Of a DNA stretch of 64,000 nt, positions 1-64,000 are shown one piece after another. Source of the stretch: Octopus sinensis (Eukaryota); assembly GCF_006345805.1 (NCBI RefSeq), contig NC_043017.1, forward strand, positions 28,520,001 through 28,584,000. The letters run 5' to 3'. The number at the start of each line of letters is the position of its first letter. Position 1 is the stretch's first letter. The translations under genes were made by a program, and so were the position numbers. The notes under the pieces were generated by a model. That model made no database searches, was not told the origin of the DNA, and saw nothing but the letters and a program-made list of their open reading frames with translations.

Positions 1-54
1 AAATGTGTTGAGTGCCCTTTTCTTTTGTTTGTCCATTCACTAGTTTATATATAT

Positions 55-699
55 ATATTATATTGAGGGTACTACTATTCGTAGATACCAACACGCTAAG
101 AGGGACCAATGCGGTCAAAACTACTAAAAATAAACAAACCTTACGAGGTTTTTCACGCTGACTACTGATAATTTCTTTTAAAGATTTTATCCTCAATTGT
201 TAATTTATATTTTTCACCGGAATAGTTCAATACTGAATTTTTATTCCGAATAGACAATTTGGTACCGAAATGCATTGCGAATAAGCCCGCCATTTTCATA
301 GCTATGTAAAGATAAACATTCGGACATGCTACGACGAATTCTACGGTTGGCTATCGAGCTTGTAATGTTATGTTTTTCTCTTATATTTCTTGAGTTTGTT
401 GCACTGATGAACATAAAAATGCATATTCTGCATTTAAATGCGAAATCACATGTGATATGTAACTGAATTCTTTTTTAAAATGATGTGTTTTGAAGTTTTG
501 CATTCGGTAAAATTTTGTTTATTTTTAGTAGTTTTGACCGCATTGGTCCCTCTTAGCGTGTTGGTATCTACGAATAGTAGTACCCTCAATATAATATAAA
601 TGAATATTTTCAAAGAGGAATAATTTACGGATTTTTTCTCTTACGAGGTTTTTCACGCTGACTACTGATAATTTCTTTTAAAGATTTTATCCTCAATTG

Positions 700-705
<6 letters not shown>
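55..705 (+). mobile_element. Non-autonomous Penelope-like/retrozyme-type element: inverted 5' arm plus 1.13 tandem units of 500 bp, inserted in (TA)n
   Basis: 55-138 is the reverse complement of 514-597; 140-205 repeats directly at 640-705 (period 500); (TA)n on both sides; internal hammerhead motif. Confidence 0.7.
398..463 (+). ncRNA. Type I hammerhead ribozyme (10.1-11.1 closing pair A.C mismatch)
   Basis: Stem I GTTGCA/TGTAAC; core CTGATGA 404-410; stem II aCATaaAAATGCA-tattc-TGCATTTaaATGc; GAAA 442-445; palindromic stem III ATCACATGTGAT; cleavage triplet ATA ending at 457. Confidence 0.8.
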
Positions 706-738
<33 letters not shown>

Positions 739-879
739 CTAGCAGATCCTCGGAAGTAGGTGTAATAATTACCCATGTGCCTGTTTTATTAGCTGGTTCC
801 CTACTAAAAACGTTTTTCAATACGTTCGTGTGCATAAGAATAAATAAAATGGAAGTTGCTGAAAAAATAAAACAATAGC

Positions 880-1192
880 CTGGTATTTCGTCGGTTACAA
901 TGACGAGGGTTCCAGTTGAACAGCCTGCTCGTGAAATTAACGTATAATTGACCGAATCATCCACCGACGTGCGTACTCTTACCGTAGTTCTCAGCGAGAT
1001 TAAGCGTGACACAAAACGTGACAAAGCTGGCTCACTGAAATTACTGGTCCTACTCACTTTTGCCAGCTGAGTGGACAGGAGCAACGTGAAATGAAGTGTC
1101 TTACTGAAGGACAAAACGCATCGCCGGGAATCGAACTCAGGATCTTGCGATCGTGAGCCAAATATACTAACCGTTCAAGTCACGCGCCTGCA
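880..1192 (-). mobile_element. Degenerate tRNA-derived SINE with Meta-like core and the same tail as the OR1-type SINE
   Basis: A/B boxes on minus strand (GAGTTCGATTCCC); core like that of 51240-51578; tail ...AATTTCACGAGCAGGCTGTTC...GGAACCCTCGTC shared with 2681-3065. Confidence 0.7.
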
Positions 1193-2680
1193 AAGGTTAG
1201 ATAGGTCGTGCGACGTCAAAGAAAACAGTTGTCGTTTGACTACACTTTCTTATAACAATTACTGCTGCTAAATATCCCTCTGTATTTAGAGGTTATTAAA
1301 TCCAACGATTCAATTTCGTTATGCTTCACAAAACCTGTTAAAGCAATTCTTATCCCTTTCAAAAAATTACTTCTGGTCGAACCCTGTCCCTTAATTCACC
1401 CCCTCTAGTATAAATGCAGTGTATGGTAGCTTTTGGAAAGTCTGCTTTGGATGGTATTGGTATCTTATATTTTTAGTGCTTTTTTTGTAATTGTTTTCTT
1501 TTTAACTCTTGCATAACATGAAGGTTTAGGTTACTCTTGGGACTGTTCCAGAAGTTAATAGTCCTATGATATATTTTGAATTATGGTTTATTTTTAGGAT
1601 CCAGACAGTCGGGTGAGTTTATTTTCAACTAAGTATTTAATATTAGAATATCATATTTGATCACTTATATTGATCTCCTCATAATTAATACAGTTTTTAA
1701 ATTATTTTATTACAGTAAATATTATCTCCTCAGACTCTGCAGAATTTGGATTGTATAGGCCCACATTACAGGCATTAGAGCTGATGCCAACCAATGTTTC
1801 AATTATTACTTTACCCGAAGTGTACTTTGTATTTTTAATGCATTAGGGTATGATTTGAGTGAGATTAAACTGTTGTTTCTAGGTCTAGTGAGTCTGTGAT
1901 AAAATAAAGGTTCCCTAATTTAATTACTGGTTCATTTATAAAACAGCAGTTATTGCCCTTAGTGCCATTCGATTGAGACTATGATGCATTACCGAATGCC
2001 TAAATCTATACACATATCACCCAAAATTGTTAAACAGTTCCTGTCCGTCGAACCTGAACTATTATACAGTATAATATGACGTCAGCAATGTAAAGTAATT
2101 GCTAGGGTTGACTTATTAAGACAATTTCTTGAAGCTAGTTACATTAAGTATTGATGATGATTGTTGTCTCTCGTTGTCCGAGAAAGACGGTTCTTCAATC
2201 TCTTGCTGAACAAAACGCACAAACGGTATCTTTACAATGATCAAATGCATGTGGGGTACATTACGTAACTCCCTACAGCAAATCGACATTGCCTGAAAAG
2301 GATCACGGTGTACCACACGTCAGGAGTTGAAATGGTCACAGAGGAACGTAGAATGGAATGTTTTGCTGAAGGACATCACCCGATCGAGGAATTGAAACCA
2401 CAGTCTCTCGATCTAAGGGTAACACTCAAACTTCTAATATGAAATATTAGGTTATCCTCAAATGGATAGACACTTCATATTTCATCTTTCAACTTTTACC
2501 TTTTATTTGTTCCAGTCATTGGACTGCAGCCATCCTGGGATACCGCCTTGAGGCTGAGGCATCGTCTTTATGTCACATGAGTTTATAGGACATAAACTAT
2601 TATCTATACAGTTGAATCCAGTTATGATTGCTGGCAAAATGTAAGTATTTAAGAGTTACTTGCGAATTATTTGATTATAG

Positions 2681-3065
2681 TGGAGGCGCAATGGCCCAGT
2701 GGTTAGGGCAGCGGACTCGCGGTCATAAGATCGCGGTTTCGATTCCCAGACCGGGCGTTGTGAGTGTTTATTGAGCGAAAACACCTAAAGCTCCACGAGG
2801 CTCTGGTAGGGGATGGTGGGGATCCCTGCTGTACTGTTTCAACACAACTTTCTCTCACTCTTACTTCCTGTTTCTGTTGTACCTGTATTTCAAAGGGCCG
2901 GCCTTGTCACTCTCTGTGTCACGCCGAATATCCCTGAGAACTACGTTAAGGGTACGCGTGTCTGTGGAGTGCTCAGCCACTTACACGTTAATTTCATGAG
3001 CAGGCTGTTCCGTTGATTCGGATCAACCGGAACCCTCATCGTCGTAACCGACGGAGTGCTTCCAC
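2681..3065 (+). mobile_element. tRNA-derived SINE, octopus OR1-like, full length
   Basis: A box TGGCCCAGTGG, B box GGTTTCGATTCCC; 12-bp TSD ATTTGATTATAG (2669-2680/3066-3077); three more near-identical copies in the window. Confidence 0.9.
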
Positions 3066-3224
3066 ATTTGATTATAGCATATTATGCAGTTAACTACTAT
3101 TGTAATCCGGGATAGAGAAAATCGTGTTAGACAAATTAAATGAACGAAAATTTCGAATAGGCGTGTTGAAAAGCTTACACCGTCAACCGGTTTCAACTCC
3201 ATTTCCTGTTCCGTGGCTGCTTTT

Positions 3225-3385
3225 TTCGTCCGTCGCTTCGTTCAGAGTTCAAATTCCTCCGAGGTCGACTTTGCCTTTTATCCTTTCGGGGTCGATAAAA
3301 TAAGAACCAGTTGAACACTTGGGTCGATGTAATCAACCAATCCACTGCCCCAAAGCAGTTGCCCTTGAGACAAAATTTGAAATTA
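3225..3385 (+). mobile_element. Nin-domain SINE, degenerate and 5' truncated
   Basis: GAGTTCAAATTCC B box followed by GGTCGACTTTGCCTTT..TCCTTTCGGGGTCGATAAA core. Confidence 0.75.
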
Positions 3386-3391
3386 TTTTTA

Positions 3392-3838
3392 TTATGACTT
3401 CCGCCTTAGCGAAGGCAGAGGTATTGTTTTCAGTCGTGTTTGTTTGACCGTGGACAAGATATCTCAAGAACCGCAGGATAAATTCGACTGAAACTTTCAA
3501 GGATGTTTGGCCTTGTGACTGGACGGAACTGATTAGGTTTAGGGATCGATCAATTACCAGACAAGAAATCTGGAGTATTTGTTATATATACCTTACTTTA
3601 CTGGAAGTCTTTCAAGTGATTCTCTAATTATGTCCCTAATGTTATATATTATACGTACATATTAACACTTTACAGTATATTTACATATATAGATAATTCT
3701 ATATATCGATCTAAAACAACAGCAAAACTAATGGAAGGCCGGAATTTAAGAGGCGAGAAAACCGAATGTTCTCATGCTATTCATTAAAAATTCCTGAGTA
3801 GAACTATTACTGGCGGAGGTTTGTGCTCTCTGAGTGCT

Positions 3839-3840
<2 letters not shown>
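3392..3840 (+). mobile_element. Helentron-associated non-autonomous element (HINE/DINE-1-like)
   Basis: 5' subterminal palindrome ACTTCCGCC..GGCAGAGGT followed by GTTT microrepeats; 3' subTIR GGCGGAGGT (~3812) followed by a short hairpin GCTCTCTGAGTGC. Confidence 0.6.
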
Positions 3841-3869
<29 letters not shown>

Positions 3870-3908
3870 TAATAATGATAATAATAATAACAATAAAAAT
3901 TATAATAA

Positions 3909-3939
<31 letters not shown>

Positions 3940-3973
3940 TATAGTTGTTATTATTATTATTATTATTATTATT
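3840..3973. repeat. (AAT)n/(TTA)n microsatellite
   Basis: Direct reading. Confidence 0.95.
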
Positions 3974-3974
3974 A

Positions 3975-4195
3975 AGGTAGGCAGATGGGAGTATTGCTAG
4001 CATACCGAACAAAATGCTTAACGGCATTTAGTCCGTATTTATGATCGGAGTTCAAATGCCACCGAAGATGAACTTTGGTTTTCATCCTTTCGGGGTCGAT
4101 AAAATGAGTACCTATTGAACACTGGGGTCTATGTGTTCGGCTTACTCCATTCCTCAAATATTTCTGGCCCTGTGCCAAAATTTGAAACCATTATT
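3975..4195 (+). mobile_element. Nin-domain SINE, old degenerate copy
   Basis: Decayed head, GGAGTTCAAAT B box, TTTCATCCTTTCGGGGTCGATAAAATGAGTACC core. Confidence 0.75.
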
Positions 4196-4835
4196 ATGGT
4201 TGTTGTTGTTGTTGTGTCTGATGATGTTCTGACAATTGTTATTGTTATAACAAATATTATATTTTTATTAAATCACCGTGTGAGACGAAGAATTAAGATA
4301 AACAATGTCTGTCTTAGTTTTATTTCAGAAAATATCGGGGAAATGTACGACTTCGCTTTACTTTCACTTTCTCTTTTACCGCTTGTCTTTCACGTTCTTT
4401 TCCGAATCTATAAAAACTACAAACACATTTTAAAATTGGATTGAAATAAAGAATACCGTAGATTTCCGTCTTAAACTTTATTTACAATTCGCTGTTTGGT
4501 TTCGTCAAAAACGTCTCCGTGAAACATTCGTCTTTTACGGCTTTACATCATCAGCGAACTAAACTCAAATAATAAACGTTGGCATTATTCCAATATATAA
4601 GTGAGAAAGTTGTATTGTAGAACCTATGAACTTTAAGTGATCATCGACCAGGCTCAAATCGAAATGGGGTTTTGGCATGTAATCAACTTGGAGATGATAT
4701 ATCGTTGATTTGCGGCAAATAAGTGGCAACTGGTGTTGCTGTTGTTTTTGCTGTTATCGTTGGTAATGGCTTGTGAGTGGTTGGTGTTGAGGCCGTGGGA
4801 CATATCGTTATTTTATATTTTGATTGAAAAGAGCT

Positions 4836-4880
<45 letters not shown>

Positions 4881-5111
4881 GTATATGCTTACGGATACAT
4901 GTGCAATTAGACAGGGGCACATGCATGTATGTAAGTAGGCGTGTATGCATATATATGTGTGCGTGTGTATATGTGTATGTCTGAATACATGTGAATATAA
5001 AAATATGTATATACGCATGTATGTATGTACGTATTGAACCACCGCTATTGTCCATCCACATCGTCTTTTATTATGCATACATATATAATATATATACACA
5101 CACAAACACAC

Positions 5112-5157
<46 letters not shown>

Positions 5158-5202
5158 TAATATATATGCATAATACATGTACATATGTGTTTCTGTGTGT
5201 AA

Positions 5203-5235
<33 letters not shown>

Positions 5236-6098
5236 TATATATATACATACATATATACATATATATATATGCTGGTATGTATGTCTGTGTATGCAATACG
5301 CATGTAGTCAAAGCTAAAACGAATGTCTTGTATGTATGTGAGTGAGTGTGAAATTTAAGTGTGCATGTATTCGTGTATGTGTGTATGCATACCTGCGTGG
5401 GAATGCGAGCGCGCACATCTTTCCATTTTCCTTTAAATATTATTGATGACGTAGTTTTAAACTGGTGTAATACAGGAGTGGACATAGTTCCGAGATTGAG
5501 CTAGGCCCTCAGAGATTTGTGTAGCTATAATCCATTAATAGAGCTTAGAGTTATATATTAAACTTGGCCAATATTGTCTATATAAGATAAAAAGTAAAGA
5601 AATAACAAAAACTGCATCGTAATGGAAATACTATTATAGAAGCAAATGCTATCGTTCTGCTGCAATAGAACAGATAAGAAATCAGTAGGAAACAGGAAGA
5701 CGACTGCAATGCCAAGGAAGAAATCGTAGTTGCTTATGAAGCAATTAGAGAGCATTCACGTAACCTGAGAGATGCTAGAAATAGCAGCCAAATCTCTCTT
5801 CTATCACAGCCAACGCCTGGAGATAAGGAGAATGCATATTATTGAAGTGGTTTTATAATATGTCTAAACGAGAGATAATTTTCACGGCATCAATGACTTC
5901 CATCAAAATTTTGCTCGAATGGATTTTGGATTTTTAAGTTGTGGCTAAAAAGCAATAAGGAGAACAACGACGATAGCCACAACAACATCAGGAATCGCAA
6001 TAATGAGATCTTCTGAACACAGACACAGTCAAACGAACAGATTTTTATATCTTTAGGACTAGAATTAGAAACTATGTTACTGAGGAATTTATTGCTAA

Positions 6099-6481
6099 TC
6101 TCTCTCTATATAAAGTTGTTTGTGTATGGCAGGTTTGGTAGCCTTCAACTAACACTATCTCCTCCGAGACCCTGCAGCGCAAGTTGACCAAAATTGAGAG
6201 TATGATAGAAGGCTTGCTCTTCCTTCCGTAGAAGAAATAATTCAAATCGGACCATGTTAACACCAAAATTTATTTACATCAAAAATGTGCTTTTTTTATA
6301 TGAAAATCCTTATTTTTTACGATTTTCTGACTGCTGTGTCGTCATTTTTCGGTGTATTTTAACCAAAAATATGTTCACTATAAGAGAATAAGAAGCTACA
6401 TAATGCAAAATTTTTCGTTTTCAAAAATTCCAATTCTAAAGGGTCGAAACAAACCCGAACAACGCTGGGCAATACTGCTAG
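6099..6481 (+). mobile_element. Non-autonomous Helitron (body type H3)
   Basis: A|TC start, 3' hairpin CCCGAACAACGCTGGG then CTAG|T; homologous to 34047-34442. Confidence 0.75.
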
Positions 6482-6994
6482 TTATTATTTTCAGCGTGTA
6501 ACTTCGAGATTCTTCGTTTCCCCGAAGTTCCACTGAGTTGGCGCCTAAATCACATCACGAACTTAGCCGAGTGACTCCTGCAACGGGCTCGGATCGACTA
6601 TTTCTTTGTGATGTATTTTTGAGGGAAACTGTGTGAAAGCCTCTCATATATGAGTTTGATTTTGTGTGTCGGTGTGTCTGTGTGTATGTCTATGTCTCAG
6701 TGTGCGTTTGCATGTGTGTGTGAGAGAAAGAGGAGAGAGAGAAAAAATGAGAGAGAGAAAAGTGTGTGTGTGTGTGTGTGGTTGTGTGTGTGTGTATGTG
6801 TGTGCATGTTTGTACCGGACCACTCGAACAGCAGTGTTAGTTTGTTTACGTACCCGTAAGGCAGCAGATACCGATGAAATGTTCGAGATAAAAACCAAAA
6901 ACCAAAAGCGTAATGGTACCGATTTGTTCGAATAAATCCTTCAATGAAATGCTCCAGAATGGCCACCGTTAAAAGACTTAAATAAATAAAAGTG

Positions 6995-7145
6995 ATTCCG
7001 CGAATTTTGTAATTTTTTTCAAGATTTATACATATGTAGATATCGTCGGTATCTACATATCAAATTTGAGCGCAATCGGATGGAGGATGCCCGAGATCCT
7101 AGAAGACAGACACACAGACGGACAGAACGGATTTTATATAATAGA
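6995..7145 (-). mobile_element. 5' fragment of another non-autonomous Helitron
   Basis: Minus strand TCTATTATATAAAA followed by CTGT microrepeats, like the other Helitron 5' ends. Confidence 0.5.
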
Positions 7146-7591
7146 TAAATAAGAAAGAAGAGCGAAATTGGAAAAAGCGTAAATTCCTTTCTGTTCAGCG
7201 GTGAAATTTAATAAAATAATGAATTATTTTTATATAAAAAAACATTTTCTTAAACATTATTTCTTAATACTTTTTCCATACGTATCACTTTGCTTTCGAT
7301 AGTTGACACTTATGAAGTGTGTATATGTGCGTGAGTACATAGATGTGTTCAGCAACTACTAAATTTTCTTCAGTGTTTGTTACATTTCATTGATTGGAAT
7401 TTGCGTATATGTAGCCAGAGATCTCGGAAGTTTTCTATTTTTGTGACGCCAATAACTCTACGAAATTGTATATTTAGAAATCTTCTGAGATTAAACAATT
7501 TACGGGAAGCATCCGCATAATATTATTGTTAGGTTAATGGTAACGTAACTAAGGTTTGTAAAACATTAAAACGTCAAGTAAAATTATATTG

Positions 7592-7629
<38 letters not shown>

Positions 7630-7658
7630 TTGCATATATATAGATATGTATGTTTATG

Positions 7659-7713
<55 letters not shown>

Positions 7714-7924
7714 ATATATATATGTGTGTATGTGTTAAATGAAGCCTACTCGAAAAAGATGGCAGTGAATTTCGTATTCTGCGTTCCAAAGTTTAGATTC
7801 TGATTCTTCATATTGTTTTGAATATATAAAAATAATTATCACTGTATAATAAAAAAAAAACATCTTCAGTTTATACTAACTAAACATGAATGCATAGAGT
7901 TGTGATAATTTTATCGCTTCCGTC

Positions 7925-8452
7925 CTGTCTATCTATCTATCTATCTATATATATATATCTATATCTATATATATCTATATATATATATATCTATATCTAT
8001 ATCTATATCTATATATATCTATATATATATATCTATATATATATATATCTATATATATCTATATCTATATCTATATCTATATATATCTATATCTATATCT
8101 ATATCTATATATATAATATATCTATATCTATATATATATATATATCTATATCTATATATATATCTATATCTATATCTATATCTATATATATATCTATATC
8201 TATATCTATATAATATATTCTATATCTATATCTATATCTATATATATATCTATATATATATATCTATATATCTATATCTATATCTATATCTATATCTATA
8301 TATATATATTATATCTATATATATCTACTATATATATATCTATATATATATCTATATATATATATCTATATATATATCTATATATATATCATATCTATAT
8401 ATATATCTATCTATATATCTATATATCCTATATATAGATATCTATATATATC

Positions 8453-8490
<38 letters not shown>

Positions 8491-8657
8491 ATCTATATTT
8501 ATATCTATATATATATATCTATATATTATATATCTATATATATATCTATATATATATCTATATATATATCATATATATATTATCTATATATATCTATATT
8601 ATCTATATCTATATATATATATCTATATATATATATCTATACATCTATATCTATATA

Positions 8658-8688
<31 letters not shown>
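7925..8688. repeat. Compound (TA)n/(TATC)n/(TATATC)n microsatellite
   Basis: Direct reading. Confidence 0.95.
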
Positions 8689-8691
<3 letters not shown>

Positions 8692-8915
8692 TTCCCCAAC
8701 AGGACGGGATGCCGGTCCGTCGCAAGATGCAGCAGGAAAAGATTGAGAGAAAGTTGTGGCGAAAGAGTCAGCAGATGTTCGCCATTGCCTTCTTCCGGAG
8801 TCGCATGGAACTTAGGTGTTTTGCTCATGAACACACAAACATCGACTGGTCTGAGATTCGAAGCCGCGATCTCTCGCACGCGAGTCCGCTGCTCTAACCA
8901 CTAGGCCATGCGCCT
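8689..8915 (-). mobile_element. tRNA-derived SINE with OR-type head and a third, distinct tail
   Basis: Head GGCGCATGGCCTAGTGGTTAGAGCAGCGGACTCGCG resembles 2681 and 21694; diverges after ACAACTTTCTCTC. Confidence 0.75.
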
Positions 8916-9560
8916 ACACACACACAAACAGAGACATATGGAGGCATATCTACTCAAACCCAATAAATACACTGCCGTGCATCTATACATTCGTACATGC
9001 TGTGTAATATAGGACAGCTGCGAAGAGAATGAGCATTTTTTGTCCAAAAGTATTGGTAAAGAAAAACCTCACTTGTACTCAATATGAATATTCAAATCTC
9101 GTACTATTGCTACAAGTTTGTATTTGCACCTATTATCGGACATGCACTGTAGAATGAAAGATCCGATTTACATAAAAGTCTCGAAATTCTGTATTTATCC
9201 AAGAGAATTGGCAAACTGACATGCATTGTCGTAGTCCGTTCGATTAGTGGAATTAAATGTTCGTAAAATATTGAATATTCTTAAAGCATTCGAAAGCTTT
9301 CAGAATTACAGACAATCTCATGTGAATGTAGTACACAAGCAAATGCATGCGGATTAATTAAAGTCACGTAAAATTGTCCTAAATGGGCATGCGCATTCAT
9401 TGCAAGAGCGCAAGCATAGATATACATAAATATATGCTGGTCGTTTGACGGAGACACACACACACACACAGTCACACATACACACACTTACAAATACAAG
9501 CACACATACATACTCGTACACAATGTTTCTTCCCAAGAAATAGAGGAAAAAGAAAGAGAG

Positions 9561-9604
<44 letters not shown>

Positions 9605-9639
9605 TATATACACACGTGTATATATGTATATCAATATCA

Positions 9640-9697
<58 letters not shown>

Positions 9698-10074
9698 GTA
9701 GGTGTGTGTTTGTGTGTGCGTGTGTATACATATATCTATACAGAGAGACAGCCAGAGGGAGAGAGAGAGAGAGAGGATTGTGCGCAGGATGGGATGTCAG
9801 AGGCTGTAGAAAGATCGCATGGAACGAAAAGCAAGAGATAAGCTGGAAGTCAGGAAGATTTTGAGCGCTGTGATTTGGCAGCTGCTGTGAACCCGCCGAT
9901 AGGAAGGTATTATGGTATTGCACATCAAGGCAGAAGGATGCAACAATGTTTCAAACACAATTCATCGTTCTGAAAGCTAAGGTGAATGAAGAAGAAACAT
10001 CTCCTTCAGATGTAATCAACCTTTTTGAACATATTTGTGTGTGTGCATACGTGCGTGCGAGCATGTGCATTTTT

Positions 10075-10087
10075 GTGTGTGTGTGTG

Positions 10088-10135
<48 letters not shown>

Positions 10136-10427
10136 GTATATACATATACATACATGAATACATACATAAATACATATATATATATATATATATATACACA
10201 TACATATATACATACATACATATATACATATATATATACATACATATATACAGATATTATACAGATATATATACATACATATATACAGATATATATATAT
10301 ACATACATCTATATATAAATATATAAATATATACATATATATATATATAACATACATATATATAAATATATAATATATACATATATACAAACATATATAT
10401 TATATATATATACATATATATACAAAC

Positions 10428-10462
<35 letters not shown>

Positions 10463-10553
10463 CAAACATATATATATATACACATACATACATACAAACA
10501 TATACATACATATATATACATACATACATATATATACATACATACATATATAC

Positions 10554-10650
<97 letters not shown>

Positions 10651-10687
10651 CATATATATACATACATACATATATATACATACATAC

Positions 10688-10762
<75 letters not shown>

Positions 10763-10800
10763 CATACATACATACATACATATACACTTATATACAAATA
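10075..10800. repeat. (TA)n/(TACA)n low-complexity tract
   Basis: Direct reading. Confidence 0.95.
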
Positions 10801-11654
10801 CATGCATACGTATATAGGCAGACAGAAACATAGATACAAAGATGATAGATAGATATATGGAGAACGCAGAAAGGAAGAACATGTCTTTTGGATTATATTT
10901 CGATATTCCTGGCTTAATCGAAACATGAGATAAGGTACAAAATCTCGATTTTGTCTTCTTTAATTTGTTTCACTGATTTTACTGAAATTTGGTTAAGTTA
11001 GCTTTTAAACAATTTACATTTAAATTTTGCACTCAAACCACACAACATTTTTTTCGTTTGTTTTTTCCTCAATCTTAATTTTTTTCCTTTTCTTCTTATT
11101 TTAGTACTGTTACCACCGGTACTAATATCACTTATACTAATACTACTACTACTACTACTTCTCTTTCTTCCTCTCCCCTATATCTTCTTCCTCCTCCTCC
11201 TTTTCTCTTCTAATACTACCATTAATACTACTTCTTTTTCTTCTTTTCTTCTCTCCTATTTCTTCTTCTTCTTCTCCTTTTTCTTGTCCTTCTTCCTTCT
11301 ATTTCTCCTTCCTGCTCCTGCTCCTCCTACTACTAGAAAGGAAGGGAATATAAAAGATACAGAACGAAAGGTGAAGGTGTAGAAGAAGAAGAGGAAGAAA
11401 GAGAAGAAAAGAGAAGAAAAGAGAAGAAGAAGAAGAAAATATATATAAACTTTTGGGTGTAGGCACCCAAGTTTTATTTATTTGACGGGAGAGCTTTAAT
11501 TGTGTTTTCTCAACGTCTCATTAAACACTCAGGATTATGATGTTTATTCACTATATTCTTCATATTATAGACAGTATACTGTATTCACTATACTAAACGC
11601 GGAATAAGAAGAATGGGTATCTAAAATAATGCACAAAGAAAATATAGAATATAT

Positions 11655-12067
11655 AGGAGTGGCTGTGTGGTAAGTAGCTTGCTTACGAACCATATGTTCC
11701 GAGTTCAGTCCCACTTCGTGGCACCTTCGGCAAGTGTCTTCTGCTATAGCATCGGGTCGAACAAAGCTGTGTGAGTGAATTTGGTAGACGAAAACTGAAA
11801 TAAGCCTGTCGTATATATGTATATATCTCTTTACTCTTTTACTTGTTTCAGTCATTTGACTGCGGCCATGCCGGAGCACCGCCTTTGATCGAGCAAATCG
11901 ACCCCAGGACTTATTCTTTGTAAGCCCAGTACTTATTCTATCGGTCTATTTTTGCCGAACCGCTAAGTGACGGGGACGTAAACACACCTGCATCAGTTGT
12001 CAAGCAATGCTAGGGGACAAACACAGACACACAAACACACACACATATATATATATATATATTATAT

Positions 12068-12099
<32 letters not shown>

Positions 12100-12494
12100 A
12101 ATATATATATACGACAGGCTTCTTTCAGTTTCCGTCTACCAAATCCACTCACAAGGCATTGGTCGGCTCGAGGCTATAGCAGAAGACACTTGCCCAAGAT
12201 GCCACGCAGTGGGACTGAACCCGGAAGTATGTGGTTGGTTAGCAAGCTACTTACCACACAGCCACTCCTGCGCCTATATATATGTGTGTGTTTGTGTGTC
12301 TGTGTTTGTCCCACCAACATCACTTAACAACCGATGCTGGTGTGTTTACGTCCTTGAAACTTAGAGACCGATAGAATAAGTACTAGGTTTACAAAGAATG
12401 AGTCCTTGGGTCGATTTGCTCGACTAAAGGCAGTGCTCCAGCCCGGCTACAGTCAAATGACTGAAACAAGTAACAGAGTAAAAGAGTAAGGAGT
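11655..12494 (+). mobile_element. CORE-like SINE with internal (TA)n(TG)n, split by a nested inverted copy
   Basis: 5' half 11655-11826 and 3' half 12276-12494 flank an antisense full copy. Confidence 0.85.
11827..12275 (-). mobile_element. CORE-like SINE, full length, nested
   Basis: Head AGGCGCAGGAGTGGCTGTGTGG, CORE-like CTTGGGCAAGTGTCTT, tail ...GACTGAAACAAGTAAAAGAG. Confidence 0.9.
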
Positions 12495-14304
12495 AATACG
12501 AATCATGAACTTTTAAAGACCACAATTGCTCCTACCCATGTATATATGTTCGTCCTTACATCATGTATGTGCATTGGTGAGTATATTTGTCCCTGTTGGT
12601 ACAATCAGTGAATTAGAAAAAATACTCTGAGGCGTTTCATTTTGATGCTGTTACATTCCTTTCCATCCGAGTGTATTTTAGTTTTCCTTCTTACTAGGTC
12701 ATTGCTTAAACGATAAAATGTTTAAACAAGAAAAACAATCTTAGTGTATTGCCCCAATGTGATTGTTTTCCAATCTTGAAAGAAGCGAGAGGATAAATCA
12801 GAATTAATATTTATACTTACGTATATATAATGAAATGTTTAGCCCATGGATATGACTGAAGGAACTTGAAATGACACTGTAAGATGGGTTGGCCAAGAAT
12901 TTATGTTATTTGCTTGCAAGCAGGTGCACTTTCATTGAAGAAGCGTACGGTGATATATTTAATACAGAAATGAAAATGCAGAGAGAATCGTAAAGAAATT
13001 GATATATATATATATATCGAGAAAGACAATGAGAGAATAGAATGTAAGTGTGACCGAAAAAAGTCAAAGTACAAGGTAACAAAAATATATATATTTATTC
13101 AAAAATAGTTTTAAGTGTGCTACACGGTTTATTGCAGAAACAATAGATGATGGAGTAGATTAGAAGAAAAAGAAGCAGAGGGGGAAAAGATCATCATTTC
13201 CTATCTGCTGCAAGCATTTTGGTCTATTTCGGAGTAGATGTTTTAAAGCTATACTGCAGTATTTCCGTAGCTGTCAAGAATAAGTATCAACTGATAAGGA
13301 AACTTCCTACGATTGTAACACTTTAACGTGAGAGACGATTCTCATCCTGATTTTACTGTGTTTCGGGTTTCAAACGTTATGCTGTATCAATAGCAGAGTA
13401 TCCAAATTAAGTTTGTGTAACTAATGTCAGCGAAATACGATGAAGCCTTATAAAGAAAAGATGGGTAAGTTACATTCATGATTTAACACCGTATTTTGGT
13501 TTTAACAATAAATATGTACCGAAAAGTAAGACACGAAAATTAAGCCATATATACGCACATATATAAATATCTATCATACGTAAATGTTCTAAATTAAACG
13601 AGGACTACGTATATAGAACTATGAACGCAAGTCTGAATAAAATAATTCAATATATATAAATATATACATATACGTACGGGGTGCGGTATATGCATCTGTA
13701 CATGCATGTGTAATATATAGGTGTATGTAGTGTATGTATGCGTATATATCTAACGCTGGTTGGCCGTTTATGTGTAGATTGCGTGCATGAAATCCTTCTC
13801 AGGCAGTCCCTATATGATCTGGTTAGGCCCATACCTTCCCTTGCCGCTATTATGTAAGATTCTGGAACGAAACTCTGTATACATACACATACACACACAC
13901 ACCACACACCGCACACGCACATTAGCCGTCACCGTTTGTCTTCACTGACCTGTTCTTGTTACCACTTTCACCTTCCGAAAAAATTCCAAATTTTATTTAA
14001 TTTACTTTGCGGGAAGGATTATTTCAACGAAGTCACGTATTGTCCTTACCTTCGGAACACAGAGTAGATGAAACAGAGGTAACTGAAGAAGGGGAATATT
14101 CTTTATGTTGCATGTCTCGTTTCTCTGTTTGTTTGTTTTTTTCGTTGTTCGAAAAGAAAGTTCGTTTTCTATGTATTTGTTTTTTATGATTTCGTTTCTC
14201 ACTGTGTTCAACGTTTTTTTTAATGTCCTGTACCCATATATACATGCATATATACAGATTGATATATATATATATATATATATATATTAGATATATATTA
14301 TATA

Positions 14305-14767
<463 letters not shown>

Positions 14768-15276
14768 CAGAATCAATAAAACATAAGAAAAGAAACACAC
14801 TTTAAAGAATAAAGTAGTAATTATTAAAGCAAAAATTTAAATTCTGGTCATACATCCATACGGGCATGCATACGTACAAAATACATACATGCCTCCATGT
14901 ATGTATGCATGTATACTTACATACATTTATACATACTTAAATACATACATTCACACATACATAATACATGCATACATACATACATAAATGTGTGTGTTTC
15001 TAATAACGATCATATATGAAAATAAGTTCATCAACTCCGATCTTAAACAAGGCTACTAAACTAACGATCGTCAGATATATCTGTTTATCGGCGGGTTTTC
15101 GCTATGCATTCGTCTATCAAATGCTCCTCTGTTGTTAGAAACTCTGATAGAACACATTCGTGCAATTTGCGTATTAACAGGTTGGAGCTAGGAACCGGCT
15201 TGTGACATAGTAAACTTCTTAATCAGAAATCCATCACCATTGGCCCTCCAATTTAGAAATAGATATCTAACTATAA

Positions 15277-15669
15277 TCCTTATATATAAAAGTGAGGTTG
15301 TGTGCTGTCTGTCTCCTACGATTTAGATTCCTAACTACTCCCACATTTTGCGGTGCAGTTTAACCAAATCCGGGTATCTTATAGTCGTGATTCATATCGA
15401 GCCCTTCTGGGTATTAGCGCGCGTCTACGATGAGTCTACGATTAAAAAAAAAAATTACCATAAATTTTTCACATTTTTAATGCATTTTTGGCATATATAA
15501 GGGAAGTAACTCTCTAAAAATTTATTAAATCTCAGAATGTAAAAAGCTACAGTAACACCCCCCCTTTGTGGTTAGCCATATTGAGATGGCTATTATACTT
15601 TACATCTCTAAAAATGCTTATATAGTTATTTCCCTTACAACCCTGAGCAACGCCGGGCGATACTGCTAG
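15277..15669 (+). mobile_element. Non-autonomous Helitron (body type H1)
   Basis: A|TC...hairpin GAGCAACGCCGGGC...CTAG|T, no TSD; four copies in the window. Confidence 0.85.
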
Positions 15670-15904
15670 TCAGGTATAAAATATACCCCGATCATGAATA
15701 TGTTTACCTACTCGCAGAGAGGATTGAAACTAGAACGTCTAATTCTACGCTGTAACGATCAACAACAATTTTTACCTGCCAACTGACACTCGAATACAGA
15801 ATGATATTGTGTATGTATAGAGTTATGAATCACCTCATATAAAGCGATGGACGAACCGATTATTATAAATCTGAAAGGGATTTCCAGTTATTGAATATGA
15901 AGTT

Positions 15905-16315
15905 ATTTATTTATTTTAATTATTTTATTTATTTCATCTAGTTTCAGCTCACGAGCTGTGGCCATGTTGGGGCACCGCCATTTGGTGTTGCTACATGATT
16001 TCACTTCACGAATGCTTTTTAGCAATTGCCATTTGGTGCATGAGAGAGTTCGATGCAGCTGCCCTCATCTGCACCTCCTGCCGTGAAGTTGGTTCATCTG
16101 GGACACCTGACAGGAAGAGATCCACTTTTATTTTAAAGACATCTGCATCCACCCCAAGCAGGTCTCTCAGGTTCTTCGGGAGGATATTGAAGAGCTGTGG
16201 GCCTCTGAAGCCCAGGCTATCACAGTATCTTGTGCTACATCTTGATGGCAAATCTGGAGTCCTTGGCACTATGCAGTGGCGCCCAGTTCTAGCATTTGTG
16301 TAACTCTCGATGCCT
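15905..16315 (-). mobile_element. LINE 3' fragment (CR1/L2 group ORF2 C-terminus plus 3' UTR)
   Basis: ORF 16006-16269 GPQLFNILPKNLR..FKIKVDLFLSGVPDEP; tail GGCGGTGCCCCAACATGGCC..GCTGAAAC plus (AAAT)n. Confidence 0.75.
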
Positions 16316-17189
16316 CAGAAAGGATAATTTTCATTACGGAATGTCATCGAAGTCATTTATATTTTTATAATATTTATTACGGAGTGAAAGAACGTAGCAC
16401 TGACCATCTGAATTTTTACCGACGTGGGCAGATTATACTTATTTTAATTGATATCTCTATAGCAGGTTTGTGAATAATGATTGGGAATCGCAGAAGATAA
16501 CTGTGTAACGGTTTAGACAAAAGAGCTGAATACTTTGAGTAATATATTCGATCAAAAAGAAAAAATTAAAGATAATACTGCAGATCAAACAAAAGATTTG
16601 GTCATTGATGATAGAGTTTATTTATCAGACATATATGAAATAAATAATTACTGATTGATTGATTGATCGATCGATTGTTTAATTGAGGGGTAAGCGAGAG
16701 TGTAAATATTGTTTGTATTGCTGAGATTAAACGTCTTAAATGTGAAAATGTAGAATAAGTCATAAATATTAGATACCCTATCAATTGTTAATATAATATT
16801 TTAATAACCGGCTCTCGATAATTAAAACTGATATACCAATTCTAATATCATTTCTTGATTGTAATGCAAGAAATAAAAATAAAAAGGACAATACTTGAAT
16901 ATATCAATAGTGATATAATGTACTTAAAATGGCGTCATTATACTTCCTTATGATATTGAGACGCCATTTAAAAAAGCCATAGAAAACAATGGCAAAGTTG
17001 TACACAAAAGCAAAGTGGAGCATTTTGTTCTTTAAGTATGTACATAAAACAAACTCCGTTGAATAAAGTTTTAAAAATACGTTTCCTTCTACTATAATTC
17101 GAATACTCCAAGCTTTCGTCAATGCAAAAAAGGTACTTTCTCAATTTTTAGAGAGAGTGAGAGGGGGAGGTCAGAGAGAGACTGTGCGG

Positions 17190-17221
<32 letters not shown>

Positions 17222-17274
17222 TTTCATACATAAATATATATATATATATGCGTGTGTGTGTGTGTGTATATATA

Positions 17275-17306
<32 letters not shown>

Positions 17307-17397
17307 ATTTCTCAACCACCCACAGACTACATACACAGCAGGCAGACACATGTATGTTGTTTGGCGTACATATGTGTGTGTGTGTGTATATATATAT

Positions 17398-17578
17398 ATT
17401 ACATTATATTATACTATATCTTTAACTATATATATATATATATATATCGGGATATACACCCATATACACGTGTTTATATATATACACATATATATTTGTA
17501 TGTACATGTACACTAATTCATGCATACATACGCACATGTGTGTGTGAATATATACATATACATACATATATATATATC

Positions 17579-17609
<31 letters not shown>

Positions 17610-17771
17610 ATGTATATATTCACACACACATGTGCGTATGTATGCATGAATTAGTGTACATGTACATACAAATATATATGTGTATATATATAAACACGTG
17701 TATATGGGTGTATATCCCGATATATATATATATATATATATATTTAAAGATATAGTATAATATAATGTAAT
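17398..17771. repeat. Near-perfect ~370-bp palindrome centred on (TA)n
   Basis: ATTACATTATATTATACTATATCTTTAA..CGGGATATACACCC.. mirrored exactly by ..GGGTGTATATCCCG..TTAAAGATATAGTATAATATAATGTAAT. Confidence 0.9.
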
Positions 17772-18802
17772 TATATATATATTATATATAATATATATTA
17801 TATATATATATATCACACACAGAATGATGTGTATGTGCGTGTGGAGAGAGAGTGAGAGAGAGACAGTGGTAGAGAGAATTTAAAAGATAGGAACAACAAC
17901 ATTTGCCGATACATTAAATTATCAGACATCTATACGAGATATATATAGTGGAGACAGGTCTTTCATATTAAAATTTTGAAATGCCTTTGTGGTGTCTTGC
18001 GTAATTTGAATTGCAAATTGAAACTATTTTAAAAGAGTATGAAAAATGAAGGAAACATATAGGTTTAGATTAGATGGAAATTTACATAGTTTAACATAAA
18101 TTGTCTGAGAGAGCAAATATATTATATTCAATATTATCAACAACGGGGGAAAACAAATATGATAAAGTTAAGAAAATTGTATTTTAATTTAACTGGAAAC
18201 ACAAGTACTTCTTCGTGCTAAAGTTGATACTTCGTAAAATATGAATATAATCACACACACACACGCACAGGCACACGCAAACACACACACAAAAGATTGT
18301 GCGTACTTAGTAACTAAAATAACATACGGTAGTCGCAGAATGGACTCAATAAAGGAGTAGATACAAGTTCTTTTCTAATTTAAAAAGTTTACTGCTTTTC
18401 CAAATTAGCTAACAATTAGAAGGCTTATTAAGAATTGAACATTTGGCATCGCATTTAAGTTTGAAGTAAAATAATCGATCTTCAGTTTTGGTAAACGTGG
18501 TTGCAGATCTCGGTTACTATGAAGCAGGTAAGACATTTTGGACTAACACTTGGTACAGCTGTAAATTGGCAGGGAATACAAAGATCCATAACAGACAGTA
18601 TGTAAAAAAATTGTGATTAAGAATTAGATAGAAAGAAAAAAATGATTAAAAATGAACATTAGAACGAAGTGGGTTTAAAGATATTAATACGGAATCACTA
18701 AGAGGGTGAGTTCATAAATGTAAATTCAGCTTGACCAGCAGGGTACTCAGACATGTTAGTTGGAACTTTGATGATAATTAATTTGTTATTTCTTAGGGGA
18801 AA

Positions 18803-19150
18803 AGGCGGTGAGCTAGCAGAAAGGTGGCGAGCTGGCAGGAACGTTAGCACGCTGGGCGAAATGCCTTGTGGTATTTCGTCCGCCTTGTTCAAGTTCCGCC
18901 GAAGTTGACTTTGCCTTTCATCCTTTCGGGGCCGATAAATTAAGTACCAGTTACGCGCTGGGGTCGATGTAATCGACTTAATCCGTTTGTCTGTCCTTGT
19001 TTGTCTATGTTCAGCCCCTTGTGGGCAATAAAGAAATAAGAAACGTTAGCACGCCGGGCGAAAAGCTTAGTGGTATTTCGTCTCTCTTTACTTTCTGAGT
19101 ACAAAGTCCACCAGCGTCGACTTTGCCTTTTATCCTTTCGAGGTCGATAA
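18803..19150 (+). mobile_element. Nin-domain SINE, full copy plus tandem partial second copy
   Basis: Head GGCGGTGAGCTAGCAGAA; tail AAAGAAATA joined to AGAAACGTTAGCAC of a second unit. Confidence 0.8.
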
Positions 19151-19209
19151 AAGAATTGTAAGAGGAACTTGTGTTGTAGAAAGGAAACAATTAAATCCTT
19201 TATCTTCAG

Positions 19210-19590
19210 ATTTTTACCTTTTAGTTGTTTCTGTCATTAGACTGGCGCCATGCTGGAGCAATGCCTTGAAGAATTTCTAGTCGAATGAATCGACCCCAGT
19301 ACATTTATTTTAAAAAAACAGGTACTTATTTTATCGATCATTCCTATCGATCCGCTATGGACGTAAGCACCCGAGAGTCGGTTGTGAAGCTGTTGTGGGG
19401 CAGGAAAACAGACATAATCACATACACACCACATACATAAGATGGGATTCTTTCAGTTTCCGCCTTCCAAATCCAGTGAAAAGAGTTTGGCCGGCCCCAG
19501 GATATAGTGGAAGACACTTACTTGCCTAAAGCGCCACACAGAGAAACAGAATCCATAACCATGTGGGATTTGAAGCAAGCTCCTACCACA
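19210..19590 (-). mobile_element. CORE-like SINE, old degenerate copy
   Basis: Diverged similarity to 11827-12275 along its length. Confidence 0.65.
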
Positions 19591-19814
19591 TGTCATCGCT
19601 ATTATTTTGCGCTATATAACTATTTCTATACTAGGAGCAACATACATCTGTCCATAGCTACGGACCGACCAAAGGATTCTGAGTAGGTTTGGTCAACTAG
19701 CAGAAGACAATCGTATATAATCACACACACACACCACACACACACACACACACATGCATTATCTTGACGACTAACTAACACTCCCTCTCTGGAGTGTTAG
19801 TTAGGGTATATACC

Positions 19815-20974
19815 TATTTCTTTACTACCCACAAGGGGCTAAACACAGAGGGAACAAACAAGGACAGACAGACGGACGGATTAAGTCGATTATATCGACC
19901 CCAGTGAGTAACTGGTACTTAATTTATCGACCCCGAAAGGATGAAGGCAAAGTCGACCTCAGCGGAATTTGAACTCAGAACGTGCGGCAGACGAAATACG
20001 TATTTCTTTCTACCCCACAAGGGGCTAAACACAGAGGGGACAAACAGGACAGACAGACGGACGGATTAAGTCGATTATATCGACCCCGTGAGTAACTGGT
20101 ACTTAATTTATCGACCCCGAAAGGATGAAAGGCAAAGTCGACCTCAGCGGAATTTGAACTCAGAACGTAGCGGCAGACGAAATACGTATTTCTTTACTAC
20201 CCACAAGGGGCTAAACACAGAGGGAACAAACAAGGACAGACAGACGGACGGATTAAGTCGATTATATCGACCCCAGTGAGTAACTGGTACTTAATTTATC
20301 GACCCCGAAAGGATGAAAGGCAAAGTCGACCTCAGCGGAATTTGAACTCAGAACGTAGCGGCAGACGAAATACCTATTTCTTTACTACCCACAAGGGGCT
20401 AAACACAGAGGGAACAAACAAGGACAGACAGACGGACGGATTAAGTCGATTATATCGACCCCAGTGAGTAACTGGTACTTAATTTATCGACCCCGAAAGG
20501 ATGAAAGGCAAAGTCGACCTCAGCGGAATTTGAACTCAGAACGTAGCGGCAGACGAAATACGTATTTCTTTACTACCCACAAGGGGCTAAACACAGAGGG
20601 AACAAACAAGACAGACAGACGGACGGATTAAGTCGATTATATCGACCCCAGTGAGTAACTGTGACTTATTTATCGACCCCGAAAGGATGAAAGGCAAAGT
20701 CGACCTCAGCGGAATTTGAACTCAGAACGTAGCGGCAGACGAAATACCTATTCTTTTACCCACAAGGGGCTAAACACAGAGGGAACAAACAAGGACAGAC
20801 AGACGGACGGATTAAGTCGATTATATCGACCCCAGTGAGTAACTGGTACTTAATTTATCGACCCCGAAAGGATGAAAGGCAAAGTCGACCTCAGCGGAAT
20901 TTGAACTCAGAACGTAACGGCAGACGAAATACGGTTACGCATTTCACCCGGCGTGCTAACGTTTCTGCCAGCTC
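19815..20974 (-). mobile_element. Tandem array of Nin-domain SINE: one head plus six ~188-bp headless units
   Basis: Period 188 (identical ORFs at 20088 and 20276); head only at 20932-20974; ATACC on both flanks. Confidence 0.9.
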
Positions 20975-21693
20975 ATACCTTCAGCCGAAACGTTGTGTTA
21001 ACAACAAACAAGATGAGGACAAATATCCGTTGAAAGTAAATAATGTAAATATAGATGGGTTGACCACATCACGTAATTGAAGTACAACAGATGGACATCA
21101 AAACAATGCACAAGATCATAAGCAGATCGAAGTCAAGATGGTGAGATCATCTGTCCCGCTACATGGGGCCTACATGGTCATGACTTACCTGAAATAGACA
21201 GCGGCTGAAGGAGTCCAGATGTTCCTCCTTCAGGACTGATAAATCCCTGGGGAAATGAAAAGAAATATACTGTAAACAACTGGACAACCTAGAAACGTAT
21301 CGATACAGATATGTACGTATCTACACACGAAATAATTCATTTAAATTATCCACATATATTTGCGTTATTCAACATGTCAATATGCAAAATGACATAGCAT
21401 AAGATTTCAAATCTGAAAGGAATCGTATTTGGAAAAATAAACTTTCTTTTAGAAGAGAAATTGCGAAGAGATATTTGAAAGATAAAATATAAACAACATT
21501 TGTGATAAGATCACTTATGGAATATGTCTTCTATGATATAATTTAAAGATAGGGTATGTTACGCCATATAGAATGAATAGAAGGCGACTGAAAGATTTCC
21601 ACAATTAAACATATATGTAAAACTGCCCGCGGCGTGGCTGGGAGACTGGGAGACTGTGAAGGCTCTATGTTTGAGAAACCTATATTGATAATC

Positions 21694-21999
21694 TGGAGGC
21701 GCAATGGCCTAGTGGTTAGGGCAGCGGACTCGCGGTCGCAGGATCGCGGTTTCGATTCCCAGACCGGGCGTTGTGTGTGTTTATTGAGCGAAAACACCTA
21801 AAAGCTCCACGAGGCTCCGGCAGGGGGTGGTTATCCCTGCTGTACTTTTTCACCACTATTTCTCCCACTCTTTCTTCTGATGGCCTGCTCGCTTAGCCAG
21901 CGGGGTGGCGTCATTCGAAGGCTAAAACAATGCAAACGCATTATAACCAGCGATGTGTAGCAACATCTGATGGTCTGGTCGGTCACGTGATCACGTGAT
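21694..21999 (+). mobile_element. tRNA-derived SINE, OR2-like (OR head, second tail)
   Basis: Same head as 2681, different tail ending (CACGTGAT)2; TSD TATTGATAATCT. Confidence 0.85.
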
Positions 22000-22469
22000 A
22001 TTGATAATCTATGAAGATGCAGACGGATGTATGGCGACCGGGTGAAAATTATAGACGTAAAAACTCATCTCGATGTTTGGAAATGTGGGAACATTATCAG
22101 ATATAGATGCGAAAATTGTATGTGAAATAAAGATTTATGGGAAACTCACCACAGTGAGTCACAAGAACTGCATAAGATTTACATCTCCACCAATATTTGG
22201 GTATATCCGGGTGCAGCTTCCTATGTGTGGATGTGTGTGCGAGTGTTGTTATGCATGCATCCATTCATCCAACAATCCAACCAGCCAGCCAGACATCTCT
22301 CTCTCTCTCTCTCTCTCTCTAACTTGTGTGTGTGTGTGCGTGTGCATGCATGTATGAATTCATATTCGTAGACGTGAGCTTGAAAGTGTGCGTTTGTATG
22401 TGTGTACAAGTATAAATATGTACATTTATATGTGTGTATATGTTTATATTTGGGATATATACATATACA

Positions 22470-22870
22470 AGAGTGGCTGTGTGGTAAGTAGCTTGTTTGC
22501 CAACCACATGGTTCCGCGTTCAGTCCCAGTGCAAGTGTCTTCTACTATAGCCTCGGGCCGACCAGTGCCTTGTGAGTGGATTTGGTAGACGGAAACTGAA
22601 AAGAAGCCCGTCGTATATATGTATATATATATATATATATATACATATGCGTGTGTGTGTTTGTGTGTCTGTGTTTGTTCTTCTAGCATTGCTTGACAAC
22701 CGATGCTGGTGTGTTTATGTCCCCGTTACTTAGCGGTTCGGCAAAAGAGACCGATAGAATAAGTACTGGGTTTACAAAAGAATAAGTTCCGGGGTCGAGT
22801 TGCACTATTAAAGGCGGTGCTCCAGCATGGCCGCAGTCAAATGACTGAAACAAGTAAAAGAGTAAAAGAG
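22470..22870 (+). mobile_element. CORE-like SINE
   Basis: Homologous to 11827-12275, with a short internal deletion. Confidence 0.9.
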
Positions 22871-22880
22871 TATACAAGAG

Positions 22881-23112
22881 AACCGGCGAGCTGGCAGAGA
22901 CGTTAGTACGCCGGGCGAAATGCGTAGCCGTATTTCGTCTGTCGTTACATTCCGAGTTCAAATTCCGCCGTGGTCGACTTTGCTTTTCATCCTTTCGGGG
23001 GCGATCAATTAAGTACCAATTATGCACTGGGGTCGATGTAATCGACTTAATCCCTTTGTCTGTCCTTGTTTGTCCCCTCTGTGTTTAGCCCCTTATGGGC
23101 AGTAAAGAAATA
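22881..23112 (+). mobile_element. Nin-domain SINE monomer
   Basis: Full head, core and tail; TATACAAG on both flanks. Confidence 0.9.
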
Positions 23113-24142
23113 TATACAAGTGAACTATATAGGTACGTACCCTCATAAACCCGCACAGAAGAATGAATACACACAAGCATACATACACAGACACATACAC
23201 ACACATACACACACCACACATTCACACACAAGCACACACCAATATATGCTTCATCGTTTGTGTAGATTGATAGTACAGATGGTTCGCTTGGATGTACCTG
23301 ATGAGTAATGTTCCAGTACCTTATTCATCAGGTACCTGGAATTTTCTGCTCGTGAACCGCCGAGTTTGAGTCGAGGGGATGGAACAATTACCATCGGCAT
23401 TTCATCCATCTGTGATTGGTAGACAATGGACTAGTCCAGTTCTGGTGTTATTGGGCTCCTCTTTTCCCCTGCTATCAATTTTCACCCTTGGCTGTGCGTT
23501 TGGAAACATCCCGCTCCGCTCTCGTAGGTGTTCGGCTGGAGCAGGAAGGAATTAGCAAAACACAACGGCTACATGATTTCAACTGTACGTCATCCAACCA
23601 CTTCACACACACACACACACACACACACTTTCATAGCATTATCATCAATCGTCGCGTAGTGAATATAAAAAGGAAAAGAAGTTTCTCCACGCGAGTAGAA
23701 TTATTAGGAACACACGAGGAGTCTGCATTGCAATTTAAGAAAATTTACTTGACAATAATTTATAGAGAAATATTTAATCCGTTTCACAAATTGCTTGTTT
23801 TCAAGAATAATGGTGAGTTTTATCACAGTTATTTTCTCGAAGATTTAACAACGCTTTACATTTCCAAGTGTTAAGCACTTTATTTTGCTGACGTGAAGCG
23901 GTCCGTTAGCTGTTCTGCTATAAGCAAGCTATTATTAGTCCGTTGATGGCGTCATAATTTAATTTGGAAATTTCGATTTTTTGTTTGTTAAAAATATTAT
24001 CGAAGATTTCCAATACTTTAAGATTTCAAATTCTACTTTGTAACCCGTTGCATATCTGAACGAAATGTTGTTATATCTTAGGCAAGTGTATTCTACTAAA
24101 ACCTTGGGCCAACCAAAAGCTGAAAGAATCCCGTTGTATATA

Positions 24143-25080
24143 CAGGGGTTGGACAAAACCTTAACATTTCAAACAAAATTATTTTAATATGGGTAGGGCC
24201 GCATATGGTAGTAATTACAGCTTGAATTCTACAAGGTATGGACTCCTACAAAGTTTGAATTGTTTTCAAAGGAAGTTTTGTCCATTCTTCGGCTAAAATA
24301 GCCTTCAATACTTGTAGTAGTGGAGGATATCGACTCATTACCTGTGTTTTTAAAATGCACCATAAATGTTCAATAATATTAAGATGTGGGGACTGTGCTT
24401 GACAGATAAAGTGTTAAACTTCACCAGAATGTTTCTCGCACCATACAGTAACAATTTTAGTTGTGTGAATTGACACATTATCATCCCGAAAGGTTGCCTT
24501 TCTCTCCGGAAACAGATCTGCAACCATAGCATGAATTTGATCTGATAAAATACTTAAATAGTCTTGATTATTAATTCTTCCATGGAAGGAAACCATTGGG
24601 TCGGCGGATTTCCAAGATATACCCCCCCCCAATCACACATCTTTCTCCATGTTTAACAGTTCGATGAAGGCAGTCTCGGTTAAATACTTCTTTTGACTGT
24701 CACATTAGGCATACTCCGCCGGTGGTCTGCAATAAGGTAAAGAGTTACTCGTCCGAGAAAATAACAATCTTCGACTGATCTAGGGACCAATTCTATAGGT
24801 TTTACTCAACTCTAAACGCTTTGCAACGTTTGTTTTTGAAAGTAGTGATTTTCTTATTGTAGTCCTTCCGTGAAATCCGGCTTTGTGCAGTTCCCAGCGA
24901 ACAGTTTTTGTGGAAACTGGGTTCTCGAGGTGTACATTAAGCTCTGCAGTAATTTTGGGAGCTGTACTTTTGTGATCCTTTCTAACAATTCGCGTAAGAA
25001 TCCGACGGTCACTATCTGAAAATTTTGGTCTTCTTCCGGAGTTTTGTTTCGACGAGGATGTTTTTCCCTCTTTCCCAAAT
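24143..25080 (-). mobile_element. Decayed Tc1-like (DD34E-type) transposon
   Basis: TA|CAGGGGTTGGACAAAA terminus; minus-strand motifs VIFSDE, RDDNVSIHT and SPHLNIIEHLW, broken by frameshifts. Confidence 0.85.
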
Positions 25081-25134
25081 ACGGTGTAAATGTGGTCTAC
25101 GTTTATCTCGTGAGATGAAGTTAAATATAAGGCT

Positions 25135-25600
25135 TAGTAAGAAACTTAGATATGTTTCGACCAAAGATTGGTCCAGGTCATGTCTAACTTAATAGCACCA
25201 CCTGATAAGATTATCTAAATCCTGTTTAAGTCAAGTTTTGTTTATGGTCCATTCAAGTTGTGAGTTTTTGTTGGGTGAGTTGTATCCAATTATGGGTGGC
25301 TTATCTGGTATTCCTTGAAGGAATCTATCCAGACTCCGTTTAAAGTTGATGGGATCCTTTTCCTCTTTGATCTCTTTCGGGACAATGTTAAATAGGGCAG
25401 GGCCTGTTGAGGAAAAGAAATTATATTGCAATGTACATGTACGCTGTGATCTTGAATTGGGCAGGGGACGTATGGCCCGTGGTCCCAGTCTTGGATAAAC
25501 CTCAATCCAGTATGGATCTCATATACATTCTATCTAGGATCGGCAATGCTGGTTTATGTTGGTTGAATGGAATACCGCTGAGTGGGTTCTGTTTGTGATT
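25135..25600 (-). mobile_element. LINE 3' fragment (CR1/L2 group)
   Basis: GPALFNIVPKEIK..FKRSLDRFLQGIPDKP; tail GGTGGTGC..CATGACC..GAAAC. Confidence 0.75.
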
Positions 25601-25747
25601 AGTCGTCATATAGGATTTTTTTTATGCCAGAACTTCTATAAACAGCTTCGCCTATACGCAGCCATAAAAACTTCCTACACTCAAGCACACACAGACACAC
25701 ACATACACACGCATTCATACATATATGTCTATATATTATATATATAT

Positions 25748-25781
<34 letters not shown>

Positions 25782-26730
25782 ATATATAATTATCAGTGTT
25801 TTGATAGGTAACATCAATTAGACTTCGACATAAATATGCGTAACATCAATTGTTTGTATACGGATCGATGAATCTCTCTCTGATTCATCTTCATCACGTA
25901 CACCTCATATAGAACACTGCTGTATTGAACAATTAATTAACCCACCTATTTCCAATTTTGTTTCTATTTTTTTCTTCTTCATGTATCGCCTCCCATTATA
26001 TCACTTTACCGCAAATATTCATCTGTCTTCTTGGCAACACTAAAATATAGGTTTATTTAGATGTGCGTTATGGAAAACAAAATCACCATTCACTCATTAT
26101 TTAGTCATAAATTATTCGCAGGTATTATAAATTAACAACGATTTTATTTCTTCTTTCTCGGAGAATATTCTCTAACAGAATTGATGCTATTGATGATAGT
26201 AATGTTTAGACAATATTGTTTCTCTCAAAGGTTTACCGATAACGAATTTCCCATTAATCAGTATCACAGAAACCTTTTGCAACACCGTAAAACACAAATA
26301 AAAAATGTATTGTCGTATCACCTAATATATTTAGCTAGACTTTAAGAATTGATCTTATCGAAGTAATAATAATAATAAAAAAAGTAATATCTTTGAATAT
26401 AAGAAATCTGATGAAACTAATCAATACTTTGAACACATCCATACGCTCTGATAGTTACTGTAAAAAGAAAACTTTGTTTAACATTTACTATCTATATAAT
26501 CACATTAGTTTTTGCATTAGTTCGCCCACGAGAACAAAACGATGAAAACACAGAAACATGTAAAAAAAAGAAAACAACAGCAATATGGTACTCTCCTGTG
26601 ATGTAGTGCTAGACTACTGTATTTGCTAGGCAAGTACCGTAAGCTTACCTTAAGTGCTATCCTGTGTTTCGCTGAGTCACTGCGCATTTTCGGGTCTCAT
26701 GACAAAAGTTTATTGTGCAAACTGAACAGT

Positions 26731-27170
26731 AGGCGCAGGAGTGGCTGTGTGGTAAGTAGCTTGTTTACCAACAACATGCTTCCGGGTTCAGTCCCACTGC
26801 GTGGCACCTTCGGCAAGTGTCTTCTACTATAGCCTCGGGCCGACCAAAGCCTTGTGAGTGGATTTTGTAGACGGAAACTGAAAGAAGCCCGTCGTATATA
26901 TGTATATATATATATATATGTATTTGCGTGTGTATGTTTGTGTGTCTGTGTTTGACCCCCTAGCATTGCTTGACAACCGATGCTGGTGTGTTTGTGTCCC
27001 CGTCACTTGGCGGTTCGGCAAATAGAGACCGATAGAATAAGTACTGGGCTTGCAAAAGAATAAGTCCCGGGCTCGAGTTGCTCGATTAAAGGCGTTGCAC
27101 CAGCATGGACGCAGTCAAAATGACTGAAACAAGTAAAAAGAGAATAAAAAAAAAGAGAAAGAGAATAAAA
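26731..27170 (+). mobile_element. CORE-like SINE, full length
   Basis: Homologous to 11827-12275. Confidence 0.9.
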
Positions 27171-28563
27171 AAAATGTTTTTTCTCCAAAAAGAACTGTAG
27201 GTTTCTAATCAGCGTCACACCAGATGTGGGACAATTATTTAAGAAAATAATTTGCTAAATAAGTTATTAGAGAGGCAACAAGACTCTAAGAAATTAAAAC
27301 TATCCACACATTAGCATAAACGTTAAGTAATGTTAGAACCATTAGGCTTAATACAAATTCACCAAATTTTTCATTCTAGACCTTCATTATTCCATTTTCC
27401 ATCCCGCCACGTATTATTGCTCTAACGTTCGCTAGGATGTTCAACACTATTTAAAAATTCGAAATTATTGTGAATGATATAAATACTCTACATTACAGCT
27501 GTAAGGGGTTTATCAGATTCATAAGGATATTTGACGTTGGTATGAGTGCAAAAGAAAGGGCAGGGTTATGTTTTATTAGAGTATACATTGAAAATGAAAT
27601 CCCCTAAAACTCTGCGTTATAGAGTTTCTAGTACCAAAAGCATACGTTAAAAAGATCCAATGAAGCTCTAGTGCAGAATTTTACTAACTTGTACCACAAT
27701 ATTATAAACATAATGAATGTTACAGAAGTAAATTTCTTATATTTCTCTGGAAAGTTTAAAAAGATGACAATTGAAAATCTGAAAAGAAACACAAAGGAAA
27801 AGATGCAAGTGCAGAAAACCAACAGCATATAATTTAGAAGAATAGATAAGAACTAAGACAGAAGTTACGCAAATAACATAGTCCATGATTTAGATAACAC
27901 AGATGATCCCATATCATATGAGTGTTGCTCTTGAGGTCGAAATAACCAATGATAGCTAAGCCACATTCTAAGGACATCATCCTATTCCGGTAAAAATAAC
28001 TTTCACAACAGGATAGCGCTTGGTGTAACAAGGTGCAACTGAAAATGTCATATTTCGGATGAAAAGCCATCGTACATGGGATCAGCTGCCCCAAAAATTT
28101 CATCAAACAAAGTGTCCCTACGCGACACGACCTTGTCGCAAAAACAGCATATGATACCGTTAGGGAAAAAGACTATCTATGAATGCCGATACAGAATCCC
28201 TTCTTACATAATACATACTTAAACATCAATATAAGGAATAATAGTGTAACATTTCTATCATAACATCTGTCAAATATAAGCATAAATAGCCGGACATTGC
28301 TGTTTGGGATATACAAGGAAAGCTGACCTCTCATAAAGGTCAGCTTCCCTGCTGATGTGACTATCTCTTTGAAAATCAAAGTCAAAGGGGAGAAATGTAG
28401 ACTACTCCTTCGAAATCTCCAAATTCTATATCCAGATTATAAATTCACACTTATACCCAAAACAATTGTTTGTGGGTATATACCTAAGTGACAATCTGGA
28501 CACAATAAGATTTTCAGAAAAAGAAATCAACCAAAACACACATTGCAAATTCTTTTGTATCCA

Positions 28564-28687
28564 GGGAGAGTCATTCTCTTTTAGTGCCTTATTATTTAAC
28601 ACACTCACCGGTAAAATTTCCACTTATTTCTTATTTTTAACGGTGAGTGTGTTAAATTATAAGGCACTAAAAGAGAATGACTCTCCC
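28564..28687. repeat. Fold-back: 47-bp inverted arms with 30-bp spacer
   Basis: GGGAGAGTCATTCTC..ACTCACCG / CGGTGAGT..GAGAATGACTCTCCC, one mismatch. Confidence 0.9.
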
Positions 28688-28821
28688 CAGACACAACAGA
28701 ATATGCTTCAACACACGAACTCATATAAAGAATCTTGCAAACCAAATCCCAAAACGAGACACATTGCAAATATTATCTCAAAATGGAATAGAAAAAACAT
28801 ATGCAAGAATTTTCTCAGATT

Positions 28822-29440
28822 TATTAGGTTGAAGAAAGTGTTCGGGCACCGTGTTAAAATAATGCTTTTTTCATATATACTTTGTGGTGTGTGTGTTCAT
28901 TCAGCAAGCGTTGTGTTCCAAAGGTCAAACTCCTCTATCCGTTCCAAAGCAAAATTAATTTGTAAAGAAGATCATGACTTCCGTTTGTTGGAACTTCGAA
29001 AGAATCTTGCATTTTGAATTTGTGCCGAATGGTCACACCATCAACGCTGAGTTTTACTGCGAGCAACTTGATCGAGTGCACAATGCGCTGGTTGAAAAAG
29101 ACCTAAGATTTGTTCGTCGAAAACGCGTTTTGTTTCAACAAGACAATGCAAAGCCGCATACTGCCAGAAAGACCAGCAATAAGATTGAAGAATTGGACGG
29201 CGTGGAAGTTCTGCTGCATCCAGGCTGTAGTCCCAGACGTTGCTTCATCTGATTACGGTCTATTTTGATCAATGCAGCACTTTATGAAAGGCAACCGATT
29301 TGAGTCAATCGATGAAGTTAAAGCAACCCATAAAAAAAAATTAGATTCAAAGCTGAAGGATTGGTACTTTGACCAAATTCGGAAGCTTGCAGATAATCTG
29401 CAGAAGGTCCTGGAAAATGATGGTCTTTAGATTGAAGAAT
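28822..29440 (+). mobile_element. Internally deleted mariner (DD34D-type) transposon remnant
   Basis: TATTAGGTTG terminus; TINAEFYCEQL, QQDNAKPHTA, HPGCS-PDVASSDYGLF (SPDLAPSDYHLF motif), with frameshifts. Confidence 0.85.
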
Positions 29441-29442
29441 AG

Positions 29443-29502
29443 TTACTCTTTACTGTTCTTAGTCTTCATAAATGACTTGCCCGACGACCTCACGCAACAC
29501 AC
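29443..29502 (+). mobile_element. LINE reverse-transcriptase fragment at contig end
   Basis: LLFLVFINDLPD matches the CR1-group PLLFLIYINDL motif. Confidence 0.55.
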
Positions 29503-29602
29503 NNNNNNNNNNNNNNNNNNNNNNNNNNNNNNNNNNNNNNNNNNNNNNNNNNNNNNNNNNNNNNNNNNNNNNNNNNNNNNNNNNNNNNNNNNNNNNNNNN
29601 NN
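29503..29602. other. Assembly gap (100 N)
   Basis: Direct reading; true size unknown. Confidence 1.
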
Positions 29603-29931
29603 GCTACGTATAGGGATCAATCTGTTCGATTAAAAGCTTTCGAGAAGGTTATGAAGCATGAAAAGAACAAATTACGAATGAGAATGAGAATTAAAAGAAA
29701 TGACGTCAGCGCAATCTGTGACATCAATTATTTTCTTGTGTGAAAATCTGCTATTATTTCACTTTATTTTATTAAATTTGCAATATAGGAAGTACATAGA
29801 GTAAGGAAGATTGCGGGCTAGACACGGGCATTAATGAAATGAATGATAAAGATACAAGGATGATAAGGATGGGAGAAGACGAAAAGCGCACGCCGACTTC
29901 TGCTTCTCTAAAACATTGTCCTTTTAGTGTC

Positions 29932-30092
29932 AAACCGAGGCAATAAACCTCTAAGTTCAAAAAATACATTAATAAGGCAATAAACCTCTTACATTTTTGC
30001 AATACAAAAGTTTCAAACCGAGGGAATAAACCTCTTAGTTCAAAAAATACATTAATAAGGCAATAAACCTCTTACATTTTTGCAATACAAAA
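29932..30092. repeat. Local tandem duplication, ~83-bp unit x2
   Basis: AAACCGAGG..AATAAACCTCT..AGTTCAAAAAATACATTAATAAGGCAATAAACCTCTTACATTTTTGCAATACAAAA twice. Confidence 0.85.
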
Positions 30093-30120
30093 ACCCTTTA
30101 TGTGCTGATTACACAATTAA

Positions 30121-30546
30121 AGGAGTGGCTGTGTGGTAAGTAGTTTGCTAACAAACCACATGGTTCCGGGTTCACTCCCACTGCGTGGCACCTTGGGCAA
30201 GTGTCTTCTGCTATAGCCCCGGGCTGACCAATGCCTTGTGAGTGGATTTGGTAGACGGAAACTGAAAGAAGCCTGTCGTATATTTGTATATATATGTATA
30301 TATATATATATGTGTGTGTGTGTGTCTGTGTGTCTGTGTTTGTCCCCCTAGCATTGCTTGACAACCGATGCTGGTGTGTTTACGTCCCCGTAACTTAGCG
30401 GTTCGGCAAAAGAGAGACCGATAGAACAAGTACTGTGCTTAGAAAAGAATAAGTCCCGGGGTCGATTTGCTCGACTAAAGGCGGTGCTCCAGCATGGCCG
30501 CAGTCAAAAGACTGAAACAAGTAAAAGAGTAAAAGAGTAAAAGAGA
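30121..30546 (+). mobile_element. CORE-like SINE, full length
   Basis: Homologous to 11827-12275. Confidence 0.9.
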
Positions 30547-31060
30547 GCTTTGTCTGTAGTCATCAGCTTTTGACTATTTAAAATACACATTTCTTACATC
30601 GATTTTCCTGGTATCAACAAGCCTAAAATTGCAAGAATTACAAGCTTTCCTCTTCAGAATATACTTAAAAACAATAATTACAATATCGCTTGCAAACCAA
30701 AATGGCTTCAGGTAATGACGTAGTCATACTTATTTCTTAAACTTTATATCATAAGATTTTGCATATCATATACTAAAGGACGTCGATATCATGTGATCAA
30801 ATATATTCGCGTTTCTTCAAACACGCTTCAGATATTTTGATCGTATTGACGGTTTTATTCTACTTGCAATAGAAAACTGTAACTACAGTTTTGTAACTGC
30901 TACTACCTCGATTAAGATGTTTAATACCGCAAGGGAGTCAAAGAAACGCAAAAGTTAACAATCAGGTGCAAAATGTAAAAGCACTTGAAAACAAAAATAT
31001 GTAACATTTTACTTCTCGTCAGCTCTATTATAACACATAAAATACATTGCTATACATATA

Positions 31061-31455
31061 TCTTTATATATAAAAGTCAAGTCGTGTGTCTGTCTGTCTG
31101 TCTCCTACGATTTAGATTCCTAACTACTCCCACATTTTGCGGTGCAGTTTATAACCAAAACCGGGTGTCTTATAGTCGTGATTCATATCGAGCCCTTCTG
31201 GGTATTAGCGCGCGTCTACGATGAGTCTACGATTTAAAAAAAAAATTACCATTATTTTTTCCATTTTAATGCATTTTTCGCTATTATATAAGGGAAGTAA
31301 CTCTCTAAAAATGTCTACGATGAGTCAACGATTTAAAAAAAAAATTACCATCATTTTTTTTCCATTTTTAATGCATTGTTTGGCTATAACTCTCTAAAAA
31401 TGCTTATATAGTTATTTCCCTTACAAACCCGGGCAACGCCGGGCGATACTGCTAG
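31061..31455 (+). mobile_element. Non-autonomous Helitron (H1)
   Basis: A|TC..CTAG|T with 3' hairpin; internal duplication. Confidence 0.85.
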
Positions 31456-31747
31456 TATATATATATATATATAATGTCGTTGTTTTCTTTCTCTGCCTAC
31501 GTGATACGTTTTTGAGCATATATTGTCTGGGAGTTGTTTCTTACAGTAGGAGAAATAGCTAGTTTTTTTTTTTGGCTGCTATTTCTAAAGTTCGGTGTGT
31601 GGTGAAGCAAATTCTTTTGCCTAACCCTTATTGTAATAAATATTGTTTAAATTTACTAATAATGGTCTTTTACATACCGAATCACTACTTGGTGAAATTA
31701 TTAATTATTAATTAATAATTTATCCTTATTATTATTAATATATATAT

Positions 31748-31781
<34 letters not shown>

Positions 31782-31782
<1 letters not shown>

Positions 31783-32156
31783 CTATATAAACGGCAGTTT
31801 GTCTGTGCGTTTTCTGTGTGTCTGTTTTCTCGTACCCTCACTCTGACCACGGCTTTCAAACGATTCTGATGAAACTTGACACACACATAGCCCAATGTCA
31901 TAATTCAAAACTAACGCAGCGAAAATTTTGAAAAGTTCCCCCAGTTCTGAAAAAAATCGATAAATTCGACATGGGGTCGAGAATTAGAAACCCAAACCAC
32001 AGACCGTCTAGGGGACGCAACTCCACCTTTTTAACTTTCAAAAAAAATTACCATCATTTTTTTTCCATTTTTTGCTATTTTTTGGCTATAACTCTCTAAA
32101 AATGCTTTATAGTTATTTCCCTTACAAACCTGAGCAACGCCGGGCGATACTGCTAG
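31782..32156 (+). mobile_element. Non-autonomous Helitron (H2)
   Basis: TCTATATAAACGGCAG start inside (TA)n; same 3' end as H1. Confidence 0.85.
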
Positions 32157-32409
32157 TATATATATATATGAATTACTCAGACGTTCACTCTTACCTAAAT
32201 TTCTCCGACTTCCATGGCTCCAAACATACATAGCGGGATTACCACACCCACCCACCGTTATTGAAAACTCTCTAGCCGGTACCCGGTCAGTTGACCATGC
32301 ATCCATGCTTTTTCTCTCTCAATCTCTCTCACTCTGTCTCTCTCTCTCTTTCTATGTCTGTCTGTCTCTCTATCTGTCTGTCTCTCTCTCTCTCTCTCCG
32401 AACCCGTCC

Positions 32410-32610
32410 TATCCTTATCGACCTCAGATTCCACTTTATCATCCATTCACCCTACACCTTCAACGCACCATTTAACGGGCTTTCCACAGATTACTACCAG
32501 ACGACTCCTCCTTCCAGCATATTCCCTAAGACATCCCATCCCTCCTTCGTATGCACCCGTAATATACATGACTTTCTGGCGCGTATCCTCTTCCCCACGC
32601 CTAGTCCTTA
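32410..32610 (+). pseudogene. Penelope-like element ORF remnant (RT to GIY-YIG linker)
   Basis: LYHPFTLHLQRTI*RAFHRLLPD, frameshift, SIFPKTSHPSFVCTRNIHDFL; resembles the PLE linker YHP..I...F..L..D...IF..P..S.R..NL.D.L. Confidence 0.5.
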
Positions 32611-32946
32611 ATCTGGCCCCTTCCCTTGCTCTCATCTATGCTGTCCACCTGTCGCCTCCTCTACAGCACTATTTCCTTCTCTGGCAATCATCACCGCCCC
32701 TATTGCACCACTGACTCATTCAGTAACTTTAAACTCTTCGGCTGCATATTTGAATAAAATCGTTTTTCTTTGGAATAGACAAAAAGTCTATCTTTATTAC
32801 TTCTTTTGCTGGTGTCTCAAATTTAGGTTAAATCAGTGTTTCTCAAAGGGGAGGCCTATGGGACGGTTGGACAAGTGGTTTTGAGAAAATTTGGTTTCAC
32901 TGTTTGACAACTCAGCACCGTCCATTGGTCGGTGGGCGTTTTACTC

Positions 32947-32980
<34 letters not shown>

Positions 32981-32982
<2 letters not shown>

Positions 32983-33387
32983 TCTTTTTCTCTTTTACTC
33001 TTTTACTTGTTTCAGTCATTTGACTGCGGCCATGCTGGAGCACAACCTTTAGTCGAGCAAATCGACCCCGGGTCTTAATCTTTGTAAGCCCAGTACTTAT
33101 TCTATCGGTCTCTTTTACTGAACCGCTAGATGAAGGGGACGTAAACACACCAGCATCTGTTGTCAAGCAATGCTAGGGGAACAAACACAGACACACATAC
33201 ATACATATATATATACATATATACGGCAGGCTTCTTTCAGTTTCCGTCTACCAAATCCACTCACAAGGCATTGGTCGGCCGGGGCTATGGCAGAAGACAC
33301 TTGCCCAAGATGCCACGCAGTGGGACTGAACCCGGAACCATGTGGTTGGTTAGCAAGCTACTTACCACCACAGCTACTCCTGCGCCT
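32981..33387 (-). mobile_element. CORE-like SINE, full length, inserted in (TA)n
   Basis: Homologous to 11827-12275. Confidence 0.9.
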
Positions 33388-33409
33388 ATATATGTGAATA
33401 TATTGAAAG

Positions 33410-33441
<32 letters not shown>

Positions 33442-34046
33442 GAAGACATACAATATTTCTTCATAACATAAAGGCTATTGAATTGAAAGTAATGGCTCTG
33501 ATATACTTGATTTTGCTTTTAATGGAAAGAATAAGGTCGCTATTTTTATTGCTATTTCCAAGTTATTTGAACACTTTTCAAATTGACATAATCTTTTTTT
33601 TCTCCTTAAACATAAAGAAGCATTTCCAAAACTTTATTTTATAATTTGCTGATCGTGAAAATAAAAATAAAAAAAGCGAAAATTGAATTGGTTGTGAAAA
33701 ATAGTTTTGATACAGTTAAAACATAACAAAATATTTTAAAACTGTCATCGTTAAAGAAAATTTGGAACATATCGAGCGGGAAATGTGTGTAATTCCTTTT
33801 TCAGGCAATAAAAGTTGGCTATATTTACTATTGTTCTTTTCATCAAGTATTGTAAAATAATACAAATCACATGATCCATACATGAAAACAATTTTATCAG
33901 TTCGATTTGTTTTACTAAAAAACTAGAATTAATGTATTTGATGATGTCTTGGGATGTTTACGAACTTTTGCGCAGATGACCAGACGTGTGTATTATTCTA
34001 GAATGCAGTTTCAACCTCAGTGTACAGAAATGTATCTTACATACTA

Positions 34047-34442
34047 CAAGCAGTATCACCCGTCGTGGCTCGGGTTTGTTTCGACCATTTAGAATTGAAA
34101 TTTTTGAAAAGTAAAAGTTTTGCATTATGTAGCTTGTTATTCTCTTTAAGTGAATATTTTTCTAGTGGAAATACACCGCAAAATGTCGACACAATAGTCA
34201 AAAAATCGTAAAAAATAGGGATTTTAATAGAAGAAAAGCACCTTTTTGATGTAAATAATTTTTGGTGTTAACATGGTCCGATTTAAATGTTTTCTTCTAC
34301 AGAAGGAAGAGCAAGCCTTCTTCTATTATAATCTCAATTTTGGTCAACTTGCACCGCAGGGTCTCGGAGTAGATAGTGTTAGTTGATGGCTACCAAACAT
34401 GCCATATACAGGCAACTTCAGCTTAATATATATATAGAGAGA
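34047..34442 (-). mobile_element. Non-autonomous Helitron (H3)
   Basis: Reverse-complement homolog of 6099-6481; terminal CTAG mutated. Confidence 0.75.
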
Positions 34443-35710
34443 TTTAGAACCAAACATGCAGAATTTAAATAACATTTTCATAATTTCAGATTCTGTGCCT
34501 CTGTGATGTATGTCAGAAATAATTTTAGTTAAAGAGCTCCAAATCAAGATTATTAGGTTTGGCTGAAATATAACTTGATTAAACATACGCTTCAATATTA
34601 TATAATACAGAATTGCATTTATAAATCACAATCCATAACCGTATTATATCCACACTCCACCTAAAAAAGGAAGCTATCTGTTCAAATCCAGACACATTGC
34701 ACCCAGCGATGAAATCGCTGCGTCGTTTGAAACCTCTAGAAATAAAAGAAGTGTTAAAACAGATAATTTTTCTACAAGCATATTTTTTCTACAAGTGTTA
34801 ACGAATTGAGCAAACGGTTTTGGCACCATTTGCAGAAATATCTGCTAAACTTTCCACAAAAACTTTGCTGTGATTCCCAATAAGCACAATTATTTAAATA
34901 TTAAAGGGTTCGAATATAGCACACGGCACTAATGACGGTAAATAAGCTACTATCTAAATAATTAAATTATATAAAAGAAATTTATAGATACACACATACA
35001 ATATGCTGTAAACCTTAAACATTTGATTGATTAGTGTACGATTAATGAATTATAAGAGCAAGTGTAATTGACAGGTATGTACTCCACTCAAGTAATTCAA
35101 AAGCCAAATAAGTGTGAAAATCTCGCCGTTTGAATAAAAATCTTTTCGAAAGACTTCCCAAGTAGTTGTTTGTACCAAATATCTCCTGAGTGAAAGCGAG
35201 GCATTTATCTACAATTAAACAAGATATCACATAGTGTGATGGAAAGCGAGATCACACAATTATGGAGTGCATTCCTAAACGCCTTAGCCAGACATTCATC
35301 TGCATTAATAGTTAATATCTTTTGGCTAACGATAGTTAACTTCAGACAATTACATTTATTTTACTTGTGTTGAAATTTCTGGCAATAGAAAAAAAAATAC
35401 ACCTGGAAGTTTGTATAGGTGTGAAGTACATCGAAAAGAATAGATATTTTATTCAAATCGTAAATGTGTCAACTACAGCTGGGGTCTATGGTAATTGCTT
35501 GGATTTCTTTTACGGTTTTTACAAGTTAGAGTGACAGACGAGGATGATGTAGTGCAGCTACTGTGAGCATTAAGAAATTATAACAAGTTTACAACTATTC
35601 CCAACTCTGATACAGAAAAAGGCTACGTTGAAGCTTTTAAAATATAGACATTGCACGCGTCCATGTTAGGCAAGAAACAAGCAAGGATTGAGAAATATAT
35701 AGACATAAGC

Positions 35711-36092
35711 GTGGAGGCGCAACGGCCCAGTGGTTAGGGCAGCGGACTCGCGGCCATAGGATTGCGGTTTCGATTCCCAGACCGGGCGTTGTGAGTGTTT
35801 ATTGAGCGAAAACACCTAAAGCTCCACGAGGCCCGGCAGGGGGGTGGTGGCGATCCCTGCTGTACTCTTTCACCACAACTTTCTCTCACTTACTTCCTGT
35901 TTCTTGTGTACCTGTATTTCAAAGGGCCGGCATTGTCACTCTCTGTGTTCACGCTGAAATCCCGAGAACTACGTTAAGGGTACACGTGTCTGTGGAGTGC
36001 TCAGCCACTTACACGGTAATTTCACGACCAGGCTGTTCCGTTAATTCGGATCAACCGGAACCCTCGTCGTCGTAACCGACGGAGTGCTTCCA
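35711..36092 (+). mobile_element. OR1-like SINE
   Basis: Homologous to 2681-3065; TSD ATATAGACATAA. Confidence 0.9.
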
Positions 36093-36385
36093 GATATAGA
36101 CATAAACAAAGTCGAAAGCGAAAAACGGATAAACAATATATACAGTAGTCACACACTCATTTATATGTATGTGTAGTGTGTGGGGGATGGGTGGGGAATT
36201 GTATGTGTGTGCGAGAGAGAGAGTGTGTGTGTATACATCTAGGTATATATAGACTGACAGAGAGACAGATAAATTAATTGATAGAAACACGATATACGTG
36301 TGTTTGTGTTTATATTATAACAATTTAGAGACGTCGACTGATTGGAAATGATTTTTTCGTTGCAGATTTAAGAACACCAAGTATA

Positions 36386-36783
36386 TTCTTTTCTACTCTA
36401 GGCACCAGGCCCGAAATTTTTGAGAAGGGGGCCAGTCGATTAGATCGAAACCAGTATGCAACTGGTAATTAATTTATCGATTCCGAAAGGATGAAAGGCA
36501 AAGTCGACCTCGTCAGATTTTGAACTCAGAACATAGCGGCAGACAAAATACCTATTTCTTTACTAACCACAAGGGGTTAAACACAGAGAGAACAAACAAG
36601 GACAGACAAACGGATTAAGTCGATTATATCGAACCCAGTGCGTAACTGGTACTTATTTAATCAACCCCGAAGGGATGAAAGGCAAATCGACCTCGGCGGC
36701 ATTTGAACTCAGAACGTAGCGGCAGACGAAATACCGCTAAACATTTCGCCTGGCGTGCTAGCGATATTGGCAACTCGCCGCCT
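36386..36783 (-). mobile_element. Nin-domain SINE heterodimer (two different tails)
   Basis: Head plus tail-A unit joined at GAAATAGGTATTT to a unit with tail B; degenerate TSD AGAAC.CCAA.TATATT. Confidence 0.8.
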
Positions 36784-37227
36784 TAGAACTCCAAATATAT
36801 TAAACTATAAGTAATATCACGCAGAAAACTATTTTACAAAGACCTTCCAATTTTAACCACGAGGAATTTTAGCCAATAGAACCTATCTATGGCACCAGCT
36901 AATTGCGTTCCACCTTTAAGAAGACTATTTACTTGATATCTCTCGATGTGTGTAAATTCATTTTGATTGACTATCTTTCAGAACTCTTTGGCTCAGAGAA
37001 AGCTTCTAAAATGAATGAAGAAAAATCGGAGTGTTGCCATGGAATTATGGTGAGGATTTCTGTCAGATACATATACAATCGTCACTGGAAGTAATTAATG
37101 GTGCAAGTCAGCACCAGAATTGCTAGAAATAAGAGTCAAAACAAATATTAGCCACGGGCTGACAATATTCTGTTCAAGAGAGTACAATCTATTAACTGAA
37201 AAGGAAGGCAAACTCTCGACAGCAAGC

Positions 37228-37287
37228 AACGGCGTCAGATCGGTCCGCCGATTTCGGATAGAATTAATCCTCAACGGTGAGACCACT
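37228..37287 (-). ncRNA. Degenerate type I hammerhead ribozyme
   Basis: Minus strand: core CCGTTGA (two changes from CTGATGA), stem II GGAT/ATCC, GAAA, stem III ATCGG-cgga-CCGAT, triplet ATC, imperfect stem I. Confidence 0.55.
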
Positions 37288-37355
37288 CCTTGCCTACGGT
37301 TAAGTTCACAAGAATCGTCAGCCTATAGAAATGCATAATATATATATAATGATAT

Positions 37356-37413
<58 letters not shown>

Positions 37414-37516
37414 CTGCTGAGAAGACCGCGCGGTGGCAGTGGATTTTGAAAATTTAGGGCAGATGGACTGGAGGCTTATTTGGCGTCGCCTCGTAGACAG
37501 ATGCTCGTCCTCGGCT

Positions 37517-37606
37517 TCTCTGCTGACGAGACACGCCAGTTGTAAATAAATTTAATTTAATTAATTTGTTTACCAAAGTTTGCCGAAACTATGCATAGTC
37601 CAGAGA
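37517..37606 (+). ncRNA. Type I hammerhead ribozyme with intact catalytic core
   Basis: Stem I TCTCTG/CAGAGA; CTGACGA 37523-37529; G10.1-C11.1 with long stem II (GTAAATAAATT/AATTTGTTTAC); GAAA 37585-37588; palindromic stem III ACTATGCATAGT; GTC triplet ending at 37600. Confidence 0.85.
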
Positions 37607-37729
37607 TGAAAAGGGTAAATGTTTTTATTTCTCTTTCAATTTCAGAATTACAACTATTTAGCGGTTTGAGTTTGGCTGCTCTTTCTAGTGAGTCGAATGG
37701 CCTATTAGGGCCATTCCTTATATTGTTGA

Positions 37730-37779
<50 letters not shown>

Positions 37780-38029
37780 TATATGCATATATGAATAGTT
37801 CGAAGAAATAAGAAAGTAACTCAATAGTCGAGAGTGTTGTGCGTTGGCACTCGTTTATCGAACGCATGAAACTCTTGGTCCTTGAGTCACACAGTTACTT
37901 TTGCTAAATATTAATATATATATGTATGTACTCATATTGTGAGTACTATTTTCCCTGTTTCCATTAACATACAAGCATATATACATACATACACACACAC
38001 ACACAATATATATATATACATATATATAC

Positions 38030-40810
38030 ACATATACACATATATAGACATATACATATATATACACATATATAGACATATACATATATATACACATATA
38101 TAGACATATACATATATATACACATATATAGACATATACATATATATACACATATATAGACATATACATATATATACACATATATAGACATATACATATA
38201 TATACACATATATAGACATATACATATATATACACATATATAGACATATACATATATACACATATATAGACATATACATATATATACCATATATAGAATA
38301 TACATATATATGCACATATATAGACATATTACATATAATTACACATATATAGACATATACATATATATACCATTATATATATACATATATATATATATAC
38401 ACATTACACACATATAATATATATATCACACAATACACACATATATATATATAACAACATATACACACACATATAGATTATATACACATATATATATTAT
38501 ATACACACATATATATAATATACACACATATATATACACATATATAAGACACATTATATATACCATTATATATACACATATATAATACACATATATATAT
38601 ACCACCTATATAATATACACATATATATATATAACATATATATATATATATACACATATATATATATATTACACATATATATATATACATATATATATAT
38701 ATACACATATATATCACACATATATATTATATATATATATATACATACACTATATATACACACATATATATATACACATATATATATATAATACACACAA
38801 TATATATATACACACATATATATATATACACACATATATATATATAACACACATATATATATACACACCACATATATATATCACACACAAATATTATATA
38901 CACACACACTTATATATAATATACCACACCATATAATATATACACACACATATAGATATATACACAATATATATATATATACCCAATATATATATATAAC
39001 ACATATATATATACACACATATATATATATATATAACACATATATATATATACACACACATATATATAATACACACATATATATATATATAACACACATA
39101 TATATATATACACACACACATATATATATATATACACATATATATATATAGATATATATATACACACACATATATATATAACACACTATATATATACACA
39201 CACATATATATATATATACACACATATAATATATATATACAAACACACATATATATATACACACCACATATATATATATACCACACACCACATATATACA
39301 TATACACATATATACTATACACATTATATACATATACAATATATATACATATATATCCATATATATACACATATATAACATACAATACACATATATATAA
39401 TATACACATATATATACATATATACAAATACACAATATATACATATATAATATCACATATATATGACATATACAATATATACACAAAAGACATATACATC
39501 ATATACAATATATAGACATACATATATATACACATATATAGACATCTACTCATATGTATATACACATATTATAGACATATACATATAATACACATATATG
39601 ACATATACATATATTACACATATATAGACATATACATATATATACAATATAATATATACTACATATATATATATAAATAGCACAGAATTATATACACACA
39701 TAATATATATATACACACAATATACAAATATATATATATACACGACATATAAACACATATAGCATATATATACACACATATAGTATATATATATTAACAC
39801 ACATATTATATACACATATATATATACACATATATATATACACATAATATTACAACATATAGATATACACAATATAATATATACACACACATAGATATAC
39901 ACATATATATATATATATACCACCATATATATACACACATATATATAAATATATATATATATAACACACATATATAATATACACACATATATATAATACG
40001 GTTACACACAATATATATATATATACACAACATATATATATTACACAAACATATATATATATATACACAACAGAAATATTATATCCACACATATATATAG
40101 AAGATATATACACATCACACATATATATATATATACACACACATATATTAGATCACCACCATATATATACACACATAGACATATATATATCCACACATAT
40201 ATATATATATACACACATATATAATATACACACATATATAGTATAGTACACACATAGTATATATATACACACACATATATATATATCACACATATATATA
40301 ATATACACACACATATATATATATACACACACAATATTATATAAGACACATATATATATATAGACTATATATATATAACACACATTATATAATACACACA
40401 TTATATATATACCACACACAATAATGAATATATATACACACACATATATATATATATACACACACAATTATATTATCACACACATATATATATATATACA
40501 CACACATATATTATACACATACACATATATAATATACACATCTATAATCTATAACACTTACACATATATATACATATACACATATATATACACATATATA
40601 TACATATACACAACTATATATACATATACACATATATATACATATATACATATACACATATATATACAATATATCAATATACACATATAAATATACATAC
40701 TTATAACAATATATATACAATATATCATATATATGACATATATATATATATATAACATATACTATATATATATAATAATACATATACACTATATATATAT
40801 ATGTATACAT
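38030..40810. repeat. 28-bp minisatellite (CACATATATAGACATATACATATATATA)n decaying into a noisy TA/CA tract
   Basis: Clean period 28 from about 38030 to 38285, irregular afterwards. Confidence 0.85.
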
Positions 40811-41601
40811 CTAACACACCATATATATATATACACATACATATATATGCGTATACACACACACACACTCTCACAGATATATATTTATGTGTGTGTTTGT
40901 GTTCTGCAGAAATGCACCTAAGCACCTGCCTACACGGAATCATGTAGATATATATATATATATATATAATATATAATATATATATAATATATATACATAT
41001 ATATATACATATATATATGTATATTTCCAAGTAGTGTTTCTTTTATTTTTACTGACGCCATTCTGCTTTCACAATTTCCTAACATTTATTTTGCAGTGAA
41101 AATAATGGAATTAATAGACACCCTTAATCATTTCGTACTGAGAAGATTCAACGAAAAATCGAATATTAGGAATTTATATATTTTCAGCAAGAGAAATAAA
41201 ATAATCAAATTAATTCAATATACACAGGTTATTATACGACGTACTTTGCTCAACACCATTTTGTTTCCTTCACTAAGGGGGTGGAAAAAAGCATAATAGA
41301 GAATATCCTTTTCAATGAAATGAAAGAATGTATACAATTTTACGTTCACATACATATACATACATACACACATACTCATATATATATATATTATATATAT
41401 ATGTAATATATTATATATGAATAACAAGTAAAAAGTTTGCTATAGGAATGTATTACATAAAATTTTATATTAAACACTATGTTTTTGATATGATGAATAT
41501 TTATTAGAAACATATATTTTTGCACCACTCCCCACCGAAGTTTCATCTATTCTGCTTGAACTTATTTTTTCTGACGCATTCATATATATACATACGTACA
41601 T

Positions 41602-41636
<35 letters not shown>

Positions 41637-41735
41637 CATACAATGCCTTTTATTATTTTTTATTCCTACCACGTGTAGTTTCTATTTTCTTTTTTTAACA
41701 TATTTCTATTGTGTGTGTATATTATATATATATAT

Positions 41736-42034
41736 CACCGTGATCACCGTGAACGACCAGGCTATCAGATGTTGCTACACATCGCTGGTCACAATGCGCT
41801 TCGCATTGTTTTAGCCTTCAAATGACGCCACCCCATTGGCTAAGCGAGCAGGCCAACAGAAGAAAGAGTGAGAGAAAGTTTTGGCGAAAGAGTTCAGCTG
41901 GGATCGCCACCACCCCCTGCAGGAGTCTCGTGGAGCTTTAGGAGTTTTCGCTCAATAAACACTCACATCGCCCGGTCTGAGAAACGAAACCGCGATCCTA
42001 CGACCGCGAGTCCTCTGCCCTATCTACTGGGCCA
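41736..42034 (-). mobile_element. OR2-like SINE
   Basis: Reverse-complement homolog of 21694-21999. Confidence 0.85.
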
Positions 42035-43072
42035 TATATATAATTTTCTTATGGTTTCTTAAACATTCTCTAGAACAATACTATGTACAAAACCAAATAT
42101 ATGGCACCCTAGGCATAACACCAACTTCACCCTAGGCATAGCTTCACGTTAAAACTAATGGCCTCGTATCGAAATGTGAAACAATCTTTAAAGGCAATAT
42201 GGCACAATCTTTAGACATATTGGACAAAACTCTTAGTGGCTTTTCGTCCGTCATTGTATCTGAGTCGAAGGAAAATATACCCATCATGCATTGGGGTCGA
42301 TGTAATTCTCTAGCTACTCTCACTAAATTTCGGGACTTGGGAAATTATATATATGTACATACACATGTGTGTATGTGTATGGTGTGTGTGTGTGTGTGTA
42401 TGTGTGTGTGTGTGTGTATGTGTACGAGGATACGTGGTAATTTTCTGATACGTACTGGGGCCAAGAACTCGCTCCTTACCCGCAAATTTAATGCTATTCT
42501 TCCAATTTTAGCAATTTTTTATTATTATTAACGGAAATAATTATTATCATCATCATTATTATTATTATTATCATTATTATTATGATTAATATTATTATTA
42601 TTATTATCATTATTATTATGATTAATATTATTATTATTATTATTATCATTATTATTATTATTACCATTATTATTGTTGTTGTTGTTGTTGTGTTGTTGTT
42701 ATATTTGTGATGAATATCTTTATTGTTGCCATTGATTTTTGTCTTGGTAAAAATGTATTTCGTTCGTTCTCCAGATTAGATTTTTATCGAGTTTTGCAAT
42801 TATTGGATTACTATTTGCGTGTCTTATGGCACCAGAATATTACTCAATGAGGTGGGAATTTCCATTTATCTTTCTTCATTCTCATATTTAAGCAAAAAAT
42901 GACAGTTCGGAAATATTTCCTCCTCCTCTCCAAAGAAAATATTTCCCAAATATCTTTGTACTTTTTCAATTGGTTTTTATCCCCTCTATGGTCCAAAATT
43001 ATTTGTACAGACAATACAAGAAAACTTATAAATTTTATAACGGAAAGCATAAAGATCCGTACACCAATTACC

Positions 43073-44034
43073 TATTTCTTTACTACCCACAAGGGGCTAA
43101 ACACTGAGAGGACAAACAAGGACAGACACACGGATTAAGTCGGTTATATCGACCCCAGTACGTAACTGGTACTTATTTAATCGACCCCGAAAGGATGAAA
43201 GGCAAAGTTGACCTCGGTGGATTTTGAACTACACACTGAGAGGACAAACAAGGACAGACACACGGATTAAGTCGCTTAGATCTACCCCAGTGCGTAACTG
43301 GTACTCATTTAATCGACCCCGAAAGGATGAAAGGCAAAGTCGACCTCGTCGGAATTTGAACTCAGAACGTGACGGCAGACGAAATACCTAATTCTTTACT
43401 AGCCACAAGGGGCTAAACACAGAGAAGACAAACAAGGACAAGCAAACGGATTAGGTAGATTATATCGACCCCAGTGCGTAACTGGTACTTATTTAATCGA
43501 CCCCGAAAAGATGAAAGCAAAGTCGACCTCGGTGGAATTTGAACTCAGAACGTGACGGCAGACGAAATACCTAATTCTTTACTAGCCACAAGGGGCTAAA
43601 CACAGAGAAGACAAACAAGGACAAGCAAACGGATTAGGTAGATTATATCGACCCCAGTGCGTAACTGGTACTCATTTAATCGACCCCGAAAGGATGAAAG
43701 GCAAAGTCGACCTCGTCGGAATTTGAACTCAGAACGTGACGGCAGACGAAATACCTAATTCTTTACTAGCCACAAGGGGCTAAACACAGAGAAGACAAAC
43801 AAGGACAAGCAAACGGATTAGGTAGATTATATCGACCCCAGTGCGTAACTGGTACTCTATTTAATCGACCCCGAAAGGATGAAGGCAAAGTCGACCTCGT
43901 CGGAATTTGAACTCAGAACGTAACGGCAGACGAAATACCTATTCCTTTACTACACACAAGGGGCTAAACACTGAGAGGACAAACATGGACAGACAAACGG
44001 ATTAAGTCAGTTATATCGACACCAGGGCGTAACT
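43073..44034 (-). mobile_element. Headless tandem array of Nin-domain SINE, about 5.5 units of ~184 bp
   Basis: Repeated junction GACGAAATACCTA(T/A)T; 15-bp TSD CGTACACCAATTACC / CATACAACAATTACC. Confidence 0.9.
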
Positions 44035-44449
44035 CATACAACAATTACCATGACACCAAGTACAAGTATAGCACATTATTTCACACACGAAAGTAAGTCT
44101 TGCCTCAGTGAGGAATGTACTTGACTATTTTTCTAGTTTTTCATTCGTTAACTAAGTCCTTTCTCCTAAATCGAGTCATGGCACCTTATTATTTTGATGG
44201 AAACCTTCTTCGTGTATTGACATCCAGTGTCATTGAATTTCTTCTTTGTGGCGATGAATCTTTGAGTCCTATATTAAACTTTGTTCTTTGATTAATGCTT
44301 CCGTGAAGCATTTTACATTTTTATTTAGATATCTTGTTCTGGAATTGCATTCACGTTTTCTGGAGCGTTCCATTCCTTAGCATAACGTTTTTGCTTCCTA
44401 TTCACGTACTTGGACACACACACTCACACACACAGAAGCACGCGCGCGC

Positions 44450-44491
44450 GCATATATATATATATATGCATATATTATATGTATGTATATA

Positions 44492-44530
<39 letters not shown>

Positions 44531-44739
44531 ATATATATGTATATATATATGAATATATGTATATATATATGAATATATGTATATATGAATATATATATAT
44601 GTATGTAAATATATATGCATATATTTATATGTATGTATATATATGCATATTGTTATATTTCGGAATGGTTATATAAATATTTAAACGTATATATGCATAT
44701 ATTTATATATATGTATGTATATATATATATGCATATATT

Positions 44740-44770
<31 letters not shown>

Positions 44771-44789
44771 GCATATATTTATATGTAAG

Positions 44790-44825
<36 letters not shown>

Positions 44826-44845
44826 TATATTTATATGTATGTATG

Positions 44846-44880
<35 letters not shown>

Positions 44881-44897
44881 ATATATTTATATGTAAG

Positions 44898-44935
<38 letters not shown>

Positions 44936-44951
44936 TATATTTATATGTAAG

Positions 44952-44990
<39 letters not shown>
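44450..44990. repeat. (TA)n-based minisatellite (GCATATATTTATATGTAAGTATG(TA)n)
   Basis: Direct reading. Confidence 0.9.
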
Positions 44991-44993
<3 letters not shown>

Positions 44994-45559
44994 ATTTTCC
45001 TCGGTTCTTTGCTCTTTTTCATGTATGTTTTCTGTTCTTCAATGTGAGAAATATCTTATCATTTTCTTCAGTTGCAGTATATTTTCTTTTCATATATGTG
45101 ATAAAAAAATTTCCCTTTCTTATCCTTTACTTATTAATGTCAATCATACCTGCTGATGCTTGAACGTTCCAAATAGGTGAGCACACCATGAACATTTGAT
45201 CTCAAATCTTTTCTGGATCGATGTACGGTAAATACCACACACCCCTACTACCACTCATGTGAAAGAGGCCTTTCATTGAAGAGGTTGACAAGTTTACATT
45301 TCTCTATAGAAGCATCTTATTTATTAGTCCATCCATATTTCATATAAAAATGTGGTAAATCTGACAGATTCGTTACAGCGTCGGACAAAATGCTTTGCCG
45401 CACCCTTAGGGTATAATGCATCCCCAGTTTAAAACATCCGGGGTCAACATTGCTTTTCATCTGTTGGGAGTCAATAATAATAAAGTACCAGTCAAGTACA
45501 GGGGACAGTATGATTGGCAATGGCAGGCGTTGTGCCATAACCGGAAAAATTAAAACTAT

Positions 45560-45725
45560 AGGCGCAGGAGTGGCTGTGTGGTTAGTAACTTGTTTACCAA
45601 CCACATGGTTCCGGGTTCAGTCCCGCTGCGTGGCACCTTGGGCAAGTGTCTTCTACTATAGCCTCGGGCCGACCAGAGCCTTGTGAGTGGATTTGTTAGA
45701 CGGTAACTGAAAGAAGCCCGTCGTA

Positions 45726-45781
<56 letters not shown>

Positions 45782-45990
45782 TGCGTGTGTGTGTTTGTGT
45801 GTCTGTGTTTGTCCCCTTAGCATTGCTTGACAACCGATGCTGGTGTGTTTATGCCCACGTTACTTAGCGGTTCGGCAAAAGAGACCGATAGAATAAGTAC
45901 TGGGCTTACAAAAGAATAAGTCCCGGGGTCGAGTTGCTCGATTAAAGGCGGTGCTCCAGCATGGCCGCAGTAAAATAACTGAAACAAGAA
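45560..45990 (+). mobile_element. CORE-like SINE, full length
   Basis: Homologous to 11827-12275. Confidence 0.9.
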
Positions 45991-46479
45991 GATAATAGAA
46001 GACACTTACCCAAGGTGCCACAGAGTGGGACTGAACCTAGAACCGTGTGGTTGGGAAAGAATCTTCTTACCACACAGCCAGGCCTGTGCATATTCTTCTA
46101 TATAATGGATTTTTTATTCCTTGAGATTATTTCAGGTGTATTATTTACCATTTCTTATCCCTTGAAATCTACTCCCGTTGATTTATTTCGGTCATTAGAT
46201 ACCGGCCATGCTGGAGTACCAGTTTCAAATTTTTTTGGGGGAACAAATTTTCCACAATTATTTTTTAGAGTTTCACGCTTGTTCTATCATTTTGTTTTAC
46301 CGAACTGATAAACGCATACTCACAAGCACACACACACACTTACATAGAAACACAATTATATGCACACACGCATATCCACAAACATACACACACACGTGCA
46401 CAGAAGCACATACATAACTAAAAGTCCACGCGCTCAAAAATGACAGAGAGGAAACAAACCAATACCTAATGCAGATCGG

Positions 46480-47135
46480 TGTGGAGACAGACACACACAC
46501 ACACAAACACAAATACACACACACCCATACCCACAAACACAGAAGCAAATACGCGCGCAGACAAAACACCCCAAAACACACAGGCACACCCCAAAAGCAC
46601 AAACATAGATACACACTCAAACAGTGAACACACAAACACACACACATACGCAAACACACATACACACAGCAGCACACATACAAACGCACACACACAAACA
46701 CAAATACATATAGGCGCATACCTACAACCACACACATGCACATACACAAGCATATACGCAAACACAAATTCAAACAAACAAACACACTCACAGACGGACA
46801 CAAACACATACAGAATATACACATGAGCACACACACACACACACAAACATACGCACATACGCATATTCACACCCGCACATAAACACACACACACACGCTT
46901 ACACACAAAGACATACAGAAATTCAAACACGCACAACCACATAAAGAATATACATACGAGCACACACACACAAACATCCGCACATACGCATATTCACATC
47001 CGCGCACAAACACACACGCTTACATACAGAAATTCAAACACGCACAACCACATAAAGAATATACATACGAGCACACACACACAAACATCCGCACATACGC
47101 ATATTTACACCCGCAGACACACACACACACACTCA
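46480..47135. repeat. CA-rich low-complexity tract with ~115-bp tandem duplications
   Basis: AGAAATTCAAACACGCACAACCACATAAAGAATATACATACGAGC repeated. Confidence 0.8.
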
Positions 47136-47171
47136 TATTTCATTGGCCAGTCCGGGCCTGTAGTAGAAGAT

Positions 47172-47832
47172 ACATGGACACATTGAAACTCCGACGTCTG
47201 GCAGCTGACTTGGCAGACACCCATAAAATTATCAACCATCTTACAAACAATAACTCTGAGCACCTTTTCAAACTCCACCCATCTAACACCCGTGGACATA
47301 TTTACAAAGTCAGAAAACAGCACAGCTCCCATGATTTCAGGAAACATTTTTTAACGCTGAGAGTTGCTGAAGCATGGAACAAACTGCCGGCATCAGTTGT
47401 TAGTTGTCAAGGCGGCGAGCTAGCAGTAACGTTAGCACGCCGGGCGAAATGCGTAACCGCATTTCGTCTGCTGTTACGTTCTGAGTTCAAATTCCGCCGA
47501 GGTTGACTTTGCCTTTCATCCTTTCGGAGTCGATTAAATAAGTACCAGTTACGCACTGGGATCGATATAATCGACATAACCCGTTTGTCTGTCCTTGTTT
47601 GTCCCTTGTGGGTAGTAAAGAAATAGGCATCAGTTGTTAGTTGTCGGAGCACTGCATCCTTCAAAACTTCCATGCTTTCTGAGATTCGCCAACACTACAC
47701 CTGATTTTCTCCCCTACATACACACGCAAGTATGTATCTGACTCATGCATTGTTCGCTTTCTAGACATTTGTACATTACTGCATATACTCTGACAAGTTG
47801 TGGTGCACCTGAGCACTGTATACAATAATTTC
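47172..47832 (+). mobile_element. CR1-like LINE 3' fragment interrupted by a SINE
   Basis: Near-identical to 56272-56730 apart from the insertion. Confidence 0.9.
47409..47626 (+). mobile_element. Nin-domain SINE monomer inserted in the LINE
   Basis: 20-bp TSD GGCATCAGTTGTTAGTTGTC; empty site present in the LINE copy near 56487. Confidence 0.95.
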
Positions 47833-48713
47833 ATCATTATTATATTATTATTATACTTGGCCAAGTAACCTCTCAGGATGGGAACAACTCGGTTGCAAAT
47901 CATGCTTCCTAACCACTGGATAATAATACAAGCGTAACATTCAACACATCTAATTACCGACCCTGATACGCCTCGAAATGCACTGGCTTCATAGATTCGA
48001 CAGAATTGGAAGAAAAACCGTGGTTAATTACTTCTTTCCCAATTGCAGTTCTCTTGTTTCTTTCGTATATACGTGTATTGCTTTCTAATGAGAATGATAA
48101 AAGTCTATGCAATGATCACGAATCTTTCTCGATCTCAGATTTGCGCTGTCTATTTCTATTCCGTTCAGGGACTTTTTTATATTTATTTATGTATTGATCC
48201 TATAAAGAGCTTTTCCTTGTAATCACTTTATCCTGGAGAATTTCGTTTTTCAGACTTTATCGCTTTCACAATGTTTCATCTTGTTACACTATTTAGTCAA
48301 TAAATATACGCTATTTCAACTGGTGAAATATATTTTTTGCTTTCCTTGAAACCTAATCAGCGCTTTGTTTTCGTCTTTTATGTAATGCTATTAGCTACCT
48401 CATGCTTTTTTACTAGATATTTTCAGTGGTTATTTCATGAGAGTTTTCTACTTAAGAAAATGCTTTATCTCTTTATATGCTTCTTAAGCATAATCTCACT
48501 TTGTCTGAGATTTTGTAGCGCATTCTAAATGCACTATATGCTTTTTTTTTATAATCCTGCTAATTAATTTAGTGTTTAATTGAGATTATCATAACTTATT
48601 AATCATGTACATCACGGATGCCCATTAACTTTTATTTTATTTTAGCACTGGTGCATTCATTTGCATTCGAACATAATTTGAGATTGGTTAAGTGACAGTG
48701 CCATTATGAGCCC

Positions 48714-49122
48714 TCTCTCTTTTACTCTTTTATCTCTCTTTTACTTGTTTCAGTCATTTGACTGCGGCCATGCTGGAGCACCGCCTTTAATCGAGCAACT
48801 CGACCCAGGGACTTATTCTTTGTAAGCCCAGTACTTATTCTATCGGTCTCTTTTGCCGAACCGCTAGTGACAGGGACATAAACACACCAGCATCTGTTGT
48901 CAAGCAAGGGGACAAACACAGACACACAAACATACACGCACACATATATATACATATATACGACAGGCTTCTTTCAGTTTCCGTCTACCAAATCCACTCA
49001 CAAGGCTTTATTCGGCCGAGGCTATAGTAGAAGACACTTGCCCAAGGTGCCACGCAGTGGGACTGAACCCGGAACCGTGTGGTTGGTAAGCAAGCTACTT
49101 ACCACACATCCACTCCTGCGCC
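48714..49122 (-). mobile_element. CORE-like SINE
   Basis: Homologous to 11827-12275. Confidence 0.9.
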
Positions 49123-49357
49123 CTGATCCATTCTAACAAAAAAAATCATGAAGTGAATAACGAATATATAGTGCGTGTGGGTATTTGAGAAAGTAAAACA
49201 TATGACCGTCCCGAAATATAACAATAAAATTTGTATTTCAACTACTTTATTTTCGTGCACATACGTGTACAGGAAAGTGTATTTATAATTTTATATACAT
49301 ATATGCTAGTGCATATATGTGCACATTTTTTTATACTCCTGTATGCTTTATAATACA

Positions 49358-49733
49358 CTAGCAGTATCACTTGGCGTTGCTCGGGGTTGTAAGGGAAATA
49401 ACTATATAAGCATTTTTAGAGATGTAAAGTATAATAGCCATCTCAAAATGGCTAACCACAAAGGTGGGTGTTACTGTAGCTTTTTATGTTCTGAGATTTT
49501 AGAGAGTTACTTTCCTTATATAAACCGAGCGAAAATGCGGAAAAAGTATGGTAAATTTCTTTTTTAAATCGTAGACTCATCGTAGACGCGCGCTAATACC
49601 CAGAAGGGCTCGATATTAATCACGACTATAAGATACCCGCTTTTGGTTAAACTGCACCGCAAAATGTGGGAGTAGTTAGGAATCTAAATCGTAGGAGACA
49701 GACACCACACAACCTCACTTTTATATATATAGA
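49358..49733 (-). mobile_element. Non-autonomous Helitron (H1)
   Basis: Reverse-complement homolog of 15277-15669. Confidence 0.85.
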
Positions 49734-50374
49734 TGTCGCCCCCTTGTGTACCCACTCGTTATACTAACGTTTGCTTGAAGATTTCTTTGACGAGAGTGTG
49801 TTCCATTGCGACCAATATGCTGATGACTGTATCTGCAAGAAACATTTGTTACTAATTTCCTTTTCTCTTTTACTTTCTTCTCTATAATATTACTCTTTCC
49901 TTCTTTTCAATACATACCTGATACAATTTCTCCGTTAAATCCTTATGCAGGATATCACATGAGATTGCTGATTCTCCAATAACAAGATATGATTCCGACC
50001 CGAAGCCTGTATAATTTGTCAGTTAAATGTATTAGCGTTGAACAGAAAGGAGAGGACAGATAGTCTCATTTGAATATCATTCCTGAAATTGCGATTGAGT
50101 TTATAATTTGTATCTTTAGTGAAAAATTAACAGAATAAGATACCACAGATGCTCAGATCAGTAATCTTGAAGACAGCAATAGCAATAAGAATATGAAGAA
50201 CAATAACAGCACTTGCACAATTTCAAATACTGCGATCCGGTCACTCTTCGTCTCTCTAACGTCAATCTTTCTTTAAATACAAAATAAACATACAGAACTT
50301 TGATATTATTTACAGTTACAACCAATCAAAAGTAGGGGGAATAATTTCAATAAAAAGAACAATATTTATTGTTA

Positions 50375-50760
50375 TGGAAGCACTCCGTCGGTTACGACGA
50401 CGAGGGTTCCGGTTGATCCGAATCAACAGAACAGCCTGCTCGTGAAATTAACGTGTAAGTGGCTGAGCACTCCACAGACACGTATTCCCTTAACGTAGTT
50501 CTCGGGGATATTCAGCGTGACACAAGAGAGTAACAAGGCCGGCCCTTTGAAATACAGGTACAACATAAACAGGAAGTAAGAGTGAGAGAAAGTTGTGGTA
50601 AAAGAGTACAGCAGGGATCACCACCATCCCTTGCCGGAGCGTCGTGGAGTTTTAGGTGTTTTCGCTCAATAAACACTCACAACGCTCGGTCTGGGAATTG
50701 AAACCACAATCCTATGACCTCGAGTCCGCTGCCCTAACCACTGGGCCATTGCGCCTCCAC
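50375..50760 (-). mobile_element. OR1-like SINE
   Basis: Homologous to 2681-3065; TSD TTATTGTTAT. Confidence 0.9.
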
Positions 50761-51239
50761 CTTATTGTTATAGCAAGTAATGAAGAAGGGCAAGGAGAAA
50801 AATAATATATCTCTGCAAATAACACAAGGCCGGCAAAAATCTTCCACACCTAAGTTAGTGCAGCAGACTTTCCAGGGAATATTTGCAGGAGTTATGTGAA
50901 TTAGCAAAGGTAAAACCGACAGTATTATTTGCTGAAGATGTAGCGAAAAGACAGGCTGTAATTGTCACTCATAGTTCTTACAGTGCAAACAGTATATGGG
51001 CCAAGGGAACGCATCAGAAGCTACACACATTCATCGTTAGTTGCGAATTTTCTATCGCAATATAGACGAGGGATCAAAGCAAGGCTAATGAATTTATAGA
51101 TGTTGAAAGGAATGTGGAAGTCCAAATGACCACCAAAGGCCACAGAACCACCTCAGTATTGTGTGTAGTAGAAGTTTCCGAGAATAAGTCCTTGGGATTA
51201 CTCTTTAATTGTAGTTTTACCTGTTTCATATATATCTTA

Positions 51240-51578
51240 GTGAAGGCGCATAGCTCAGTGGTTAGAGCGTCGAGCTTACGATCGTGAGGTTGTGAGCTCG
51301 AATCCCGGACCGGGCTGCGTGTTGTGTTCTTGAGCAAGACACTTTATTTCACGTTGCTCCAGTTCACTCAGCTGTAGGAATGAGTTGCGACGTCACGAGT
51401 GCCAAGCTGTATCGGACTTTGCCTTTCCCTTGGATAACACTGGTGGCCTGGAGAGGGGAGGCTGGTATGCATGGGCGACTGCTGGTCTTCCGTAAACAAC
51501 CATGCCCAGACTTGTGACTAGGAGGGTAACTTTCTAGGTGCAATCCCATGGTCAGTGTCGTGACCGAATGGGGTCCCG
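51240..51578 (+). mobile_element. tRNA-derived SINE with Meta-like core
   Basis: A box TAGCTCAGTGG, B box GAGCTCGAATCCC, then TTGTGTTCTTGAGCAAGACACTTTATTTCACGTTGCTCCAGTTCACTCAGCTGTA. Confidence 0.8.
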
Positions 51579-52556
51579 GATCCCCCGGATATACCTTAGA
51601 TCTGGATGGTCTGAAGAACTGGAAGGGTTAAGCAGTGAAATAGGAAATGGTTAATGATGGATAACAAAAACAGCAGGAAAGAGAAAAAAAAAACTCCTTT
51701 AGAAATAATCAAAATTGAAATTCTGCCGATGGCAGATGAAACACTTTTATGCACGTTACAGAAAGAATGAGCAACCAACACGTCCCCTAGCAATGCCGAC
51801 GCGTAGTTTGATTTGATGTGAGAAAAAAATCATAACCACAAGTAAAAACAATCACACGCAGTCGTTGAAAATATTATAGAAAGAGAGAAAAATCAAAGAA
51901 AAACAAATAATATAAAACAGTAAAAATATGTGAAGAGGAACAATTTTTTCCAGATGATAACGAAAGCCATTCTCAGAGAAATAAGAAAAAAATAAGAAGA
52001 GAGTATTAACTGAGTTTCGCTGTTTTTTGAAAAGTAATCAAACGGTTAATTGAAAAAATTACGCAATTACGGTGCCATCCAGTTTTAAAAGACGCTACAG
52101 TGATAATAAAATAGTTAGGGTCAGTTTACAAACGACATGTAAAAGACAAATTTCTTAGTATTATCTAAACAAAAATTTCACGAAGAACTTAAAGGGCAAT
52201 GCCTCTAAATGTTTGCCCTTTGCAACGCAAGATTCCTAAAAAAATGATTACTGGTTCAAATGATGTCTTACATTAGGTTCAGACCAGACATGTTTTGAGT
52301 AACGGTAGAATTGACCCCAGTATAATGTGTGCATGAGAGAAAATATAGTTTTGTGAAAAATAAAAGTAGGGGAAGAATCATTTTGATGCAAAAAAAAAGA
52401 GGAAGAATATGAGATATGGGGAGGAAAACGGAAAAGGACAATTATGATTTGATAAATATAATTGTTGATGATGATAATTGCAGCGCTAACACGACGACTA
52501 TGATGAAGATGACGGATGCTGAAAGCTTTGAAGACTGCGACGAAGGTGACAGATAA

Positions 52557-52765
52557 TAATGATGATGATGATGATGACGATTATGATGATGACGATGACG
52601 ATGATGGTGGTGGTGGTGGTGGTGATGATGATGACGATTAAGACGATGATGATGACGATTATGGTGGTAGTGGTGGTGATGATGACGACGATGATAACGA
52701 CGACGATGATGACGATGGTGGTGGTGATGATGATGATGATGACGATGATGATGGTGGTGGTGATG

Positions 52766-52797
<32 letters not shown>

Positions 52798-52918
52798 GAC
52801 GATGACGATGGTGATGGTGATGATGATGATGACGATGATGATGGTGGTGGGTGATGATGATGATGACGATGACGGTGATGATGGTGGCGGTGATGACGAT
52901 GATGATAATGATGATGAA
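52557..52918. repeat. (GAT/GAC/GGT)n trinucleotide repeat
   Basis: Direct reading. Confidence 0.95.
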
Positions 52919-53410
52919 GTTAATGCTAGTTCTGCGTGATGCCCAGATTGGAAACGTTTATGAGCCTGGCAATAATATAAGCAGACTGGTAAATATTAAC
53001 CTAACAAAGTTCATATTGGAGTTATTGTCATCAGGTAATTACTTTACTTCACTTAAAACTTTGAATATGTGATGATATAGAATGTGAAGAAGAAAATAAA
53101 TCGACACAGTACGTGCAGTATTAATGGTTCGAATCGCTTCATTTGACCCTTGTGTTTTCATTTATTTTGTCAAGGGATTTAAACATATGACTTTGACTTA
53201 TTTATGCTTGCTAATTGTGATTAATCGCAATGCTCATTTGATTTGAAAGATTATAACACCTCAGGTTAAAAGTATAAAACTAGTCAATGCTGCTTACTAA
53301 GATAGCCAAAATATAATTTGGTTAGTTTTCGTGCTTTATTCATTGTTTATGTTAAATTTGGTGTTAAGATGTTACTCCCGGAGATCGTAGTTCGAATAGA
53401 GCAAAACATT

Positions 53411-53599
53411 GTATACATATATACAACGGGCTTCTTTCAGTTTCCGTCTACCAAATCCACTCACAAGGCTTTGGTCGGCCCGAGGCTAAAGTAGAAAACA
53501 CTTGCCCAAGGTGCCACGCAGTGGGACTGAACCCGGAACCATGTGGTTGGTAAGCAAGCTACTTACCACACAACCACTCCAGCATCTTATCAAAATTAT
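53411..53599 (-). other. Locally templated insertion (SINE 5' half plus unique flank copied from ~54333-54530)
   Basis: 16-bp duplication AATAGAGCAAAACATT at 53395-53410 and 53600-53615; shares flank AGCATCTTATCAAAA and variant GGCTAAAGTAG with the 54.4-kb copy. Confidence 0.8.
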
Positions 53600-54106
53600 A
53601 ATAGAGCAAAACATTATCTAATCCATTTTATTACCAAAGAATTAGAATTTTGTGGAAGAGTTTCACTGACCGATTTGAACCTCATGTCCTTGAATAAATG
53701 GAAATTGAACAACTACGATTAAGGGTCAACTCCAATGAAGAAATATTCAAACAAACCAATTTCCAAAAATGCAGAAGATTCAATAGAAAAAAAAACTGTG
53801 ATTGGAATATTGCCAAAATTTAGAGTTGATAAGGAGTCGAGACAAAATGCTCTACAGCGTTTCCTCTGTCCTCACGTTCTGAGTTCAAGTCTCACCTAGG
53901 CCGAGTTTGCATTTCATCCCTTCGTATGGCAGAATCGTCAGCACACTGAGCGAAATGCTCAGCGGCAATTCGTCCATTTTCATGTCTTGAGTGGTCGATA
54001 AAAAAAGTACCTGTTGAGTACTGGTGTCTAGGTAATCGATTTAATCACTCCCCCTAAACTTCCGGCCTTGTGTCAAAATCTGAAACCAATATAGAGAGTT
54101 AGTATA

Positions 54107-54510
54107 CTCTCTCTTTACTCTTTTACTTGTTTCAGTAATTAGACTGCGGCCACGCTGGAGCACCGTCTTTAATCGAGCAACTCGACCCCGGGACTTATTC
54201 TTTTGTAAGCCCAGTACTTATTCTATCGGTCTCTTTTGCCGAACCGATAAGTAACGGGGACATAAACACACCAGCATCGGTTGTCAAGCAATGCTAGGGG
54301 GACAAACACAGACACACAAACACACACAGGCATATATACATATACACGACGGGCTTCTTTCAGTTTCCGTCTACCAAATCCACTCACAAGGCTTTGGTCG
54401 GCCCGAGGCTAAAGTAGAAGACACTTGTCCAAGGTGCCACGCAGTGAGACTGAACCCGGAACCATGTGGTTGGTAAGCAAGCTACTTACCACACAGCCAC
54501 TCCTGCGCCT
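54107..54510 (-). mobile_element. CORE-like SINE, full length
   Basis: Homologous to 11827-12275. Confidence 0.9.
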
Positions 54511-55500
54511 AGCATCTTATCAAAAATATTAATATGATATTTTGCTGCAATGTCAAACAAATAAGAATTCTCACTCAAAAAATCCATTTAAAATTTAGTT
54601 GAAACAAACACGATATAGCCCAAGGAATCTCCATATTTCAATAATTTTGCATATCATGCAAATAGTATAACCTATTTGAAATAAACTTCTAAATTTTTTT
54701 CAACGTCTTTGCTATTTTTGTTTTAACGCGTAGACCGCAGGAGAATAATGTGTTTAAACGTATCTTTGTTATAAGTAGACAATGTTTAATAGAGCGTGGC
54801 AGATACATGTGAATAGAATAAAGTTGCTCAAAAATCTAGCAATAGACATTACTATATTTATTGCCCGCAAACAATGGGGTGAAATATATAGGTTTATTTA
54901 CAATCAATAAAAAAAGAAATTCATGCAATTACAGAATAATTATTTGTGCGAAGGAGTACATGGCCAATATTTATTAAGGTTCATATTACATGAAACAAAA
55001 CAAGGTAAAAAGAGTAAAAAATAAAGCAATCTTTTGTGACTTAATGTGCATTTAAAACAGGTACTGCTTGGGACAATATAAGCAGCGATACAGAAAGACA
55101 AATTCAAAATGAAAGGAATCTTTGAATACACCGTGAATAATGAAACAGTTCTCAACATAGTTTAGGATGTCAATGCTAATATGTATAGATGTTTGCTGAA
55201 AGGTTTTCGAAACAAGTGAAAATAAAAACAAACAAAAAAAAACTAACAGAAAAAGGACAAAATAAAATATACACTGCAGAAATATCATGTAAATTCTGGT
55301 AGAGAGTGTAATTCTGTGATAGTAACCGCGCAAAGGAAATCGAGATAGAAAAATAAGATGACACAAAATTGCCGCCGGCAGTTGAAGCCATAAAACTAAA
55401 GACAGCTTCGGATGTAATAACATGATGTAAGAATACACTTCACACAAGAGGCACTGTTCTTTTAGAATATGAACCATTCTGTTTCGACATTGCAGATACC

Positions 55501-55917
55501 TATTTCTTTATTACCCACAAGGGGCTAAACACAGAGGGGACAAACAAGGACAGACATAGGTATTAAGTTGATTACATCGCGACCCCAGTGCGTAACTTGT
55601 ACTTAATTTATCGACCCCGAAAGGATGAAAGGCAAAGTCGACCTCGGCGGAATTTGAACTCGGAACGTAACGCAGACGAAATACCCATTTCTTTATTACC
55701 CACAAGGGGCTAAACATAGAAGGGACAAACAAGGACAGACATAGGTATTAAGTCAATTACATCGACCCCAGTGCGTAACTGGTACTTAATTTATCGACCC
55801 CGAAAGGATGAAAGGTAAAGTCGACCTCGGCGGAATTTGAACTCAGAACGTAACGGCAGACGAAATACCGCTAAGCATTTCGCCCGGCGTGCTAACGTTT
55901 CTGCCAGCTCGCCGCCT
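55501..55917 (-). mobile_element. Nin-domain SINE dimer (head plus two units)
   Basis: Perfect 14-bp TSD ACATTGCAGATACC at 55487-55500 and 55918-55931. Confidence 0.92.
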
Positions 55918-56162
55918 ACATTGCAGATACCACTTATGAAATAGTTCTTCTAAGGTTTTGGAAGAACCATTGTGTTTAGCTATATGGTAAGTGTTATACA
56001 TTACAGATGTTACATTATACGATTGTTTCGCAGGGAAATTTCTAAATGCAACCAATCGACGTATCAGAGTAATACGAAAGGAAGATGTAAGGGAATAAAT
56101 GAAGATTCTGGGGTTCATTGGTGTGTTAAACACGACCATATTCAGGTTCTTGGTGGTGATAT

Positions 56163-56730
56163 CTCTCTTGCCCAGGATATCAATCGTCTGGAAGCTGTTC
56201 AGCGACGTGCAACCAAAAGAATACCCTCCATCAGGCATTTGCCATATCCTGAACGCCTTACTTCCCTGGACATGGACACATTGAAACTCCGACGTCTGGC
56301 AGCTGACTTGGCAGACACCCATAAAATTATCAACCATCTTACAAACAATAACTCTAAGCACCTTTTCAAACACCACCTGTCTAACACCCGTGGACATGTT
56401 TACAAAGTCAGAAAACAGCACAGCTCCCATGACTTCAGGAAACATTTTTTCACGATGAGAGTTGCTGAAGCATGGAACAAATTGCCGGCATCAGTTGTTA
56501 GTTGTCGGAGCACTGCATCCTTCAAAACTTCCATGCTTCCTGAGATTCGCCAAAACTACACTTGATTTTCTCTCCTCCATACACACACAAGCATGTATCT
56601 GACTCGTACATTGTTCGCTTTCCAGACATTTCTACATTACTGCATGTACTTTATATGCACTTTCTGAAAAGTTGTGGTGCACCTGAGCACTGTATACAAT
56701 AATTTCATTATCATTATTATTATTATTATT
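56163..56730 (+). mobile_element. CR1-like LINE 3' end (ORF2 C-terminus, 3' UTR, (ATT)n tail)
   Basis: DINRLEAVQRRATKRIP..LPYPERL..TLKLRR..DL..HKII..RVAEAWNKLP. Confidence 0.9.
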
Positions 56731-57012
56731 TGGAGATGGATAGTTACAATCATAAACGTTTGTATTACCGAAAACCAAAACGTGTAAAATGGTCAATGCA
56801 ATCGTGTGCATAATCGGCTCAACTACATCAACTCTTTACTCTTTTACATGTTTCAGTCATTTGACTGCGGCCAAGCTAAGTGACGGGGACGTAAACACAC
56901 GAGCATCGGTTGTCAAGCAATGCTAGGGGTACACAAACACATACATATATATATATATATACGACAGAATGATGTTCGTGTCAATATACAGATAGACATA
57001 TATATCGCATAT

Positions 57013-57222
57013 ACTCTTTTACTTTTTTCAGTCATTTGACTGCGGCCATGCTAGATCACCGCCTTTAGTAGAGCAAATCGACCCCGGGACTTATTCCTAG
57101 TAAGCCCAGTACTTATTCTATCGGTCTCTTTTGCCGAACCGCTAAGTGACGGGGACGTAAACACACCAGCATCGGTTGTCAAGCAATGCTAGGGGTACAA
57201 ACACAGACACACAAACACATAC

Positions 57223-57262
<40 letters not shown>

Positions 57263-57410
57263 GACAGGCTTCTTTCAGTTTCCGTCTACCAAATCCACTC
57301 ACAAGGCATTGGTCGGCCCGGGGCTATAGCAGAAGACACTTGCCCAAGATGCCACGCAGTAGGACTGAATCCGGAACCATGTGGTTGGTTAGCAAGCCAC
57401 TCCTGCGCCT
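57013..57410 (-). mobile_element. CORE-like SINE (partial neighbours at 56830-56965 and 57550-57790)
   Basis: Homologous to 11827-12275. Confidence 0.88.
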
Positions 57411-58057
57411 ATACACACATTACCTGAAGTCTTTTGGGAAGGAGCTAGAATATTATATCGACCCCAGGGCTGAAGAATGAAAGGCAAAACTCGACGGAAT
57501 TTTAATTCAGAACCTAAATATACACAAAATGCAGCAAGGAAGTTTCACGTACTCTTTTACTCTTTTACTAGTTTCAGTAATTTGACTGTGGCCATGCTGG
57601 AGCACCGCCTTTAGTCGAGCAAATCGCCCCCAAGACCTATTCTTTGTAAGCCTAGTTCTAATTCTATCGGTCTCTTTCGCCGAACCGCTAAGTTACGGGA
57701 ATGGAAATATACCAGCATCGGTTGGGGGGGGGGCAAACAGAGACACGCAAACATATGCACACACACTTATATATATATATATATATATATGGTGGCTGCC
57801 CCCTCGTTATCGAGTGTGGCCATTGCACGAAGCTTGATCAATGTTGTTATCGTGCAATGCTTGTGCAAGACGATTTTTTTAAAGTGAGGAAAGGCTGTGC
57901 ACTGAGTCAATCTCACTCACTAAGCAACACCAGCCATAATCCGAAAAGAAGAACAAGTCAACATCATCGGTAACCACTCAGCCGCAGGTTTTATGTGGAA
58001 GTTATCCCAGTTACCTGGGTTACATTCTCCTAGAAGGATGCCCTTCTAAACTTACAA

Positions 58058-58092
<35 letters not shown>

Positions 58093-58318
58093 GAAATATT
58101 AAAATAACTAAGTCTCTCTAAAAGAGAACAGCGGCAGCGTTCCCGGAAAATAATAGTTATCGCCATACTAATATGGCATTCTTATAAAAAATAATAAAAA
58201 AACTGTCCGCTTATTAGCTCCATGAGGCCATCGCCTTAAGTTAGCTATTGATACACAAACTGTATCCATATAACCTTCGAACAAGGGAGGTCAGTCGCTC
58301 CACACTACTTGACCGGCA

Positions 58319-58360
58319 GCTACAGACGCGTTTCGGGGTATTGCCCCTTTTCAATGCAGC
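58319..58360 (-). ncRNA. Minimal type I hammerhead, U3-A8 core variant (inverted copy)
   Basis: Reverse complement of 58857-58898. Confidence 0.75.
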
Positions 58361-58856
58361 GTAGCCAGCCAGTAGGTGTCGCTTCCGACAATCTCTGTTC
58401 GATGGTTTTATTTACCTAGTTTCGGTGGAATACATCCACTTGTTTTCAATAATAGAAATATTAAAATAACTAAGTCTCTCTAAAAGAGAACAGCGGCAGC
58501 GTTCCCGGAAAATAATAGTTATCGCCATACTAATATGGCATTCTTATAAAAATAAGAAAAAAACTGTCCCTTGTTCGAAGGTTATATGGATACAGTTTGT
58601 GTATCAAATAGCTAACTTAAGGCGATGGCCTCATGGAGCTAATAAGCGGACAGTTTTTTTCTTATTTTTATAAGAATGCCATATTAGTATGGCGATAACT
58701 ATTATTTTCCGGGAATGCTGCCGCTGTTCTCTTTTAGAGAGACTTAGTTATTTTAATATTTCTATTATTGAAAACAAGTGGATGTATTCCACCGAAACTA
58801 GATAAATAAAACCATCGAACAGAGATTGTCGGAAGCGACACCTACTGGCTGGCTAC

Positions 58857-58898
58857 GCTGCATTGAAAAGGGGCAATACCCCGAAACGCGTCTGTAGC
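58857..58898 (+). ncRNA. Minimal type I hammerhead, U3-A8 core variant
   Basis: GCTGCA-TTGAAAA-GGGG-caata-CCCC-GAAA-CGCG-TC-TGTAGC; palindromic ACGCGT stem III. Confidence 0.75.
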
Positions 58899-59069
58899 TG
58901 CCGGTCAAGTAGTGTGGAGCGACTGACCTCCCTTGTTCGAAGGTTATATGGATACAGTTTGTGTATCAAATAGCTAACTTAAGGCGATGGCCTCATGGAG
59001 CTAATAAGCGGACAGTTTTTTTATTATTTTTATAAGAATGCCATATTAGTATGGCGATAACTATCATTA

Positions 59070-59100
<31 letters not shown>

Positions 59101-59127
59101 AATATATATATATATATACACATATAT

Positions 59128-59290
59128 ACGACGGGCTTCTATCAGTTTCGGTCTACCAAATCCACTCACGAGGCTTTGGTCAGCCCGAGGCTATAGTAGA
59201 AGACACTTGCCGAAGGTGCCACGCAGCGGGACTGAATCCGGAACCATGTGACTCGTAAGCAAGCTACTTACCACACTGCCACTCCTACTT
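59128..59290 (-). mobile_element. CORE-like SINE 5' half
   Basis: Head region; its 3' half is probably 57550-57790, separated by insertions into the internal (TA)n. Confidence 0.75.
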
Positions 59291-59780
59291 ATCACACAGC
59301 CATTCTACATGTTGACGATTCTGCCAGCTAAACACCTTACAATACACAGGAGTGCAATTTTGAACATAATTTCTGTTGAGTTTCTGTTACATATCATTTA
59401 GGCTAAAACCAGAATTCTGATTTCGAAATTACAGTCGGTTTTCTTACATCAAGTCAATTGTTTTCTGTACAGCTCGATGGATTAAATGCCGATTTTGTCT
59501 GGTGTGCTAACGACCCTGTCTGGTCACGGCCGTAAAATTCGGCGCTTGTAACAAAATCCGAAAATGAACCAACTGTAGTTGGGAATTACCGATTCATTGT
59601 AAGTTTAGATATTTTAAAGAAATAATTGCCAAATGTCGTTTCTGCAAAAGAATACAACCCGCACTTTAAAATTGGCAATGGAGTAAATTTCGTTGCTCTG
59701 GTTGCATCATCTGTCTCTTGTCTACATTAATATGGATCTCGTGAGCACATATTAATGACAATAAAGAAAAATTCGTATAC

Positions 59781-59967
59781 AGGCGCAGGAGTGGCTGTGT
59801 GGTAAGTAGCTTGCTAACCAGCCACTTGGTTCCGGATTCAGTCCCACTGCGTGGCAACTTGGGCAAGTGTCTTCTGCTATAGCCCCGGGCCAATCAATGC
59901 CTTGTGAGTGGATTTGGTAGACGGAAACTGAAAGAAGCCTGTCGTATATATGTGTATATATGTGTAT

Positions 59968-60009
<42 letters not shown>

Positions 60010-60237
60010 ATGTATGAGTTTGTGTGTCTGTCTTTGTCCCCCTAGCATTGCTTGACAACCGATGCTGGTCTGTTTATGTCCCCGTCACTTAGCGGTTCGG
60101 CAAAAGAGACCGATAGAATAAGTACTGGGCTTAGAAAGAATAAGTCCCGGGGTCGATTTGCTCGACTAAAGGTGGTGCTCCAGCATGACCGCAGTCAAAT
60201 GACTGAAACAAGTAAAAGAGTAAGGAGTAAAAGAGTA
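59781..60237 (+). mobile_element. CORE-like SINE, full length
   Basis: Homologous to 11827-12275. Confidence 0.9.
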
Positions 60238-60603
60238 TGATATAGAGTATTAGTAGACGTTTTGGTATGATTTCCAGCATAATTGGTCATTACTCTCAAG
60301 CCTTCAAACGAATTATATGGAGAATCAGTATATTTTATTATAATAATTTGAACGAGTACATGATATAAACACCACTAAATGTAAGATAGTATCCAAAGAA
60401 AGTTAAAAAGTATATGAAAATATATCAATTATCCGTTTGACGGAGACGAAACGGAAATCATCTTAAGGTTGTCTAATGTTGATTATGCGAACAGTATTTC
60501 ACGTCGAGAGCCGAGAATCACCTTAAGTTTCTTAAGACAAACACTGAGACATTAAATCCGTAAGCTATTGACATATAGTGTTTACCTTCCTTTTATATAT
60601 TTA

Positions 60604-61002
60604 CTAGCAGTATCGCCCGGCGTTGCTCGGGTTTGAAAGGGAAATAACTATATAAGCATTTTTAGAGACGTAAAGTATAATAGCCATCTCAATATGGCTA
60701 ACCACAAAGGTGGGTGGGGGGGGTTACTGTAGCGTTTTACGTTCTGAGATTTAATAATAAATTTTTAGAGAGTTACTTCCCTTATATATGCCAAAAATGC
60801 ATTAAAAATGGGAAAAATTGATGGTAAATTTTTGTTTTAATCGTAGACTCATCGTAGACACGCGCTAATACCCAGAAGGGCTCGATATGAATCACAACTA
60901 TAAGATACCAGGTTTTGGTTAAACTGCACCGCAAAATGTGGGAGTAGTTAGGAATCTAAATCGTAGGAGACAGACACACAACTTCACTTTTATATATAAA
61001 GA
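60604..61002 (-). mobile_element. Non-autonomous Helitron (H1)
   Basis: Reverse-complement homolog of 15277-15669. Confidence 0.85.
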
Positions 61003-61029
61003 TTTGAGTCATTCTAGTCATCTCACTAA

Positions 61030-61082
61030 TCTTTTATTTATTTCAGCTATTTGACTGCGCTCATTCTGGAGCACCACCTTTT
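61030..61082 (-). mobile_element. Isolated SINE/LINE 3' recognition tail
   Basis: GGTGGTGCTCCAGAATGAGCGCAGTCAAATAGCTGAAATAAATAAAAGA versus SINE tail GGCGGTGCTCCAGCATGGCCGCAGTCAAATGACTGAAACAAGTAAAAGA. Confidence 0.75.
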
Positions 61083-61092
61083 TTTCTCTTAT

Positions 61093-61281
61093 ATGGGCTG
61101 AATCCTGGAATCACTGCAATACCAGGCCAACCCGTGGCAAAGGCTGAACAAGCCCCTAATACTTCGCCTCGTTCTCAAAATCAATTTAATATCGATGGCC
61201 CTAAATAGGGACCGTATCAGATATTAAGCTCATAAGAACAGATACTACACTTTGATCTTAGCCAAAAGGCCGGGAGGTGGT
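61093..61281 (-). pseudogene. U2: Full-length U2 snRNA copy, probably a pseudogene/retrocopy
   Basis: CGGCCTTTTGGCTAAGATCAAAGTGTAGTATCTGTTCTT (branch-point recognition), Sm-like GATTTTGAG, stem-loop IV CCTGG-TATTGCAGTGATT-CCAGG; ~189 nt; substitutions at the 5' end and in stem IIa. Confidence 0.9.
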
Positions 61282-61794
61282 ATATGTTTAATATACATAT
61301 GTACACTAATTATGCTTATAATGATAGTGTGTTAATTGACTGAGTCTCTGCTTTCCTTGGCTAAGTCCTGCGAATGCACCTTTTCCCTCCTTTATTCTTT
61401 ATTGAAACCAAAATAAAAGTACGATGATAAATGTTCTTATTCCGTCTTTCATTCTGTTAGTCCTTCGCTGCAGTCAGGGCTGGAGCGACATTCGCTCAAC
61501 CAGATTTATATATTTAAGACCGTCTTATGTCATGACACTGTTCCCACGACTCCATTGGGATTTCTGTACTCAAATCCAAGCAGGGCAATTTCCTATTTAC
61601 ATTTCGACCCGTTTTGTCTATATCAATCATTAGCTTCCTTCTTTTTCGTTATTACATGTTTTCTATTATTTTAAAATTTGGATAAAACTAGCAATTATAT
61701 TCATAAACAAATTATAATGATACACTTATGCTCTAAGAACCTATACTGCTCTGCTTGATACAATAATATATACATACATACATACATACATATG

Positions 61795-61825
<31 letters not shown>

Positions 61826-61948
61826 ATACATACATATATATACATACACATACATATATATACATACACATACATATATATACATACACATACATACATA
61901 TACATACATACATATACATACACACATATATATATATATATATATATA

Positions 61949-62313
61949 CTAGCAGTATCGCCCGGCGTTGCTCGGGTTTGTAAGGGAAATAACTATAAAG
62001 CATTTTTAGAGAGTTATAGCCAAAATATAGCAAAAAAATGGGAAAAAAATGATGGTAAATTTTTTGAGAGTTAAAAAGGTGGAGTTGCGTCCCCTAGACA
62101 GTCTGTGGTTTGTGTTTCTGATTCTCGACCCCATGTCGAATTTATCGATTTTTTTCAGAACTGGGGTAACTTTTCAAAATTTTCGCTGCGTTAGTTTTGA
62201 ATTATGACATTGGGCTATGTGTGTGTCAAGTTTCATTAGAATCGGTTGAAAGCCGTGGTCAGAGTGAGGGTACAACCAAACAGACACACAGAAACACACA
62301 CAGACAAACTGCC

Positions 62314-62320
<7 letters not shown>
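61949..62320 (-). mobile_element. Non-autonomous Helitron (H2)
   Basis: Reverse-complement homolog of 31782-32156. Confidence 0.85.
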
Positions 62321-62357
<37 letters not shown>

Positions 62358-62362
62358 TAAGT

Positions 62363-62393
<31 letters not shown>

Positions 62394-62677
62394 TATAAAT
62401 GTACTTTCTGCAGATGAGCTAAAACAGTCATAGATATCATACCATTTAGATAACGTCTCTGATAACTCAAAATTCCATTGATTGTCCTTAACCCAACAAA
62501 TACCGAAATAGCAAAGGTATGCAGAGTAGATATATAATGGTGCGCACTTGATTGAATGAACTCAAATGACGTTATTCAACTATGAAAGCCACCTCAATAA
62601 TAAGAGTCACAATTTTCAGTGATGACCCAGTTAATGGATATCATGTCTCAGCTAAATGGTACATGTAAGAAAGAGAG

Positions 62678-62967
62678 AATACCAAACGAGTTCCCTATGG
62701 ATACCGTATTTATTACAAGCCACGAGTTATAATAAATACGGTATCCATAGGGAATTAGTTTGGTATTTTATTTATTACACACGAATAAACGACCATATTT
62801 TATTAACCCAATAACTAAATTCTTCACGTTTAGTTGTAACTTATGAATGACAAAAGGAGTGCCGTCACCGTGACCTCGGGTCATCACCATGAATTGACCA
62901 ATCAGAAGAAGCGCTGTCACCGTGACCTCGGGTCCTCACCATGGATTGACCAATCAGAAGCAGCGCT
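62678..62967. repeat. 38-bp inverted repeat plus two 52-bp direct repeats containing CCAAT boxes; probable non-autonomous DNA element
   Basis: Arms 62678-62715 and 62730-62767; GTCACCGTGACCTCGGGTC..TTGACCAATCAGAAG at 62864 and 62916. Confidence 0.65.
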
Positions 62968-63524
62968 CGCAGTATCTGACATATGTTAGATACCAAAAAT
63001 ATCTCATAGTGTTCTCACTCACATTTGTGTAATATGTCAAACTCATATTGCGAAAATAACCAACATATATTTATAATTATACACCGAATCATATAAAACA
63101 AGATGTTTAGTGTCAGGCATGGCTTTCTGGTTAAGAAGCTTGATTTGCAAACATGTGGTTTCGGGTTCAATCCAACTGCGCGATAAAAATAAGGCTAAGA
63201 ATAAAGATAAGACTAATAGTGATTAAAACCGGAGGGTGAATGAATGATAAGTCTATTAAGAATAAAGAAATGGAATATTTTAAAGTGATCAATTTTGTTG
63301 TGAATTGTAAAAAGATGAGCGATGGAGTCTCTACTGATTCGAAGTCACCTATTCACACATGGTATGGTGTTTGTGTGTGTATATATATATTTGTATGTAT
63401 ATATGTATATTCACCAAAACAAAAATTAACGCTATTACAGATCTCAAAGGAAAACAAACACAAAGTAAAAATGAACTCATAGGCATTCCTTTTGTTATCA
63501 CCCACAAGAAAAGAAATGGATTGA

Positions 63525-63910
63525 TGGAAGCACTCCGTCGGTTACGACGATGAGGGTTCCGGTTGATCCGAATCAACGGAACAGTCTGCTCGTGAAATTA
63601 ACGTGTAAGTGGCTGAGCACTCCACAGACACGTGCATCCTTAACGTAGTTCTCGGGGATATTCAGCGTGACACAGAGAGTGACAAGGCCGGCCCCTTGAA
63701 ATACAGGTACAACAGAAACAGGAGGTAAGAGTGAGAGAAAGTTGTGGTGAAAGAGTACAGCAGGGATCACCACCATCCCCTGTCGGAGCGTCGTGGAGCT
63801 TTTAGGTGTTTTCGCTCAATAAACACTCACAACACCCGGTCTGGGAATCGAAACCACGATCCTATGACCGCGAGTCCGCTGCCCTAACTACTGGGCCATT
63901 GCGCCTCCAC
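63525..63910 (-). mobile_element. OR1-like SINE
   Basis: Homologous to 2681-3065; TSD CACAAGAAAAGAAA. Confidence 0.9.
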
Positions 63911-64000
63911 ACAAGAAAAGAAAAGAAATATTGACTTCATCAATATTGCAAAAAATATCTCCCAGTTCTGACATAATCATCAAAAATGAACAAACTAATA

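What the first reader, a model, noticed from the sequence alone, without database searches (positions are those of the whole stretch)
19815..20974. Rolling SINE: head plus six headless units with a fixed, self-complementary junction
Seen: on the SINE strand the 3' end ..GGTAGTAAAGAAATA(G/C) is always rejoined to GTATTTCGTCTGCC, about 45-50 nt into the head. The same junction recurs at four independent loci (19.8, 36.5, 43, 55.7 kb). The two joined ends are complementary (TATTTC..CTGCC vs GGTAG..GAAATA), so the RNA 3' end can pair at the re-entry point. Units here share private variants (GACGGACGG, GTGAGTAAC, CTCAGCGG) absent from the other arrays. Inference: multimers arise during retrotransposition by iterative RT re-entry on one looped or circular RNA, a route from SINE to satellite; ordinary unequal crossover would not give one junction at unlinked sites.
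Basis: partly seen in the sequence, partly recalled or inferred. Interest (0 to 1): 0.75.

Follow-up and report, generated by a model that had tools for sequence, protein, structure and literature searches.

The report
SINE tandem arrays with fixed junction
A short mobile element in this animal genome is strung head-to-tail into arrays through one fixed joint that recurs more than 11,000 times; the joint is likely made during reverse transcription, and this array was likely then enlarged by ordinary DNA recombination, not by copying a circular RNA.

Summary
Window 19815-20974 (minus strand) is a 41-nt head fragment plus six ~186-nt units. Each joint links the element's 3' end (..AAAGAAATA-G/C) to GTATTTCG at element position 49. 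The same joint occurs at three other window loci and 11,105 times as an exact 30-mer genome-wide.

The "one looped or circular RNA" reading is not supported:
- Units of short arrays often come from different subfamilies.
- Long arrays show nested, higher-order duplication patterns.
- The focal array's combination of private variants occurs nowhere else in the 2.7-Gb assembly, which points to amplification on the spot.

New findings:
- The joint coincides with a 5-7 nt identity (GGTATTT) between what follows the "T-type" tail and positions 48-54.
- A second tail lineage ("C-type", followed by AGAAAC) makes a second joint at position 16.
- Other SINE tails never act as the upstream partner.

Best model, two steps, both inferred:
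1. Joints are seeded during LINE-mediated reverse transcription by microhomology-guided template jumps between SINE RNAs.
2. Arrays then grow by unequal crossing-over.

Descent from multimeric master copies is not excluded. This is a new, very abundant member of a known kind, SINE-derived tandem arrays.

The parts
20933..20974 (-). 5'-truncated head of the SINE (element positions 8-48). It holds the A-box-like stretch and the 5' strand (GAAATGC) of a hairpin whose 3' strand is GTATTTCG.
19815..20932 (-). Six tandem units of 184-188 nt (element 49-231), starting at 20932, 20747, 20561, 20373, 20185 and 19999. Each carries the B-box-like GAGTTCAAATTCC and a complete 3' tail. Joint bases are G, C, G, C, C.
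19810..19814 (-). GGTAT directly after the last ..AAATA. The same GGTAT lies directly 5' of the head at 20975-20979, so this may be a 5-nt target-site duplication. It equals element positions 48-52.
55487..55931 (-). Dimer (1-232 | 49-231) flanked by the 14-nt TSD GGTATCTGCAATGT (55487-55500 and 55918-55931).
43060..44049 (-). 5'-truncated array: 133-231, then four units from position 49, then 75-231 after an internal deletion. It is flanked by a 13-nt TSD with 1 mismatch. The three central units share variants that the edge units lack.
36434..36783 (-). Heterodimer: a full A-family element joined at position 49 to a headless unit that ends in a different (B') tail.
18822..19151 (+). Second joint class (J16): a C-type tail ..GGGCAATAAAGAAATA joined to AGAAACGTTAGC at element position 16 of another SINE.
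47389..47645 (+). Solitary T-type element with the 20-nt TSD GGCATCAGTTGTTAGTTGTC. It serves as the reference for the monomer ends.
22871..23120 (+). Solitary C-type element. Its TSD starts TATACAAG, matching the LINE-like TA-start signature.

Best explanation
The array is a genuine head-plus-six-unit tandem of a very abundant SINE, and its fixed joint is a genome-wide property of the family. The joint is likely seeded during LINE-mediated reverse transcription, and this array was likely then enlarged at the locus by unequal crossing-over.

Shown:
- The element's T-type tail is followed by GGTA(TTT), which is identical to element positions 48-54.
- The joint sits exactly on that identity.
- A second tail lineage, followed by AGAAAC (= positions 15-20), makes a joint at position 16.
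- Tails of two other SINE families with the same body were never the upstream partner of a position-49 joint.

Inferred, step 1 (seeding): a cDNA being copied from any SINE RNA of this superfamily reaches position 48-54. Its 3' end (..AAATACC) then pairs with the GGUAU(UU) 3' extension of a T-type RNA, just as a nicked target does, and reverse transcription continues on that second RNA. This places several units, often from different subfamilies, inside one target-site duplication.

Inferred, step 2 (growth): once two units lie in tandem, unequal crossing-over or gene conversion expands and homogenises them. The focal array is such a product. All six units share a variant combination that exists nowhere else in the assembly.

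My odds: about 0.75 that the focal array grew at the locus, and about 0.85 that one looped or circular RNA is not the general route.
For: Family-wide joint:
- 11,105 exact 30-mers against 0 for the reversed control.
- In an unbiased 664 kb (60 random 10-kb stretches plus the window), 22 of 47 A-family tails are followed by another SINE unit: 18 at position 49 and 4 at position 16.
- 15 of 33 tail-bearing loci are composites (my count).

Tail lineage dictates the joint:
- T-type tails: 123 position-49 joints, 0 position-16 joints. C-type tails: 2 and 9.
- Free T-type ends are followed by GG in 21 of 38 cases against 0 of 15 for C-type (Fisher p=1e-4). AG follows in 1 of 38 against 6 of 15 (p=0.0013).
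- Genome-wide exact 23-mers: T+GGTA 41,134; T+AGAA 1,127; C+GGTA 2,516; C+AGAA 2,516.

Upstream-partner specificity: 0 of 32 B' tails and 0 of 31 B tails are followed by a position-49 joint. B'-tailed units are the downstream partner in 12 cases.

GGTA lies in both TSD copies in 11 of 13 T-type cases where a TSD was found (my count). This suggests the RNA's 3' extension pairs with the target.

TSDs flank whole arrays: found in 25 of 44 loci against 4 of 216 mismatched flank pairs; at the stricter score 23 of 44 against 0 of 216. 14 of 24 multi-unit arrays have one (my count). Six of 12 composites inspected by eye also have one, all six ending in a B' tail.

Mixed origin of units: dimer discordance 0.289 against 0.349 for random pairs; the linked marker 126/129 is discordant in 5 of 18 dimers.

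Growth at the locus:
- Period-3 and period-2 higher-order patterns and two-block arrays (L064, L063, L066, L068).
- Many variants shared by subsets of units.
- A dimer plus 123 bp of flank repeated three times (L073).
- The focal array's variant combination is unique.

A LINE-like family has a 3' end matching the SINE tail at 36 of 44 positions (my count). Its copies are variably 5'-truncated and one carries a zf-RVT domain.
Against: - No template jump was observed. The RNA's 3' extension is inferred from DNA flanks only.
- Descent from composite masters would give the same tail-to-joint linkage. Downstream B' units share one chimeric marker pattern in 9 of 12 cases, which could mean a composite family propagated as a unit.
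- The joint base is G in 115 of 123 joints, while head position 48 is G in only 52 of 89 heads. So the joint base is not simply copied from the donor.
- C joints occur only in arrays whose head has C at position 48 (3 of 3 arrays). That hints at some exchange within the same molecule or locus that the model does not predict.
- Rare-variant loads of first and last units are not correlated (rho 0.18, p=0.37). First units tend to carry fewer rare variants (17 against 9, Wilcoxon p=0.24). Neither result discriminates between models.
- The source copy of the focal array could be lost or unassembled.
- Array copy number rests on one long-read assembly; contigs of public runs could not bridge it.
- Loci L061-L100 were chosen through the exact joint, so only the L001-L060 and window figures are unbiased.
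Confidence: 0.4

Rival explanations
1. Descent from multimeric masters. The position-49 and position-16 joints each arose once or a few times. Head-bearing composites are transcribed through all units, since no TTTT run lies inside a unit. They are then retrotransposed as a whole, with reverse transcription starting at any unit's tail and with 5' truncation. The GGTA and AGAA found after solitary tails would be remnants of the next unit. Mixed arrays would come from recombination or copy-choice between homologous units, and arrays would again grow at the locus.
For: - Both tail lineages are followed by a sequence equal to an internal SINE site. This is what read-through into a next unit would give.
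- The unit consensus has no TTTT (sequence).
- The same three-part architecture (A | A | position-16 unit) occurs at three loci (L027 twice, L029).
- Downstream B' units share the pattern 'A-like at 62/64, B'-like from 142' in 9 of 12 cases.
- 5'-truncated arrays with a TSD exist.
Against: - Downstream partners of both joints are diverse: A T-type, A C-type, B, B' and diverged copies.
- Subfamily markers show no position-specific pattern. The TA allele at 126/129 is present in about 5 of 18 first units and 4-5 of 18 second units (my count).
- The three look-alike trimers have different haplotype pairs.
- No near-identical sibling of a mixed dimer was found. The best full-length match was 95% among the 40 scored candidates out of 2,748. 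The family is old, so this is weak evidence.
Confidence: 0.25
2. Nested self-targeting. T-type RNAs are primed at a nick at GGTAT (positions 48-52) inside a resident SINE. The 5' end of the new cDNA is then resolved by annealing to the resident head. Each event would add one headless unit between head and body without a new TSD.
For: - T-type elements choose GGTA-starting targets.
- They do insert into resident SINE copies. Three independent antisense insertions lie at the same GGTACTTAATTTATCG site with normal TSDs (L036, L037, L071).
- First units tend to carry fewer rare variants than last units (17 against 9).
Against: - None of the composite loci listed shows the ordinary nested form (1-~63 | 1-231 | 49-..), although antisense nested insertions do keep ordinary TSDs.
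- The age trend is not significant (p=0.24).
- Arrays whose first unit starts beyond position 49, yet have a TSD (43060-44049), cannot begin this way.
Confidence: 0.15
3. Purely DNA-level origin. Every T-type monomer carries a 4-7 nt direct repeat, GGTA(TTT), at positions 48-54 and again just after its tail. Replication slippage or microhomology-mediated duplication between these repeats creates the first joint, and unequal crossover does the rest.
For: - It gives exactly the observed joint.
- It explains same-source dimers and the focal array: all six units, including the head-attached one, share the private variants and no source copy exists elsewhere.
- The focal flank starts GGTAT.
Against: - It cannot give mixed dimers (5 of 18 discordant at the linked marker).
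- It cannot give A|B' composites (12 cases).
- It cannot give position-16 joints whose downstream unit is another family (8 of 9 by my reading).
- Forty-seven percent of tails being joined would need an implausibly high rate for 5-7 nt of homology.
Confidence: 0.1
4. One SINE RNA, looped by pairing of its 3' end with the re-entry site or circularised, is copied round and round by the reverse transcriptase. The whole array would be born in one retrotransposition event.
For: - In a headless 184-nt RNA the two ends are predicted to pair (36 of 40).
- C joints occur only in arrays whose own head has C at position 48 (3 of 3 arrays), as if position 48 of the same molecule were sometimes copied before the jump.
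- The focal array's units are all one lineage.
Against: - In full-length RNA the pairing is not predicted (0 of 40).
- Units of dimers are nearly as unlike as random pairs.
- Long arrays have nested and higher-order structure, not a star.
- Head-attached and terminal units usually differ from the inner ones.
- No source copy carries the focal array's variant combination.
- The position-16 joint class follows the same short-identity rule at a different site, so the GAAATA/TATTTC pairing does not explain it.
Confidence: 0.05

Closest known systems
TSD1-(SINE)n-TSD1 tandem arrays of HCD-SINEs in the blood clam Scapharca broughtonii (PMC11481361; passages read)
   Same: [quoted passage not shown] Both are in molluscs.
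   Different: In the clam, the first and inner units are also truncated in the 3' tail, and about 3% of high-scoring SINEs are involved. Here tails are complete and 22 of 47 tails are joined. That paper attributes its arrays to unequal homologous recombination. It does not report, in the passages I read, a tail-lineage-specific joint or mixed-family composites with a fixed joint.
SINE-derived satellites (sSats) of squamate reptiles (PMC10702118; abstract and passages read)
   Same: Tandem repeats whose unit is a portion of a SINE, with primordial SINE sequence at array ends. Some arrays show alternating dimer or trimer patterns. Both are proposed as a route from SINE to satellite.
   Different: sSat variants arise independently with different unit boundaries in different taxa. 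The initial duplication is ascribed to unequal homologous recombination or repeated insertion. Here there is one boundary, over 11,000 exact copies, linked to a short identity and a tail lineage.
Chimeric retrocopies made by LINE RT template jumps or by RNA ligation: U6/L1 chimeras and RtcB (PMC6789731, abstract read); tripartite chimeras in Magnaporthe (PMC2104539, search listing only); R2 end-to-end template jumping (recalled, not read)
   Same: Two or more RNAs are copied into one insertion within a single TSD. The upstream partner is a defined RNA end.
   Different: In those chimeras the downstream partner is truncated at variable positions. Here it starts at one fixed position that shares 5-7 nt with the upstream RNA's 3' extension, and the products are self-similar, so they can seed tandem arrays.
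RTE-related SINE/LINE insertion signature, in which the first TSD nucleotide correlates with the 3' microsatellite-like end (PMC6007223; abstract read)
   Same: The RNA's extreme 3' sequence appears to influence where priming occurs. Here T-type elements land on GGTA.., C-type on AGA/AGG.., and the LINE-like family on TA...
   Different: Here the steering sequence lies beyond the LINE-derived tail, differs between two SINE lineages, and equals internal SINE sites. The LINE clade here is not determined; only a zf-RVT hit was found.
Dimeric SINEs propagated as units (such as Alu) and jerboa Dip/B1 multimers (both as mentioned in PMC10702118); octopus OK/OR SINEs (recalled only, not compared)
   Same: SINE units joined head-to-tail, with some propagated as composites.
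   Different: Those multimers consist of full-length elements. Here all but the first unit lack the head and cannot carry the full internal promoter.

Membership tests
SINE (non-autonomous, LINE-dependent retroposon) | Short, non-coding, very high copy number | tested here: met
   The element is 231-232 nt. There are 41,134 exact 23-mer tail-plus-GGTA matches and 11,105 exact joints.
SINE (non-autonomous, LINE-dependent retroposon) | Head derived from a small pol III RNA (tRNA) with A and B boxes | tested here: inconclusive
   ARAGORN found 0 tRNAs in the window. Rfam found 0 matches at E<=1 in 19700-21100. Only box-like motifs are seen by eye (TTAGCACGCCGGG in the head, GAGTTCAAATTCC in the unit). 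The box consensus is recalled, not tested.
SINE (non-autonomous, LINE-dependent retroposon) | 3' tail shared with a partner LINE | tested here: met
   A repeat family with a common 3' end and variable 5' truncation includes one copy with zf-RVT PF13966 (E=3.5e-8). Its last 44 nt match the SINE tail at 36 of 44 positions (my count). No RT catalytic domain was found in the two longer copies fetched.
SINE (non-autonomous, LINE-dependent retroposon) | Target-site duplications | tested here: met
   Found in 25 of 44 loci against 4 of 216 mismatched flank pairs.
SINE-derived tandem array / satellite (TSD1-(SINE)n-TSD1 type) | Head only on the first unit, headless inner units, one TSD around the whole array | tested here: met
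   Architectures are listed. TSDs surround 14 of 24 multi-unit arrays (my count) and 6 of the 12 composites inspected by eye, all six ending in a B' tail. For the focal array only a 5-nt GGTAT repeat is seen.
SINE-derived tandem array / satellite (TSD1-(SINE)n-TSD1 type) | Long homogenised satellite blocks (hundreds of units, chromosomal domains) | not tested
   The largest array fetched has 10 units (L063, L064). No genome-wide length survey was possible with the tools' listing limit.
Product of rolling reverse transcription on one looped or circular RNA | All units identical at birth, giving a star-like relation among units | tested here: not met
   Long arrays show subset-shared rare variants and higher-order patterns. 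Dimer units are discordant at 28.9% of diagnostic sites against 34.9% for random pairs.
Product of rolling reverse transcription on one looped or circular RNA | A source gene carrying the array's shared variants | tested here: not met
   The focal combination was found only in the array. The one other CCGTCCGTC locus lacks the other variants. Near-matches within 2 mismatches are mostly a different slippage variant. A lost or unassembled source cannot be excluded.
Product of rolling reverse transcription on one looped or circular RNA | RNA 3' end pairs at the re-entry point; circular RNA exists | tested here: inconclusive
   Pairing is predicted in headless RNA (36 of 40) but not in full-length RNA (0 of 40). 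Circles are not testable here, because the joint exists in DNA tens of thousands of times.
Composite SINE propagated as a unit (Alu-like) | Constant architecture with position-specific diagnostic differences and sibling copies | tested here: inconclusive
   Nine of 12 downstream B' units share one chimeric pattern. Against this, there is no position-specific marker in A|A dimers and no sibling above 95% identity.

The most novel reading that the evidence does not exclude
Two SINE lineages each carry a short 3' extension beyond the LINE-derived tail: GGUAUUU and AGAAAC. The extension is inherited through the flank each copy lands in. It steers priming both to matching genomic targets and to the matching internal site of sibling SINE cDNAs. 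Reverse transcription would therefore concatenate SINE RNAs at a fixed register and seed, by extrapolation from 18 joints in 664 kb, roughly 70,000 proto-satellite joints genome-wide. DNA recombination would then grow these into arrays. This would be a retrotransposition-coupled, self-reinforcing route from SINE to satellite.
Probability: 0.35. Interest if true: 0.7.

Novelty: new member of a known kind. Interest (0 to 1): 0.5.

Why it matters
How dispersed mobile elements turn into tandem satellites is an open question, and the first duplication is usually just assumed. Here nearly half of a SINE family's copies are already joined at one register. The register is tied to a 5-7 nt identity and to a tail lineage, and both short mixed composites and long homogenised arrays are present. 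That makes the seeding step and the growth step separately testable in one genome, using population long reads, sister-species loci and an RT assay. For annotation, it also means these loci should be modelled as head plus n units, not as fragmented SINE hits.

Tried and rejected
- Reads: contigs of four public runs laid on 19600-21150 were swamped by the repeat. Only the single-copy flanks were cleanly covered, in X1 and X2. No contig bridged the array, so copy number and polymorphism remain unverified.
- tRNA origin: ARAGORN and Rfam gave nothing.
- Earlier scan notes: three look-ups returned nothing.
- Literature: searches on octopus/cephalopod SINE tandem repeats and three sequence strings found no description of this array type in cephalopods. 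In the two genome papers I read only term-match passages. In one search these were mostly 'sinensis' or tandem gene duplication. The passages shown held no mention of SINE arrays. Subscription papers, including the 1990s octopus SINE papers I recall, were not searchable.
- Sibling search: a mixed dimer (L056) has no near-identical full-length copy. The best is 95%, because the family is old.
- Age tests: first against last unit rare-variant load (Wilcoxon p=0.24) and their correlation (rho 0.18, p=0.37) do not discriminate between models.
- Partner LINE: ORFs upstream of the tail-like 3' ends in L025 and L032 gave no Pfam hit. In the two longer copies only zf-RVT was found, so the clade is undetermined.
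- The single C15 locus sharing the CCGTCCGTC variant was considered as the array's source and rejected. It is a solitary element with its own 21-nt TSD and lacks the other variants.
Full report
**1. What is there**

TRF reports a 188-bp period with 6.0 copies at 96% match across 19810-20933. Read on the minus strand, the locus has this order:
- 5' flank ..GAAGGTAT.
- A head fragment at 20974-20933, starting GAGCTGGCAG.
- Six units starting with GTATTTCGTCTGCC at 20932, 20747, 20561, 20373, 20185 and 19999.
- The end ..GGGTAGTAAAGAAATA at 19815, followed by GGTATATACCC.

A full-length reference element of 232 nt was taken from the dimer at 55.5-55.9 kb. Measured against it, the head fragment covers positions 8-48, each unit covers positions 49-231, and each joint is 231 -> 49. 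The joint base is G, C, G, C, C from the 5' end. The six units differ mostly by single-unit changes, many of them 1-nt indels. The head-attached unit differs from the other five at one shared site.

**2. It is not chance, and it is family-wide**

The same joint is found in the window at 36434-36783, 43074-44039 and 55502-55917. The exact 30-mer across the joint occurs 11,105 times in the 2.72-Gb assembly, and the reversed control occurs 0 times.

I fetched 60 arbitrary 10-kb stretches. Together with the window this gives 664 kb of unbiased sequence:
- 47 tails of this "A" family were found: 25 end in flank, 18 are joined to position 49 of another unit, and 4 are joined to position 16.
- By my count, 15 of 33 tail-bearing loci are composites.
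- Solitary 5'-truncated copies start at scattered positions (70, 77, 190 and others), so the fixed start at 49 is not ordinary truncation.

A further 40 loci were fetched through the exact joint on one contig. They are biased toward this joint, and I use them only for anatomy.

**3. What the element is**

The element is short and non-coding. Evidence that it is a LINE-dependent retroposon:
- Target-site duplications are found in 25 of 44 loci. Mismatched flank pairs give 4 of 216. At the stricter score the figures are 23 of 44 against 0 of 216.
- Its last 44 nt resemble the common 3' end of a repeat family whose copies are variably 5'-truncated. The match is 36 of 44 positions by my count.
- One copy of that family encodes a zf-RVT domain.

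I could not confirm a tRNA origin. The A- and B-box resemblance is by eye, against a recalled consensus. The unit holds the B-box-like motif and the head holds the A-box-like motif. Headless units would therefore lack a full internal promoter (inference). The unit consensus contains no TTTT, so a head-bearing array could be transcribed through by pol III (inference from recalled terminator rules).

Other SINE families here share positions 1-167 but end in other tails, which I call B' (..GCCTTGTGCCTAGAGTAGAAAAGAAT) and B (..CCAAAATTTGAAACC(ATT)n).

**4. The key regularity**

The A tail comes in two lineages: T-type (GGGTA.TAAAGAAATA) and C-type (GGGCA.TAAAGAAATA).

| Tail lineage | Position-49 joints | Position-16 joints |
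|---|---|---|
| T-type | 123 | 0 |
| C-type | 2 | 9 |

(One further position-49 joint follows a tail that is neither T- nor C-type.)

Where the tails end in flank, the first bases also differ by lineage:
- T-type flanks start GG in 21 of 38 cases, C-type in 0 of 15 (p=1e-4).
- C-type flanks start AG in 6 of 15 cases, T-type in 1 of 38 (p=0.0013).
- Matches to GGTATTTCG run up to 7 nt, and matches to AGAAACG up to 6 nt.

Genome-wide exact 23-mers give the same picture:

| Tail | followed by GGTA | followed by AGAA |
|---|---|---|
| T-type | 41,134 | 1,127 |
| C-type | 2,516 | 2,516 |

GGTATTT equals element positions 48-54, and AGAAAC equals positions 15-20. So each lineage's joint sits on a short identity between what follows its tail and an internal site.

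In 11 of 13 T-type cases with a detected TSD, the GGT(A) is inside both TSD copies (my count). It therefore belongs to the target. The LINE-like family itself lands on TA-starting sites in 10 of 11 flanks, and the eleventh starts TTA. I infer that the co-transcribed first bases of the flank act as a 3' extension that pairs with the primer. Each lineage would inherit its preference through the sites it lands in. A related correlation is published for RTE-related elements (PMC6007223, abstract).

**5. Direction and partners**

B' and B tails were never followed by a position-49 joint (0 of 32 and 0 of 31). B'-tailed units are nevertheless the downstream partner in 12 composites. Downstream partners of the position-16 joint belong to several families. 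Symmetrical homologous recombination does not predict this asymmetry.

Whole composites sit inside one TSD:
- Examples include dimers, trimers, a pentamer and a heptamer (L056, L067, L070, L066, L076, L091, and window 55487-55931).
- Six of 12 composites inspected by eye, all six ending in a B' tail, also do.
- The array at 43060-44049 begins mid-unit (position 133) and still has a 13-nt TSD. A multi-unit cDNA or RNA therefore existed at integration, or a truncated dimer grew later.

**6. Why not one looped or circular RNA**

- Mixed units. At 16 subfamily-diagnostic sites, the two units of dimers are discordant at 28.9% of sites, against 34.9% for random pairs from different loci (19 dimers). 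A marker made of two linked changes (126/129) is discordant in 5 of 18 dimers by my count, against about 45% expected for random pairing. Roughly 60% of dimers would then combine two source lineages. Many longer arrays are mosaics, and their head-attached and terminal units usually differ from the inner ones.
- Long arrays are not star-like:
  - L064 repeats a three-unit block (u3u4u5 resembles u6u7u8).
  - L063 repeats a two-unit block.
  - In L066, units u2, u6 and u7 share three rare variants that u3-u5 lack.
  - L068 consists of two internally uniform blocks.
  - In L073, a dimer plus 123 bp of non-SINE flank is itself repeated three times. Reverse transcription of a SINE cannot do that.
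- No source for the focal array. Its units share ACTCAC, CCGTCCGTC and CCGCTGAGG.
  - The first two together occur only in this array.
  - CCGTCCGTC has one other exact locus, a solitary element with its own TSD and none of the other variants.
  - Searching with 2 mismatches finds mostly a different slippage variant.
  - ACTCAC alone is a recurrent variant, seen 694 times.
  - The simplest reading is that the variants arose in a resident unit, which was then amplified at the locus. A lost or unassembled source remains possible.
- RNA pairing. The 3' GAAAUA pairs with UAUUUC only in a headless RNA (36 of 40). In full-length RNA it pairs in 0 of 40, because UAUUUC is the 3' strand of a 9-bp hairpin with the head's GAAAUG.
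- The position-16 joint follows the same short-identity rule at a different site, so the GAAATA/TATTTC pairing does not account for it.

**7. Mechanism I commit to (inferred)**

*Seeding.* Target-primed reverse transcription starts on any SINE RNA of the superfamily. When the cDNA has copied down to positions 48-54, its end ..AAATACC-3' looks like a GGTAT-type nicked target. It pairs with the GGUAU(UU) extension of a T-type RNA, and synthesis continues on that RNA, possibly several times. The last template may be copied to its 5' end or truncated. C-type RNAs do the same at AGAAAC. Template jumping by non-LTR reverse transcriptases is established knowledge that I recall but did not read. Chimeric retrocopies are documented in PMC6789731 (abstract) and PMC2104539 (search listing only).

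*Growth.* Tandem units then undergo unequal crossing-over and conversion. This gives homogeneous cores, higher-order blocks and divergent edges.

For the focal array I put about 0.75 on growth at the locus. Its founder could even have been a monomer duplicated between the GTAT at position 49 and the GTAT of its flank.

**8. What stays open**

- Descent from multimeric masters explains the tail-to-joint linkage equally well. It gains support from the shared chimeric pattern of downstream B' units (9 of 12). No sibling copies could be resolved, because the family is about 5-8% diverged.
- Nested insertion at the internal GGTAT is plausible, because T-type elements do insert into resident SINEs at a GGTAC site in antisense (L036, L037, L071). 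But no ordinary nested sense insertion is seen at position 48.
- The joint base is G in 115 of 123 joints, although head position 48 is G in only 52 of 89 heads. The five C joints all lie in the three arrays whose own head has C at position 48. I cannot explain that association.
- Unit-age comparisons were uninformative.
- Read data could not verify copy number.

**9. Comparison and novelty**

The architecture (head on the first unit, headless inner units, one TSD) has been described for a clam SINE (PMC11481361, passages). SINE-derived satellites are described in squamates (PMC10702118). My searches found no report for cephalopods, but subscription literature was not searchable.

What is new here:
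- The scale: nearly half of all tails are joined.
- The fixed register tied to a 5-7 nt identity.
- The two tail lineages with two registers.
- The one-sided partner rule.

I file this as a new member of a known kind, with a mechanistic lead worth testing.

Noticed in passing
window 19771-19804: A perfect 14-nt inverted repeat (CTAACTAACACTCC .. GGAGTGTTAGTTAG) lies 6 nt beyond the 3' end of the focal array, next to a (CA)n run at 19722-19754.
   Followed up: no
L036:2475-2832, L037:6136-6424, L071:2076-2295 (also L099:805-1039): T-type elements are inserted in antisense into resident SINE copies at the same site, with TSD GGTACTTAATTTATCG... This is a recurrent nested-insertion hotspot with ordinary TSDs.
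   Followed up: partly
L073:856-2526: A SINE dimer plus about 123 bp of non-SINE flank is repeated three times in tandem (period ~537 bp). The same flank, GGTAACTCGAATAATTGAG, follows each copy.
   Followed up: partly
L032:~6500-9270, L025:~9321, L103-L115: A LINE-like family has a common 3' end ..TTCAGCCCTGTGTGGCCAATAAAGAAACA and variable 5' truncation. 10 of 11 flanks start TA. One copy carries a zf-RVT domain. It is a likely partner or relative of the partner of the SINE; the clade is not determined.
   Followed up: partly
L011:4194-4400 (minus strand): The last ~41 nt of the A tail (ending ..AAAGAAACAGGTAT) are attached to the body of a different repeat (..GACTGCAGCCATGCTGGAGCACC..). This is either another SINE family using the same tail or a chimera.
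   Followed up: no
window 38006-40848; 14256-14767; 52559-52917; 29503-29602: The window also holds a 2.8-kb AT-rich microsatellite (18-nt period), a 0.5-kb (AGAT)n, a 0.36-kb (ATG)n and a 100-N assembly gap.
   Followed up: no
genome-wide: The GTCT stretch of the SINE tail region (CCGTTTGTCTGTCC) has repeatedly gained 4 nt (CCGTCTGTCTGTCTGTCC) at many independent loci. It is a slippage-prone site, so this 'private variant' class is recurrent.
   Followed up: partly
arrays in the window (focal), L078 and L079: The rare C at the joint occurs only where the array's own head has C at position 48 (3 of 3 arrays, 5 joints). About a quarter of heads carry C.
   Followed up: partly

What the first reader, a model, noticed from the sequence alone, without database searches (positions are those of the whole stretch)
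58088..59063. Young 362-nt ribozyme retroelement with a compensatory U3-A8 hammerhead core and circularly permuted arms
Seen: two divergent arms, each longer than one 362-bp unit and starting at different points of it, nearly identical to each other, with no ORF, in (TA)n. Each arm has a minimal hammerhead whose core reads UUGAAAA instead of CUGANGA, so the C3-G8 pair is replaced by U3-A8; standard motif scans would miss it. A second vestigial fold (TTGAAAA..GTGGA/TCCAC..GAAACTAG) lies ~90 nt upstream. Established: the 3-8 Watson-Crick pair tolerates covariation, and minimal palindromic hammerheads cleave as dimers in PLEs and non-LTR retrozymes that yield circRNAs. Inference: a recently active cephalopod retrozyme-like family copied from a circular or multimeric RNA by a PLE RT. 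With the other families here, this suggests a diverse TA-targeted ribozyme-element system.
Basis: partly seen in the sequence, partly recalled or inferred. Interest (0 to 1): 0.8.

Follow-up and report, generated by a model that had tools for sequence, protein, structure and literature searches.

The report
Hammerhead retrozyme hosting a site-specific LINE
A young 362-base jumping repeat with a predicted self-cutting RNA motif sits in this genome as pairs of back-to-back arms, likely copied by the enzyme of Penelope-type retrotransposons, and a second jumping gene inserts almost only at one spot inside it; the repeat is of a known kind, and the nested parasite is the newer part.

Summary
In detail: two head-to-head arms (483 and 502 nt) of a 362-nt non-coding unit lie in (TA)n, each with a U3-A8 type I hammerhead (1,005 exact copies in G000; stems covary across subfamilies). 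The arms are not freely permuted. Inner ends vary, outer ends fall at two fixed sites 62 nt apart, and 52 of 52 clean two-armed insertions use one of each. That is the Penelope-like (PLE) 'tail', two reverse-transcription starts. So this is a non-LTR retrozyme, a non-autonomous PLE. That class, the U3-A8 core and the inverted-arm layout are all published, and autonomous PLEs in G000 share them. No partner PLE with matching sequence was found. Cleavage and circular RNA are untested. Unexpected: an L1-group (likely Tx1) LINE inserts 16 nt upstream of the hammerhead core (42 of 45 copies; 37 of 42 full-length; 17-nt duplication). Two diverged sister copies sit after base 17 of U1 snRNA genes. It may borrow the host's transcript and hammerheads (untested). 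The scan noted Tx1 LINEs targeting Penelope ends in two other genomes; my searches found no paper on it. New variant of a known kind; interest 0.5.

The parts
58061..58089 (.). (TA)n target tract, left flank
   Evidence: 120 of 133 fixed outer ends of the family abut TA alternation
58087..58569 (-). left arm, u82 to u202; outer end is the long (tail-bearing) end
58087..58148 (-). 62-nt tail (u141-u202) between the two inferred reverse-transcription start sites
   Evidence: interpretation from PMC11167929
58319..58360 (-). type I hammerhead, U3-A8 core, left arm
58370..58386 (-). empty LINE target site (u265-u281), left arm
58416..58449 (-). second, degenerate hammerhead-like fold, left arm
   Evidence: GAAA box lost in sibling family B
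58567..58569 (.). head-to-head junction, 3-nt overlap of the two 5'-truncated arms
58567..59068 (+). right arm, u1 to u140 of the second unit; outer end is the short end
58567..58928 (+). one 362-nt unit (u1-u362), non-coding
58768..58801 (+). second, degenerate hammerhead-like fold; its core starts at u202, the long end
58831..58847 (+). empty LINE target site (u265-u281), duplicated on LINE insertion in other copies
58857..58898 (+). type I hammerhead: helix I 58857-62/58893-98, core 58863-69 (U3-A8), helix II, palindromic helix III, predicted cut after 58892 (u326)
59070..59128 (.). (TA)n target tract, right flank

Best explanation
This is one insertion of a young, non-coding 362-nt hammerhead repeat family (a non-LTR retrozyme) that is likely copied into (TA)n by the reverse transcriptase-endonuclease of a Penelope-like element, and whose predicted hammerhead likely cuts multimeric transcripts as a dimer. 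Inferred cycle: tandem copies are transcribed; pairs of hammerheads cut at u326; unit and multi-unit RNAs are likely re-ligated into circles; a PLE protein, predicted to be a dimer, nicks both strands of an AT-rich target; each 3' end primes internally on the same RNA, one at about u140 and one at about u202; both copies run back through the ribozyme site for a variable distance; the two truncated copies are joined head to head by 0-7 nt of overlap. Shown by sequence: unit, copy number, fixed paired ends, shared variants between arms, TA targeting, covariation. Also shown: a separate L1-group LINE inserts at one site of the unit, in the same orientation, and leaves the hammerhead intact.
For: Copy number and youth: 1,005 exact 39-nt hammerhead matches, 170 more with a helix II variant, 40 best hits 99-100%. 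Architecture: of 84 insertion groups in 81 loci, 58 were two-armed; 52 had both outer ends at the fixed sites and all 52 paired one short with one long end; 11 of 11 more in the variant subfamily (13 loci). This matches the PLE tail and inverted 5'-truncated copy (PMC8557442, PMC3846280 passages) and the two internal RT starts shown in vitro for an anole PLE that cuts and extends both strands (PMC11167929). Four autonomous RT+GIY-YIG families in G000 end in (TA)n with 35-40 nt tails and hammerhead-like motifs, three with U3-A8. Same template for both arms: 78 concordant against 5 discordant calls at 12 subfamily sites. Hammerhead selection: nine subfamily representatives give 6 of 18 pairs with double changes, 95.7% of cells paired, 0 of 500 shuffles as high for covariation score, slid controls at most 50% paired; helix III is a perfect A-N4-T palindrome in three different sequences; two copies co-fold as the dimeric hammerhead, -34.7 against 2 x -14.3 kcal/mol. 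Arms read through the cut site: 74 of 114 exceed one unit, longest 3,569 nt.
Against: No autonomous PLE among the loci sampled shares sequence with the unit, so the partner is unidentified; the tail is 62 nt, not the usual 30-40. The nine rows are related and hand-picked, so the shuffle control overstates. The pairing rule has exceptions: 3 long+long insertions among 30 loci of sibling family B (query biased to long ends) and one in L203. Some arrays repeat variants every 2 or 4 units, and in the window and in L324 a variant matches by rank in both arms; such templates were at least dimers, or copies were altered after insertion, so a monomer circle does not explain all. In the anole PLE, hammerhead cleavage was not needed for insertion in vitro, and 8 of 9 Xenopus retrozyme dimers did not cleave.
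Confidence: 0.85

Rival explanations
1. Same element and same PLE enzyme, but the template is the uncut linear multimeric transcript; the hammerhead is slow or acts at another step and no circle is involved.
For: Unprocessed RNA was the main substrate for the anole PLE. Rank-matched and 2- or 4-unit periodic variants fit heterogeneous multimers. Inner ends show no clear pile-up at the cut site: 6 of 114 at u322-332 against 3.5 expected.
Against: A non-coding unit keeps the fold with compensatory changes across subfamilies about 80% alike. Truncation on linear templates would shorten arrays each round, yet 10-unit arms exist. Multimeric circles would give the same periodicities, and related retrozymes are found as circles (PMC7229834).
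Confidence: 0.4
2. The arms are terminal-repeat stumps of an autonomous PLE that my sampling missed, not a separate non-autonomous family.
For: PLE insertions are mostly 5'-truncated; only 150 of 5,029 GIY-YIG candidates and 111 of 10,449 RT candidates were scored.
Against: Arms are tandem units up to 10 long with no other sequence; the only long insert found inside an arm was the LINE. Ten further single-arm loci read about 9 kb upstream showed no arm joined to a PLE frame.
Confidence: 0.08
3. The embedded LINE is the mobilising partner, or LINE plus unit form one composite element.
For: LINE and unit are found together in 42 of 45 LINE copies; one array has the LINE in 5 of 5 complete sites.
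Against: About 45 LINE copies against more than 1,100 units; most insertions carry no LINE. The 17-nt duplication follows the local allele of the target. The five copies in the C3 array fall into at least two LINE sublineages shared with unlinked loci. The two-start, head-to-head layout is that of the local PLEs.
Confidence: 0.04
4. An assembly artefact or DNA-level fold-back duplication of an ordinary satellite.
For: Inverted repeats in TA tracts are hard to assemble; copies carry many small indels.
Against: The two arms end at different fixed sites and have different lengths in 52 insertions; target duplications are visible at non-TA sites (L167, L179, L141); the fold covaries.
Confidence: 0.02

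Closest known systems
Non-LTR retrozymes of animals (PMC7229834, parts 2-4 of 6 read; bioRxiv 10.64898/2026.07.22.740005, parts 1-3 of 5 read)
   Same: Non-coding tandem units of 150-450 nt with a type I hammerhead; mussel units are 350-390 bp; coexistence with PLEs; proposed PLE mobilisation.
   Different: U3-A8 core; described here as dispersed two-armed insertions with two fixed RT starts rather than plain tandems; no matching pLTR found, whereas 21 of 57 Xenopus families match PLE ends; expression and cleavage untested here.
EN+ Penelope-like elements: partial tandem, inverted 5'-truncated copy, tail (PMC8557442 and PMC3846280, passages; PMC11167929, main text)
   Same: Head-to-head arms, tail at one end, AT-rich or (TA)n targets, hammerhead upstream of the 3' end, short target duplications where visible.
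   Different: No ORF; tail 62 nt instead of 30-40; the one-short-one-long pairing is quantified here (52 of 52), where the papers say 'optional' or 'often only at one end'.
U3-A8 hammerheads of Cercyon PLEs in Schistosoma mansoni (PMC4209133, parts 1-2 of 4 read)
   Same: Same core covariation (about 1,300 hits there); pairs of motifs 100-700 bp apart on opposite strands also noted there.
   Different: Here helix sizes are canonical and copies are nearly identical; it sits in a non-autonomous unit.
Tx1-clade site-specific LINEs: Tx1L into Tx1D, Keno into U2 snRNA, Tx1-Mar into a Mariner (PMC4494074, passages and section 15)
   Same: APE + RT LINE of the L1 group that inserts at one site of another repeat or small-RNA gene.
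   Different: Target is a hammerhead retrozyme, 16 nt upstream of the core; sister copies are in U1 snRNA genes; almost all copies are full-length with one 5' junction. Tx1 membership not tested by phylogeny.
R2 elements in 28S rDNA (PMC3774820, abstract only)
   Same: Uniform 5' junctions arise when the element RNA keeps upstream target sequence after ribozyme cleavage of a co-transcript; this is the model proposed here for the LINE.
   Different: R2 carries its own HDV-like ribozyme; here the ribozyme would be the host repeat's.

Membership tests
non-LTR retrozyme | tandem non-coding units of a few hundred nt, each with a type I hammerhead | tested here: met
   362-nt period, longest frame 67 codons, arrays to 10 units
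non-LTR retrozyme | autonomous PLEs in the same genome | tested here: met
   RT+GIY-YIG frames of 775-784 aa
non-LTR retrozyme | self-cleavage of the RNA | not testable with these tools
   only folding and covariation
non-LTR retrozyme | unit-length linear and circular RNA in vivo | not testable with these tools
   only assembled contigs of runs not on record as RNA were available
type I hammerhead | core boxes with a 3-8 Watson-Crick pair, GAAA and UH triplet | tested here: met
   U3-A8, invariant in nine subfamily representatives
type I hammerhead | helices I-III supported by covariation | tested here: met
   6 of 18 pairs with double changes, all four helices involved; rows related
type I hammerhead | loop 1-loop 2 tertiary contact | not tested
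   no model built
PLE-type insertion | inverted 5'-truncated copy joined head to head | tested here: met
   58 of 84 insertion groups two-armed
PLE-type insertion | tail at one end (two RT starts) | tested here: met
   52 of 52 short+long; tail longer than usual
PLE-type insertion | microsatellite or AT-rich target | tested here: met
   120 of 133 ends
autonomous PLE | RT + GIY-YIG ORF between pLTRs | tested here: not met
   no ORF in the unit or arms
non-autonomous derivative of a named PLE | sequence shared with the pLTR of an autonomous family | tested here: inconclusive
   none in the sampled PLE loci; sampling covers a small share of candidates
L1 group LINE (embedded element) | ORF1 plus APE-RT-zinc-finger ORF2, closest to L1 | tested here: met
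   PF03372, PF00078, PF13966; intact 512 and 1,140 codon frames in L203; best solved match human L1 ORF2p, E 1e-66
Tx1 clade (embedded element) | RT phylogeny within Tx1 | not tested
   no named Tx1 reference among hits
Tx1 clade (embedded element) | sequence-specific target in a multicopy sequence | tested here: met
   42 of 45 3' ends at u265-281

The most novel reading that the evidence does not exclude
The LINE is a ribozyme-borrowing hyperparasite: it has moved from U1 snRNA genes to the retrozyme, is co-transcribed with it, and is cut out by the host's flanking hammerheads as a 5.7-kb RNA carrying target sequence at both ends. That would explain its exact site, its single 5' junction and its near-total lack of truncation. 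The retrozyme's strict one-short-one-long ends would further show that a PLE dimer primes both target strands on one RNA at two set sites.
Probability: 0.3. Interest if true: 0.75.

Novelty: new variant of a known kind. Interest (0 to 1): 0.5.

Why it matters
How PLEs build their tandem and inverted insertions is an open question. A 362-nt non-coding substrate with hundreds of near-identical insertions gives a clean rule (one start site per target strand, both arms from one template lineage) that a purified PLE protein can test. The embedded LINE adds a three-level system: PLE enzyme, retrozyme, site-specific LINE. Its close relatives use a different target (U1 snRNA), which makes it a natural case of an APE endonuclease changing target, and possibly of one element using another's ribozyme.

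Tried and rejected
Rfam scan of 56,000-61,000: no hammerhead family matched; all 24 hits were below gathering scores. Expression: no RNA holder listed (14 holders only guessed to be RNA). Contigs of 4 such runs cover the unit and one contig wraps round the 362 period, but contigs cannot separate circle, tandem and DNA, so I draw nothing from it. Partner search: GIY-YIG family search, RT search and 90 PLE stretches (30 search loci and 60 fetched, partly overlapping) gave no unit homology beyond nested insertions of sibling families. A loose end led only to an old single-arm copy. L148 looked like an autonomous partner and proved to be a LINE insertion. Composite copying of LINE plus unit: rejected on sublineage mixing in the C3 array and on L296. 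Carry-over of downstream hammerhead sequence by the LINE: the helix II variant seen after several LINE copies is a subfamily of 170 matches, present in LINE-free units too. Protein searches gave no clade name for the LINE. The second fold as an active ribozyme: rejected for poor helix I and loss of GAAA in family B. Literature searches for a Tx1 or LINE that targets a hammerhead or Penelope repeat, for Tx1 with U1 and for octopus hammerheads found no description; Repbase, Dfam, subscription journals and all supplements were not seen and may hold one.

Full report
Observation. The stretch 58087-59068 holds two arms of a 362-nt unit (unit position u1 = 58567). The left arm reads u82 to u202 on the minus strand (483 nt), the right arm u1 to u140 on the plus strand (502 nt); they overlap by 3 nt at the centre and end in (TA)n. 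There is no coding frame. Each arm has a type I hammerhead with core UUGAAAA, helix I of 6 bp extended by a further stem, helix II of 4 bp and a self-complementary helix III, predicted to cut after u326. Rfam does not detect it. A second, degenerate fold starts at u202.

Family. G000 has 1,005 exact matches to the 39-nt hammerhead, 1,083 to a relaxed pattern and 170 to a helix II variant. The 40 best DNA hits are 99-100% identical. A sibling family B is about 80% alike, period 360, 2,658 candidates, copies 95-98% alike, and older single copies exist. Across nine hand-picked representatives the core is invariant, 6 of 18 pairs change on both sides, and helix III takes three different perfect palindromes. 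Two copies co-fold as the dimeric hammerhead. The fold is therefore under selection; activity is not shown.

Architecture. I mapped 81 loci, 28 picked by DNA score and 53 by position on two chromosomes. Of 84 groups, 58 were two-armed, always head to head, and 26 single. Outer ends fall at about u136-143 (short) or u197-204 (long). All 52 two-armed groups with both ends at these sites had one of each; six had one end elsewhere. Eleven of 11 clean cases among 13 further loci agreed. Exceptions: three long+long cases among 30 family B loci and L203. Inner ends vary; 74 of 114 arms exceed one unit and the longest is 3,569 nt; junction overlaps are mostly 0-7 nt. Of 133 fixed ends 120 abut TA alternation; at non-TA sites short target duplications are visible. 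The two arms agree at subfamily sites 78 times and disagree 5 times, so they come from one template lineage. Some arrays repeat variants every 2 or 4 units, and in the window (u95) and L324 a variant matches by rank in both arms, which points to multimeric templates or later conversion.

Mechanism. These are the marks of Penelope-like elements: an inverted 5'-truncated copy and a tail at one end (PMC8557442 and PMC3846280, passages). For an anole PLE the tail is the stretch between two internal RT starts, both target strands are cut and extended, and the protein is predicted to be a dimer (PMC11167929, main text). G000 holds at least four autonomous RT+GIY-YIG families with frames up to 775-784 aa in three of them, (TA)n ends, 35-40 nt tails and hammerhead-like motifs, three with U3-A8. 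None of the sampled ones shares sequence with the unit, so the partner is inferred from layout only. I read the element as a non-autonomous PLE passenger whose two arms are primed at u140 and u202, one per strand. I put circular templates at about 0.6 and uncut linear multimers at about 0.4.

Comparison. Tandem hammerhead repeats of this size are the non-LTR retrozymes, expressed as circles in coral, mussel and axolotl (PMC7229834, parts 2-4) and argued to be non-autonomous PLEs (bioRxiv 10.64898/2026.07.22.740005, parts 1-3). The U3-A8 core and opposite-strand pairs of motifs are in PMC4209133 (parts 1-2). An octopus repeat annotation lists young Penelope and L1-Tx1 families and does not mention ribozymes in its main text (PMC13282606, passages). 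Supplements were not seen.

The embedded LINE. Several arms shared a non-unit flank. It is a 5.34-kb LINE with APE, RT and zinc-finger domains, intact in L203 (512 and 1,140 codons), closest to human L1 ORF2p among solved structures; Tx1 clade is inferred, not tested. All 30 loci of a 3'-end search were at one site. With wider flanks, 42 of 45 copies have the 3' end at u265, two truncated copies lie elsewhere and one has a foreign 3' flank but an on-target 5' end; 37 of 42 readable 5' ends start at LINE base 1-3 directly after u281 or after the duplication left by a preceding copy (three 5' ends fall in assembly gaps). Some unplaced contigs may be allelic to placed loci (L300). An exact 3'-end pattern gives 36 matches and a separate 5'-end search returns nearly the same set, so the family is about 45 copies and the full-length excess is not a query effect. 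The 17-nt duplication follows the local allele and the LINE sits in at least four unit subfamilies; the five copies in one array belong to at least two sublineages. These are independent, targeted insertions, 16 nt upstream of the hammerhead core, in sense, with the hammerhead kept whole. Two diverged copies instead follow the first 17 bases of U1 snRNA genes (gene identity by Rfam on a neighbouring copy). Tx1 elements are known to target transposons and snRNA genes (PMC4494074); my searches found none on hammerhead or Penelope repeats, but the scan's own notes report Tx1 LINEs at Penelope ends in two other genomes. By analogy with R2, where upstream target sequence left on the RNA gives uniform 5' junctions (PMC3774820, abstract), the LINE may be cut from a retrozyme co-transcript by the host's hammerheads. 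That step is inference only.

Verdict. The feature is real. The element is a new family of a known kind, and its headline oddities are published. The strict paired-start rule and the site-specific LINE with a U1-targeting sister are the added value. Novelty: new variant of a known kind. Interest 0.5.

Noticed in passing
L396 (G000:C15:29010136) and L398 (G000:C6502:254559): Diverged copies of the LINE (89% at the 5' end) follow base 17 of U1 snRNA genes; one lies in a U1 cluster at C15:28.98-29.18 Mb.
   Followed up: partly
G000:C3:72,500,800-72,529,900 (L246-L249): A two-armed retrozyme insertion with the LINE in 5 of 5 complete sites, from at least two sublineages: a local hot spot.
   Followed up: partly
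unit positions u1-u17 (window 58567-58583): Inner (5') ends of arms are enriched here: 20 of 114 against about 5 expected; this strand pairs with u240-257 at the base of a long predicted rod, so it may be an RT stop or a transcription start.
   Followed up: partly
L154, L143, L002, L144: Long arrays repeat variants every 4 or 2 units or in blocks: multimeric templates, later duplication or assembly effects.
   Followed up: no
L091, L098, L108, L355 and relatives: Four autonomous PLE families with RT+GIY-YIG frames, an upstream ORF in three, (TA)n targets and 35-40 nt tails; three have U3-A8 hammerheads, one has a C3-G8 core that reads CCGAAGA in the youngest copies.
   Followed up: partly
L349:1100-1900: A further distant sibling of the unit, two-armed, whose hammerhead core reads UUGACGA (U3-G8 wobble).
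   Followed up: no
L184:9498: A relative of the L108-type PLE end with C3-G8 instead of U3-A8 and the same helix III: natural covariation of the 3-8 pair within one genome.
   Followed up: no
window 19810-20933, 43097-44034, 55496-55869: A second dispersed tandem family of 183-188 nt (2-6 units, 93-96% matches); no hammerhead found by my scans.
   Followed up: no
window 57012-57401, 57558-57724, 59102-59286, 59787-60200: Several copies of a SINE-like repeat next to TA tracts on both sides of the element; family name not determined.
   Followed up: no
L166, L169, L174, L191, L063, L078: Fragments of other, more distant PLE lineages (23-45% identity to the young families) near or in TA tracts; not checked as partners.
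   Followed up: no
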